Shown in pieces: positions 1 to 64,000 of a DNA stretch of 64,000 nt (position 1 is the stretch's first letter; every line of letters starts with the position of its first letter). The notes below the pieces were generated by a model that saw nothing but the letters and a program-made list of their open reading frames with translations, did no database searches and was not told the origin of the DNA. Source of the DNA: Lama glama (Eukaryota); NCBI GenBank assembly GCA_028534125.1, contig CM052816.1, positions 15,626,001 through 15,690,000 of the forward strand. The letters run 5' to 3'. The translations under genes and the position numbers were made by a program.

Positions 1-3000
1 GACTAAGGACAAAACCCTGATAAATATTACTTATGCGTCGTTGGGCCGAGTGGGAGAGAGTAAAAGAGACGAGTTAATTTTTATAAATTGCTACGTAAGG
101 GCGAAATACAGAACTATAAACTGTCCTTTAAGAGTTTTCTTGAAATCTTACCAAGTTTGACAAGATTTTTGGTACACGTTAACTTTTCCCCTCGCTTTGT
201 GTGCTGTCATATCTCCATTCTGCAACACTGCGTACATAGAAGATGGATCACTTAAAAATGCCTTCACCATCTTTAATTATTTAAATAGACCGCAGAGAAC
301 TCAATCTGTGATTTAAGAAAACTTAGTCACTGTTTTAACTTATTTAACTGAGTATATTTTATTTTGAGGTTGCTCTGCAGTACATCTTGAGATACTGTTA
401 TTAGGCAATAGACTTTTAAACTCACTTATTATAGGACCTTTTCCAAGAAGTTTTTCTAGCTAAGCCTTAGAGGCAGTAGGACAGGTGAAATAAACCCCAT
501 TTGATGAATAAGAAAATTGAGCTACAAAAATACATCAGTTGTTGAGAGTTGCAAATAGTCTGTCACCGAGAGATCGAGCGACAGAAACACCGCAGGTCTA
601 TTACTACCTGCTTTATCCACTAAGCCAGAGATTCCTCAATAGTTTACTTCCGGGTATCTTTTGATGCTCCCTTCCCCCTCTTATGTATTGTAGGCAATGC
701 CTAATGTCTGAGAGAAAGGTATTCCTGGAGACCTCAAGTCACAGATTATTCTAAAAGGGCATTTTTCTGCAATAGAAAATTACAGCTCAGAAATAATTTG
801 TTGTGAATCAAACTTCCATGCTAACAAAACAAAATATTTATTAATCCCTAGTTCAATGTGAGAAAACTTTTGCATTAAGAATGCCTCTAGAATGATGGGT
901 CATTTCTTTTGAATTGCTTCTTTATTCACCTCATCTTTAGGTGGCAGCACTACTATATAAATATCTTTGAAACTACAGTCTTCTGCAACTTGATATCCTA
1001 AAGAATGTTTTGTCCTAAACGCTTCCAACTATATTGTGGAGATTAGAAGCTGGTGAAAATATGGAATCATAGCTGAAAATGAGAATACTTAGGAGGGATC
1101 TAGCAGAGGAAAATGGGCTTGCAGAGAAAATAATAAAATACATGGAGCCACTGAGGGAAAAGCTTTGGAAGTTTTTTTTTAAGCTTTTTTATTTTTATTT
1201 TTTTAGCTATGTAAGGAGCAAATAGCATCTTTAAAGCTCTCTTATTGAAACAGAAGATAACCTTCCAAAGCAAAGTAAAACTTCTCAACAGTGTACGTGT
1301 ATCAAGCATTTACAAGTTTAAAGTTGCTAGTTGTATACATAGCTGCCAGTATTCACTACAGTTTTAAAATTCAGGTGCAGTTTTCTTTATTAAACTGCAC
1401 CAAACTTATGAAGATCCCAAACAAGACCTTATCGTTGACCCATGTGGAAAAGGACTCATCTGGGCTCCTTTCCTTGCTGCTTACATTTTTCATGTAAAAA
1501 GTAAACTGCCATTACTCAAACTCAGAGAAGTGAGAAGACAAGCTAAAATAAATATAAAATAACAATATATAAATATTCTATATCTTAATTTCCCTCACAT
1601 TTTTTTGAGGGTAATGAATGTGATATGTAAGGGTTATTTGGATCCAGTGTTTTCTAAGCAGAACTTTGTGGTAATTAATTTTGTATATTTACAGTAGTTC
1701 TCCCTGTACTCCTTTGTCCAAGCAGCCAAGCAAAATTGAATTTACATGCATTTCAAAATAGACTGCATTAGATTTACAGTATAAATACAACCACTAAGGA
1801 ATATAGAGGTATGATCATCAGCAGTGGAAAATCATTTCTGAATAGAGGATGAAGTGTTAATGAAGTCTTTCTTGATGGCAGCTTCCATTTTTCTCAGGTC
1901 ATACTTGGAGAAGGAGTCTCAAGCAAATTGGTAGAACTCAAACTCCCTAGTATTATGTTAAGATTTTTAAGCTCTCTTGTGCCAGCAAATCATGCAGCCT
2001 GGGGGCCTTAGCTCCAAACTTCTGCCAACTCCATTTTGGCAGTAAAGTGTTCTGTTGAACAAAGTTTGCACGTGTTTGGGGTGTGAAGTGGTTCCTCAGG
2101 CATTTATTGATTTTATTCCAGTTTAGGGACTTGAAGACAAGGGTCAGAAACACAAGACTTATATAGTTCATATGTGCCCTGAAACAGACTATGCTAGTAA
2201 TCTTGAATTTTCACTTAAACAAGGATAGGTTTTTCTTTGTTGGTATCTGAGTTATTGAAGTGGACCCTTCAGCTTACTCCCTAGGTGCTAACATAATATT
2301 CAACCAGATCTCAGAAGCACGTAAGCAAGATCCTCTTTGTTGAGGGTATAGAGCTATGGAAAATCACTCCTCATCCTCTTACCCATAATACCACCAAAAT
2401 ATATTTATCCAGATGAAACATACTAAATAATAATATACAGCTTGAGAGCAAAGGGCCAGTAATTATTTAAACTTGATCTCATTGTCAAATTAAATATAAC
2501 TCTGAGCCTCTGATCTTTTTTTATATCAGTTGTCTGACTTCATCATTTTCACCTACCTCCTCCCATCCTGGCGTCATTGGTTAACAACACTGGTCCAGAT
2601 GTGTGTGCTAATTTGTCTTATTTCAGAGGTCCCTTGTCTTGTCAGAAATATATATAAACAGTTTCAATTTCCATTAATTTTTCAAGTAATTTTAATAGAA
2701 AATCCTTGCATAATCTGGGGTAACACAATTTTAAAGCCATAATAGAGTGCTGTTGGAGTATTCTTTTTTTTTTTTTCCTTCCTGGTTTAAGAATAATGGG
2801 AAAAAAAGACAAACGTAAAAGTAACAAATGTTGGAATGATACTATTATTGTAACTTTAACCATGATCAATGAAATGTCAATTTGTATACAAGTATGGTCA
2901 TTTGAAAATGGTAGTTGTTCTGGATACTTGCCAAGAGAATGTGGCCTAAATTCTTATTTTCACTTTTTCCTTCTCTACCCTTCTTTTAAAAAGTAGTTCC

Positions 3001-4309
3001 CAAGTCAAAACTAACATATGGATGGAGTCAGAGATGGAGAGGAAAGCTGGGCCTTTCCGAAGAGTGGATCTATCTGGACTGGAAATTACCATTGAAATTT
3101 GCTGCACATTTTATGGTGACCCCAAAACTCCTTTGCTTGCTTGCTTTAGAGTATCAATGTGTTGCCACTTTACTACCTGGAGCAAGACTAAATACATAGA
3201 CATAAGTAGATATGCACATACAATCATATACTGCTACTCTCAGGCTAATTTAGGAAAGTTTTACATTCCAGAGCAGTAGCACTTTGCAATTAGATGAAGA
3301 TCAGTTGTGTTTCTTTCTGTGGTGAGTAAAATGTGTCAGAGGAAAAATCAAGATAATACATCATGGAAAAAAACAAAGGAAGTTCTTTAATATTTTGTGT
3401 TATAGAATTTTTATCTTTCAAGTATACTTTTTTCTTCTTGTCTACTTAAATACTCAAAATTAATTATTAAATGTAAATATTATGTAATTGTAATGATTAG
3501 TTTTTACTTGCTAGATAGTAAATCAATATTTACTTCATAATTATGTGTATACAGAAGAAATGTTTTTTAATTACCATTTTGGAATCCTATTAATATACAT
3601 ATCACATAAACAATATTACAGCTGATAATTGGTTTAGATGGCTTTTTTTTTCTCACCTTTAACTTCCTTTTGGAAAGTGAATATTACCTGCTATTTCAGG
3701 ACTGGTTCTTGGGACCCACCACTGTTCATCAATCAGCCTTATTTTCTTGAGTCATTTATTGAACAGTATCTATCAAATGCCTGTTTGCCAGACATTGTTT
3801 TAGGTGCTTGAACAAAACAAAAGTCCCTGATCTCATAGAGTTTCCAGTCTAGTAAGACATAATATAATAAAGAAAGATATACTAATATGCTGGATAGTGA
3901 TAAATACTAAAAAGAAAAAGAAAGCAGGTAAGGGGAAAGAGTTTTCTGTGATTGTGTGTGAATGTGTGTGTGTGCATGTCTCCTACCTGATATTTTAAAT
4001 AGAGTGATCAAGGATGCCTCTCTGAAGAGGTAACATTTGAGCAGAGATTTGAAATAGTCATGGGAAAATCTGGGGAGATGTTCCAAGTGTTGTGAACAAT
4101 TTGTGCCGCATAAAGTCACTCAAGTATAATCCAGATAACATCCCATGTATAATCCAAATATACATGGAAATATGTATTTTTTTTCCTTAAGAGAAAAAGA
4201 AACTCATGAGGTTTTCAGAAAAGTTTTTCATTTAATATCAGCATTGTTCACATTGCTCTATTTCTCATGATGATTATTCCATTATTTAATACAATAAGAT
4301 TCATGGCTC

Positions 4310-4613
4310 TACAGGCAAAGCTCTACAGTCCTTTATCTGCAATTCCAAAATCCAAAAACTTTTTCCTCAATTTATTTTGCGGCAAAAACTGAACTGACAT
4401 GACTCTGTTTAAAGTCTTCATTTATTCCATTTGGTGTGACTATTGATGTATTTCAATACAGAAACATGTTTGATTAAGATATACTGCCCAGGACAACACA
4501 TGATAAGTAAAATATAGGTAGCATAATATATTACATTCCTAAAATATGAAAAGAATTTTAATTCAGAAACACATCTGGCCTCAGGGATTTCGGTTAAAAA
4601 ATTGCAGACCTGT
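4310..4613. mobile_element. TcMar-Tigger MITE (MER46C-like)
   Basis: TACAG...CTGTA ends; internal motifs GCGGCAAAAACTGAACTGACATGA and GAAACACATCTGGCCTCAGGGATTTCGG match the recalled consensus. Confidence 0.7.
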
Positions 4614-6367
4614 ACCAGATTTATCCTTGATTTTCTGATTAAATATTATCCCTGATATTAATGATATGTATCATTTATAGTTATATTTATATTAATGATA
4701 TTATGAAGTATTATCATTAATGTTAATCTTTGGATATATTTTATTCAAGGAATAAGGTTTATATAGTGTTTTTTATTATGTACCTGGCACTGTGTAAATA
4801 CTCTTTCACAGATGAGAAAGCTGAGCCACAGAGAGATTAAGAAACCTGCTATAAGTCACACAGCTATTAAGTGACAGAGCTAAGAATTGACCCTAGACTA
4901 TTTTCCTTTATTATCTGTGCTGTTTGGCACTTAACTAACTCCCCTTCTCCCCATCCCTTTCATACTCCCTTCTACTTTGGAAAAGTTTTGAATATAAGCC
5001 CTTTCTAAGAGCATGTTTTTTTCTTCTACTCTGAAGTATCAGACATCAAAACTTTACATACTCTTTACAAACAAATATCTCAATAATGTTTTCTTATTTT
5101 ATTTTCTCCTGTTATGATTTCAGCCATTTCCGTTTCCAACTGACGTTGAGAATGAGGATAAGTAAATCTCCAGTCTAATAAGTTTTCACGTTAACCTCAT
5201 CTTTCACCATCATTTTCTTTGGATATATTTGAATAATAATGAGGTACCTCCCTTATTATTGTAGTCTTGTCAGATGTCAGTTCACATTAAAAATTTGGAT
5301 CTAGTTTACTGAGCAGTAGGCATCTGCCAGATCAACTTCTGTCATTACTTTGAAAGTTTCCTCTCACTCAATGAATTACATCAGCTCACTTTATTCTAGG
5401 CATATTAAATCTGTGTTTTTGAGTTGGATTTTTTTTCATTAGTTTATCCTCAGGTAAGAGTTCTTCCATAAGTAATTAGAAACTGAGATTGTTTCTGCTT
5501 TTATTTATTTGCTTATTATTTATTGGCTATCTAAAATCAAGATTAATTGAGCATATGTCATAAGGTTGGGCAAAGACTCTATTATGACTGTACTATCTAG
5601 GTAGAGTCAATTTGAGTAAGTATATTACATTGAACTTTCCAAGAATCTATTCTTGAGATCCCATTGTGAGACATTAAATAAATCACTTTAGTTGTTCCCT
5701 GTGAAAATTAATGTGTTGTCCTTGAATACAAAGATGAAGGTTCTGACACACGCTCGGTAAAGCATTATCTTTTGTGTAACGTTGACAGAGTTGTTCTGAG
5801 CCAAACACAGTTTCTCTGGGGTCACTCCACAGCTCATGTTTGCTAAGTTTAGGGGTGCAGTTCATGGCCACTAGAGCTAAAGAAGAATTAAACCGATTAA
5901 TTTTACCTTATTAGCATACTGCTGAACCAAATGAGCCCACAAATCACTCACTAAATTGCTGAGAAAGGAAAAAAGAGAGACTGAATAAATACATGTGTGT
6001 GTTGAGATTGACTGTAAAGAACATCAGTTGATTACATGAGGAATTGAGGGCTTTGCCAAGGCTTAGCTTGAGTAACTTTCTGTCTTCTGTGGGGTCAAAA
6101 AGATGAGATTTTCCCTTAAGACCATGCCCTGGAGACACAGGTTTTCTCCACTAGTTCTGAAATATTCCATATTCATAGTGCCCAGTACAAAACTTTTGGG
6201 GCATACCATTAATATTTACCAAGATGTAATAATGTTTTGGGGGGAATCTAATACTTGCAATTTACCTCCACTGTATATAAACAAATTTTAATGAATTCAT
6301 GTGATGGACAACTTTTTAGCTCTTCTGTTTTCCCTACTTTTTAGTTAGGTGACCCCTCCTCTATTCC

Positions 6368-6605
6368 GTGTGGTGGTCAAGAATGTGGACTGGGTAATCA
6401 AATCTCCTAGGTTCAAAACTCTGCTTTCAAATTCCTAACCATGTGACTTTGGGCAAATTACTTAATCTTTATAGGCCCCAGTTCCCTTATTTATCAAAGG
6501 AGGATAATACCAAGTGCCACATAGGTATATTATGAGAGTTAAATTAGTAAATTAAAAAGCGTTTGGAAGACGATCTGGTACATAGTAAGTATTCCATAAA
6601 TGTGA
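6368..6605 (+). mobile_element. MIR SINE
   Basis: Core TGTGACTTTGGGCAAATTACTTAATCT...CAGTTCCCTTATTTAT and 3' TGGTACATAGTAAG. Confidence 0.75.
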
Positions 6606-7404
6606 ACTCCCACTCACTGGACACCAACTTTTCCTGCCCTCCTCTCAAGGCTCAAGCCAAGTTCTCTTTTTTTCTTTCTTCCAACTTCAGGCTCTTGGGC
6701 ATTGGCCTAAGGTTATAACTGTCCTCTTCCTCACTACTAGCTTCAACTGCGTTGTTCTTGGAAACTGCCAAGTACTCTTACCTCTTCTAGGTTTTGGGTC
6801 ATTTTACTTTCTATCTGAACATCTTTTCATGGGTGTTCAGAGTAGGATCTCTTCCATATACACATTTAGAGTAGTAGCTCTTCCATTTATACATTGAAAG
6901 GTTCTCCCCTGATCACTGAAGTATGTGTTCCTTGAGAGTAGGGACTGTGTCTTAATTATCTCTATTACTTGCCTTCCCTCCCCATCCCTGCTACACAGTC
7001 TATGCTAAGGAAGTTTGTTGAATAAATGAATTAATCCATTTAGGCTTTGTGTTTTTTGCTCATTTAATCCTGGGTATTCTATTCTGAACCTCCAGTTTTC
7101 CTGAAAATTTTCTTGTTCCTTTTATCTCTGGAAGTTTTAGCTTCACCTGGTGATGCTGAGACCCCATCTTGGATCATCACAATTTTCTGGCTGACAGATA
7201 AGAGGTTCAGTTTACCACACAATCCATTCATGTTAGGAAAAAAAATTCCCATTTACTTCACTTGGAACTTAATTTCACTTATATTTTCTTGGCTCCAGCT
7301 AGACTGATATTCTTTTTAAAATCTATCAGTAGCTTTGAGAGGGAGTCTATTTTGCAGAACTCTCTCTCATTCCTTATTTGAAGATACTGCCATACCACCC
7401 TATA

Positions 7405-8540
7405 TTTCTTTCTTTCTTTTAATAAATTTGACATGTAACATAGTGTAAGTTTAAGGTATACAATGTGTTACTTTGATACATTTATATGTTGTAATATGAT
7501 TACCACTGTAGCAATATTTATCACATTATGTAATTATAGTACAATATTATTTTCTGTATTCACTATACTGTGCATTAGATCTCCATGGCTTATTTACTAC
7601 TCTTATAATTTCGTACCCTTAAACACCATCACTCTTATTATCCATCCCTACCAATCCCCTGATAGCCACCATTTTAACTCTCTCTCTCTCTTTTTTTAAT
7701 ACAAGTTTAACTTTTTTAGATTCTACATACAAGTGATATCATCACCTTCAGTCTCTTTACATGGAAAATATGAATCAGTTCTCTCTCACTTGGAGGGGAT
7801 GAATATGAATTAGATCAATCTCTTAAATTTTTTTCTTTTTAATATATAAAAGGTATATGTAACACATATATTATGTATAAAGCTCAATAATATAATGAAC
7901 TACCCAACCCAAGAACTAGCCTATTTCCCAGTAAATTGCATCTACATTTTTGTTTCTCCTTTATATTTTCCCCTGTCAGAGGTAACCAGTATCCTAAATT
8001 TTTCATCATTCTATTGCTATTTTTTTTAATTTAGTTTTATCTCAAATGTGTATGTGCTAAAACAATATATTATTTAATTTGCGTTTTTGAGCTTTATAAA
8101 AATGCTGTCATACAATATATAGTCTTCTGGGATTTGCCTTTTTAACTCAACATTATGGTTCCAAGATTCATTGATGTTATATATGATGATTGTTGATTTT
8201 TACTACCATATAACATTCTATTCTGTGAATATATCTAAATGTATTCTTCTAGTGATACATAGTTGGGTTATTTCTAGTCTTTTTAAAAAATTATAACCAT
8301 TGCTACTGTAAAAATTTTATGCATGCCTCCTGGTCACACATGCAAGTATATTTCTTGATTATATGCAGAAGTAGGGTTGCTTGGTTGTAAAGTATGCAAA
8401 TATTCAACTTTGTGAGATAATTAATGCCACACAGTTTTCCACTCTCCCACAGTTTATAAGAATTCTACTTATTCTTCAATATGTGATATTGTTACACAAT
8501 TTTTTGCCAGTCTAGTAGTGATAAAATGGTATACACCTTT
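7405..8540 (-). mobile_element. Two L1 3'-end fragments (younger about 7405-7745; older L1ME-like about 7830-8540)
   Basis: Poly(T) start, GTAAGTTTAAGGTATACAATGTG, TTTTAGATTCTACATACAAGTGATATCAT; then TTTAACTCAACATTATGGTTCCAAGATTCAT-type L1 3' UTR motifs. Confidence 0.75.
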
Positions 8541-9717
8541 TATAGGATAGAAGAAAGTCATCCTTATCCAAAGCTTTTTAAACTTCCTCTTCCTTACTAT
8601 TTTAAGAGCTCGCAGCCTCATTTGACATCACTGTACCTGGGAGTTTCTTTGAGAGAAAGTTATTTATTTGTGTGATAGTTTCTAAGGGTATAAAAACTGA
8701 GATAGGGTGGAGGCTGCTAACTGGATTGTTTGAATGTTGCTTTTAAGTTGAATTTGCATAAATACCAGATTATACACAAACTAAAACTTCTTGCTAATGC
8801 TCTGCAGAAACATGCAGAATTGCATTCTTTACTGTTAGCCCATCATAAATTAATCTAGTCTTGAGTTTATATCTGAAAAACTATTTTAAGTAAAAAGCTC
8901 CTGCAATCTGCTGATCTGGAATATTTTCACTGAATCAAGTTTAGTAAAGATATCTTTGTATATTTCTTTGTATTTTAATTTACCAGACATTCAACTTGCC
9001 CTCTTTTGATATGGTTACATAATGTAATGCAAATTAATCTCTCAAATAAATTTCAGAACTCCAAATGTTCATCGTACTTCTGTTATCCACTGAATTGACC
9101 CCCAAACAATAACCAGGAAAATAAGTCCAAACTGATGGTAGCCTAAAATGTGTGTGTGTGTTTTAATTGAAAAAGCTATCTTGTATATAAACAGTTTTTG
9201 TCAATAACTAAAAACACATGGATATAGAAAAAGAGAATCCAAGACAAATAACAATATATGTATATTTTTAAGAAGAACTTTTATACCTCCTTGTGTTTAT
9301 TGTCTTTAAAAACAAGTATCAGTTTGTCATTTGCTTATTTTTTCTTGCCTTCAGAGGAAAGATTTTTGAAGAAAGGGACTGTGCATTTGTTTTATGTTTC
9401 TTAATTATATTGTTAAATATAATATCCCAAAGGGGAACTTGGAGAATATTAATTAAGTGCAAAAGTCCCCTCTGTACCATTAATATTTGTTGACTGACAA
9501 AATGACCGAGTGAATATTCATTATCAAACCATAAGAAAGCTGCAGTAACTTTCTTCTTTATTGTACTGTAGCTATTTTTGGAAATAATCATCCATTAGAG
9601 TGAATACATTTATGCCAGGTGAGTGTTCTTCAGCTTTATTTATATAGCTGTTACTGTGTTTAGTCAAGCTGCTATCAGCCATTGACTTCTTTCAGTGCTC
9701 TCTTTTAAAACCAGATT

Positions 9718-9881
9718 GGGGCGAGGTGGGGAGGGGAGGATAGAGCTCAGAGGTAGAGTGCGTGCTTAGCATGTATAAGGTCCTGGATACAATCCCCAGT
9801 TCTTCCATTAATAAACAAACAAACAAACAAACCAAATTATCCCTCCAAAAAAGATTTTAAATTTTTTAATTAAAAAAAAAA
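9718..9881 (+). mobile_element. tRNA-derived SINE (camelid vic-1-like), copy 1
   Basis: A-box AGCTCAGAGGTAGAG, degenerate B-box GGATACAATCCC, (AAAC)n and A-rich tail; aligns with five other copies in the window. Confidence 0.85.
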
Positions 9882-10514
9882 CAAGCATTAAGCCTCACTG
9901 CCTCAATCCCATAATGCTGGATATTCACTTCAGTACTGATCAAGGGATATCAGGTGCTGCTGAAGTAAGACTGATTCCTGCCAAAACTCTCTCTTGATGG
10001 GGGCTTTTCCTTTATATCATGTAGTGTAAGTGAGCTTTTTGTTTGTTTGATTTTGTTACTTTGTAAGTGGTCATCTATAAGACAAGGCAAAGCTAGAGGT
10101 TTAAGCCTTTACTTCTAACATGGATTGCAACATGACGACATGATCACTGTAGAAGGCAGCCTCTGAGAAGGCCCTGACTCCTGCCTTCTGGTTGTCACAC
10201 CCTTGTGTAGTCCTGTCCCCCACTGTTTGAGGATTGATCTGTCTGACCAACAGAATGTGGTGGAAGTAGTAGTAGTATGTCGCTTGCAAGATTAGGTTAT
10301 AAAAGACTGCAAGGACCCAGGGACCACAGGCCAAATTGAAACCTCAGCTAGTTCTGAAGGGAACCGTTTCTGAGGTTGGAAAGTGTTAACCTAGATCTTG
10401 AGCCAAGAAGATGCAGGTTTTATTGAGTCTAAAAAAGAGAGAGAGAAAAAAACCTGGATACGTAAGTAGAAATAAGTAGGAATTTCACTGAAATATAGTG
10501 AAAAAAAGAGAGCA

Positions 10515-10952
10515 CCTAAGAAAAAGAAATGAAATACTGTTACATGCTACAGCACGGTTGAACCTTAAAAACATGCTAAATGAAAGAAGCAAGTCACAAA
10601 AGACCACATATTGTATGAGTCCATTTACATGTAATATCCAGAATTGGCAAATCAATAGAGACAGAAAATAGACGGATAGTTGCCCAGGACTGGAAGGTTG
10701 GGGTGGGGGATTTGGGGGTTTCGTTTGGAAGTAATGAAAATGTTCTAATATTGATTGTGGTGATGATTGCAAAACTCTGTAAATATAATAGAGCCATTGA
10801 ATTGTACCCTTTGAATGGATGACTTGTATGGTATATGAATTACAGTTGACCCTTGAACAACGTGAGGGGTTAGGGGCGTTGACCCCTGCCCCCACCCAAC
10901 ACAGTCAAAAATCCGCATGTAACTTTACATATATCTCAATAAAGCTGTTTTA
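10515..10952 (+). mobile_element. L1 3' end (L1MB-like)
   Basis: AAAAACATGCTAAATGAAAGAAGCAAGTCACAAAAGACCACATATTGTATGA ... TATATCTCAATAAAGCTGTT. Confidence 0.85.
10843..10927. mobile_element. Tigger2/MER8-type terminal fragment inserted after a TA inside the L1
   Basis: TA|CAGTTGACCCTTGAACAACGTGAGGGGTTAGGGGCG...AGTCAAAAATCCGCATGTAACTTT. Confidence 0.75.
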
Positions 10953-12795
10953 AAAAGACTGTTGTTTCTATCTTGGGCTTTCTCTCTCTCCTATCACTTG
11001 TTCTGAAGGAAACCAGCTGCTATGTCTCAAAGACAGACAACCTACCTGTGGAAAGGCTTATGAGATTTCCAGCCAACAGCCAGCAAGAAACTGAGCCCTG
11101 CCAATAACTTTGTGAATAATCTTTGCTAATTCTATAGGTGGAAAATAGTATCTTATTGAAGTTTTAATTTGTAGTTTCCTATTATGAGTGATATCAGGCA
11201 CATTTAATATGTTTAAAGGCATCTATTGGAGGAGAACAAAAAATAAAAACATGAACCCCATATTAAGTGACATTAGGAAACAACTTTAACCCTAGGGCAC
11301 AGTATATGATTTTTCTGTGAAAAACACACAGATTTTCCCCAAAGATCCTCAGAAAGCCACCAGAATTGGAGGGGCAAAGAATATGTGCTGGAAGGGAAGG
11401 GGCTAAAAGGGAGTGGATTATTTAAAAGTCTATGTGAGGATCAGGTAGAACCCAGATCCTCACTCCCCATTCCTACCCCAAGTAGCTAGTTGCTTTTCCC
11501 TCCTTCACAGTGCAGGAGACAGAAGCTGTCGTCTCTGGAGAAACTGAACTAGAGAGACTCTGGACTTGAATATATCAAGTTCTGAAGAATAGATATGAAA
11601 ACAAGAACTGGGTATTGTTAAGATGAGGTTAAATGCACTAAAGGCATTTTTCTCAAGCTGTGAAGGGTTGAGTCATCCTTCCTCAATGAACTATCTACCT
11701 GTCACACAGATTGCAAGGCTCACACCCTCAGGCTCGGTACCTTTTCTTTTAGTGCTGGAAGCACTTTGTTGTATTCTTACTTAACAGTTCTGCTTTTTAA
11801 AACAACTCTATAATGAACTTGCCCTTGTTTTTTTGTTTGTTTGTTTGTTTATCACATCAGTTTTCATCACTGGTAGAAGACTACTCTTTTCTTTCCCTTA
11901 TTTCTTTTAGCTCCCAAAGGAGGATAAGGAGCATCACTCCTTCTTCCTCTCCTCCTTTGTGGTAGGTTCTTCATCCATTTCATCTCACACGGAGAAATTA
12001 GTTAACTAGACCCATCAGGCTTCCCACCCTTTAAGTGGTGACCTGGAGGAGGAAAAGAGGGCATTTTCAGCTTCTAGAGAACTTTGGCTCAAATTTCGAC
12101 AAGAATGGTAGAGGAAGGAGGTGGCTATTTCAGTCATGAATGGTTATGTTCTCCTAGGCTAAACCTATAAATATTAAATGCCAATTTTGTGGTGGTAAAT
12201 GCCACCAAATTGGATTGCTTTTAACACGACACATAACCCTGGCAAATATAATTTCAGCTCTTTTCTCACACTGCGGTATCCTTTTACTTACACCATACTT
12301 TGACAGAGGAAGAATGGAACAAGCTTCATTTTGATTCATGAATGTTGTTTTTATTCTAAATGCCCCATGTGAGGGGAATGCAAATGGACACAAGATATAT
12401 GCAAATTCACTTGCATACCCAGAGAAGGCAAATGAGGCTTAGTTCTTAGATTCCTTGATCAGGCTCCCTGGGTGAGAAGGCTAAGGAAAGAGGTGTCTGT
12501 AACTGAATTACAGAGAACGTCATGTTTGAGAAGGGAGAGGAGAGATGTTGGCTGCCATACAGCTCCCAGCATTCCAGAACCTGCATATAAAAGTGAGTGC
12601 AGCTGCCAAGGCAAGAGAAGGAGCTCAATGAAAGAACGGCCTTCACTGGTGTGAGGGCGCCCAAGGCACAGAATGCACACAGCGGGATAAAATGGAATCT
12701 CCAACTTTTCTGCTTTAGGTCTTGACCCCAAATCTCTGCATAAGTCCTTAAACCACTGACTATCTCTTCCTGCCTCCTTACTCTCTATTATAGCC

Positions 12796-13183
12796 CAGGC
12801 CAGGACCAGGTTGCAGGAGTGAGTTGCAAAATTTAAAGCGAGCACCCCCCCCAAATCAGTAATCAAGATAATGTTTTAGTGTAATAATTTTTCATTTCAA
12901 AATTAGTGCAAAAAATCCACGTTGAGCAAAACACCAAATTTTAAGTGAAGACAGAATACTGTCGTGCACTTTTATGACCCTGCCGCAGTCATATCACCCT
13001 GAACCTGAACTTGGTTCCAATAAAACTTTATTTGCAAAGCAGGTGGCTGGCTGTAGCTTGCTATTTTGCTTTTTTAAAACTATTACAATAAACTATTATT
13101 TATCTTGCTGATTGAGATTTTGACGCCTCTTAAATTTGGTGCCAAGGGGAGTGTGTCACTCACCCTATCCTAATTTTAACCCT
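12796..13183. mobile_element. Palindromic hAT-type MITE remnant (hAT-Tip100/MER91-like), with a short MER58-like piece inside
   Basis: Left arm GCAAAATTTAAAG...TCAGTAATCAAGATAAT is inverted relative to right arm ATTTATCTTGCTGATTGA...CTTAAATTTGGTGC; CAGG...CCTG ends; GTTCCAATAAAACTTTATTT near 13014. Confidence 0.55.
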
Positions 13184-15223
13184 GTTTCAATCCTTCCTTT
13201 TCTTCTTTTTTAACCTTGTAACGTTTCTGTTTGTAAAAAAGCTCCCTCCTGGACTTGGCTCAATATAATGAGACCTAGGAAGATACAGAACTTACTGGTT
13301 TTTGCAGAGAGCTTTTCTCATTCCACCTTCCCTCTCTACCTTCTTTCTCTGAAATCAGTTCCCTGGCAGAGCATTCTTAATTGTCCCTTCTTGTCCTTCT
13401 ATTTGCTTCACCTTTCTTTTTCCAAGCAATATCTCCTGAATATCTTGATCCCACCTATCCAAGTTCAGTCATTTGTCATTTCAAAAGCCCCTCAATTCTT
13501 CTACTGATTTTAGAAAACTAGGAGGGAAGAGAAATTTGTTCTGCTTGTGACAGAGGCTCTTCTACCTGACCATGTCTGGGCATAGTGTAGGCTAAATGGC
13601 TTGCTTAGAAGAATGGACGTTGTATATATGCCATGACAGAGGCATGTCAGAATATAAACACTCCTGTGCTGTGTTTATAAAACATTATTACTTTACTTTG
13701 GGCTGTGTTAGCCTGTATGTTCCATGCTGGGTTCATATTGCAGTGGAGTAACATCATAAGTATTTTTAAATTATGTACATTCAAATATACACAATGAGAG
13801 ACAGGGAGGAAAGGAGAGAAAGGGAGAAAAAGAGAGAATTTAAATTTTGAAGGTAAATCTCAGGCATTCCACTAAATGTGCCTGTATCCAGAGTGAGCAT
13901 AAGAAGGGAGATGTGAACTTGCTGTCTCCTTACAAAGTTGTGTCTATAGAACTGTACTTTATGAGCAATTTTAAGGAATTTTAGAGATTTAATTTTTTCC
14001 TTATGTTGATTTAGAAACCAACCCCCACATTAGATGCTATGACCAGATAGCAACCAGATAGCAATGAATGATTGCTGCTATTATGTTTTGTAAGAGTGTT
14101 TTTCAATTGTTCAATGCATTTGAATTCTTTTCACCCAACTAAATTGACTGCCTTTGAAAGAAAATATGAGGTCTTAGCTATCACACAATGTTGCACTTCA
14201 CCTTGTCTCCTCAGGGTTTGCAACCAGGTGTCAGGTCAAGATTCTGGTCTCCACAGGTTGAATTCCCAGGTTCATATTCTAGCTCTGCCATGTATTTGCT
14301 GAGTGACCTTAAGTTACTAAGTCTCAGGTTTTTTCTCATCTGCAAGATGGGGATGATGCTGATACTGACCTCGCAAGGTTACTGGAAAGATTAAATGAAA
14401 TAATGCATGTAACATGCTTGAGCCAGCACCTGGTGGTTAGTAGGTATTCAGTAACTCTTAGCTATGATTATAATAGGTGAGGTTGCATGGCTGCACGGTA
14501 AGTCTGCAGTTTGAGGAGTTGCCACTGAAAATTGTGACTTCTGAATGTGATGGTAAGATCCAGTCAGGCTTCCTTCCAACAGACAGCTAGTCAGCTTGTA
14601 ATTCCAGTTAGTTTTGAGGGTTTCTTTTTTCACAGTAATAGGTTTAGTAAGTTTACAGATCTGAATAATTACTAACTTCTGAGGACTACAAAGAAAATGT
14701 GATACATTTACAGTAAAATGGTACGAAATGAACTTAAGTAAAGTTTGGATCCCTTTTTAATTTCCACTAACAGTTATCAACTACTTTTGAGTGCCCTGTC
14801 CTATTTTCAGGTGTTAATGGGAGATAATCTTCCTCCCATCACTAACAAACTTGCTTTGCATGTTTAAAATACCAGCTTTGGCACTGGTGCTCAAAGGTCT
14901 TAGAGCTTGGCAAAAAGATCATGAGAGCAGTTTGCTCCTGTTTCCAGTTTTCTCATTCTCTTGCCTGGTGGGTACTCAGTCCTCATTCTATGGTTTCTTA
15001 AGAGAAAAAAAAATCTCAGCACTCTTCCAATTATTTTCTCTTCTCTTTGCAAAAACTTACAGGGAAAGAGGGGAAAAGAATCGTGACCTTACTGTGCACA
15101 TACCCTTTTCCAGTCAGGGTTTCCTTGGTAGTTCGCTTTGCAGCCTTAACCTGCAAAATCCCCCAGCTTCTGTTGCTTCTTTTTAATCATCACTTAATAT
15201 CATTAAAATTAGTTTCTCTAGAG

Positions 15224-15437
15224 CAGAGGTTGGCAAACTATGACCCACAGGTCTGATGCCTTGTATTTGTAAATAAAGTTTTATTGGAAGAGAGCCATGC
15301 CCATTTGTTTACCTATTATGTGTGGCTGGGCTCCTTCTACAACAGCAGAGTTAGGTGGTTGCCATGGAGACCATCTGGCCTAAAAGCCTAAAATATTGAC
15401 TGTTTGGCCCTTTGAGAGAAAGTTTACAGACCCACTG
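15224..15437 (-). mobile_element. hAT-Charlie MITE MER58A with perfect 8-bp TSD
   Basis: TIRs CAGAGGTTGGCAAACT / AGTTTACAGACCCACTG; TSD CTCTAGAG at 15216-15223 and 15438-15445. Confidence 0.88.
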
Positions 15438-15464
15438 CTCTAGAGCATCTATAGCTTACAGCTC

Positions 15465-16627
15465 TGTATTAGTTATCTATTGGTAAATAACAAATTATCC
15501 CCAAATTTGGCTGCTTAAGACAATTGATATTGTTTCTCATTTCCTGTGGGTCAAGAATTCAGGAGTGGTTTAACTGGGTTAAATTCGGAGTTTCTCATGA
15601 AGTTGCAGCCAAGACATCGGCCAGGACTCCAGCTATCTGAAGGCTTGACTGGAGCTGAAGATTCCACTTCCAACATGGTTCACTCACATGGCTGGTAGTA
15701 AAAGGCCTGTTTCCTTGCTAGCTATTAGCAGGAGGTGTCAGTTCCTTGCCACGTGGATTTCTTCACAGGGCTACTTGAGTCTCCTTACCAACTAGCAATT
15801 GGCTTCCCTCCAGCAAGTGATCTGAGAGAGAGCAAGGAGAAGCCTGTAAAATCTTTTATGATCTAGTCGTGAAAGTCACACACCCTTACTTGCATATTAC
15901 TCTGTTTATTAGAAGGAAGTTACTCAATTCGGTCTACACTCATGGAGAGGAGAATTACGCTTCATCTTTTATTTCTATATATTTATTTTTTTGTAGCTTT
16001 GAGGCATTTTCTTATAAGAAGCTGGTACTTATACACATAAATGAATAAGAACTAAAATTCATCACACATTTACCTCATTTTCTTGCTTGACCTTCTAGTG
16101 AATCTTTAGCTTCACTGATTTTGACTGCTATATAAGGAGATCCTCCCTTGTCTGGGTGATAGAAAATCATAATTCATTGATGAGCTTCTCTTATTTTTCC
16201 TTTATTGGTAGTAGGGTTTACAACTAGTATTAATGCTGCTTCCTATTTTGTCATTTTGGGTTCAAGCTCATCTCTGTAATAGCCACTATTGAAAGCAGAT
16301 TTTGATAGACTAGGAAAAACTTGTTGTACTCGAGGCTCCATATGCTTCATGGCTTGCAAAACAAAAGGGCCTGCAAATCCTGCAGCAGCAATGGTCAGTC
16401 CAGCTGCTACCACTGCCCTGACTGTGGCTCCAGCTCAGCTCCCCTGCCTCCATGGGGAGTGAGGCTCATGGCAGCCCAGAACCCGCAGCCACCAACTCCA
16501 CAGCTCTATGGGAAAGCAGCCACCACCAGCACGCACAAACCGCTCAGACACGGGTACCCCAAGACTTAAGTTTCATCTTTTAAAGGAAAGTGTAGTAAAG
16601 AATTTATGGAAATTTTCAAACCACCAA
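15465..16627 (-). mobile_element. MaLR solo LTR (MLT1G/H-like), split by the DNAJC19 retrocopy
   Basis: Begins TGTATTAGTTATCTATTG; GTGGGTCAAGAATTCAGGAG and TCTGAAGGCTTGACTGGAGCTG motifs; resumes after 16581 with AAAGAATTTATGGAAATTTTCAAACCACCA. Confidence 0.8.
15971..16571 (-). pseudogene. DNAJC19: Processed pseudogene of DNAJC19 (mitochondrial import J-protein TIM14/PAM18)
   Basis: The minus strand at 16425-16075 gives 117 uninterrupted codons: (T)[113 protein letters not shown]. Start codon is mutated to ACA, there are two premature stops and no introns. 5' UTR 16426-16571, decayed poly(A) at about 15971-15992, TSD TTCATCTTTT at 15961-15970 and 16572-16581. Confidence 0.95.
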
Positions 16628-16689
16628 CCTAAATTCCAAACCATTTTTAGAGAGTTTTTTTTTTCAAAGGCCTATAAGATGAATTTAAA

Positions 16690-17068
16690 AACTTTTTAAG
16701 GACTGGTGAGTAAATATTTTTGGCTTTGTGGGTCATATGGTCTCTGTTGCAGCTTCTCAATTCTGTATCAGGAAAGTAGCCAGACAATAGGTAAATGAAT
16801 GGGCATGGCTGTGTTCCAATTAAATTTTATTTACAAAAATAGGGGGTAGGGTATAGTTCCATGGTAGAATAGGTGCTTAGTATGCATGAGGTCCTGGGTT
16901 CCATTCCCAGTACCTCCATTAAAATAAATAAATTAAATAAATAAAAACCTAATTACTGCCACCCCCAGAAAGATTGATTAAAAAATAAAAGTAAATAAAT
17001 TTCAATTAAAAAAATTAAAATAGGCAATGAGTTGGATTTGGCCCAGGGGCTGTAGTTTGCCAATGCCT
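16690..17068 (+). mobile_element. MER58A, second copy in opposite orientation, split by SINE copy 2
   Basis: GTAAATATTTTTGGCTTTGTGGGTCATATGGTCTCTGTTGC...GGCTGTGTTCCAAT; resumes GGATTTGGCCCAGGGGCTGTAGTTTGCC. Confidence 0.82.
16842..17020 (+). mobile_element. tRNA-derived SINE (vic-1-like), copy 2, inserted into MER58A
   Basis: GGGTATAGTTCCATGGTAGA...GGTTCCATTCCCAGTACCTCC-(AAAT)n-CCTAATTACTGCCACCCCC-A tail; flanked by AAAATAGG direct repeats. Confidence 0.88.
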
Positions 17069-19574
17069 AATTCAGACAATTCTTCAAGAACACAAATCAA
17101 AAATTGACTCACATAGAAGACTTAACTTAAGCCAAAGATCTGTGCCTCTTTGACCTTTCTTAACCATGTCATAAGCTCCTCCAGGACAAGAACCATGACT
17201 TACACTTCTTTTTATTCTCCTTCAACACCTAATAAGGTTCTGAGTAAGTAGTTGCTATTTAATTAACAATTATTTATTATTTAATGGGTTCATAGTATTC
17301 TGTTGTATGACTCTTCTATAATGCTTAGCCAATTGTGTCTAGTCTTTGTTGGTACAAATAAGCTGCAACAAGTGTGATTCTGCATATATATTTGTACACA
17401 TGTGAGTAGATTATAGGAGAGATACCTAAAAGTATAATTATTGAGTCAAAGATCATGTGTACTTTTAATCTGATAAAAAGAGTTTCAAATTAATGTTTAT
17501 GTGTCATTTATTCCATATACTAAATGTACAATATTTCAGGACAAAATGAAGATGTATAAGGTGACTTGAACTTTATTTATAGATTTGCATTTCCTTTGTG
17601 ATCTTCCTAGAACCCTGTAAGCACTTTCTATGCAAAGTAGTACAATTAAATGGTGATGACCTATTGTCAAGGTGGTGTCTGTAGGTCAAAGAATAGGCAG
17701 AAATGGTATATGTCTCCTGTTACCATGTTTTCAGAAACTTCTTGAGATGTCTCATAGAACTTTTAGATTTCCCAGAACATAAGACAGAAATCACCACTAG
17801 CACTGCCCTTGCCACACCAAAAATCCCTATCCTGAAAGTCCTTGTTAAAACACAGATATATTCAGGAGGCATAATATCCCCTTATCTCACCACCATGTCA
17901 GTGTATCCTATGGAAAGTGCCAAAGGATTGGCCTTGCATCAGTGGACCAAGAAAGGGCAACATTTAAGAAAGTCATTCTCCATTAAAAGAATTTGTGGAA
18001 GAGGGGAGGAAGGGACCGAGATGTATTGAGTACTTACTAAGTGTCAGAGTCTTTACTCACGCTTTCTGCTAAAGAAGATATTATTATATCTCTTTCACAG
18101 ATGAGGAAAAATGCTTAGGATTTATTGACTTTATTTACTGATCAGTCAAGATTGATTTGAATTGGGGTCCTTCTAACTCCAAATCTCTGCTATGTTATGC
18201 TGCCTCCCAGTATGCTCAGAATGTATTGATAGTCTCACGCTAGAGACATACAAGACCTCAGGGCACTGATTTCCCCAGCCTGGCCTTATGACACTCACAA
18301 CATTCAGGAAAATTTAGCCTCTGCTCTGGTGTGCTCTGTCCAAGAGCAAAGAAGCAGGAGCTGTCCATCTGAAAGCAGACTTTTCAGCAGGAAAAGGGAA
18401 GCCAGCAGAAGAGATGGGGTAACCAGAAGTGATTACCTTGACCTAGAGTTGAGAGAAATGAAATGATTTAACTTAGCCATAGTCTCCGGTCATTACGCTA
18501 ATTAGAGGAACTAAAAAAGAAAGAGAAGGCAGAGGAAAGGAAAGGGTGGTGGTTAGGGGGAATACCTGAGAGAAATAAACTGCTTGCTATTTATGGTTCC
18601 AGTGAGGCAAAATCAAAACTGAAACTTCTTTGCTGTGCCTCTTCGTGATTCTACTTGAGGGGGAAAATCTATTTTACTGTATTTCAGTTTCTGTCCCTAA
18701 TAAATATTAGAAACAACTTTGTAATTCTAATAATTCTAAGAAATACTTCTTTCCCTGTTCTTCAAAATTGTTCCTGGATTGTATTTCTTCCAAATATATA
18801 ACATAATGCAGATCAACATATATAATATAATGAAATAGCTAAGGTAAAATTTCACTCATTTGGACTCTAGTAACTTAGAAATTATAATAAAAATCAATCA
18901 TAGGTTATGCTGAAATTTATCTTATTGGTAGTGTAGATTTTAAAAAAGCAATGAAATCATTGAAAAAACAAGTCGTGATATTCAGTTCATTCAAGGAAAT
19001 TAATTATCTGTAAGCAATTTAACATCTATTTCATATGTATTGCTTCAGTCTGAATTCGGAGCAAAAAAAAGTTGAAATTATTCAGTAAAGAAACTCTTGT
19101 TTACATGACATGAGACAACTGACTTAATCCTTAAGGTACTATTTATACACTCTTAGATCAGCTTTTGGGGAACGTTAAAAGAGGTTAAAAAATAATTTTT
19201 GGAGGAAGGGTTATGCTAAAAGGAAGTAGAGAATTAGGATCTAGAAATTACTATTGGAATCAACACGTAAGAGGCTTTTTGGTGACATCCAGAGGTTGGT
19301 TTTGGTAGTGTGGTGTGAATGGAAGCAAATTTTCAGCGATTTTAGGAATGACTTAAGTAGTAAGGAAATAGAAGCTTCTAGGGAATAATCATTCCAAATA
19401 TTTAACAGGGAAATGAAGGAGAAAAAGGAGGGAAAAGCAGTAAGTGCAAGTGAAGAGTTTTGCAAAAAGCGGGAAACTTCTGCATGATGAGAGGCAGAAA
19501 AAGAAGACTATTCTAGAAAGGGATGGAAAGGGATGGAAAGGAATGGGATTAAAAAGCTGGGTAGGGCCATTTTT

Positions 19575-19775
19575 CCTCTCTTGGACTGGCCTGCTCCCAG
19601 TTCTTGGGAGTGTACTATTTTTTACTACCTTTTTACTTTACTAATAAAATCTTATTTATATCACGCTTTCTATCTCTCGTTAAAAATTCTTTTTTTTTCA
19701 GGTGATTTAAGAACCGAGATAATTCTTATTTCCCTCCTCCCGGTAACATTACTTTTTGTGCCATGACTCGGATTG
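19575..19775 (+). mobile_element. ERV1-class LTR 3' portion (R/U5) followed by a tRNA-His-type primer-binding site
   Basis: GGAGTGTACT...AATAAA...AAATTCTTTT...AAGAACC...CCGGTAACA end (19748); then TTGTGCCATGACTCGGAT (19756-19773), a 16/18 match to TGGTGCCGTGACTCGGAT. Confidence 0.7.
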
Positions 19776-19814
19776 TGCTACAAAATAGAAAAAAGGTTGC
19801 TCTTTGAAAGACAG

Positions 19815-20785
19815 TCTAAGAAAATGAGAAGACAAACCACACACAGGAAAGAAGCATTTGCAAAACACATGTCTGATAAACTATTGGTAACCTGAATATG
19901 TAAAAGACTCACTAACCTCAATAATAAGAAAACAATCCAAAAGAGAAAAAAATTGGCAAAGATTTGAACAGACACTTCACAAAAGAAGATATACAGATGG
20001 CAACAAAGTACAGGAAAAGGTGCTCGACACTATTAGGCATTAGGAAAGTGCAAGTTAAAATGCCGATGAACCGTCACTAAGTATCTAGTAGAATGACTCA
20101 AAAAAAAAAATCATCAACAACTGATAATGTCAAATTCTGGTGAGGATGCAGGAAACTGGAACTCTCATACATTGGTGGTGGGAATGCAAAATGGTATAGC
20201 CAGCTTGAGGGGCAGTTTGGTCATTTTCTATAAAGTCAAACATGCATTTATTCTCTGATCTAACAATCCCACTCCTAGGTATCTACTCTAAAGAAATGAA
20301 GGCTTATATCCACACAAAAAGCTCCATAGGGATATTTACAGCAGCTTTGTCCATATTTTTCAAAAACTGGAAACATGCCAAATGTCCATGCACATGAAAC
20401 AAATAGTGGTACACCAGTACAACAAAATACTGTACAGCAATGAAAAGGAACAGACTACTGATACATGCAACATCATAAATGCCTCTCAAAAGCTTTATAC
20501 TCAGTAAAAGAAGCCAGATTCAAAAGACTACCTCCTGTATGATTCCAGTTGTATGACATTTGGGAAAAACTGTAGGAACAGAAATCCAGTCAGCAGTTGC
20601 TGGGGCGTGGCTGGGGGTGGGGGAAGTACAAAGAAGTAGGAGGGAACTTTTTAGGGTGATAGAAATACTATGCATTTTGATTGTTGTAAAGGTCACATGA
20701 CTGTATGTTTGTCAAAATTCATAGAACCTTATACCATAACAGGATTAATTTTACTATATATAAATTATACCTCGATCAACTTGCA
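19815..20785 (+). mobile_element. L1 (L1MB/MC-like) ORF2 end and 3' UTR, degenerate
   Basis: GATTTGAACAGACACTTCACAAAAGAAGATATACAGATGGC, GGTGGGAATGCAAAATGGTATAGCC, AATCCCACTCCTAGGTAT, TAAATTATACCTC. Confidence 0.88.
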
Positions 20786-21629
20786 GAGCAGTTTTAGAGG
20801 ACTAGGTAAAGAACAGTTCCCATGCAGGAGTAGGGACATTTGAGCATGCATGTCTTTTCTTGTTTGAAAGTTTTGCATACATGTTTCCTTTGCTTGAGGG
20901 GTCTCTTCCTTTCCTTTTTTCCTGAATAATTCCTCATTCTCCTTTAGGTTTCAGTAAAGCATTACTTTCCCGTAGAAAGTTTTCCCTGACCACGTAGACT
21001 AGGTTAATTTTCCTGTTACGTGCTCCTGATAGCATTCTTATCTAATCCCTGTGGCGGTGTATATCATACTCTATTGCAATTACTTTTAAAATTGTTTCTC
21101 CCCTTTTGTGCTGTAATCTCCCTGAGAGCAGGAATAGCACCCATCTTAGTTAATTATTGGACCCTTGTGTTTAGCACACATCCAGGAAGACTATTTGTTA
21201 AATATATAAATCAGAAGGTTTGGAATGGCTCAAGGAGTAACTGAAAATTAAATTGATAAGGGACAAAAATATGTAAGTTATTTCCAACACTGCATCTTCA
21301 GTTCTGACCTCGTACCTCTGTTCTACTCTCATAATTGCCTATGTGTAGATTGTCTATGTGATATTGTCACATAGACGTCCCACTATTACCTTAGCTTTGA
21401 TATTTCCAAGCAGAAATAATTTTCCCCTCCTCAATTTCATTCAAATTGAACTATTTTCCCAATTATTCTATTTCTGTCAAGTGGATTCTCTATATACTTC
21501 CAAAGGAGAAATCTAATTACATTTTTCCCTTCTGTTTGCCTTCTCATCTATTTGATATAAAAATTTGTAAATCCTTCCTTTAAAATGTTTCATATTTGAC
21601 TTTTTTATTTCCACTGCTATTCTTATAGC

Positions 21630-22120
21630 ACCAAGAATGGTCAGAGAGGCAGACCCCAAACCAGGGAACACACATTCAAACATGTAATGATGACTTGTGG
21701 TAAGTACACAGAAGAAATAAACAGAGTGCTGTGATAGAGAAGCATGGGGCGAGGAAGACCTAATCTATAGAGAGTGGCAAAGAAAACTTCTTTGAGAAAA
21801 CCAAATTTAAGCTGAGAAGAATGAGAGTGAGCGAGCAATAGGGAGAGTAGAAAGAAAACCGTACTGAATTGAAGGGAAAGAACTTGCATAGGACTTGAGG
21901 TGCGGAAAAATTTGATGTTCCATTGTAGCGTGTTCCAGGAACTGAAAAAAAGATGATTACAGCTGGAGGGCAGTGAGCAATGGGGAAGAGTGATATTGAA
22001 GGGATGGGAGAAGCAGGCAGGGACCCGACCATGTGAAGTGCTGTATATGATAGCAGAGGTTTAGATATTATTCTTTCTAATGTGAAGCTATTGAAGGATT
22101 TTCATCAATGGAATAACATA
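21630..22120 (-). mobile_element. L2 fragment
   Basis: Purine-rich ladder typical of antisense L2 (TTTAAGCTGAGA..., AGCTGGAGGGCAGTGAGC, GAAGCTATTGAAGGATTTT). Confidence 0.6.
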
Positions 22121-22124
22121 ATGC

Positions 22125-23150
22125 AAGAAGAAATGATGAGCAAGAGAATTGCTAAACATGTGAGCATGTATAAAAATTTATTATAAACAGTGTCAACCAT
22201 GATATCAAGTATAGATTGAGAAGATGTAAAAACTGAAATACTAGAGGACAACAAGCAAGATGAGAGGCAATTGGAGATAAAGCTTTTTAAGGCCCTTGAT
22301 TATTCAGAAAGAGAATTGATATATTTATTGACTTTAGACTTTCTAATGTACATGTTAAAAATATAAGGATCATTACCAAAAGGATAGAAACATAGAATCT
22401 AATCAAGACATGCAAGAAGGAAAAAAAAGAATTAAAAATGGCATTATAAATAAAAAACACATCATAGAATTGTAGAAATAAGTCCAAATATGTCAGTAAT
22501 TTAAATACATAAATATATTAAGCTTGTCAATTAACATCAGAATTGCTTCTCTTATATAATAAGGAAAAAATGTATCTATACGTGTTTGCCGTAGACATAG
22601 CCAAAACATAAAGGCATAGGAATGTTGAAAGTAAATGAATGGAAAAACATATGATGGGCAAATATTGCCCCAAAGAATGCTAGTATAGTGATATCAATGC
22701 CAAAGCAGACTGTAAGGTGAAAAGTGCTGTTAGGAACAAATATTTTTAAAAATAAATAATAAAGGAATAATTTACCTAGGAGATACAGCAATTATGAATC
22801 TACATGTAAATTATAATATATCATCTTCAGATATAAAGCAAAAATGTTGGCAGCAGCGCAAGAAATAACAAATTTTAAATTACAGTGGGAAAGGTTTTTT
22901 AACCACATTTCCTACAGAAACAGATAAAGCAGACAAAATATTAATAAGGATATAGAAGATACAAACAACACAGTTAGCAAGATCAATTTCATGGACACAG
23001 CTAGAATCCTTCACCTAACAGAGAGTACATGTGCTTTTTAAGTACATGTGGAAAACTTACATTTTCCTGCAAAGCCAGTCTCAAATAGCAAAAGAATTGA
23101 TTTCATACAGACCATATTCTTTTTTATCACACTATAACAAAACTAGAAGT
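22125..23150 (+). mobile_element. Ancient L1 inter-ORF / ORF2 endonuclease-region remnant
   Basis: A-rich; GTTGAAAGTAAATGAATGGAAAAACAT, AAGCAGACAAAATATTAATAAGGATATAGAAGA, TCATACAGACCATATTC; reading frame destroyed. Confidence 0.75.
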
Positions 23151-23484
23151 ACACCCCACAATAGAGCGACTTTTAGTTTCTGTCTTCAGCACATGGGTAG
23201 ATAGTAATACTATCATTTACCGAGATGGGAAAGTCTGAACGAGGAAAAGGTTTTTAAGCTGGGTGGAAATAGGGTCAGAGGAAAGATGAATTAGTTCAGA
23301 GATGTCTGGCCAACATAATACCTAGTGAGGTATTGGGACAGATGTACCTCAACTGATCACCAGCCATAGATTTAACACATCTGCTGTGACCACATTTCTT
23401 TTCGAAGAACCCTCTTTCTATTTGGGGGTTATGTAAATTTGAGTTTGAAATTTACCTAAATTAATATTGCCAATTAATTGGTTA

Positions 23485-23503
23485 CGCTGCCACCTTGTGG
23501 TGT
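23485..23503 (-). promoter_or_regulatory. Candidate CTCF binding site
   Basis: Reverse complement CACCACAAGGTGGCAGCG matches the core CCASNAGRKGGCRS at every position. Confidence 0.6.
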
Positions 23504-23854
23504 ACTTTAGGATAGCTCTTGCATGATCCTGTCTTTACCAAGAACGTTCCGATATGATGGTTTTTCAACTAGCACCCTGTCCACATTTACAAGTTGTTCC
23601 TCACAGGGTTGCATTATGACTTTAATGGGACTTATGCTCTTTTGCCTTTATGCATCCCTTACTCTATAAGAACTTTTTAAATTTTTATGACTATTGGTAT
23701 AAAGATTAATATAACCCAAGCTGGATTTATTGTCATTACATTTATTTTCCTTTCGGTTTCTTACAAAAGAAATACAAATTGAAACATTCTCCTCGGTCTT
23801 TAAAAGTGTCATGGGCTTTAGGTGCTGTACCTAATAGGTAAATAGGCTCTGGGC

Positions 23855-25490
23855 TCAGTGTTCCGTTGTAAGAGACCTCCCTTCTCCCCCATGTATCTAT
23901 CTGATTATCTATCTATCTATCTATGCCTGTGGACTCCTGGGTTGCTATTTTTTTCCAATAGTCTGTAATTCAGTATTGTTTTCACTTAGTTTGATGCTCA
24001 AATTGTCCCCAATTTGGCCAGTGGGAGCCTCTTCAAGCTGGCTCCCATATCCTTGCAATATTCTCCCTTCATCGAAGGAGACCAGGTTCCTTTTAGTGGG
24101 TAATGGTGTTAGAAACCAAGATCTGGGCACTAGACACACTCATTTCTGTTGGGTGTATTTGCTTCTTTAGCTATTCTTGCCTTTGAATAGCCAGGCCTAG
24201 GAAATATATACATGTATATACACATACACATGCGTACATCTGTACATACCTGGCACATACATGAACACTTATATATGCGTACATATTCATATTTTAGAAA
24301 TCATGAGTTCACACCAGTTTCTCTAATTCCAACCTATCTCTACAGGATTCTTTCTTGCCTTTCCTCATCCTGTACTTACATATCCCTTCTTCCACAGTGA
24401 GAAACTTGGTTCTTAACAATTTGCTCAATCCTAGATTACATCTGAAATACTTTCAGGATTGCTTTGCCCACACCACTATAATTCACAACCCTACTAAAAA
24501 GAGTTCAGGGTTTGTTTGCACTTTTCTCTCCGTCCCCTCTCCAAAACTGAGGCTGTACTGAGTCCATAAGTTCCTTGGATTAATTCTCTTCTTTATTTTA
24601 TTCCCATTTAGTGTGGTCATGGTATTCACTGGAAATAAATTGTGTCCATTTGTTCAACTGGCTTTTGGTTTTTTTTCCTCCCTTATCACTGATCTATTTT
24701 TGAGTATGTAAGATACAAACATACTCTCAAAAGTCAAAACTATATAAAAATTTACACGCAGAGAAAGGTCATTTCCTTCTATGCCCCTTTTACTTATTCC
24801 CCCCACCCCTACTCCTTGTAGGAAGCACATTTTGTTGTTTTCTGGTTTATCCTTCATGTATTTCTTTTTGTAATGATAATGCATATCTTCTTGTTTTCTC
24901 TTTTTTCTTACACAAAAGGTAGCATGTTATATATGCTCTTTTGCACTGTGCCTTTTTCATTTAATGTCTCTGGGAAATCATTTCATATCAGCTCATGGAG
25001 ATCTTCTTCATTCTTCTTGACAGGTACATGGTACTCCATTGCATGGGTACGCCGTAGTTTATTGAGACACCTCCTTCACTTAGTTAGTTTCCACTACTTT
25101 GACATTACAAGTATTGCTACAAATATATAATATTGTTCATGTGTATTTTTATATTATTGGATGTATAACTTCAGGATAAATTTCTGCAAGTGGAATTGCT
25201 GTGTTGAAGAGTAAATTTGTATATAGTTTTGATGTATTCCCTCCAGCCATGTATGAGAGTATCTGTTTTCATACAACCTCACCAACAGAGTGTATGGTCA
25301 AGCTTTTGATTGTTTTGAGAATCTAATGAGTGAAAAAAATGATATCTCAATATGCTTTAATAATTTACATTGCTCTTATTATGAATGAAGTTGGATATGC
25401 TTTTCTGTATTTAAAAAACCATCTTGCTAAATCTCTTTGTGAATTGTCTGTGCCTTTTGCCTATTTTCTATAGGAAATCTATATTTTTAC
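23855..25490 (-). mobile_element. Old L1 3' region (L1MC/ME-like)
   Basis: GATGCTCAAATTGTCCCCAATTTGGCCAGTGGGAGCC, TAGAAACCAAGATCTGGGCACTAG, CAGCCATGTATGAGAGT, TTATGAATGAAGTTGGA. Confidence 0.75.
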
Positions 25491-25499
25491 TATTTAATA

Positions 25500-25650
25500 C
25501 AGTAGCTTCTGGTAATTGACCACTTGAAATGTGAAATGTGGCAAGTACAAATAAGGGACAGAATTTTAAATTTTATTTAGTTTTAATTGCTTACAATTAA
25601 AATTTAAATAATCACATGTGAGTAGTGGCTACCATATTGGACAGCACTGC
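25500..25650. mobile_element. hAT-Charlie MITE (MER3-like)
   Basis: CACTTGAAATGTG...GAATTTTAAATTTTATTTA...CACATGTGAGTAGTGGCTACCATATTGGACAGCACTG. Confidence 0.75.
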
Positions 25651-26001
25651 CTGTCTCACTTGTAGCTCACAGAAGTTCGCTCACCTCCTTTCCTCTGGAA
25701 GCTGAAAAACCTGAGCTGTGATACATAATTCACTAATGGCTGAATCACTGCCTTATCATACAGTTTTTATTTGTAGTGATTTGGTTAGTGCCTTTTTCCC
25801 CTCATTGGATCATAAGCTCCTCAGGGGTAAGGTCTGTCTTTATTTTTTCTCACTTTTATATTGTGCTCAGCACCTAGTCCAGTATCAAGAACATAATAGT
25901 ACTCAATAAACATATGAGTACCTGAATGAATTAAGAAGTGTCCACATACCTTTGGTATAAATGAGGTCTCCACTATCTACTACGTGTTGGGGCAGGGTCA
26001 G

Positions 26002-26057
26002 GGTGTGTGAGACAGAGAGAGAGAGAGAGGGAGAGAGAGGGAGAGAGAGGGAGAGAG
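26002..26057. repeat. (GT)/(GA)n compound microsatellite with GAGAGAGAGG units
   Basis: Seen directly. Confidence 0.9.
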
Positions 26058-26164
26058 GTTTCCAGAGACAATTCTAAAGATGGGGACTGAGACCAGGTTC
26101 TTAAAGACAAATAGAAGTGGTTGCAGAATACTCTGGAAACAGAGGCTTGGCTTTATTAATAACA

Positions 26165-26405
26165 AGACTCTCGTTAGGCACTCACTCTATGCCAGACAGC
26201 TTCCTAAGAACATTAAGTGAAGTGTTTTATCCTCATAAAATGGCTCTGGGGAATAAGTACTATTATTATCCCCATTTTATAGACGGAGGGAGGAAACAAG
26301 GAGTAACTTGCCCAAGGTCATAGGGCTAGTAAGTAACAGAGCAAGGCTTTAAATCCAGGCAGTCTGACTTCAGAGCTACCTGCTTAACCACAATGCTATA
26401 TTGCT
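26165..26405 (-). mobile_element. MIR SINE
   Basis: TATTATTATCCCCATTTTATAGA...AACTTGCCCAAGGTCATAG...CCAGGCAGTCTGACTTCAGAG...CTTAACCAC. Confidence 0.85.
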
Positions 26406-26902
26406 TTCTGCGTGATGGTGCCCATGTGGTGACAGAAGCTTAGTGATCTCAGGTGTCTGCATCAGGCTTTTGTCTAAATTTAAGCTTTAGTAAAGCCACT
26501 GTCTCCTGAAGGTTTAGGCCTCTTTCCAGTGGTGCAGGTGGAGGGAGACGGGGATAAGAGGGTACGAAAATCTACACAGGATCCTTTTCTCGAAAAGTCA
26601 AACAAATATTTTTGCCTATAGGATTTTCTACCTTATATATAATAAAGGGAAAATAAAGAGTTTTCTTTAATAAAATGAAACTCAGAATAATCAGTCCCCC
26701 CTTCTCCTCCAAATCTCTGGTCTAGGAAGAAAGGTTAACGAAAGCTAAACGTTGCTATAGTCTTATTATGAATTAGCTTTCCCTCTCCCCTCCCTTCATC
26801 TCTATTACATATTTAGTGCTCCGTACATAGTCTTATTTAGTTGATATTCCTAATAGCTGGTACGCTTTTCTGTTTGTTTCATGTAAGGATATCTGACCTT
26901 CC

Positions 26903-27392
26903 TGTGATAATTATACGCTACTTGCCCTGCCGCCCCATTCCCATCCCCAGGTTCACCCTCCATCCTTCCCTGTCCTGCTCTGAACCGTGGAGCACTGACC
27001 TCTATGGGTTACATCACCTGGGTTCTCCTACTCTCTGGCTTTTAACAGGTTCAGCAGAAGCTTGCCATAGGAATAGGAAGAAGAGCAGGAAGAAAGAGAG
27101 GTGGGGGTGTTTTTCTCTCTACTTTGATGCCACATTCTTGCAGTAGCTGCCCGACAGCCCTTCCTATAAGGCTCCACCATTTGGTGGGCTCCCACGCTCT
27201 GCCTTTAGTTTGCCCCTGCATGTCTAGGGAAGAGAAGGTTTTTAGGAAATTCTTGCTGGTCCCTGGGTACCTCTACATACCTGCTGTTTCCTGAACTGTC
27301 CACATCTTTGTAAATAGTCTCTTTAATAAATCATTTTCAGTAAAGTCTTTTGAGTAGAATATTATTTTCTGCTTAGGACCCTGCCTGGTGTA
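26903..27392 (+). mobile_element. ERVL solo LTR (LTR33-like)
   Basis: TG start, CTGACCTCTATGGGTTACATCACC, TTTGTAAATAGTCTCTTTAATAAA poly(A) signal, end TTTCTGCTTAGGACCCTGCCTGGTGTA. Confidence 0.7.
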
Positions 27393-28009
27393 TTTCCCCT
27401 TTAGAAGACTTTCAAAATCCTTAAAGGCGTGGAAGAGGCCTAGACTTCCAAATAGGGATAAGATTAAATCAGCCTCAGGTAGATTGTCCCACATATTGGA
27501 TCAAGAGATTTTTATCACTGTTTCCAAGATTATTCTGGACAGACTCTGAATATGTGTACCTTGCTATGTGTATCAGAGATAGTTCATCAGACTTTTTAAT
27601 AGCTTGAATAAAATGACCTCGAGGTTATTCATTCCCTTTGCCCTGGGACTCTGAGCATCAAGAAACCTTGTGATTACTAAATTGGTTCCCTAGGTAACTT
27701 GATCCAGAGAAAGGGGTACCCTAGAGGGTGGACACCAATATTCCACACCTGAAGAAGTATAGGCTGTCTTACATTAATCAAATGATATTTTTAAAGACAG
27801 GGAAAGAAGAATGTAGTTCCCCATTTTTCCCCATCCACATTAGTACTATACTTTTTCTTTTTGGCTTGCATTTCTCAAAGATAATTTTTTTTGGCTTATG
27901 GCTTCAGCCCTGTATTAATATGAAGATTCCTGTTACCCAGATCTGTAAACTAATCTGTATCTATGATACTGAGTCCCTATTCTGTCTTCCTTCCTGTTAT
28001 AACACAAGG

Positions 28010-29930
28010 ATCACTTTTTCTGTCCGAGAGCATCCCCTCTCCTTGTGCTCTTCTGTCCATCCTCTCTTGTCTTCTAAAGGGCTTCCCTCTTCAATTATCC
28101 CCTTTCCTCCACAGCAATTTCTTCCTTCTTAATGGAACATCCCCATCAGCTTACAAGCATGCTCTGCCATCTCCTGGTTTGGCAAAAACCCTCCCTCAAC
28201 CCCACATCCTCCTTCAACTAGTTCTTCATTTCTCTTCTTGTCTGCCCAGCAGAACTTTTTGAAAAGATTGTTTATACTGTCTGTCACCATTTCCTTACTT
28301 TTCAGTGACTCCATTCTGGCTTCCTTCCAGGAAGCCATCACTCCACTGAAACAGCTTTAGTCAAGGTCATCAGTCACCTTCATGTGGCTGAATTCTATTG
28401 CTCTTTCTCGTCTTACTCAGCCTCTTAGAAACACTGGACACAGCTGACCAGTCTCTTTTTAAAAATACTTTCTTGGCTTCCATGACATCATTCTCTCAGT
28501 CTCTTTTCCTGACTCCTGCCCCTCTGTTCAGCCTCTAAATGTTGGGTTGCCCCAGGGCTAAGTTCTAGACTTGCACTATCCACATGGGGCTACTACTGCG
28601 TGTGTGAAATGTGGCTCTTGTGAAATGAGATATGCTGTAAACATAAAATACACTCTAAATTTCAAATACTTGGCATGAAACCTCACTAAAAACTTTGTAT
28701 GAGTACATATTGAAATAATATTTTAGATATATCGGACTATTCAAATGAATTTCTTTTTACTTTTTTACTTTGGCTACTAGAAAACTCAAAATTCCTTATG
28801 TGGCTCACATATATTTTATTGGACGGTGCTCTTCTAGATCCTCTTCCCTGTCAACTTTCTCTTTTCATCATCTTATCTAGGGCCATAGCTTTAAACACTA
28901 TCTGTCTGTTGACTCCCAAATTTAAACCTCTCACTTGAAGTCCAGACTTACATATCCAACTGGTACTTGAATTTCCATTTGAATGTCTACAGGTATCTCA
29001 GTATTACAGCATCAAAAATGGAATTTTCTGTATTCTCCAGCCCTATTATGTTACCTGCTAGGTTTCCCGTGTCAGTCGATGGTGCCATCATCTGTCCACT
29101 TGCTCACACCATAAAGTATAGTCTCAAAAAGTATAGTTTCATTCTCCCGGCCAGTCTTGTTGGTTCCACCTTCAAATCATATTTTGAATTTCATCCACTT
29201 TCCTTCATCTCCACTGCCACTGCCCCGATGTAAGCCCAGTCACCTCCCACCCAAACTACTGTAACAGCTTCCTAACTGCCCTCTTTACTTCCACTCTTTC
29301 CCCAATACAGTCTCTGCTCTATATCTCAGAATGGTCTCTTCTGAATATAAACCAGATCATGACATACCTCTCCTTAAACTTTTCCTGACTTCTGATTGCA
29401 CTTAGAATGAAACCCAAACCTACCATAGCTTGCAAGGCCCAGCGTAAGTCTGATCCCTACTTATCTCCCTGACATTAGTCCTGGCCTCTCTTTCCCCTTC
29501 TCATAGCCATCTCCGTCCTCACTGGCCTTCCTTCCCTACTTCCGTCATGCCAGGTTTGCTATTGCCTCAGGCTCTTCCTGTGGTATTCTTCCCTCCAATG
29601 CTCTGCTCCCAGAGTTTTCCATGGAGGACCCCTCTTCATCCTTCAGATCTCAGCACAGATGTTGCCTCCTTAGAGAGACCATCCTTGCAAGTGGTATTCT
29701 GTCCTAGTCACTTTCTGTCTAATCATCCTCACACACTCTCTCTTCCTTCCTTCCTCTTTTTTTTCTCTTACTGAGCTGTTTTATGTATTTGCGTCCTTTT
29801 TAGTGTCTGTTTCTGTTTAAGAGTATAAGCTCTTCACGAGCAGGGAACTTGTGTGCCTTGTTTGCACCTGTCTTCTCAGCATCTGCTATGAAGTGTGGTC
29901 CAGAGTAGACACTAAAAATAGTTTTGAGTG
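28010..29930 (+). mobile_element. Long L2 fragment including its 3' end
   Basis: Pyrimidine-rich; CTCCACTGAAACAGCTTTAGTCAAGGTCATCAG, GACACAGCTGACCA, CTAAATGTTGG, TAAGCTCTTCACGAGCAGGGA. Confidence 0.8.
28571..28831. mobile_element. hAT-Charlie MITE (MER33-like) nested in L2
   Basis: GAGATATGCTGTAAACATAAAATACAC and TGGCTACTAGAAAA motifs; TSD TTCTAGAC / TTCTAGAT. Confidence 0.75.
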
Positions 29931-31404
29931 ATACATTGCTTAATATTAATCAAATGGATTTTTGAAAAGCAAGAATGAAGAAAATGTTTTGGGGAATAAA
30001 TGATTTCATTTTGGAATGAATAACATGGAATGTCTTAGAACCTAAGGCATAACTTAAGGAGTTCTGCCTTCGGCCTTAATAGATCTTAATCCCTCAGTGT
30101 GGTTGTGTTTGTTACGTTCAGCAAGTATTGAGGGCCTAGTATTTGCAGAGCATACTGTCTCTGCCCTCAGAATTGGGAGAGCCGAGAGAACAGTGGGACA
30201 CGGAGCCCGAGGGACAAAGGGGAGGGATGACATTAAAGAAGAAAAGTGTGGTGGGGGCAGGGTGGGGAGGGGGGACCCAGGGCAGGTGCTAGCTCAACAG
30301 ATAATAGCTCTAATATTGCCTAGATTTTAGCTCTAGCAGGAACCATGGCTATTATTTCTTTAGCATCTAGGTCAGTATGCATAGTAGGTTTTCAGTAAAT
30401 GCTTTTTGGTAGAATGAATAAATACATTTATGAATTTTAAAGAAAACGCAGGAAAAGTGAAGTCTTAAAATTTCTGACCTTGGAAGTATCTGGGGAGCAA
30501 ATGAAAAAGAATGCACATGAGCTGGAAATTAGGAGGTAGAAACAAGGTTGAATTGGACACTCAAAGGTACACGAGCCTGAGGAGTCAGGAGCAAGAGAAT
30601 AATTTCTTCTTCTCATCCTGCTTCACGCCCCCAGAGTTGAATCAACTTCAGAGTTCCTGTTGACCTCAGGAAAGGATGCCAAATACACAAATCAGGAAAA
30701 CAGAGACAGGAAAATCTTTGAATGTTAAACAGCAAAAACGTCCAGCTTGAAAGACATCTCCTTTTTTTCGCCAATCCAAATTAGATACACTACAACATGT
30801 AAAAGAAAAGCAAATGCTGGTGTGAAACACGACTGTATTATCTGATCACAATAACACAGGACAGAGACATCTGTGTCCAGATTGTGCTTCTGCTGTGGTC
30901 TATTTTCGGGAACTTCTGGGTTTGAATCTAAGAGTGATATCTGGAAAAGAGATAATGATTTGTGCTCACATAATGCTTTTCATCCAAAGGTCTCAAAGCA
31001 CTGGACAAAGACAAAAGTATTGCTATCCCAGATGGAACAACCGAGACGGAGGGGCTGCTGCCCTTTTCAGCAAAGGGGAGAGCAGAAGCCCTTGGACTCC
31101 TGATGCAGCCCTAGGCTATAAATGATTGAATCGTGTCCTCTCTTGATTGGGAGCAGGGACTACCAATGCTGTGACTTTAAAAAATATATATAAAGTAGAA
31201 CATCAGGCTCTATGCTTAAGAATTTTAGCATGTGTTCAAAACGTATAAAAACGGGTGGTTTTAAAATTGCTGCCTTTGGGGGTAAATTATGGCTACTGAA
31301 AAGAATAAAATGGTTATTCTAGTCAGACTAGTACTAGTTAACACGTGCTAAGCATTATTTGAATAGTGCTATATATATTCTTTCATTTAATACTGGCTAC
31401 AACT

Positions 31405-31765
31405 TTCTAATTGAAGTATAATCATCACGTGGCATTGTATTAGTTTCAGGTGTACGATAAAATTCGACATTTGTGTAAACTGAGAAATGATCACCACAAT
31501 AAGTCTAGTTACCATCAGTTACCATACAAAGTTACACACTTTTCTTGGGATGAGAACTGCTAAGGTTTACTTTCTTGGGGGATGGGGTTTCGGGGGCAGA
31601 GCTCAGTGGTAGAATGTGCTTGACATGCACAGGGTTCTGGGTTCAACCCCCAGTGCCTCTGTTAAGCGGGAAAAACAAATAAATAAAAATTTAAAAGAAC
31701 TTAAGAAAGATTTACTTTCTTAGCTACTTTCAAATTTGCAATACAATATTTTTTACTATAAGACT
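31405..31765 (-). mobile_element. L1 3' end inserted in a MIR and split by SINE copy 3
   Basis: AATTGAAGTATA...TTAGTTTCAGGTGTAC...AAATGATCACCACAATAAGTCTAGTTACCATC; MIR sequence on both sides. Confidence 0.8.
31577..31706 (+). mobile_element. tRNA-derived SINE (vic-1-like), copy 3
   Basis: GCTCAGTGGTAGA A-box, GGTTCAACCCC B-box, A-rich tail; 15-bp TSD AAG(G/A)TTTACTTTCTT at 31562-31576 and 31707-31721. Confidence 0.88.
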
Positions 31766-32830
31766 CGCAGCAATTTTAATGAAGTAGGAACTATGATCTC
31801 TTCATCCATTTTACAACTGAGGAAACTGAGAGCCCGAGAAGTTTATTAACTAGGCCAAGATGTCAGTGAAGTAAGTGGCTGACTGAGTCCACTGCCCGTA
31901 CTCTTAGCCAGTTACTCCATGCCAGCTCCTGTGAAGCATTTTGCATGAATTCTGTCACCGAATCCTCACAAAACCCCTAGAAGTAGGTATATTATTATCC
32001 CAATTTATTTGGGGAGAACACTAAGGATTAGTAAGGTGAAGTGACTTGCTCAAGCTCGTTCTAGTAGAGGCAGAGCCAGGATTTTGAAACACAGACAAAA
32101 GAACACTAGGCAAGGAGACAGGGTGTCAGTGCTGTTTCTGCCACTAACGAGGCTATGTGACCTGGAGCAAATCCAAGTCTTCACGGTCTCTGTGTCTTCC
32201 TCCGTGAAAGGAGGCCACCGGGATACATAGCTGCAGAGTCCTTCCCCGTGCTAATATTCTCAGATTCTCAGTATCTGTTTTCTATTTAGTCCCTTGTTTG
32301 AAAATCCTTGGAGGAAAAGAAATTAACCACACAGAACCTGAGAGTGACTCTGGGAGCCAAATTTAGAAAACAGATCTCCAAAGGAGAAAAAAAGAAGTTT
32401 ACAAAACGTCTCTATTTAGAAAATGAGACCGTCCTGCAAAGCGTTTGGCTTGATTTGTGAGACCTGATGACCACGTAAAGGACATACACATCCCCCTGCC
32501 TGGCCAGTTCTCCTGGATGTAATAAGCCATGTAACCTGGTTCACTGGCCATTTTTGGCCACTGAATTGGCTAAAGCTGGAAGAAGCCCATCTCGTGTGGG
32601 AGGGATCTGGGAGGAAAAGCCAAGCTCTTCATGTGGGTGTTCTATCTTGAATTCAGTATGTCTACACCATTCTGTCTACTTCTGTTTTTGTTCTCAGTGA
32701 TTATTATGTAGTGACACAGCCCACTGCTACCATGAACTGTTTTTTTCACAACTCTGTGGGGAGCCACAGTATAGTGAACAGGTCTGCCTTCCATTTCTCC
32801 GTCTAGTTCTGTTCAAAAGCATTAGCATGC

Positions 32831-33515
32831 TCCAAAGGAAACGAAGTCACTATCTCAAAGAGATAACCAGTACTCCTGTGTTCATTGCAGCATTACTCAC
32901 AATAGCCAAGGTATGGAAACAACCTAAGTGCCCATCAGTGGATGAATGGATAAATGTGGTGTATATGTATATATAAAATGGGATATTATTCAGCTTGAAA
33001 GAAAGAAGGAAACCCTGCCGTTTGCCACAACGTGGATGAACATGGAGGACATTATGCTAAGTGAAATAAGCCAGAGAAAGGCAAATACTGCATGGTATTA
33101 TTTACATATGAAATCCAAAGGAAAAAAAAAAGACTCCTAGAATAAGAGAATAGAATGGTGGCTGCCAGTGGGGGAAGGGAGAGAGGTTGGTGAAAGGGTA
33201 TAAACTTTCAGTTACAAAATGAATGTGCTCTTAGGATGTAATGTATAACATGGTGACTACAGATGATAACTGTATAGTTAAAAATTACTCAGAGAGTAGA
33301 ACTTAAATGTTCACATCAAAAAAAAAGGTAAATATATGAGGTGATGGATCTGTTAATTAACTCAGTTGTAGGAATCCTTTCACAAGGTATACATATATCA
33401 AATTATCACCTTTAAATATATTACAGTTGTGTCAGTTACACATCAATAAATCTGAAAAAATAACTAAAAGAGAAAGAAAAAAGGAAGACCAACAAAACAA
33501 AACAAAACAAAACCC
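32831..33515 (+). mobile_element. 5'-truncated L1 (L1MA-like) 3' end with A-rich/(AAAAC)n tail
   Basis: TGTTCATTGCAGCATTACTCACAATAGCCAAG...ATTATGCTAAGTGAAATAAGCCAG...CAATAAATCTGAAAAAA. Confidence 0.9.
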
Positions 33516-34279
33516 CAAAAGTGTCAGCTTGAGTTTGTTACAAACCTTCGTTCTTTCAATAGCTTTGAGATCTTGAGAAAGGCACTTAAATTCTCTCAGT
33601 GTCTCAGTTTTCCTCATCTTTTTACAAAATGATGCTTCTACCACTTGCTCTCCAGTGTTATACATTTCAAACAGTCTGACATTGGTGGAGGTAGTTTGGA
33701 GAGATTGGGGATCTCTTAGGTGACAATGAAAGTGTGGCTAAGAGATGAGTCTCCCTCAGAGAGATACTGATGTGCACAAAGCAAGTGGTCTGGCAACGGG
33801 CAAGCCTGAATGGGAGTCCCAACACTGCCTGCCACTTGGGCAAGTTACTAAACCTCTGTAAGTCTCTTCAGTTTGTAAAACGCAAAGTCGTTGAGGCATG
33901 GGAATATAAACATGAAGCTCCTGACACACGAGGTTATTAAAAAATGATAGCTATTATTATTTTGATTATCAATTATTGACTTAAAGTAAAGAGTCTGCAG
34001 GTTCAGAATATCAAGTTTCCTTTTCTCTAGGGGAAAAGCCAGAAGAGAACTGGGCTGTTCTAGGAAAACAAATACCCCAGTCTTCTATACTAAATGGCTG
34101 AGGTTAATTCTGAAAGCTTAGCCTCAGACACATCACATCTTGGGGAAATCTGGACAGGTACCTCTCTTTCTTTTAGAAGTCTCTGCCTAAGTCCACACCC
34201 TCTGTGGCCACAAGAATTCCTGTGGACTGTTGGGATCTCAAAACTTATATTTGCGCTCTAAAGAAGATAAAGATACAGC

Positions 34280-34898
34280 GCAATGATTCCCAACCCTTTT
34301 TTTAAGCATGCGAATCTCATTTTAAAGTAAAAAAATTTCAGGGAATCCCATATAATAAGAGTTCTACTTTAGCTTTTGATTGAGAAGATACATGATTTAA
34401 AAAAAATCAGCAAGAGCAAAAAAATTAGAGAATCTTCCCAAACATTTTTGGATAGGTAGTATGTGAACTTAATAAAAAAAAATTCACAAGGTACTAAAGG
34501 GAACAAACACCATGAAAAGTATTCCTGCACACCAGCCCTCAGCCACCCAGGGCCCTCCCCTAGAGCCAGCTACCAACTATCAGTTTGATTTCTGCTGCAT
34601 CCTTTCAACGATGATCTCTGCTCTACAAATATTTCTATACTTATCCTTTAAAAAAAGACCAAGTGGTAGCATATCTTACCACTTTTCTTCACCTGTTTCA
34701 TGCTACTTCATACTTAGCAATGTCTTGTTACACTTTAAAATGATTATGTGAAAAAAGAGATAGAATTATGTATTTTTATTCATCACATTGGCAGCTGGTA
34801 TTGGAAAACTGCATCGCATTTTCAATATACAGAAAATCCTAGTGTTTAATAACTACATACCACTTAGGGAGTCTCAGCTCCTAGACTGGGAACCACTG
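34280..34898. mobile_element. hAT-Charlie remnant with an internal old L1 fragment (about 34450-34725, - strand)
   Basis: TIR-like ends CAATGATTCCCAACC / GACTGGGAACCACTG. Confidence 0.5.
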
Positions 34899-35689
34899 GT
34901 ATGAGTAAAATATCAATAACATTCAACATTAATTTTGGCCCTGACTCTGCATAAGAACTTTACACTTATTATCTCACATAATCCACATCCTTCAAATCCT
35001 TCTAATCCCAGTTTAAATGTTATCTCCTCAGAGAAGCCTTCCCTTATCCAAGTAGAGCTACCCTCTCCCTTTCCATTATTTCCTATCGTTTCATCCTGTT
35101 TATTTTCTTCAGGGCAGTTACCCATTTGTTTGTTGTCTATTTGTTGACTGCTGTTTCCCCAAGTAGAGTAAGAGCTTTGAAAGCAGGGACAGCGTCAGTT
35201 TGGTTCACTGCAGTCTACCCAGTGACTAGTCCCATGCCTTGGTGCTTGGCACAGAAGGGCCATTTAATTGGATCTTTATTGAATATGTACATAATGAGCA
35301 AAAACCAATTTTACAAGGCAGACTCTGTTCTCCATTATACGAATGAGGAAGCTAAGGCCTAGAGAGGGAAATAGACTCATCCTTGAATTAGTAAGTTATA
35401 AAATTGTTTTGAAACTCAGTACTGCTTGACTCCAGAGCACACGCTCTTTGGCACTACTCTGGTCTCAGAAACAGAAGATTGAGTCAAAGCTTGGCTGTGT
35501 GTGATCTTGAATACATCCCTTTTCCTCCCTGGGACTGTTTCTTCCACTGAAAAATGAGAAGGTGGAGTTAGTAACCTTCCGTAGAGTTGTGACTGGTAAG
35601 AATGAAAAAGGAGACATTGAAGGGGCCAAGAGTGGCTTGATGTCTTTAGGAAAGCCGTTTCTAGTCTTTAATTCCTACCTTCCTTTCTT

Positions 35690-36575
35690 CACTGAGGATT
35701 TATATCCTTATTCTACCCCAGGCTCTGTGTTGGGTGTCCTTTTGGATAGGTATCCAAAGACTAATAGGATGTGATCCCTGCCATTAAGGTGCTTGGTTTA
35801 ATGGGTCTAATGCAAACCCATTAGTAGCTGCGTGAAGTACAATATAGGTCTTAGCCATGACAGTAATACGTATGGGGCACATGGTAACACAGAAGAGGAA
35901 GGGACTAATTCCATATGTTTGTGTGTGGTGGTGGATCTGTAGGCAGGGAGGGATGAGGCATACTGCTGAGGTAGGAATTGGGGAGAGAATAGTTTTCCAG
36001 GTGGACAAAGCAGAGGAGAGGCTTCCTGGACACCAGAGACATTGTGTGCAGAAGCATACCAGGAAACAGCACAACGGGCTGAGGATTGCTTGGAGAGGGG
36101 CTTAGCTCCCAGAGGATGGAGCTGGCTAAGGAGAGGGAGCCCATGAAGAGCCATGCTGAAGAGTTTGGGCTTTGCTTCTGAGAGCAGCAGCATGGCCAAA
36201 TCGTATTTATATTTGAGTTTTAGAAAGATCACTCTGGCAGTCGTAGGACTGAAGAAGGGTGATGAGGTGAAAGGTGTGGAGACGAGTTAGAAGGCTTTGC
36301 AGTAGTCCAGGTGAGAGGTGAGGAGTACCTGGACCTAAGGCATTCGTGCAGAGTTGGAGAGGAAGTAGATAAATCGGGGATTTTTTAAAAGGTGGAGGCA
36401 AAGGGCATGGTGGTTGGTTGGATGAGGAAGAATAAAATGAGACAGAGGGGCTTACTGGAACAGATAAGCATGCCCAAGTATAAAATGGTGCCATAAATAA
36501 CTATCTGGAATTTGGAGTTGCGTGGGAGAAATAATACTGTTGGTTTTGAATATGTTGAGTTTGAAATGTCTCTTA
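35690..36575 (-). mobile_element. L2 fragment(s)
   Basis: TTTTAGAAAGATCACTCTGGCAG, GCAGTAGTCCAGGTGAGAG, GTTTTGAATATGTTGAGTTTGA. Confidence 0.7.
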
Positions 36576-37784
36576 GCCAGGAGGAAAGGTCCCTTCTCTC
36601 TTTGTAGAATAGCAGTCTTAGCCAAAGTCAGACATCCTTGGGCCAGTCTCCTGTGGTCTCCTCTCTATCAGGGATAAGACTCTCCAAGACCTCACTGGAA
36701 TTCCTGAGCTCCATATCCTTCAAGGACATAAGCTGGGTATTGAAAACTCCCTGGATTCTTATTGATAGAAAGAGAATGGATCCCGAACATGCTTTTTAAA
36801 GTCAGATGCTGGTTTCAGTGGAGCAAACCCTCTGCTTCTTGGAAGTGCCACAGTTTCAAAAAGAAACCATTTCCTATGGGGCAGCTCTGGCCCTGACAGG
36901 CTCTGGCTCTCAGGTTGGCTCCCAAGAAGCCCCCACCTCCTTTAGGGGGCGGCTTTTTAAAAAAGAAGATAAGGTTGTGTAGCGTGCAGCACTACCTGGT
37001 TCCGCCTTTATGCTGGAGAAAGTCCGGACGCTTGGGGACCGGACACTCTCTCAATCATCACCCCTGGCTTGGCGTCCTCAATGCCGAAGCAAGACTCCAT
37101 GTAGCCCCAACTCTTCCCAAAATGAGGAGGATGGGACCCTCCCCCACCTCAACTCAATCTCCAGCGCTCACCAGGCGGTGGCAGGGCCGAGCACGTGGGC
37201 TCGATTAGAGGCTGGCCTCTAGGGTGCAGGGAAGGGTACATACAACCCAGGAGGCCGGAAGGGGACCAGTCACCCGGCCGTGGCAATCTCCCTGGCTCCT
37301 ACAGCGGATGGCCAAAGGCAGAGGCACACCCTGTGTCCCACTCCCACTTTCATAGGACGGTGCCAGAATCCGTTATCTCTACTCCGCCCTCTGTTTACGC
37401 ACTACCCCACTGTCATGCCCATAAATCCCAAGAGCAAAGGGTAGCACCATTCTTCCCGCGTCCCTGCGGGCCCTGAGGCCGGGCACTAAAGCAGTGCAGT
37501 CCCAAGCTTCCCCTGCAGAAGCCGCGCTCCCCACTCGGTTCGGAGGTAGAGGGGGCGCGAGAGAGCAAGTGGGCGGACGTCCCATCCTCCGCATCCACCT
37601 CCAGGTCCTGGCGCGCAGGGTGGGAGCGCTGCGCGGCTCCGCGCTGCGCATCGCGGCCCGCCTGCCGCCTACCGCCTGCCCCCTGCCCTAGCTGGGCCAC
37701 CTCCCCGGGCTGCGGGTGGAGGGCTACGAGGCGCTAACGTTACGCTGTTTCCGGTTTTCCAGCGGGTTTTGCTTCCCCTCCCAA

Positions 37785-37805
37785 GGCGGCGGCGGCGGCG
37801 GCGGC
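37785..37805 (+). repeat. (GGC)7 repeat in the presumed NRG2 5' UTR
   Basis: Seven GGC units followed by GGAGCGGCGGAG, 33 nt upstream of the ATG. Confidence 0.95.
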
Positions 37806-37838
37806 GGAGCGGCGGAGCCCCCCAAATGGCCTGGCCAG

Positions 37839-37953
37839 ATGCGGCAGGTTTGCTGCTCAGCGCTGCCGCCGCCGCCACTGGAGAAGGCTCGGTGCAGCAG
37901 CTACAGCGACAGCAGCAGCAGCAGCAGCAGCGAGAGGAGCAGCAGCAGCGAGA

Positions 37954-38020
<67 letters not shown>

Positions 38021-38595
38021 GAGCAGCAGCAGCAGGAGCAGCAGCAGCAGCAACAGCAGCATCTCCCGTCCCGCTGCGCCCCCAGAGCCGCGGCGGCCGC
38101 AACAGCCGCAGCCCCGCAGCCCCGCAGCCCAGAGAGCCGCCGCCCGCTCGGGAGCCGCAGCCGCCGGCGGCATGAGGCGCGACCCGGCCCCCGGCTTCTC
38201 TATGCTGCTCTTCGGTGTGTCGCTCGCCTGCTACTCGCCTAGCCTCAAGTCGGTGCAGGACCAGGCGTACAAGGCACCGGTGGTGGTGGAGGGCAAGGTA
38301 CAGGGGCTAGCCCCGGCCAGCGGCTCCAGCTCCAACAGCACTCGCGAGCCGCCCGCCTCGGGTCGGGTGGCGCTGGTGAAGGTGTTGGACAAGTGGCCGC
38401 TCCGGAGCGGGGGACTGCAGCGCGAGCAGGTGATCAGCGTGGGCTCCTGTGCGCCGCTCGAAAGGAACCAGCGCTACATCTTTTTCCTGGAGCCCACGGA
38501 GCAGCCTTTAGTCTTTAAGACAGCCTTTGCCCCCCTCGACACCAACGGCAAAAACCTCAAGAAAGAGGTGGGCAAGATCCTGTGCACTGACTGCG
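37839..38595 (+). CDS. NRG2: Pro-neuregulin-2, first coding exon (252 codons + 1 nt, phase-1 intron follows)
   Basis: Translation MRQVCCSALPPPPLEKARCSSYSD-polySer-...GGMRRDPAPGFSMLLFGVSLACYSPSLKSVQDQAYKAPVVVEGKVQG...KKEVGKILCTDC matches the recalled NRG2 N-terminus. Similarity ends exactly at a consensus donor GCG|GTGAGT (38596). The next expected peptide (ATRPKLKKMK..., Ig domain) is not in the window. Confidence 0.97.
37911..38060 (+). repeat. Interrupted coding (AGC/CAG)n trinucleotide tract
   Basis: (AGC)7 GAGAGG (AGC)4 GAGAGG (AGC)21 GAG (AGC)4 AGG (AGC)5 AAC (AGC)2, counted directly; pure run at 37956-38018. Confidence 0.98.
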
Positions 38596-41500
38596 GTGAG
38601 TCGCCCCCTCCCTCTGCTGGAGAAGGGGGGAGGGGCGAGGTGGTGGAGACTGGGGGTGGGGCGGGAGGTGCTGCAGGTGCCCAGGCCTGGCAGCGCCCAG
38701 CCGCTGGGGGGTGGGGCCGCCCCTGGGCAGGGCGCTTGGCGCGGTGAGTGAGGGGGTTGGGGTTGGGGAGAAGCAGGATGGGGCTCAAAGTGTGCCAGGG
38801 GTGGGGGGCGGGGGGCGGACACGCTGGCCTGTGCCAGCAGGGATCTGCGGCTGATGTATGGCATGTGGCGCTGGAAAGCTGCCATCATAGCCCAGTAGCG
38901 GCAGGAAAAACGGAGAGGTCCGAGCGGTGTTGGCCCGAGGCTCAGTGAGTCAGGAGTGACCCTCGGAGGCCTTGCCCGCTCTGCTCCCACGGGCCTGCCT
39001 TGCCTAGGCTGGCAGGGTCTGCAGGAGCAGCTGGGCAGACTCCCAGGCTGTGAAGGCCTCCGCTTACAAGTTCTCCTAGGGAATGATGGCCCCCGCCCCC
39101 TCCTTCCTCTCCTGGGCTCCAGGCACAGCTCATCCACACCGCTGGCGCAGGCAGAGTTGGACTTTTTCTGCTACTGTTTTCTGTCCTCCATGTGGCTCGG
39201 ATTTTTTTTTTTTTTCTTCAGCGTGAATGCCTGTTTTTGCTAAGCTGGTAGCACAGCCCTCTCTTAACCTCCGGGACTAGTGAGCAGCCACCTCTTTTGA
39301 CTGTTTCTGGGACATCTTCCTAGGTCTGTTGATGGCGATGACGATGAAATAGAGTAACTTACTTCTGCTGAATGCTGTAAGTTCAGCTCTGACATCTTAC
39401 TGGCAGAATGTGTTGACTGCATCTCTCATCTTCATGGTGTTGGGTGCTGCACAGGAATGCAGGTGATTAGAAACAAAACACTGTAAGATCTGTGCAGCTG
39501 GGAATGGAGATTTCCCATGTCAAAAGTCAAAGAAATATTGGTTTAAGATCTTTTTCTTCTTGTCCATGAATCCAGCACTTACTTCTCAGTAAGATATTTC
39601 AAACCAAATTGTCCCCTTACTGGAGTGTTTGGTGCTGGCTTGTCTTGTGCTTATTCATATGAGGTTTCATTTTGTCCCACCTAAGGTTGAATTTGGTGCT
39701 TGCAGTGTGACTCTGAGCTGTGTAATCACTGAATTGTGATAGATGCCTTGGTCTGTCGTAGTAGTTGATGTGTTCACCAGTTTACCAACTGAATCTGGGT
39801 AGCATAAACAGGCACTGAGTAGCAAAGGATGTGTAACAGCTTGTCGGAAGTTTTGCTGCCCTCATCCTTTCTAGATCAATGCCTTTGACTTTTGGAAGCT
39901 TCCCTTCTGCTGCACATCCCCCGCTCCCTCCCCGCCCCTGTCCTTCAAGAGACAAATTTTAGTTTAGTAGTGGGAGTATATCTAGGTATTATGTTAAACT
40001 GTGATCATTTTAATCAGAAGAATCTTGCAGTGTCTTAATGAGGAGGAAAGAAACTTTGTGATAACAGCAGTTTCTCTCTCTGCCATTGTTCTGAGGAATA
40101 TTGTTGGCTGCTCTTTAATGTTGGTTTTATGCTCTGAAATGTTTTATGACAAGTTGAAACCAGTTAAGAATTTCTAATTTTTTATTCTGTAAACTGTTTT
40201 AATCTGAGATCCCTTAGGGAGCTGTGGAGCTGTATTGTGTAGTGGAAATAGATAGTAAAAACATTTACTGAACCCTGTCCAAGGACAGCTTCTGTTTTGG
40301 TTTTCGGTGAGTGGCTCCTGAGTGTGCACAGCGCACATCGCCACGTAATCCCTAGTCTGGTCCACTGAGCCCTGATGTCCCCTGTCCTCCTCTTTTTTCC
40401 CTTCCCCCATCAATTATATCTTGCTTGTTTTAGTGAGCGTTTAACAGCTTAATAGTTGAATATGGAGATCATGAAAGATTTGGGGGTCAGAAATATAGTC
40501 TGCTTTTAGGTTATAGTCATCTCATATTATTAAAGTAGCATGTGTAGTACAGTTTTCAAGAAGATAAATTTAGGACTGCAGTCACTGCTAAAGAGAAGAC
40601 CCTCACACATCACAAACTATCAGGAGGCCGGAACGTGTATGGGAGTAAACATTTTAGATTGCAAAAATTTTTCTTTGAATTGATGGTATGTAGATACAGG
40701 TCAGTTCAGGGAGGTGCTTTACATAAGAGGATTAGAAATTAAAGGACATATTTATGAGAGGAAACTTGGGGAACTGATAAGACAGAAGAACATAAACTAC
40801 ATTTTCTTACTTTCTACAATGTGGTTAAAGAAAACATGTGCTGGTAATGGTATATTAAATAAGGAAACAAATCTTCCAAACTAACCACAACACCTTCCTT
40901 GTGCTCAGCAGGAAATAACTAACAAGTTCATTTTCTGTTTTCTATCTCTAAAGAAAGCCCTCTGGGCCACAGGGTCATCGGGAACATTTTCTCCTTGGAG
41001 CAGATTTGCCCGTTGCAAAATAGGGAAACTGGCACTTGGAAACTGTCATCATGGCTGTTATATTGAGCAACTGTGTTTGAATTGTTACTTTGTTTAGGCA
41101 GTTTCAGCTTTGAGTGTGTCTAGGTTCTGAGAGGCCTGGTGCCTAGGGAGATCATCCAGGAAGCTGTGTTTTGGTGGGCCAGGTCTTTGGGGTAAATGTA
41201 CCATACAGGGGGATTTACTGTGCTTAAACACTGGCACTTGCCTTAGTAGCATCAATGCAAAGGTCATACCTGGACCCCTTCTAAAGGTCTTCATAAATGG
41301 CTGATTTTACCACAATTATGAAATGGTGACTTGAAGCCCGTGAAGTCCTCCTGGGACAGCAGTCTCTGCCAGAAGGGCATTTTATAGATCTAATGGGTAT
41401 CATTCATCCAGAATTACTATCTCTGGCGGTAAAGTGTGGAGTAAAATCTTTGCATTTCTCAGAAGATTAGGTACATGGAGGTGTTTTCTGTGCGTTCTGT

Positions 41501-44026
41501 GGAAAAGAGAGGAGAAAGAGTCGGAAAGGACTCTCAGGGACTAGCAACTGTACAGTGCTAGAAAAGCATCCTGTTCTGCAAATAGTCCTGCATTTTTAAT
41601 GATGGTTCCATATATTTTGGTTTAATCACATGCTATCTTGTTGCTTTCCTCTACATATATGTTACTAAGCTATATCCTTACTGAATAAAAACAGTAGATA
41701 TCACTTTTTTAAAAAAGAAAGATCATTCTTCTTGGGGACTTAGTAATTTTCTTCCAATGTATAGTGTACTTTGTTGTTGAAGATGAAAAAGATGTATTCC
41801 TGGGGGACATTACCTTCTTTAGAATAGTTTTTAATTAATGTGGCACCCAGATTCACATATTAGAGGAAGGTGGTTCGCAAAATTCAGTATCGCAAAAGCG
41901 ACTGCATATTTTTAAAATGCTGTTTATTTAAAGAATCTTTTCTTCCCCAGCCAGCTGGAAACCCAGCTGTGCTGCAGCTTCAAGATGGGAAAGTGAAACT
42001 GGATTAGAAACTGACCAGTCCTAGTAGTGAGGTTAGAGATTTTGGGGTAGAATTGCCTTTGTAATGTCATTATTTCTTTCAGTGGCTGCTTTCCTCAGCA
42101 GACTGGGATTCTTGGGGGCAGGAACCACATCTTATCTTTCAGGTCTTCCTCCTAGCTCTCCTGCCCTTCCGTGTTTGGTACTGCCCCTGTCTTACAGAGG
42201 GATTCTAATAATTTTGAATGGATGAAGTCAAGTGAAGTTCAAAAAGCAAGCCTCCAGATTAATACTAAAACAATCTTAACTCTCCCATCTGTGACATCAA
42301 GTCCTGTGCCGAAAAGCTGAGTTCCGATGATAGCCCTTACCTGTCGCTATGGGAACCTTTTTTCCCCCCGAAGGAGGAGTCATTATCAACTAGAGTACTT
42401 AACCACAATGTGCTTAATCATTGCACTGATTAGTGTTAATGGGATTTAAGTAGTGGAGAATCAAGATCTTGCTGGAGAGAACACCCTCTTTTTTGCGGGG
42501 GAGGGCAGATTCTTACCCCCCATTTCCATGTTTAACAAAAGTAAGATAACTACCAACTTGAATTAACAAATGGCTTAGGAGCTAGAGAGGGGATGGTATA
42601 TTAACTAATTTGGTGACTAACTTCTTGGTCCCAATGCTCTTTGCCATCTTTTACTATCTAGGACATTTTCATTTCGTTTCCTGACAGTTTTTTCTTTATA
42701 AAGTTGTGTTTATATTTTTGAATATGTAACACCTTCATGTGGCTCAAAACTTAGAAAGTACATAAGAAATAATGTGGTGAAAAGTCGCCTTCTCACCCCT
42801 GTCCTTAGCTACCCAGCTCTTAGGCAATTGTAAAATAACATATTCTTGAAATGTGTGTTTCTCTAAAAGCAAAATGTTTTTTTTCAAAGTAGTCATAGTT
42901 TTCTCTTAACAGATGGAGAATGTTAATTTTGCCATTAAGCCAATATTGTGGTAAATTCTTCCCAAGTAGTACATTTTTTTTAAAACCTAATCCAAGATCT
43001 TAACCAGTACCCTGCCTTATAAATATAACCCTAGAGTTAGGAATAAAAATACCCACTGATTTTTCAGATACTTTGCCTTTAAGAAGTTTCCTATGACGGT
43101 GAATTTTGTGAGTGAGTCTTAATTGGGATGCTCAAAGGAGAGACCCAAATGTTTGTCACTGAGCTTTAGGGCTGCAGCTCTGCCCAGACAGCAGTTCCTA
43201 CTGTTTCACACTCTTGGTAGGTAATCTTACAATAGCATCCATGTGGGAAATCACATGATCCGATGTAAGGAAAGAGAAAACTCCACAGTGCATAATTGCT
43301 CTCATTTTCATTTAGAAGCCAAAGACCCCAGTTGCTGATGAAGAATTTGATTTTGACCATATTCATGTACAGTTGATATGACTCCAGGGGGAATTAGCCA
43401 CTCCAATACTATTTTGACATACGTTTTATGTAACTGATTTGAACACAGTGTTACAATTTCAGAGGCTAAGTAGGGAAAAGGCAAACATGCACATCTAAAT
43501 CGTGTTGGCTTAGTGGCATTTGGCAACTTTGAATGTTGACTTGGAGAAGGAATGATGATCTCACTATGAGTGGAGTTCCCCCTATGCAGTCTTTGACACT
43601 TGTTCTTGGGTCTTTCTTTTCAAGGTCTGAAGTGTCATTAGTATAATTTACACCACAGGTAAAAGAAATGTCCCCCCAGATTTTGAGTTTGGATGCATGT
43701 ATGTGAAATGGGGATTTTTGTCTTACTTGTCTGCAGTGAATTAACCCTCCCCACTTAATTTAGTGGATTTTGTACATAGAAATAAATCCAGCCTGTGAAT
43801 TTCAAGAGATGATATAGGGAACTCTTTAGAAAACTGGGGAAAGTAGATGAATTGATCAGGGCATGTTGATAAATTACGACAAGTATGAAACAGTGACTGT
43901 CATATATGAAGTTTGAGTAGGCTTCTTTAAAAATAACAGTACACACAGATGAATCTTGATGAGTAGTGCTTCATGCAAGCCTGTAGGAATGGAAACAAAT
44001 CTGCAGGATGCTTAAGAAGCTTTGTA

Positions 44027-44176
44027 GGGCAGGGAGCAGGGAAAGTATGGCTCAGTGAGAGAGTACATGCTTGGCATGCACAGGGTCCCAGGTTCAATCC
44101 CCAGTGCCTCCATAAATAAATAAAGAAAAATAAATAAACCTAATCACTCCCCCCCAAAAAAACTTAAAAAAAAAAA
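44027..44176 (+). mobile_element. tRNA-derived SINE (vic-1-like), copy 4
   Basis: TATGGCTCAGTGAGAGAG, GGTTCAATCCCCAG, (AAAT)n, CCTAATCACTCCCCCCC, poly(A); AAGCTTT on both flanks. Confidence 0.88.
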
Positions 44177-45589
44177 GCTTTAGGATTACATGAAAGAGAT
44201 CATGCCGTACCCCGGCAAAGAGCTGGGAAACTTTTGCCAATCTGCGGTCAAAAGACAGAGATTTGCACTGACTGGGATCATTTGCTGCTAATCATTATGA
44301 TGTTTTTGATAATTATGAAATGAGGTTAAGTTAAGGAGACTTATTTGCTCAGGCTAGTTGCTGCTGGCAGAGTGTGGCATGCAAGCTGGATTCTACCGTA
44401 ACATTCCCCTTCCAGCTTTGTACATACAATGAGATCCAAATAGCCTCCCCAGGGACCTTTTCTGGGACAGAGCCTGTTAGCCCTTCTCTGCGTCTCTGCT
44501 TTGAACCTGACTGCACTGCTTGCCTCCTAGGGTGGGGCTGGAGGTAGTTAACATTCCACTTAGCCTTGCAGATGTTTCCAGAGTAGCAGAGGCACTGGTA
44601 CCCTAGAGAGTTTCCTTATCTACCAGCAACACAGACCCCCAAGATGTGATGTTCAGGTTACTTTTCATTCTCTCTTCAGAAACAGAATCCCTAATGGTTC
44701 TCTTTTGCTTTCACAGATGTCCTGCCCTGTGCTTGAGGACATTGGTTTCCCCTCCTCTTTCCCTCCCTCATCTGTTTTTGCAGACTAAGGCTCTGTCTTT
44801 GTCCTTTAGGCTGGGATGTTTTACTTGGTCTTGATCTTGACGTTGGTCCAACTAACAGAAGCCAAGCTGTACTAACATTCCTCAGAAGTGAATGGGAGGA
44901 AGGTTACCACAAGGCTAAATACCCCGTCCAGCCCATGGGAAAGTCAGGACATCATTCATTCGACTGTGACAGTGATGCAATTTGGTATTGGTTGTATTAC
45001 TAAAAGAGCTTTCTTTCAATTCTGTCTTTCAAATGTTTGCTTCAACAAATACCTGAATGTGTGCTCTGTGTAAAGAACTAGGTACTTTAGGGGAATTGCA
45101 TCAGACACAGTCCCTGTCATCAAGGAGATGACAATCTAGAAGTACAGATGTAACAGTAATTCAATCTAGAGTATGATAAATGCTGTAAGATATACCAACA
45201 TAGTGCTTTGAGGAAGAGGGGAAGAGTCATAAAGGGAAGAAAGATCAGCCTGGTTAGAGGAGTAAAGAAAGTTCCTTGGAGAAGAATTGACATGGGATTT
45301 TAATAGTCAAGAGATCGAAGAGGTGGACGTGGTTTAGGGATAGAGGTGAACTGGTTGATTAAATCAATTCCATGCAGACAGAGCAGCCTTCTCAGTAGCA
45401 GAGGGGCATGTCTGTAGTTACAAAATAACCAGGAAGAAAGGGAGAAGTGGGCAAAGAGTCTGGAGAGGTAGATTAGGAAGATATTTTTCACTGGTCTTGA
45501 CTGCGAGTCTGATGAGTTTATTCATAATTATGTAAGTAGTATTTGAAGACTTGGGTTAAAAGCAACTCAGTAAATGTTTTGCAGTTATC

Positions 45590-46058
45590 AGTGAATAGGT
45601 CTTCCACATATTTTGTTAAATTCATCCCTCAGTATAACTATTCCTTTCATGTTTTCCAGATGCTTTTGTGAATGGTATTTTTGTTTAACTTTGTTTTCCA
45701 GTTATTCATTGCTAGTATATAGAAAGATAATTTTTAAAATGTTGGCTTTGTAACCTGTGACCTTAATAAATTCACTTAATAGTTTTAGTAACTTTTGGGG
45801 GGAGTAGATTTCTTAAGGATTTTTTTCTATGTACATAACTCTATTGTCAGTGAAAAAAGGCAGCTGTACTTTTTCCTTTCTATTCTGTTTGCCTTTATGT
45901 CTTTTTCTTACCTTATTCCACTAGCTGCAACTGCCAAGTACAATGTTGAGTAAGAGTAGTGAGAATGGACATTCTTGTTCTATTCATGGGGGAAAGCATT
46001 CAGACTTGCACCGTTAAGTATGATGTTAGCTGAAGGTTTTCAACAAATGGCCTTCTTA
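45590..46058 (-). mobile_element. L1 ORF2 (RT region) remnant
   Basis: GTACAATGTTGAGTAAGAGTAGTGAGAATGGACATTCTTGT...GGGGAAAGCATTCAG...TTAAGTATGATGTTAGCTG. Confidence 0.8.
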
Positions 46059-46203
46059 AAACAACAACAACAACAAAAGTCTGCTAAGTATAGTGTAATA
46101 ACAGAGTCTGGGCTCTACAGACAGATGAACCTGAATTTGGAAACCATCTTCTGTAAAACCATCTTCTGCATTTTCCAACTGAGTAATGTTGGGCAAGTTA
46201 CTT

Positions 46204-46312
46204 TTTTTTTTTTTCCTTTTTATTACTTTTATTTTTTCTAACTGAAGTATAGTCAGTTTACGATGTGTTAATTTCTGGTGTACAGCACAGTGCTTCAGTT
46301 ATACATATATAC

Positions 46313-46357
<45 letters not shown>

Positions 46358-46437
46358 CCTTTTCATATTCTTTTTCATTATAGGCTATTACAAGGTATTG
46401 AATATAGTTCCCTGTGCTATACGGTAGGACCTTGCTG
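46204..46437 (-). mobile_element. Younger artiodactyl-type L1 3' end with internal (TA)n microsatellite (46301-46356), inserted in a MIR
   Basis: Poly(T), TGAAGTATAGTCAGTTTAC, TTGAATATAGTTCCCTGTGCTATAC; MIR core GGCAAGTTACTT / GGCAAATAACTT duplicated on the flanks. Confidence 0.85.
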
Positions 46438-49400
46438 TGGCAAATAACTTTCTACGTTTTAGTTTCCTATAAATGAGGATAGTGATAGCACTTAATAGGA
46501 TTGCTTTGAGTATTAAATGAGATAATTTAATGCATGTAAAATATTAACATAGCACCTGCTTGATAAATGTTAATTATAAACAAAATCTCATTAACTTAGA
46601 CCAATGTGAGCAGGAAAATTAAGTGAAAATTTTAAGTTCTGAAAGCAGACAGTAGCAGACAAGGGGAGAAATTTTCACCAAAAATGATATTTTTCACCCA
46701 GATGTTCCTATTTATCTCATCTTTAGAGTCACTGGGCTGGGCTGGGCTGGTGCAGGTGGTGAGGAGCAGAGAATGGGTTATGTATGTGGTCCCACTGGAG
46801 GGTATGAATGAGTCCAGGGAATGAATGCTGGCCCCATGGACGTCCCAAATAGGCTACAAATCTTGGTGTGTCTATGGGTCTGTGGTAGCCAACTTTTTGA
46901 GAAGTCCGCAGATAGAAACTGCTTTTCTCTGTTTCACAAATGGTAGGACTAAGACTCAAACTCCAAAGTGTCCCTTTAAAAATGTCATCATGCTTAGTGG
47001 GGTCAACCAAGGGCCCGCATGTTCTGGAGTCCCGCCAGGCCTGCTGTTTAACTTCGGCAGGTCTTATCTCACACTGTATCGTTATTAGGAGGAGTTGCTG
47101 AAAGTCCCTGGAAAATCGCTGAATGCGTCCTTTTTTCCCAAAGAAAGCAGGTCCTTGACTCATCTTGCTTTGTTTTGGGGGTTTCCAGAGTTGGGGATGA
47201 GTTCACACTTAATCATTCATGTTCTCACTGTCCTTGTTTCTGTACTGGGTTGGGATGGACCTGCTGGCTTCCCAGGAGCAGAGCGGTACAGGCGTTGGCA
47301 TGTAACAGGTGGCATTTTGGGAGTTTGTGGGAGTTAATTGGTGTGTGGTACCTGTTGGAAGTATGAAGCTTTGCTCCTTAGAAGTTTCTAGGACAAACAC
47401 TCTTTGCTTTGGGTTCTTTCTCTAAATATTTGTTGGGTATTAGGACCCCTCAGATCCTGGACTGGCCCCACATCCTTGACCTCAAGAAGTACTCTTAATT
47501 TTTTTTTATTCTTGGACTTGTAATATTTATGGACTGTATCACTTACAGGACACATCATTTAAAGCCATGCACTGTTAATTATCCTTTGATGGGTCAACAT
47601 TTTAGATCCTTCACCTGATTGTAAGATCTTTGGGGCCTGAAACTTAAAATATCTGATTACTGGCTAGAGCCAAGTAAGGGAGCAGTGAGACCTTCGCGTT
47701 CTTGAAAGATCACTTTGTCCTAGACACATTTCAAGCTTCTTCAAATGACAGCCCAGGCAAAGGGACTAGACCAACCATGGAAAATGTCTTTAGATATTTT
47801 GATAAATGGCAGAATTTTGCTTTTCAGTTATGTTTTACTTTCTTTTTTTTTTTCTTGATAGTCCATTGTTTCTTCATTTCCTTGCAAGCAATTCTCCTCT
47901 TCTCTCAAGTTTTTGAATTATCTCTAGGCAGTTTTCCTCACACATGCCAGTATTTTGGCTTGTGTTTCACTTCTGTCTTTTAGCTGGTTGGCATTCTGCA
48001 AAACTCTCCAGTTTCACTTGCCATGTAAGCTTTTTGGCTATTCCCCATTCTGGCCTCTCACTGGAATGTCTCACTGGACTCTGTGACTCTGGCCTGTTCA
48101 TGCTTCAGGCTGAATATCTTAAAGAGGTAAGAGCTATGGCGAGGCGTCTCCTGTAGTAAGCTCAGATCACAAATTAGGAGTGGTTGTACCTTTTTGCCTA
48201 CTGGGCAGCTTGGGGGCTTCCAGAGGCCAGCACTGGTTCTTAGATCTTTCTGTTTTTCTAAAAGGGTAGGGAACAGGAAACCAGTGTTTCTTCACGTCTC
48301 TCTTTTGGCATGTTCATTCTGTGACCATTTCCTTGAAATGAGGCATTCTTTGCCATGTCTGCTTGGCTAAATTATTGGGTGGGGATAGGAGGGCCTCTCC
48401 AGAGGGAGTTCTCTTCTAGCTCAGGGCTCCTAAGACGTCACCTTGCAGAAGGCTATGCCACTCAGCTTCCTCAAGTCCCTTTCACTGGTGCCTGTGGCCA
48501 TAAGTATAATCTCCGTACAGCAGCTCAGCATGTTGCTTAGGCCAGTAATGAATCTCACAAATGCTGCCCAACTGATGACTCTTTTCTGGAGTAACTTTAC
48601 ATGGCTTTAGAGAGGAGAGTTTACATACCAGTCAGGATGGAACAGGTAGATTAAGGAGATGATCTGTTGTGTCTGAACTCCTATCTCTGAGTGAGAAATA
48701 ACAGCAGGGCTGCCTTTAGTGCAATGTTCCCAGCACGGTCGTTTGTTGATTGGATTTCAGAGAAAAAAGTAATGAAAAGAAGAATTTTTTTTTAATTAAG
48801 AAAGGAGTCTCAGACCATATGGTCCATTTGTCATATAGTAAAACCAAGGCCCACAGGTGCAGAGTTTCTTTCAAAGGACACTGGTGCTTCCAAAGGCAGC
48901 CGGCCTGACTGCTTACTCTTAGATGGTGTCCTTTTCACAGTCTGTTCATATGGGTTTACCTCTGAGACCTTCTTACTTGGGGCTCCACCCCCCCACGTCA
49001 TCCCATCTTACTGCTACCTTTCGACTTAGGCCTCCTGTCATACCTGCTTCTATCATAAATGTAACAGCCATTCCTCAGCCCCTGTACCCAAGAACCAGAG
49101 TTGTTTCCAGAGATTTCTAGCACAAAGTTCCCAATCCTCCCTTGGACTTTAGGTGTGATAGGCCTAATGGGAAGACAGGAACGAAACAAGAAATAGATAC
49201 CTAAATGGGTGGAACCATATCCAACAAGTCGGGCTAAGCCTCTCTCATGTTTGGTTCTTTTGGACAAAATAGGGGGTTTTTCCAAGAAAGCTTCTCCCAT
49301 ATTTCTAGGTCTCATTTTCAAAAGGACATGCTTTCTCCAAAAAGGCTAGTAACATCCACTGGCCTCTTAGTAACATGTACAGTAAATTGTCTTGGCGAAG

Positions 49401-50465
49401 TACTGACAGTAATCCCTTTCAGATGGCACCTCCGGGGTTCAGCCCAAGAGATTCTGGCCAATACTGAGAAGATCTAGGATGTGGAGCGAGGTAGTGTCAT
49501 ACTCTGGTCAGAGCAAGACATCACCACCTCTGAGAGAAACGTCTTGCAGCGGGAAAGAATCTGGTTTGTAGGTTGAAGGGAGTTACAGGGGTGGCCCCCA
49601 TATTGGGAGCTTCCTGTCTTTGGTTCTTCTCATGTAAATTACCTGAGTAGGTTTCCACTGTGCGTGGTGAGCACTCAGCTAACTGAGAGGGCAAATGGGA
49701 GCTGGAGCTGAAACTGGTTCCCTTGGGAATACTGGTTTCCCCTCTGCCGGTTTCACCCTGGCTTCTACCTCTGCCCGCACATAGTGCAGGCTTCGTGCCT
49801 CTTCTGTGTGGTGTCACAGCCTCAGGATCGCTGGTGGATGGTCTGCATTAGGCCCAGAGCTTGTTGTACAGAAGTAACAGTTAAGGCATTGGTTTTAGAT
49901 TAGTTCTATGAAGGGACAGCCTGAAACCTTAGTGCTTTATCTAAAAGTTGATAAAGGGTCCCAGTGGGCTTGGTAGTCTTCGTTGGGCCAACGTCATGCA
50001 TCATATTTTTTTAAAGGAAGTATGTGTTTACTTTTCTCATCTCTGAAGTTAAATAACAGCCCCATAATCCCAGAGTTGGGATGAGTGTTGCCATTGTGAG
50101 AGGAAGAGTAGAAAAGGCCAGTCTACCTGAGTCAGGGGGTACTCCAATGCATGTTACTCTCTGTCCTATGGTTCAAAGATTGCTTTCTCTGGTAGAGTTT
50201 GTTACTGACAACTGTGAGTTGAGAGAGGGCTCATGGCTGGCTTGCAGTTGACCTGTTCAACCCCAAAAACAGAAGTTGCCTGTGGGTCCTGCCGTGGGTT
50301 CCTCCACTAATGTTGTAGATGAAGTGTTGGTTCTTCCCCCCCCCCAGGTCATTCCATCGCTGGCTCTCCCTCTTTTGAGCACCTTGTAAAAGGCACACTT
50401 CCTAAGGGACTTGTCCTTGGTTCTCTTCCCAATTTACATTATCTGTTTTGAAGTTTCAACTGTAT

Positions 50466-50730
50466 GTAGCATGGTGGTTAAGGCTTCATGCTCCGGAGCC
50501 AACTTTGAAATGTGGATCTTGGCTCTGTGACCTACTAGCTGTATAACCTTGGTCAAATTAATTAGCCATTTTGTGTCTCAGGTTCCCCAATTATAAAATG
50601 GGGCAAATTATAATACCTACCTCATAGCGTCATGATAAGGATTCAGTGAGTTAGTCCTTGTAAAGTGCTTAGAACAGTGCCTGGCTATAGAAAACATTCA
50701 GTGTAGACTCGCTGCACTTACTGTTATTGT
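50466..50730 (+). mobile_element. Near full-length MIR SINE
   Basis: GCATGGTGGTTAAG...CTAGCTGTATAACCTTGG...ACCTACCTCATAG...GTAAAGTGCTTAGAACAGTGCCTGGC. Confidence 0.88.
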
Positions 50731-50874
50731 CACGTCTATTACTAGTTGAAAGAGAATAGCTTTAGATTCAGACTGACTTTATTAAAATCCTGACTCTGTT
50801 CCTCACTAGCTGTGTGAACTTGGGAAAAATTTCTTAATTTTTCTGTGTTCCAGTTTCCAATTGCCTAGGGCACA

Positions 50875-53255
50875 TTGTTTCAATTATCCAAAGCTGCAAA
50901 ATAAGCCACCCCAAAATATAGTGGCTTTAAATAGCAATCATTACTTGTTTTTATCTCTCACAGTTCTAGGGATTGACTGGGCTCAGCTAGGAGTGTCTTG
51001 CATGTAGTTTTTGGTCAGGTAATGGCTGAGCAGTCCAACGGTAGCTGAGACTGGGTCATTTCCAAGTTTCCTCTCTGGCATGTCTAGCATTTGATGCTGG
51101 CTGGTTCTCATCTTTGAGCTCAGCTGGGACTGAGGGCCAGAGACCTTGCCTGGCTTTCCTCACAGTATGGTGGCAAGGTCCATGAGTGAGCATCCCAGGA
51201 GAGAGCCAGGCAAAAGCTGTATTGTCTTTTACGATCTAGCCTCAGAAGTCACTGGCATCACTTCCACTTCATTCTGTTTATTAGAAGAGAGTTACTAAGC
51301 CTTGACCAGATGCAAACGGAGGAGAAGTAGATTCTACCTCTTGATGGAAGAAGGATTGTCAAAGAATTTGTGGACATGTTTTGAAACCATTACACTCTGC
51401 CTTCTGGCCTCAAATTATTTGTATTCCTTGTACATGAAAAAAGTCTCATCTACTATGGCGTCAGGCTTGGGCTCGAAAACCAAAGTCTTATCATCTAAAT
51501 CAGGTCTGGGTGCAGATGAGGCTCCGCTCATGCATTTCCTTGGGGACAGCAACTCAGATGCTCTTCGTCTTGACCTGAAGACTATCAACTCGAGAGACAA
51601 GTTATCTGCTCCCCGCACCTCCCCACCCCCAGTGCAATGCTGGAGTAGACACAGGATAGCTGCTACGGCTGCCCCCCTTTAAAAACTGGTAATGTTTGAA
51701 CATTTTTAAATGACTGGTTTTTTATTTTTAATACTTTAAAATTTGAAATTTAAAATAAAGTGACCTATAAGAAAGTTGCAAAAAAAGTACAAAGAGTCTC
51801 CTTTCCCCCGCTTCCCCGAATTAGACAGCTACATAAAATTATCAAAACTAAGAAATTAATAGTATTGGTGCAAAACTATTAACTGATCTTTAGATCTTAT
51901 TCAAATTTTGCCATTTGTCTTATTAATGGCCTTTTTGTGGTTCGGGATCCAGTCTAGGATCCCGCATCGCGTACAGCTGTTGTCTCCTTAGTCTTCTGTC
52001 TAGGGTAGATGTTCCCATTTAGAAAGAGGGGAACAGCAGTTCTAGTCCATAGCTGATCTTAAATCCAGCCTGGCTCATGAGTAGGGCTCAGTCTACTGCC
52101 TGGGAATGATTCTCCACTGTTCTTGGTTCTACCCTATGGGCTCATGGTTTTGCCCTCTAATTATCCTTCCTTTTCCATAAAATATAGCCTATTTTGGCAG
52201 CTGAGTAGTTTTCTCAGTTCTGTGTTCTTTCAGGTGATGGCTAGTCAGGTTTGGTCACAAGAGGAGGAGACACAGAAGAGGCACACACACACACAAATTT
52301 ACTATATTCACTGGTCCTGGGGAGGGTGGGGGTCACTGCATGTCACACAGGGTCACAGGGGAAGCAGCAGGTTTTGGTCAGGTGGCAGAAGACAGGAAAA
52401 AGGGAAAAACTTTGTAGTTCAAAACCATATTGGAGTTTCCTTGGGGAGGGCAGGGCAGGGTGAAAAGTTTAGGACTGGCTAGTTTGAATAATTTTGGTGG
52501 GCTCTAAATTATAGGGGTGGTCCCCCTTTGCCTGGTTCCTGGCCCTGGGATGATTAAAGGGAGGATAGAGGAGGTGTGGCTCTGGATTGGTTAGTTTGCA
52601 TATCAAAGACCTGCTTCTGGCTGAGTCATTTGTTATTTCTAAGAATTGGCTAGCCCTGGGAGGGGTGGTCCCTCCCCAGACAGAAAAAAAAATTTATTTT
52701 TAACATTATGGTGTATTGCGTGTCAAGCTTTCTTTATGCATGTGCAATATGCTTTTAAAAAAATAATGTTGAGATCAGATTCCACATACATAATCTATAA
52801 CAATACATTGGAATTATTTTCCAATGTCCCTAAATAGTAATGGCTTTTTAAGATGTCAAAACATCATAACATATAGAGAATAAAATAAAAACTCTATTTA
52901 GTACATTTAGCCTGCTTCCTATTTATAGATGTTTGGAAGTCCAAAGGCATCTTTTCTTTTTTGCACTGTTCAGCTCCTTTTAGTCCAAACTGGAGGTGTT
53001 CCTGCTAGTATAACTTCTTTTTAAAAATTTGTGGTTTGCCTATGAATCTTATCAGGATTCACTACCTTAGGCAAAAGCCTACGAATCTCAAGATTAACTG
53101 TTCTCTACCTTGCGCTCCCTGTGGGCTTGCCTTTTTCTTCAGATTAATGGAATCCCTATTCTTTAATGGGATACAGACCTTAGAAGGTCTGTTGTCTGTC
53201 TCAAAGATTCTTCGAGGCATTGCCTTTGATCTTTCTGAAGTCTTATCAAAGGATA
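50875..53255 (-). mobile_element. MaLR element: LTR (50875-51394) plus attached internal sequence, broken by later insertions
   Basis: The LTR resembles the 15465 copy and ends GAAACCATTACA. It continues into MLT1-int-like sequence (ATCTAAATCAGGTC...GACAAGTTATCTGC, TGGGAATGATTCTCCA, GGAAGTCCAAAGG). Confidence 0.65.
52235..52682 (-). mobile_element. ERVL-type LTR (MER68/76/77-like) nested in the MaLR internal region
   Basis: TTTAGGACTGGCTAGTTTGAATAATTT, CCTGGCCCTGGGATGATTAA, GATTGGTTAGTTTGCATAT, GAATTGGCTAGCCCTGGGAGGG. Confidence 0.65.
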
Positions 53256-56062
53256 CAAGTCAAAATGTCTCAAGTTAAGCTCATTATCATCTCCTTACTG
53301 TATCCTACTCTGTCTGGGACATGCCCATCCTAGACAACAACATCCATCTAGTCTTCCAAGCCATCAGAAACCACAAAATCATTTCTGGCTCCTTTCTCAC
53401 CTCCATCCCCTGCGTACAGTACATTGTCAAGTGATGACAATTTTTACTACTGCAAAGTATCTTCAATCTAATTCTTTTCATTCATGAGACTCTAGTTGGG
53501 TATTTATATCTCACTTAGACTGCCACGATGGCTGCTAAATGGAATTCCCATCTCCCAATTTTCAGAGTCCCTTCTCTCTTCCATCAATCATCTATTGATA
53601 GAATGAGCTTTCTAAAAGTAATTCTCTCTGCCCAACCCAGAAATCTTCAATAGCTTTTTATTATCGACAGAATAAAGTGAGAACTCCTTCACATGCAAGG
53701 ACTTCCACAATTTGACTCCCACCTGCCCTCTTTTCCACACTTCGTCTTAACGATAGCCAAATGTACTGCTTTGAAAATTTCAAACATATTTTACATTTTC
53801 CCCTTAGTGCGTTTGCACATTCTGTTTCCTTGATGTGGTATGCTCTTCCTTTCCTTCTCAGTTGGTTGCTAACCTCCTCATCCTTCAAGGCTCAGCTAAA
53901 ATCCCACTTCTGTGCTTTTCCTGATCCCCTTAGTCCAAATGATCATGGCATCCTCTGTTTCTGTAGCAGTTCATAGCTCTTCTGTAATCATCATGGTCTA
54001 TTTTATCACTTAGCATAGCTGAATGGGGAAGCAGGGTACGTATGAATGGTCCTCTAAACAGTGAGCTTTTTGAGTGTAGGATGGAACTGTAGCAAAGGAT
54101 GTATCTTGTTTTTGTTTGTTTGTTTGTTTTGCCTTACAGGAGTTAGACGGCCAACAACTACTAGGTGACTTGAAAAGGGAATGAATTTTACCTTGGGATT
54201 AGAATTGTCAGTTGGAAATAAGCAACTGGTTCATGGAAGGAGACTGGCCTAGGTGTGTCATGTGTTGATACGAAAGATATGAAAGTGGTAAATTGAGGCA
54301 TCTACCTAACATGAAAATAGGGGCATTGGTTTAGTCACAAAGTGCTACAATGGACCCTTTACCATCATTTTTGCAATAAATAACAATAAATATCAAATCT
54401 CTTATGCGTGGTTTGGAGTCTGTGTTTTATTAGCCTCTATGGGAAGTCCTTAGATTATTCAAGGGTAGGAGAATTTGGCTGTTTTGGGTACTATGGTATC
54501 CCTATCACTTTCATGGTTCTTGGCATGCTATAGGAATCCAATAAATATTAACTGAGGGGGAAATGAATGAATTCTTCTCTTTCGTGATTCTAGGGTAAAC
54601 TACATGTGCCACACCCATGGAGCAAGGCCAGGAGAGCTGGTTCAAAACCAGCCCAAGTTAAGAGAAGGCTTATTCATCACAAGTGATTTATCCTGGGTCC
54701 TCCTGGTACCCAGAGCTTTCTGCTTTGCCACAGAAGAGTAGGAGATATTTGGGCCTTAGGTTGTAGGCAGGATGACTGGGGGCAAGTGGATGGCAGATTT
54801 GTAGTCTGCATCAGGCAGACAGAACTGACAGGAGCTTATAGGTGACCAGGAGGAGAGTCTGGGCTGTGTCCTTACTTAAGGAAGAGGAGATTATTCAGGC
54901 TTTGTCAGGTTTTTTTGTTGTTTTGTTTTCAAATAATGAGAGTCCTTCCTGGAAATCAGCTTCCCTGGTTCAGTCTCAGCCTACAGCTTTCTGTACGACC
55001 TTGTGCAGGCCGTTCCACCTTGGGCTTTGTTCTCAGCTGACAAATGGTGATTTCTTCTTCAGCTGTGAGAACCGGGGTGGAGAGAGTGTTTCAAGCCAAT
55101 TGGGTAAGTGGCATGGCATTCAAACCGCACAGGTTTATAGTTTCACTTTGAAAATTATCACAAAAATCCTGGGCTACTGGACAGTCTGGATGTCTGGAGT
55201 GCTGAATTTCTTTCTTGAAGCTGGACTTCCTCTGTGTTCCATTCTAAGTATCAAACTCCCCAAGTCTGTGATTGTGATAATTGGATGGGAGGGGTTGGGG
55301 CAATTTAGGAAGATGATGGGGGCCTGACCTCTTCCTGCCTTTGAAATCCACAAAGGAGGGAGAATGGGGAAAATGATGAATAGTTGATCCAAAAATGGGG
55401 AGTGTCCTCCTAAATTAGGACAGCTGGCTCAGGGATAAAATTGTTTTACTCTGTTAATGGCCCTCAGGACCAGATGCTGCGAAAACAGAAATTAAACTGT
55501 GACTTTGGGCAGCTCTCTCCACCCTGTGAGGGCAGTGCCACCTCCTCTCTGCCCTCGTCCGCCTGTGGATTTCACTAGGGAAGTCTCCAAGAGTCTTGAA
55601 GGAGGGGGCTCATGTTGCAGGATTCCAGGGAAGGGGTAGAAGCAGTTGACAGGGGCTTAGAGATGTGGGTTTTGCAGCTGCTTGAGCTTTGGCTTGTCTT
55701 GGAGGCTCTGTGCCTTCCTATTTGTGGTCAGGCAATCTCAAGATGACCTCCCTGCACTCCAAAGATAGGTGAATTGGCCTGCTTGTTCCCTTCATAACCC
55801 TGAGAAACCGATTTTGCCTGTAGGGCTGGGTGAACCATATGGCAGCCTAGATGACAGTGACTGTTGGCGTTTGTCAGCAGAGAGAGCAGGCTTCTTGGCT
55901 ATAGCAAACCCCCCAGGTAGGGTTGCCCACACCATCTGTGAACACAGCATATAGGATCAGCTAGATGGGTAAGCAGTCTCATTGTCTACTCCTTGCCTCC
56001 CAAAGATAGGGAGAGGCAAGATCATCATCAGATGTTGGCTAATTGATATATATTTTTAGCTT

Positions 56063-56192
56063 CTTTTTTTTTCTTTTTTTTTGGGGGGGAAGGTAATTAG
56101 GCTTATTTATTTTTAATGGAGGTACTTGGGATTGAACCCAGGACTTCATGCATGCTAGGCATGCGCTCTACCACTGAGCTATAACCTCCCCC
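56063..56192 (-). mobile_element. tRNA-derived SINE (vic-1-like), copy 5
   Basis: Reverse complement GGGGAGGTTATAGCTCAGTGGTAGAGCGCATGCCTAGCATGCATGAAGTCCTGGGTTCAATCCC; flanked by TTTAGCT(T/C)CTT repeats. Confidence 0.92.
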
Positions 56193-57024
56193 TTTAGCTC
56201 CTTTATTGTTCTTTTCTTTGAAGGACGCTGGGAGGGCTATAGGCATGTACCTTGTTCTTGAGAGGTCTGCAGTCTGGTTGGTGATACCAGATTAACATGA
56301 ACCAATAGCAGGTAAAGCAGAAGGTATATAATGATTGCAAAAGGGAAAGTGGACTACAGCATTCAGTGATGAGGAAGATCAGTGGGCTGAAATTTTCTAG
56401 GACAGAGTTCAGGCTAAAGGTTAGTTTTGAAGAATGAATAGGTTTGGGGGATTTAGGAGGATAAGGGAAAGGCTTCTGGGCCAAAAGAACAATGTGAGCA
56501 GAGGTAGAGACAAGCAAGATGTCTTCACAGAACCAAGGGGAGATTAGTGTGCCTGGGGTAGAGAAACAGGGGAGATAAGATTAGGAAAGGCAGGCAGGAC
56601 CGGATTAAAGAGGGTCTCAGAGACAGGCAGAGGGGCTTGGACTTGCTTCTGGAGGTGATATGGCGCCATTGTAGGTGCTGGTGCAGAGATAGGGTATAAA
56701 AAGAAGAATGTTTGCAAGTACTTTGTAGACTCAATTCAGAGTGGACTGGATTTGGGGAACGATCCATGTTTGAGAGATCAAGGAGGAAATCAGAAAGCCT
56801 TTGAAGCCAGGGAGACGGGGAGAAGAGGCAGGTAAACTATACTGTTTCTTTCAGAATCTGTGAGACTTGGTAACATGCTGGGTAGTAGGCATAAAGGGGT
56901 CAAGGTTTAATCTTGAAAAGCTGGGGAAAATAATACCGCCATTAGCAAAAATGGAGAAGTTGTGAAGGAAAGGAATTTTAAGAAGAAAATGATGAGTTTG
57001 GAACTGATTTTATTTACTGAACAA

Positions 57025-57260
57025 ATACTTTCATGATCCCTATTATGTACTTGGCACTGTGCTAACCGCTTTATAAATGTTAACTCGTTTAGTTCTTGTA
57101 ATAAACGTATGAAATAAATACTGTTATTATCCTCCTTATTACAAAGGGAGACACTCAAGCATAGAGAGAGCTGAAATAACTTGCCCAAGGTCATGAAGCT
57201 ATAAATAAATGGCAGAACCAGGATTCTGAACCCAGGCCACTTATTCTCGGCTTTCTCTGG
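57025..57260 (-). mobile_element. MIR SINE (within a wider L2 tract at about 56200-57950)
   Basis: TATGTACTTGGCACTGTGCTAA...TAACTTGCCCAAGGTCA...AAATGGCAGAACCAGGATT. Confidence 0.8.
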
Positions 57261-60200
57261 CTCATGGGAGACCCAAGTAGAACATACAGTAGACAACAGG
57301 AAATCGAATATTTGTAGGGTGCTTCCTTTGTGCAGAACTCTTTGCAGGAAAGCTAAAAATGAATACATAAATGGATATAGCGCCAAAAAGCTTGTAAAGT
57401 TCTAGCTCGGGAATGGCAGATTATTAAATTGTTGGTAAGAGTACTGCATTTTGTGCTACGAGAGAGGCTAGCACTTCAAGAAAGAGAGAGGGAGGACAAA
57501 TACATATCCAGTTAGAGACATCAGAAGATTGCACGGAGAAGGAGATGGAACTATAGATAGACCTTGAAAGATGGGTCAAGTTGGACTTTGGTAGTTGGTG
57601 GTAGGGAAAGGTCATTCATGGTAGAGATAAAAGCTTGAATAAAATCACAGAAGAAAGAAAATTCAAAATGTATTTTGGAATCAGCACACGGTGTAGTACC
57701 TAGCTCAGTGAATGTTTGACCTGAACTAGGCTGGGAAGTGGTTTAGTTAGGCTGCAACATAAAGCATGAAGGAGAAGCAGTGGGAGAGAAGGCTGAGATT
57801 CCCTTGGTAGAGGGCTGAAGCCGACGTGAGAGGATCCAAATGAGATGTGGACTCGTGAGTTCATGGCGTGCATATGAGATGGGGGCAGCGAATGCCTTAA
57901 CAGCAGAGGACTCTTGGAGGGCTGACTATAGGAAGGGGACAGTGGAGAGCTTTTTGTTTTATGCATGCAAATAGCTAGGCTCTTCTTACTTTGGGTTGAG
58001 CCTAAATGTATCCTAAAATAAAGCCTGTTGGCTCACGGGATGTGGTGGTTCCTCTCCTAAATGGGGAGACCATTCTGATTCTCTGTCTTTGCTCTTCAAG
58101 GGTTTCCCAGCCATCTGGGGTAAATGAAGTTTACCCATCATCTTCTTTCCCTAAGTAGATGAAGACAGGAGTCCTAGGACCCTTCTGCCCAGATGGAAGG
58201 AGAAATTAACAAGACACAAGACCATGCTCATGTTTTGGGTGCAGAGATGATATTCAGGGAATCCTAGTGTGGTGTGAAGCTTGACTGGTTGAGACTGCTC
58301 TCTTGGTCATGGGCAATGACCTCCAGAGGAGAGGCAAAGCATGGGGCATTCTAGTATTCTCTAACCCCTCAAGTCTTTAAGGGTCATTGCTCTTGGACTT
58401 CTTCAGGGGACATGCTGGAATGGTCCTAACATCAGACTTCATCCCATAAAACAGAGAACATAGTGCTGAGAGAGAGATGTCACTTTAAATTCCAGTTTAC
58501 TATCTATTAGCTCTGTGACCTTAGGGCAGCTGACCTTTGCAAGCCTTTTTGTTTGTCTGTCTGTTTGTTTGTTTGTTGTTGTTTGTTTTTTAACTGAAAC
58601 AGAAGGTTAGTGATATTTGCTTTTCTTACCTAGCAGGGATATTGTGAGGCTTAGAGGAAATCACGTCTGTGAAAGTGCTTCGAGATTGCGAAGTGCGCTA
58701 TCGGAGTGTGCTGTTACTCTAACAACGACTGACCAGCTTGCTTACTCTTAAAAATAAATGCTCTGAGAGTCCCTTTTGCATAACCCTTTCCTAGCCCCTC
58801 TGCCAAGGACTTACAAAGCAAGGCCACAGAGGGGGCATAGAATGTTTCCTCAGGCAGGTGTACTCCTGTCATTGGCTGCATGATGCACTTCCCCCAACGC
58901 TGTACATTAACAGCTCTGAAATTTGGCTGTGCCTTTCCACGGATGGCATAGTAGATGTGGTAACATCAGCTAATTTTTTTCTTGGAGCTAGCTGGGCCAC
59001 ATATACACACTCTCTTTTCTCTACATGAAAAGCTCTTTTATCTCAACCTTTGTGAGAGAAGATCTTGCTAAAACGCATGGGGGTATGTTGCTGCCTCAGT
59101 AATTGTAGAAGTCAGTCTGTCCTTGAATAACTTGTCATGTGTCACCGTCATCTTTTCTCCTAGCACAGATCTCTGGAAGCAGAACTTTGGTTTGATATAT
59201 ACATCTTGATCTTGGGACATATCCTGCCTGTTGATTTTTTTAAAAAAAAAATCTCTAATGACAGTTTTGTCATCATTTCTTGCTTCTACCTAAAAGTGGA
59301 AGGCGAGGTGCATTTTGGTTAACAGACAGTTCGTATTACCACGGATTTGACTGTCTTGGCCCCGGGGGGTGTTAGAAGGTGAGGAGCTGGGTCTGCGATC
59401 CCTGTGCTGTAAGCCCCTAACATAAACCCTCCAAGTGACAGGACAACCCACACCAGCCGAGAAGCTTCCCTTCAGGATGAATTCTGTTTTTGTTTTCTTT
59501 TACCTTTTGAAAGCTCTTCAGATTCAACTGCAAATTCCGAGCTTCTTTCCTAGGACCAGTTCTTGTTTCAATCTCTTATTGAATACCTGGGTGTGGACTT
59601 TTCACCTTGAATGGTAAAGAGCCTTCTGAGCCCACCCCCTGCCCGCCCTCCATTCCCCCCTCGACCTCTATCCCCCTCCCCGCCACTCCCCTCCATCCCC
59701 ACCGTAGGTTCAGGGACTGTCGACTAAGAACTTGTAGTTATGAAAGTAAATCCTCAGGTAAAGGAGGGTAAGGACAAGGCACTACCATTTACTGAGCATG
59801 TCCTTTTACAGACATTACCTCATTTGGTTCTCACAATGACTGAGGACAGGGGGGCCTTCCCTTCCCCACATTACACCTAGGAACCTGAGGCTCCAAACGA
59901 CTAGGTGAGTTTTAAGCTGGCCACACTACTTATAAGGGATGGGGCTCATTTGGACCCATGCTTTCTAGGCAGAGCCTGTCTGAAAACAAAGAGAAGTGAT
60001 AAGCCTCTTACTGATTACCCCAGCATCCCTTCCAGGCTAACGTGGAGACTCCAGAGATGGCTGGCCCGGGTTCTTTGAAGAGCTCTGTGGTTTTTTCCCC
60101 TACCCAACCTTGGAAGTAGGCTGGTGACTGAGGCCCCTGGCTGGAGCTGTGCCGTATTTCTCAGCCTCTGATTGGCCCTCTGGCCTCTGCTTCCAGAGGC

Positions 60201-61356
60201 TCCTGATTCAGGTCAAGTGCTACTTGGTGCCCTAGAAATAACCGGGTTTCTAGCCCAGCACGACTCCCCAGAGCCCCTGGGCCTCCGAGGGCAGTGCTTG
60301 CAGCACCTCTCCCCAAAGCTGTGTTTATTTCTATTATGTCATTTGCTTATTATAGACAGTCTGCTAAGTGTCAGTTATCACCTCCCTGTGATTCCCTGCC
60401 TTTTCTTCTCCTTCTGTCTTTCCCAGTGCTTTGGAGACTCTAGGCGACAGGGACTCAGGAGGCGGCATTCTGAAATGGGTTCCTTACAGCTCTTCATGTG
60501 GAATCAAGCTATTCTGCTGATTTTTCCCTCAGGGATGAGTTTTGTTAGAAGCACTGGCACCATAAATGAGTATCCTCCTTACATCCAGGGAAGGTGTGCC
60601 CAAAGGGCTGACAAGAAAGCAAATTGGGGGTGTGGGACCTGGACTGCTAGGAGCGGGGGTGTGTTGGTTTGGATCTGCAGGGGTCAAGTGATGACCTGGG
60701 ATTTGGCAGCCTCTGTGTTTTGGTCCGCTTCCTGTGACCTTGGCGGGCACTTGGACTGAAAGATGCTGATTGAGTTCTGGCCCCAGAGTCACAGCCATGG
60801 TTATGAGACGGTGAACTGGAGAGGCTGTTTCAGATTCCAGGCTTGGGAGAGCTGTGGGTTAGGTGCCTGGGCAGGGACATGGGAGGCATCTCACGAAGGA
60901 CTGAAACGAGTAAAATAAGAGCTTAGTCTGTTAGACAGCAAGACAGCCTCTGTCCCCTTCCACAGTCACTGCGTGCAAGAGTGGGGCTGTTTATCCCTCC
61001 GAACACACCCAGCTGGTGCCTTGTCTGCGTGCCGCCCCTTTGTGACTTCTCTTCTACTTCGTGGCTGTTTTCAGTCGTGTCCCCAGGTTTGACTTGGTTA
61101 CGCCTGGGCCTTCTACCTGAGATCCTATCCCGTCATCTGCAGACAGTGGGGCTGGAAGCAGCTCCCACTTCAGGAGGTTCTGACTTAGGATCCGGGCAGA
61201 GGAGGGGTATGATTTGTTCTTGGTGACAGGGTGGGGCCCACAGGGGCTGTTTGCTTCCTGGGATCTACACTGTTCACCAAGACTACACGGGCCTGTAGAT
61301 TTTGAGGTTTTCTCTGGAAAACATTAGCAGAGTGAGCTTTGTGACTTTGTATGTTC

Positions 61357-61505
61357 TTTTTTTGTTTGTTTGTTTTGGGTTTTCTTTTGGTGGGGGGGAG
61401 GTAATTAGGTTTATTTATTTATTTTTAATGGGGAACTAGGGATTGAACCCAGGACCTTGTGCTTGCTAAGCACACACTCTACCATTGAACTATACACTCT
61501 CCCCC
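61357..61505 (-). mobile_element. tRNA-derived SINE (vic-1-like), copy 6
   Basis: Reverse complement TATAGTTCAATGGTAGAGTGTGTGCTTAGCAAGCACAAGGTCCTGGGTTCAATCCC...CCTAATTACCTCCCCCCC, then an A-rich tail. Confidence 0.9.
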
Positions 61506-61639
61506 TTGTGCTCCCCCCCTCTTCTGATGCACAGAGAGCTGTCTTGCTGCCTGAACCCTGTCCTCCAGCTCTGCCCTGGAGTCTGGCCCTTCCCTTCCCT
61601 CCTTCTCGGGACCCTGATACTATCGACTTTTCTTTCTCT

Positions 61640-63195
61640 AGTCCCTCCTCTGTCTTCATCTCTACTAAATCCTTTCTATCCATTTCTCAACATACTCAAT
61701 TCTCTCCCGTCTTCAATCACCACCCACCTATCTCTCCCCTTTCCCAAACTTCTTGAAAGAACCATCTATACATCTTGCCTCTGTTTCATGACCTCTCCCC
61801 TCTCACACCCCCATGGGCATCTTCTGTGATTCCCCCTCCAGCAGAACTACTGTAAGCGAGCTCCAAGCCCCTAATTCTCATGTGCATCTTTCATTCCCCA
61901 TCTTACTTCATCTCTCAGCACTTTAATACTATTGATTAATCCCGACTTCTTGAACTGTGTTGGTCCCTTGGCTGCCACTATGTCAAACTCTTAGTTTTCC
62001 TCCTTCTCTCTGACCATCCTTCACATTCTCTCTTTTTTAGCTCTCTCCTCCCTACTCAACTTTGAAAATTTTTTTTTATTAAAGTGTTGATTTACAATGT
62101 TAGTTTCACATGTACAGCAAAGCAATTCAGCTATACCTACTCAATTTTTAAATGTGGGATTTCTTCAAGTCTCCATCCTAGGTTCTCTTTATTTCTTCTA
62201 GACGCTCTCTGTATGCAGTTTTCATGGCTTCACTCACTGTGTCTATGAAAATTCTCAAGTCCATGCCTTTAGTTCTTTCATTGGAGACCTTTGAGCTCCC
62301 GATTTATACATTCACCTTCTTATTCATCTTCTGCACTTAGTATCTCACGGCTCTCTTCAACTCAGCATGTTCTAAACTGAACTAATAATGTCACCCCCTT
62401 TCCAGACTTGGTCCTCTGACAGTGCTCCCTAATTTAACCACTTTGGTACTTTCTTCTTTCTTACCCACCCCCCTCTCCCCCCTCATCTTACCACTTTTAT
62501 CTCCTAAGTCTCTCTTGAATTTATCTGTTTTTCCGCTGATACCACCCAGTCAAATGCTGATCTTCTTTAGCCTGTTTCACTGTAGTTTCATTACTGGCCT
62601 TTTCATATTGACTTGTGCCCCTTGGAATTCATTCTCCATATACTGAGCTTTTCACATGCTGCCACCCCTACTCCACTCCAATCTCTTTCATTAGCTTTAA
62701 CTTATGTTAAGACCACATCCCTCTTGTAAGGCCCTGTGTGGTCTCACCTGTGATGACTTCCTCAGTGTCCTCTCTGCCCACCTGGTCCTCACTCAGCATG
62801 TGGGCCACACTGGCCGTGACAAGATTAGATTCCTGCCCCCGGGCATTTGTATGTGCTCTTTTTGGTCTCTCAGATGCCCTTTCTGCTCACTTAGTTCATT
62901 CCTATCTGTTCTTCTGAGCTCAGCTCCGATGTTACTTCCTTCAGGAGGGCTTTTTGAAACCCCAGACCAGGCCAGAGCTGTGTTATATCTGCTCACAGCG
63001 TCACTACCACCCTCTGTCGAATTGTTCATGGTCCTAACTGAAACATTGTTGGATGTCAGATGGCTGTCTCCCTGCTAGACCATAGGCTCTTGAGGGCAGT
63101 GACTGTGTCTGCCATAGTCACAGCTGGACGCCAGTCCGAGCACAATGCCTGGCCCTTAGTTGGCACCAGGATTGTTTACTTGTATGAATGAATGA
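61640..63195 (+). mobile_element. L2 fragment(s) with 3' end; contains a 68-bp L1 tail at 62068-62135
   Basis: CTCAGCATGTTCTAAACTGAACT, CTCTTGAGGGCAGTGACTGTGTC, CACAATGCCTGGC, terminal TGAATGAATGA. Confidence 0.75.
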
Positions 63196-64000
63196 CAGGG
63201 AGGAGGTGGGGTGAGATGAACTTGCAGGGAGGTGTATGCGTGCAATGCTGTCCTCTCAAATTGTCAAATTACAGTAGCTTATAATAGTTTAACTTTTTAA
63301 TAGTTTCCTTTTGATAACAATCACATAGTTAGATTATCTGGTTCAAAATCTTCCTTTGAAACACGAGGAAACTAAGGCCCAGAGAATGAAATCACTTGCC
63401 CAAGGTCATAGAAGGCGTTAGTAGCAGAATTCTCCTTCCTCCTGCCCAGCTTCCAGGTTGGCACCATCTCTCCTGCACCACCCCGTTCCTGCATCTCTTG
63501 CATGGGACCCCCAGCTGCAGGCAGGGCTCTGGAGGCAGGAAGGCCGATTGCTCCCTCCCAGATTTGAGGATGTGGCAGGTAGGGGCAGCCGACCCCGCAA
63601 CGGCAGCATAAGGAGTCATTCCTCACCCCCACCTTCTCCAGTGTTAGAAATGAATGATGGGCTGCAAAGGCATCTGAGCCCATGCCAGCCTCACCCACTG
63701 AGATGTGAGAAAGGAGAACACAAGGGTGTTTGTTGAAGTAACTTGATTTTCCAGTTTCTAGGTTATCAGAATTTGGGGCCTGGAAGCCTGACATTGAATC
63801 TAAAGCCTAAGGGAGCCTTGTTTGCATCTGTTACTTATGGACTCACTGTGCACCCATCTGGAAACACTACCTACGTGGTCTGGCGGTAAGGCCGGCAGGA
63901 AGCCCTTCTGCAGTAAGGTGGCCCTTCCTCCATCACGTTTACCTGACCTCTTCATTCTAGTCATTGAGAATTCCATCCTGAAAGATCAAGAAATGGAAAG

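Follow-up and report, generated by a model that had tools for sequence, protein, structure and literature searches.

The mRNA leader of neuregulin-2 (NRG2) appears to carry a conserved overlapping upstream open reading frame (uORF). Its start codon at position 37826 (uATG) is out of frame with NRG2 and would compete with two downstream starts, and the poly-Gln peptide that it encodes would be a by-product. The probability of this reading as a whole is judged to be evenly balanced. The uORF was identified in a stretch of 64,000 nucleotides from Lama glama, which is referred to as the window; all positions given below are window positions.

The gene is NRG2 and the segment is its exon 1, an assignment that is secure on the basis of orthologue matches and of the NRG2_N domain. 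At least 120 of the listed protein matches to the exon-1 product are named pro-neuregulin-2, with E-values down to 4e-134 and an identity of 97–99% outside the repeat. Residues 142–235 of the product match the Pfam family PF25518 (NRG2_N) with 102 bits (cut-off 27). The exon ends at 38595 and a splice donor (GTGAGT) begins at 38596. The region is a CpG island (GC 0.70–0.71), and an Rfam search of positions 36500–39500 matched no family. The features of the exon and its leader are compiled in Table 1.

Table 1. Features of the NRG2 leader and exon 1 in the window.
Feature	Positions	Strand	Basis
Leader/promoter upstream of the uATG, GC-rich, conserved, no ATG in any frame	37692..37825	+	ATG inventory and protein comparison
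(GGC)n repeat in the leader, period 3, 10.7 copies, ends 11 nt before the uATG	37785..37815	+	Repeat finding
uATG, out of frame, context CAAATGG	37826..37828	+	ATG inventory; M kept in 6 other sources
Overlapping uORF, 138 codons + TAG, AGC tract read as CAG (Gln)	37826..38242	+	ORF list
Annotated NRG2 start (MRQVCCS...), weak context CAGATGC	37839..37841	+	ATG inventory, orthologues
NRG2 exon 1, coding part, main frame	37839..38595	+	ORF, orthologue matches, Pfam
Imperfect trinucleotide tract; AGC (Ser), CAG (Gln) or GCA (Ala) depending on frame	37894..38061	+	56 copies, 84% matches
Pure (CAG)20; Q20 in the uORF frame, within a 21-Ser run in the NRG2 frame	37958..38017	+	Sequence and orthologue comparison
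In-frame Met before the signal-peptide-like segment MRRDPAPGFSMLLFGVSLACYS, context GGCATGA	38172..38174	+	ATG inventory, model starts
Third in-frame Met, inside the signal peptide, weak context TCTATGC	38202..38204	+	ATG inventory
uORF stop TAG	38240..38242	+	T of synonymous CCT (Pro) + AG of AGC (Ser)
Next stop in the uORF frame, TAA	38516..38518	+	ORF list; P0121 end matches

The uATG lies in frame 2, 13 nt upstream of the annotated NRG2 ATG (frame 0). On the + strand it is the only ATG between 37415 and 37839, i.e. the first one in the ~400 nt upstream of the annotated start, and there are no ATGs between 37839 and 38172. The uORF stop is located downstream of all three in-frame Met codons (37839, 38172 and 38202) and 353 nt upstream of the junction at the end of exon 1. 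An upstream, out-of-frame AUG with a stop past the main start is what defines an overlapping uORF (uoORF), and this is the geometry found here. The predicted product begins with MAWPDAAGLLLSAAAAATGEGSV, followed by a tract of 55 residues (44 Gln, longest run Q20) and an Arg/Ala/Pro-rich tail.

The context of the uATG is only adequate, with a pyrimidine (C) at position −3 and a G at +4. It is still better than that of the annotated start, which has C at both −3 and +4, so that neither key position is favourable. The first-pass annotation had described this ORF from its ATG to its stop, including the 138 codons, the 44 Gln in 55 residues and the Q20 run, and had placed it out of frame, 13 nt 5' of the annotated start, with a stop past all in-frame Met codons. 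All of these values and the geometry were reproduced. It had also correctly recorded the poor context at 37839 and the G at +4 of the uATG, but the unfavourable pyrimidine at −3 of the uATG itself had been overlooked. An RNA structure favouring the uATG was considered as well and rejected. The predicted fold of positions 37800–37900 (minimum free energy −48.7 kcal/mol) is no better than that of shuffled sequences (mean −49.2 kcal/mol, z = 0.15).

The length of the uORF, its poly-Gln content and its coverage of the in-frame Met codons need no selection. AGC, CAG and GCA contain no stop, and therefore all three forward frames are open across the trinucleotide tract of 168 nt (frame 0, 37689–38745; frame 1, 37735–38173; frame 2, 37547–38240). 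All 46 Ser codons inside the tract are AGC. Both the openness and the Gln content of the uORF follow from reading this (AGC)n one base earlier. Additionally, a stop can arise in frame 2 only where a T in the third position of a main-frame codon precedes AG, AA or GA; at a GC3 of 0.87 such pairs are rare, and the TAG at 38240 is one of them. As a null model, the synonymous codons of exon 1 were permuted while the NRG2 protein was kept. With the AGC tract fixed, 53% of the trials left the uATG frame open over 138 codons or more, and the frame passed 38172 in 74% and 38202 in 54%. When all codons were permuted (5,000 trials), the frame was open for at least 138 codons in 10% (P = 0.10). This second variant was rejected as the main null because it breaks up an AGC run that was made by slippage and not by codon choice; the repeat-fixed null is the fairer one. 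The non-trivial part of the element is only the ATG itself and its conservation.

The long pure run appears to be a recent, lineage-specific expansion, to judge from the longest Ser run in the NRG2 frame. This run comprises 21 residues in the window and reaches at most 11 (median 7) among the 120 NRG2 orthologues listed. The same applies to the Q20 run of the uORF frame.

Conservation of the uATG was read from predicted proteins that follow the second frame, not from DNA, and these proteins represent few lineages. The start MAWPDAAG is present in six of six other sources for which the frame was predicted (Scotinomys, Sciurus, Oryctolagus, Tupaia, Myotis and the pair P0121/P0190). These include rodent, squirrel, rabbit, tree shrew and bat, and none of the records is from a marsupial, afrotherian or xenarthran. 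In an alignment of the second frame, M-A-W-P-D-A-A-G is invariant in 6/6 rows. Extended by the preceding Gln (Q-M-A-W-P-D-A-A-G), the motif is invariant in the window, P0190/P0121, Scotinomys teguina, Tupaia chinensis and Myotis lucifugus. The named records are KAL6092969.1 (S. teguina, P0127), ELW54041.1 (T. chinensis, P0132) and XP_023607934.1 (M. lucifugus, P0153). For Sciurus vulgaris and Oryctolagus cuniculus, UniRef models show the same start. The sequence MAWPDAAGLLLSAAAAATGEGSVQQLQR stands at the beginning of, or within, P0121 and its cluster mate P0190, whose Q tract is shorter than that of the window.

Records that start at the Met (P0121, P0127, P0200 and P0201) are biased towards having it. 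P0190, P0132 and P0153, on the other hand, read into the Met from upstream (...SGGAPQMAWPDAAG) and are thus not selected for its presence. In these three read-through records the context is kept as well, with the Q codon providing C at −3 and the Ala codon providing G at +4. One model, from the grey seal, follows the main frame into the upstream region (…EPPKWPGQMRQV) and fits the ATG, although its K codon is ambiguous. The Crocodylus and teleost records are ambiguous for the uATG, which is decided by codon wobble positions. Taken at protein level, the uATG appears to be conserved across several placental orders.

The other end of the uORF behaves differently. P0121 has no stop at the position equivalent to 38240 and its ORF runs to 211 residues, ending with ...ALHLFPGAHGTALSL. 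This end matches the window (...ALHLFPGAHG.A.S) at the site equivalent to the TAA at 38516. The frame is open past both downstream Met codons in all three sequences that can be followed (the window, P0121/P0190 and Scotinomys P0127). Conservation of the ATG and of the stop had been proposed in the first-pass annotation as a check on the uORF. The ATG passed it in all six other sources, in terms of predicted protein; the stop did not, as the TAG at 38240 is absent from P0121 and P0190.

The second-frame records themselves are annotation artefacts, i.e. chimeras that jump from the uORF frame into the NRG2 frame, and say nothing on translation. Among deposited gene models, at least five (rabbit, squirrel, Scotinomys, Myotis and Tupaia) are chimeras that start or run in the wrong frame. 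A search of metagenome contigs for related loci returned one unrelated locus (L001, 37% identity). A 22-nt window pattern had a single chance match, in an actinobacterial genome (L002), and none in viral contigs.

Two ATGs downstream of the uATG are candidates for the start of NRG2 itself. Among the 120 placental orthologues listed, all contain MRQVCCSALPPPP... and 119 start with it. Their first 24 residues are identical to those of the window in 56 of the 120 and differ at 1–3 positions in the rest. The N-terminal extension up to the signal-peptide Met comprises 80–112 residues in the listed orthologues, with conserved flanks and a variable Ser tract. A point overlooked in the first-pass annotation is that the annotated start at 37839 may be secondary to the signal-peptide Met at 38172.

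It is possible, at a probability somewhat below even, that 37839 is not the main physiological start and that NRG2 proper starts at the Met at 38172, with a normal signal peptide at its N-terminus. The starts at 37826 and 37839 would then be placental-era upstream starts that divert ribosomes. The ATG at 38172 has G at −3 and A at +4, a purine at −3 as opposed to the pyrimidines at 37826 and 37839. It is directly followed by a hydrophobic segment (best 11-residue Kyte-Doolittle mean 2.08). Ten of the 68 representative matches align their own residue 1 to query residue 112, which is this Met, and the non-placental models of Astyanax mexicanus (XP_049322442.1, RefSeq), Alligator (KYO39188.1) and Gekko start there. 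Model starts are set by annotation habits, however, and database starts are not experimental evidence. Against a start at 38172 stand the 119 of 120 listed placental proteins that begin with MRQVCCS, with their well-kept first 24 residues. Furthermore, reaching 38172 would require leaky scanning past two AUGs and ~330 nt of GC-/CAG-rich RNA.

Records from outside the placentals point to an older history of the region. Teleost-like records that read upstream keep the main-frame block W.G..(R/K)VC.SA.P and have H, L or F at the position of Met1. The leader main-frame block LRCFRFSS is common to Crocodylus P0126 and the teleost-like P0137 and P0138. The block of Crocodylus porosus (P0126) reads PPNGLARCGRSAAQ, which corresponds to the window's third frame. 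This block is continuous with the signal-peptide Met of that protein; its frame relative to this Met differs from that of the window. Hence the nucleotide block around 37826 and 37839 is ancient, whereas the frame in which it stands to NRG2 is not. In the accessible part of Vullhorst 2015 (PMC4451617), the NRG2 ectodomain is given as residues 20–313, 'based on the annotation' of Carraway 1997. An ectodomain beginning at residue 20 would imply that residue 1 is a signal-peptide Met of the 38172 type. Probably, 38172 is the ancestral NRG2 start. A main start at 38172 refines the reading as a conserved uORF rather than excluding it. The placental leader is read as containing three candidate starts, namely 37826 (the first), 37839 (with the poly-Ser extension) and 38172 (with the normal signal peptide).

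For the conserved overlapping uORF, the following mechanism is proposed. Given a transcription start upstream of 37826, the uATG would be the first start codon encountered by a scanning 43S complex. Some ribosomes would initiate there and others would leak past, because the context with G at +4 and C at −3 is only adequate. The leaked ribosomes would reach the weak in-frame ATG at 37839, 13 nt further on, and produce the poly-Ser N-terminal extension. Ribosomes leaking twice would arrive at 38172, a Met of better context that immediately precedes the signal peptide. For ribosomes that initiate at the uATG, (AGC)n would be decoded as (CAG)n, and translation would end at 38242 or, in other species, at the equivalent of 38516. 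As the uORF stops past every in-frame Met, these ribosomes could not reinitiate on NRG2. In general, overlapping uORFs repress the main ORF and preclude reinitiation at the starts that they overlap.

Termination of the uORF 353 nt before the exon 1 junction may additionally make the mRNA eligible for nonsense-mediated decay. Termination well upstream of an exon junction is the geometry that normally triggers this pathway. Overall, the uORF would act on NRG2 output as a constitutive throttle and as a start-site selector. The throttle could be weak, since a C at −3 permits a good deal of leaky scanning. The choice between the uATG and 37839 may be coupled, as the two are only 13 nt apart; the idea of coupling is taken from the accessible part of a report on closely spaced AUGs and 43S sliding (PMC4770231). 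We infer that the mRNA includes the uATG, that ribosomes use this start, and that it represses NRG2 and is linked to nonsense-mediated decay. Probably, the uORF is not a second protein gene but an ordinary brake on translation.

NRG2 expression is brain-restricted, which weakens the significance of an absence from a Ribo-seq ORF catalogue. Sandmann 2023 analysed 7,264 catalogued human Ribo-seq ORFs; in its supplements neither 'NRG2' nor the start of the peptide was found, a weak negative as some files may be incomplete. Among the papers listed by a literature search, which dealt with uORFs in general and in several cases with yeast or Drosophila, none concerned a neuregulin-2 upstream open reading frame.

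It is rather unlikely that the uATG is incidental. It would then lie in a block that is conserved for other reasons (a core-promoter or 5'UTR element of a CpG-island gene), would be missing from the mature mRNA or largely bypassed and would have no meaningful effect on NRG2 output, and the ORF would be compositional noise. The leader around the uATG is indeed as conserved as the uATG, with high conservation in every frame. Read in frame 2, it gives FPVFQR.L.PLPRRRR.SGGAPQ, which is common to P0190, Tupaia P0132 and Myotis P0153. Since the whole leader is conserved in every frame, the conservation of the ATG may reflect a nucleotide-level constraint and not selection for a start codon. The different frame of the Crocodylus block and the teleost-like block without Met1 correspond to the pattern of a non-coding element. 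The frame is about as open as expected by chance when the repeat is fixed, and all three frames are open across the tract; the unfavourable C at −3, the unremarkable fold of the region and the lack of an NRG2 entry in the Ribo-seq ORF supplements searched fit an incidental ATG as well. Nevertheless, the uATG is the first ATG in ~400 nt and its context is better than that of the annotated start. Mammalian leaders generally contain fewer upstream ATGs than expected, and those that are conserved mostly serve as starts, which argues against an incidental ATG. Several independent gene models place the region in predicted transcripts, a weak argument as these models are partly ab initio.

The peptide encoded by the uORF is of low complexity (Q 45, A 22 and R 17 of 138 residues). 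It has a net charge of +7, and that of the last 60 residues is +11. For the hydrophobic stretch at its N-terminus, the best Kyte-Doolittle mean over 11 residues is 1.91, which is near the 2.08 of the NRG2 signal segment; this stretch is without a basic n-region and carries Asp5. A Pfam search with the alternative-frame peptides yielded no family at the cut-off and sub-threshold low-complexity matches only. The peptide string was present in no paper found by the literature search and in none of the six supplement files of PMC10032668. Between sources, the Q tract varies from ~35 to 55 residues.

The first-pass annotation had stated that long poly-Gln peptides are aggregation-prone, and had suggested that exon 1 may be dual-coding and yield a poly-Gln microprotein. 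None of these terms fits the uORF well. The start is kept and the stop is not (138 versus 211 residues), the tract length varies and the frame is open by chance in about half of the repeat-fixed permutations, which speaks against dual coding. Proteins of poly-Gln diseases aggregate at roughly 35–40 Q; the longest run of the uORF peptide is Q20 and its tract is broken by R/E, below that threshold. With 138 residues the peptide also exceeds the usual microprotein limit of 100 or fewer. Most likely, the Gln-rich peptide would be a by-product whose length drifts with the repeat, because its stop is not conserved, its tract is variable, its Q20 run is lineage-specific and this run is below aggregating lengths.

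It is thus very improbable that the uATG frame encodes a functional Gln-rich protein (mildly hydrophobic N-terminus, Q tract and Arg-rich C-terminus) under its own selection: the ORF is long (138–211 residues), its start and first 23 residues are shared without change by the window, P0121, P0153, P0200 and P0201, and over the aligned part its last 60 residues have 92% identity to P0121, but identity of this kind is what the overlap with the conserved NRG2 frame would give anyway, and composition, stop, tract, frame openness and the Pfam and literature searches all speak against it. Equally slight is the chance that NRG2 mRNA yields a second AUG-initiated, Gln-rich protein in neurons, with a start conserved across placental orders and a poly-Gln length that is set by the same unstable repeat as the poly-Ser tract and has grown to a pure (CAG)20 in this lineage. 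If this were true, NRG2 would be a natural out-of-frame poly-Gln locus, and further expansion could be toxic via the hidden frame. Repeat expansion could then also tighten or loosen the throttle on NRG2/ErbB4 signalling. The poly-Gln side is relevant only on the condition that the peptide is produced and accumulates.

According to the accessible part of PMC4451617, NRG2 is an ErbB4 ligand of central neurons. The amount of pro-NRG2 that is made is biologically relevant. With a first AUG that is out of frame and conserved, NRG2 output would be set partly by the choice among three AUGs, and the annotated N-terminus with its poly-Ser 'propeptide' may not be the main form. A native control element would be missing from constructs that start at the annotated ATG or at the signal-peptide Met. 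The conserved out-of-frame first AUG appears to be real, and as a candidate throttle and start-site selector on NRG2 it is worth a bench test.

The kind of element is already well known. It is an overlapping uORF and, more loosely, an alternative-frame ORF over a CAG-type repeat. Like other overlapping uORFs (uoORF, oORF or ouORF), that of NRG2 has an out-of-frame AUG upstream and a stop inside the main coding sequence. The expected repression is by capture of ribosomes without reinitiation, and termination before exon junctions should favour nonsense-mediated decay. Compared with typical members, the NRG2 uORF is unusually long (138–211 codons), covers three candidate in-frame starts instead of one and consists mostly of a trinucleotide repeat; it is known here from sequence alone.

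The NRG2 uORF resembles Alt-ATXN1 in being a second frame that overlaps the coding sequence of a neuronal gene with a CAG-type repeat. Alt-ATXN1 reportedly starts inside the ataxin-1 coding sequence, does not read the repeat as poly-Gln and has been detected as a protein. The NRG2 uORF, in contrast, starts upstream and reads the poly-Ser tract as poly-Gln, and its product is predicted only. In repeat-associated non-AUG translation or frameshifting at HTT, ATXN2 and similar genes, a single CAG/AGC/GCA tract likewise gives rise to poly-Gln, poly-Ser or poly-Ala. Unlike in these multi-frame products, the Gln frame of NRG2 has its own conserved AUG, and neither an expansion nor a non-AUG start is needed. 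With its pure run of 20, the NRG2 tract lies in the normal range for repeats of this type. Competition between closely spaced AUGs is known from 'initiation coupling' of the TYMV type. The systems described in the accessible part of PMC4770231 are comparable to the two AUGs of NRG2, which are 13 nt apart, in different frames and both sub-optimal, and a similar effect of spacing may operate at NRG2.

The leader of NRG2 contains two blocks, which in the main (NRG2) frame read LRCFRFSS..CFPSQ and KWPGQMRQVCCSALP, and their conservation appears to reach far outside mammals. Among the predicted proteins compared, the second block of Crocodylus porosus (P0126) lies in a different frame relative to its own signal-peptide Met. 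In the teleost-like records both blocks are in the main frame, without the annotated start Met1. Together these observations suggest that the blocks belong to a non-coding element of ancient origin, in the 5'UTR or promoter, or that fish have an unrecognised upstream-initiated extension.

Features of NRG2 exon 1, its leader and the start of intron 1; uATG denotes the out-of-frame ATG at 37826 and uORF its 138-codon Gln-rich frame
Feature	Position	Strand, frame	Remarks
Further upstream ATG	37415-37444	uORF frame	9 codons only, then TAG 37442
Two leader blocks	37737-37780 and 37820-37880		proteins P0126, P0136, P0137, P0138
Third forward frame	37738-38175	+, frame 1	open 146 codons, poly-Ala
(GGC)n repeat	37785-37815		~10 copies, end 11 nt upstream of uATG
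Antisense ATG ORF	37901-38173	-	90 codons, tract read as poly-Leu
G-rich tandem repeats	38618-38670 and 38753-38818		periods 26, 6 and 7; intron 1 start, just past donor

Read in the main frame, the (GGC)n repeat gives poly-Gly; the uORF frame makes it poly-Arg and the third frame poly-Ala. Folded as RNA, it is able to pair with a GCC run at ~37866-37877, but the stability of this fold is no greater than that of shuffles. Within the trinucleotide tract, the 21-Ser run of NRG2 is encoded by a pure (CAG)20 (37958-38017). Since the run is about twice as long as the longest (11) among 120 listed orthologues, (CAG)20 is an expansion specific to the lineage; it may be polymorphic.

The third forward frame contains no ATG in its open stretch. 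The upstream ATG at 37415 is relevant only if transcription begins that far upstream. In P0190, a relative's protein record that enters the uATG frame from upstream, the stop codon of this short ORF is replaced by Trp and the frame thus reads 388 residues.

Deposited gene models of Scotinomys, Tupaia, Myotis lucifugus, Sciurus vulgaris and Oryctolagus begin in the uATG frame or pass through it before they switch to the NRG2 frame, and a grey-seal model labelled 'SKI family transcriptional corepressor 2-like' renders the NRG2 leader as protein (records P0127, P0132, P0153, P0200, P0201 and P0118). All of these models are likely annotation artefacts, brought about by a GC-rich exon with all its frames open.
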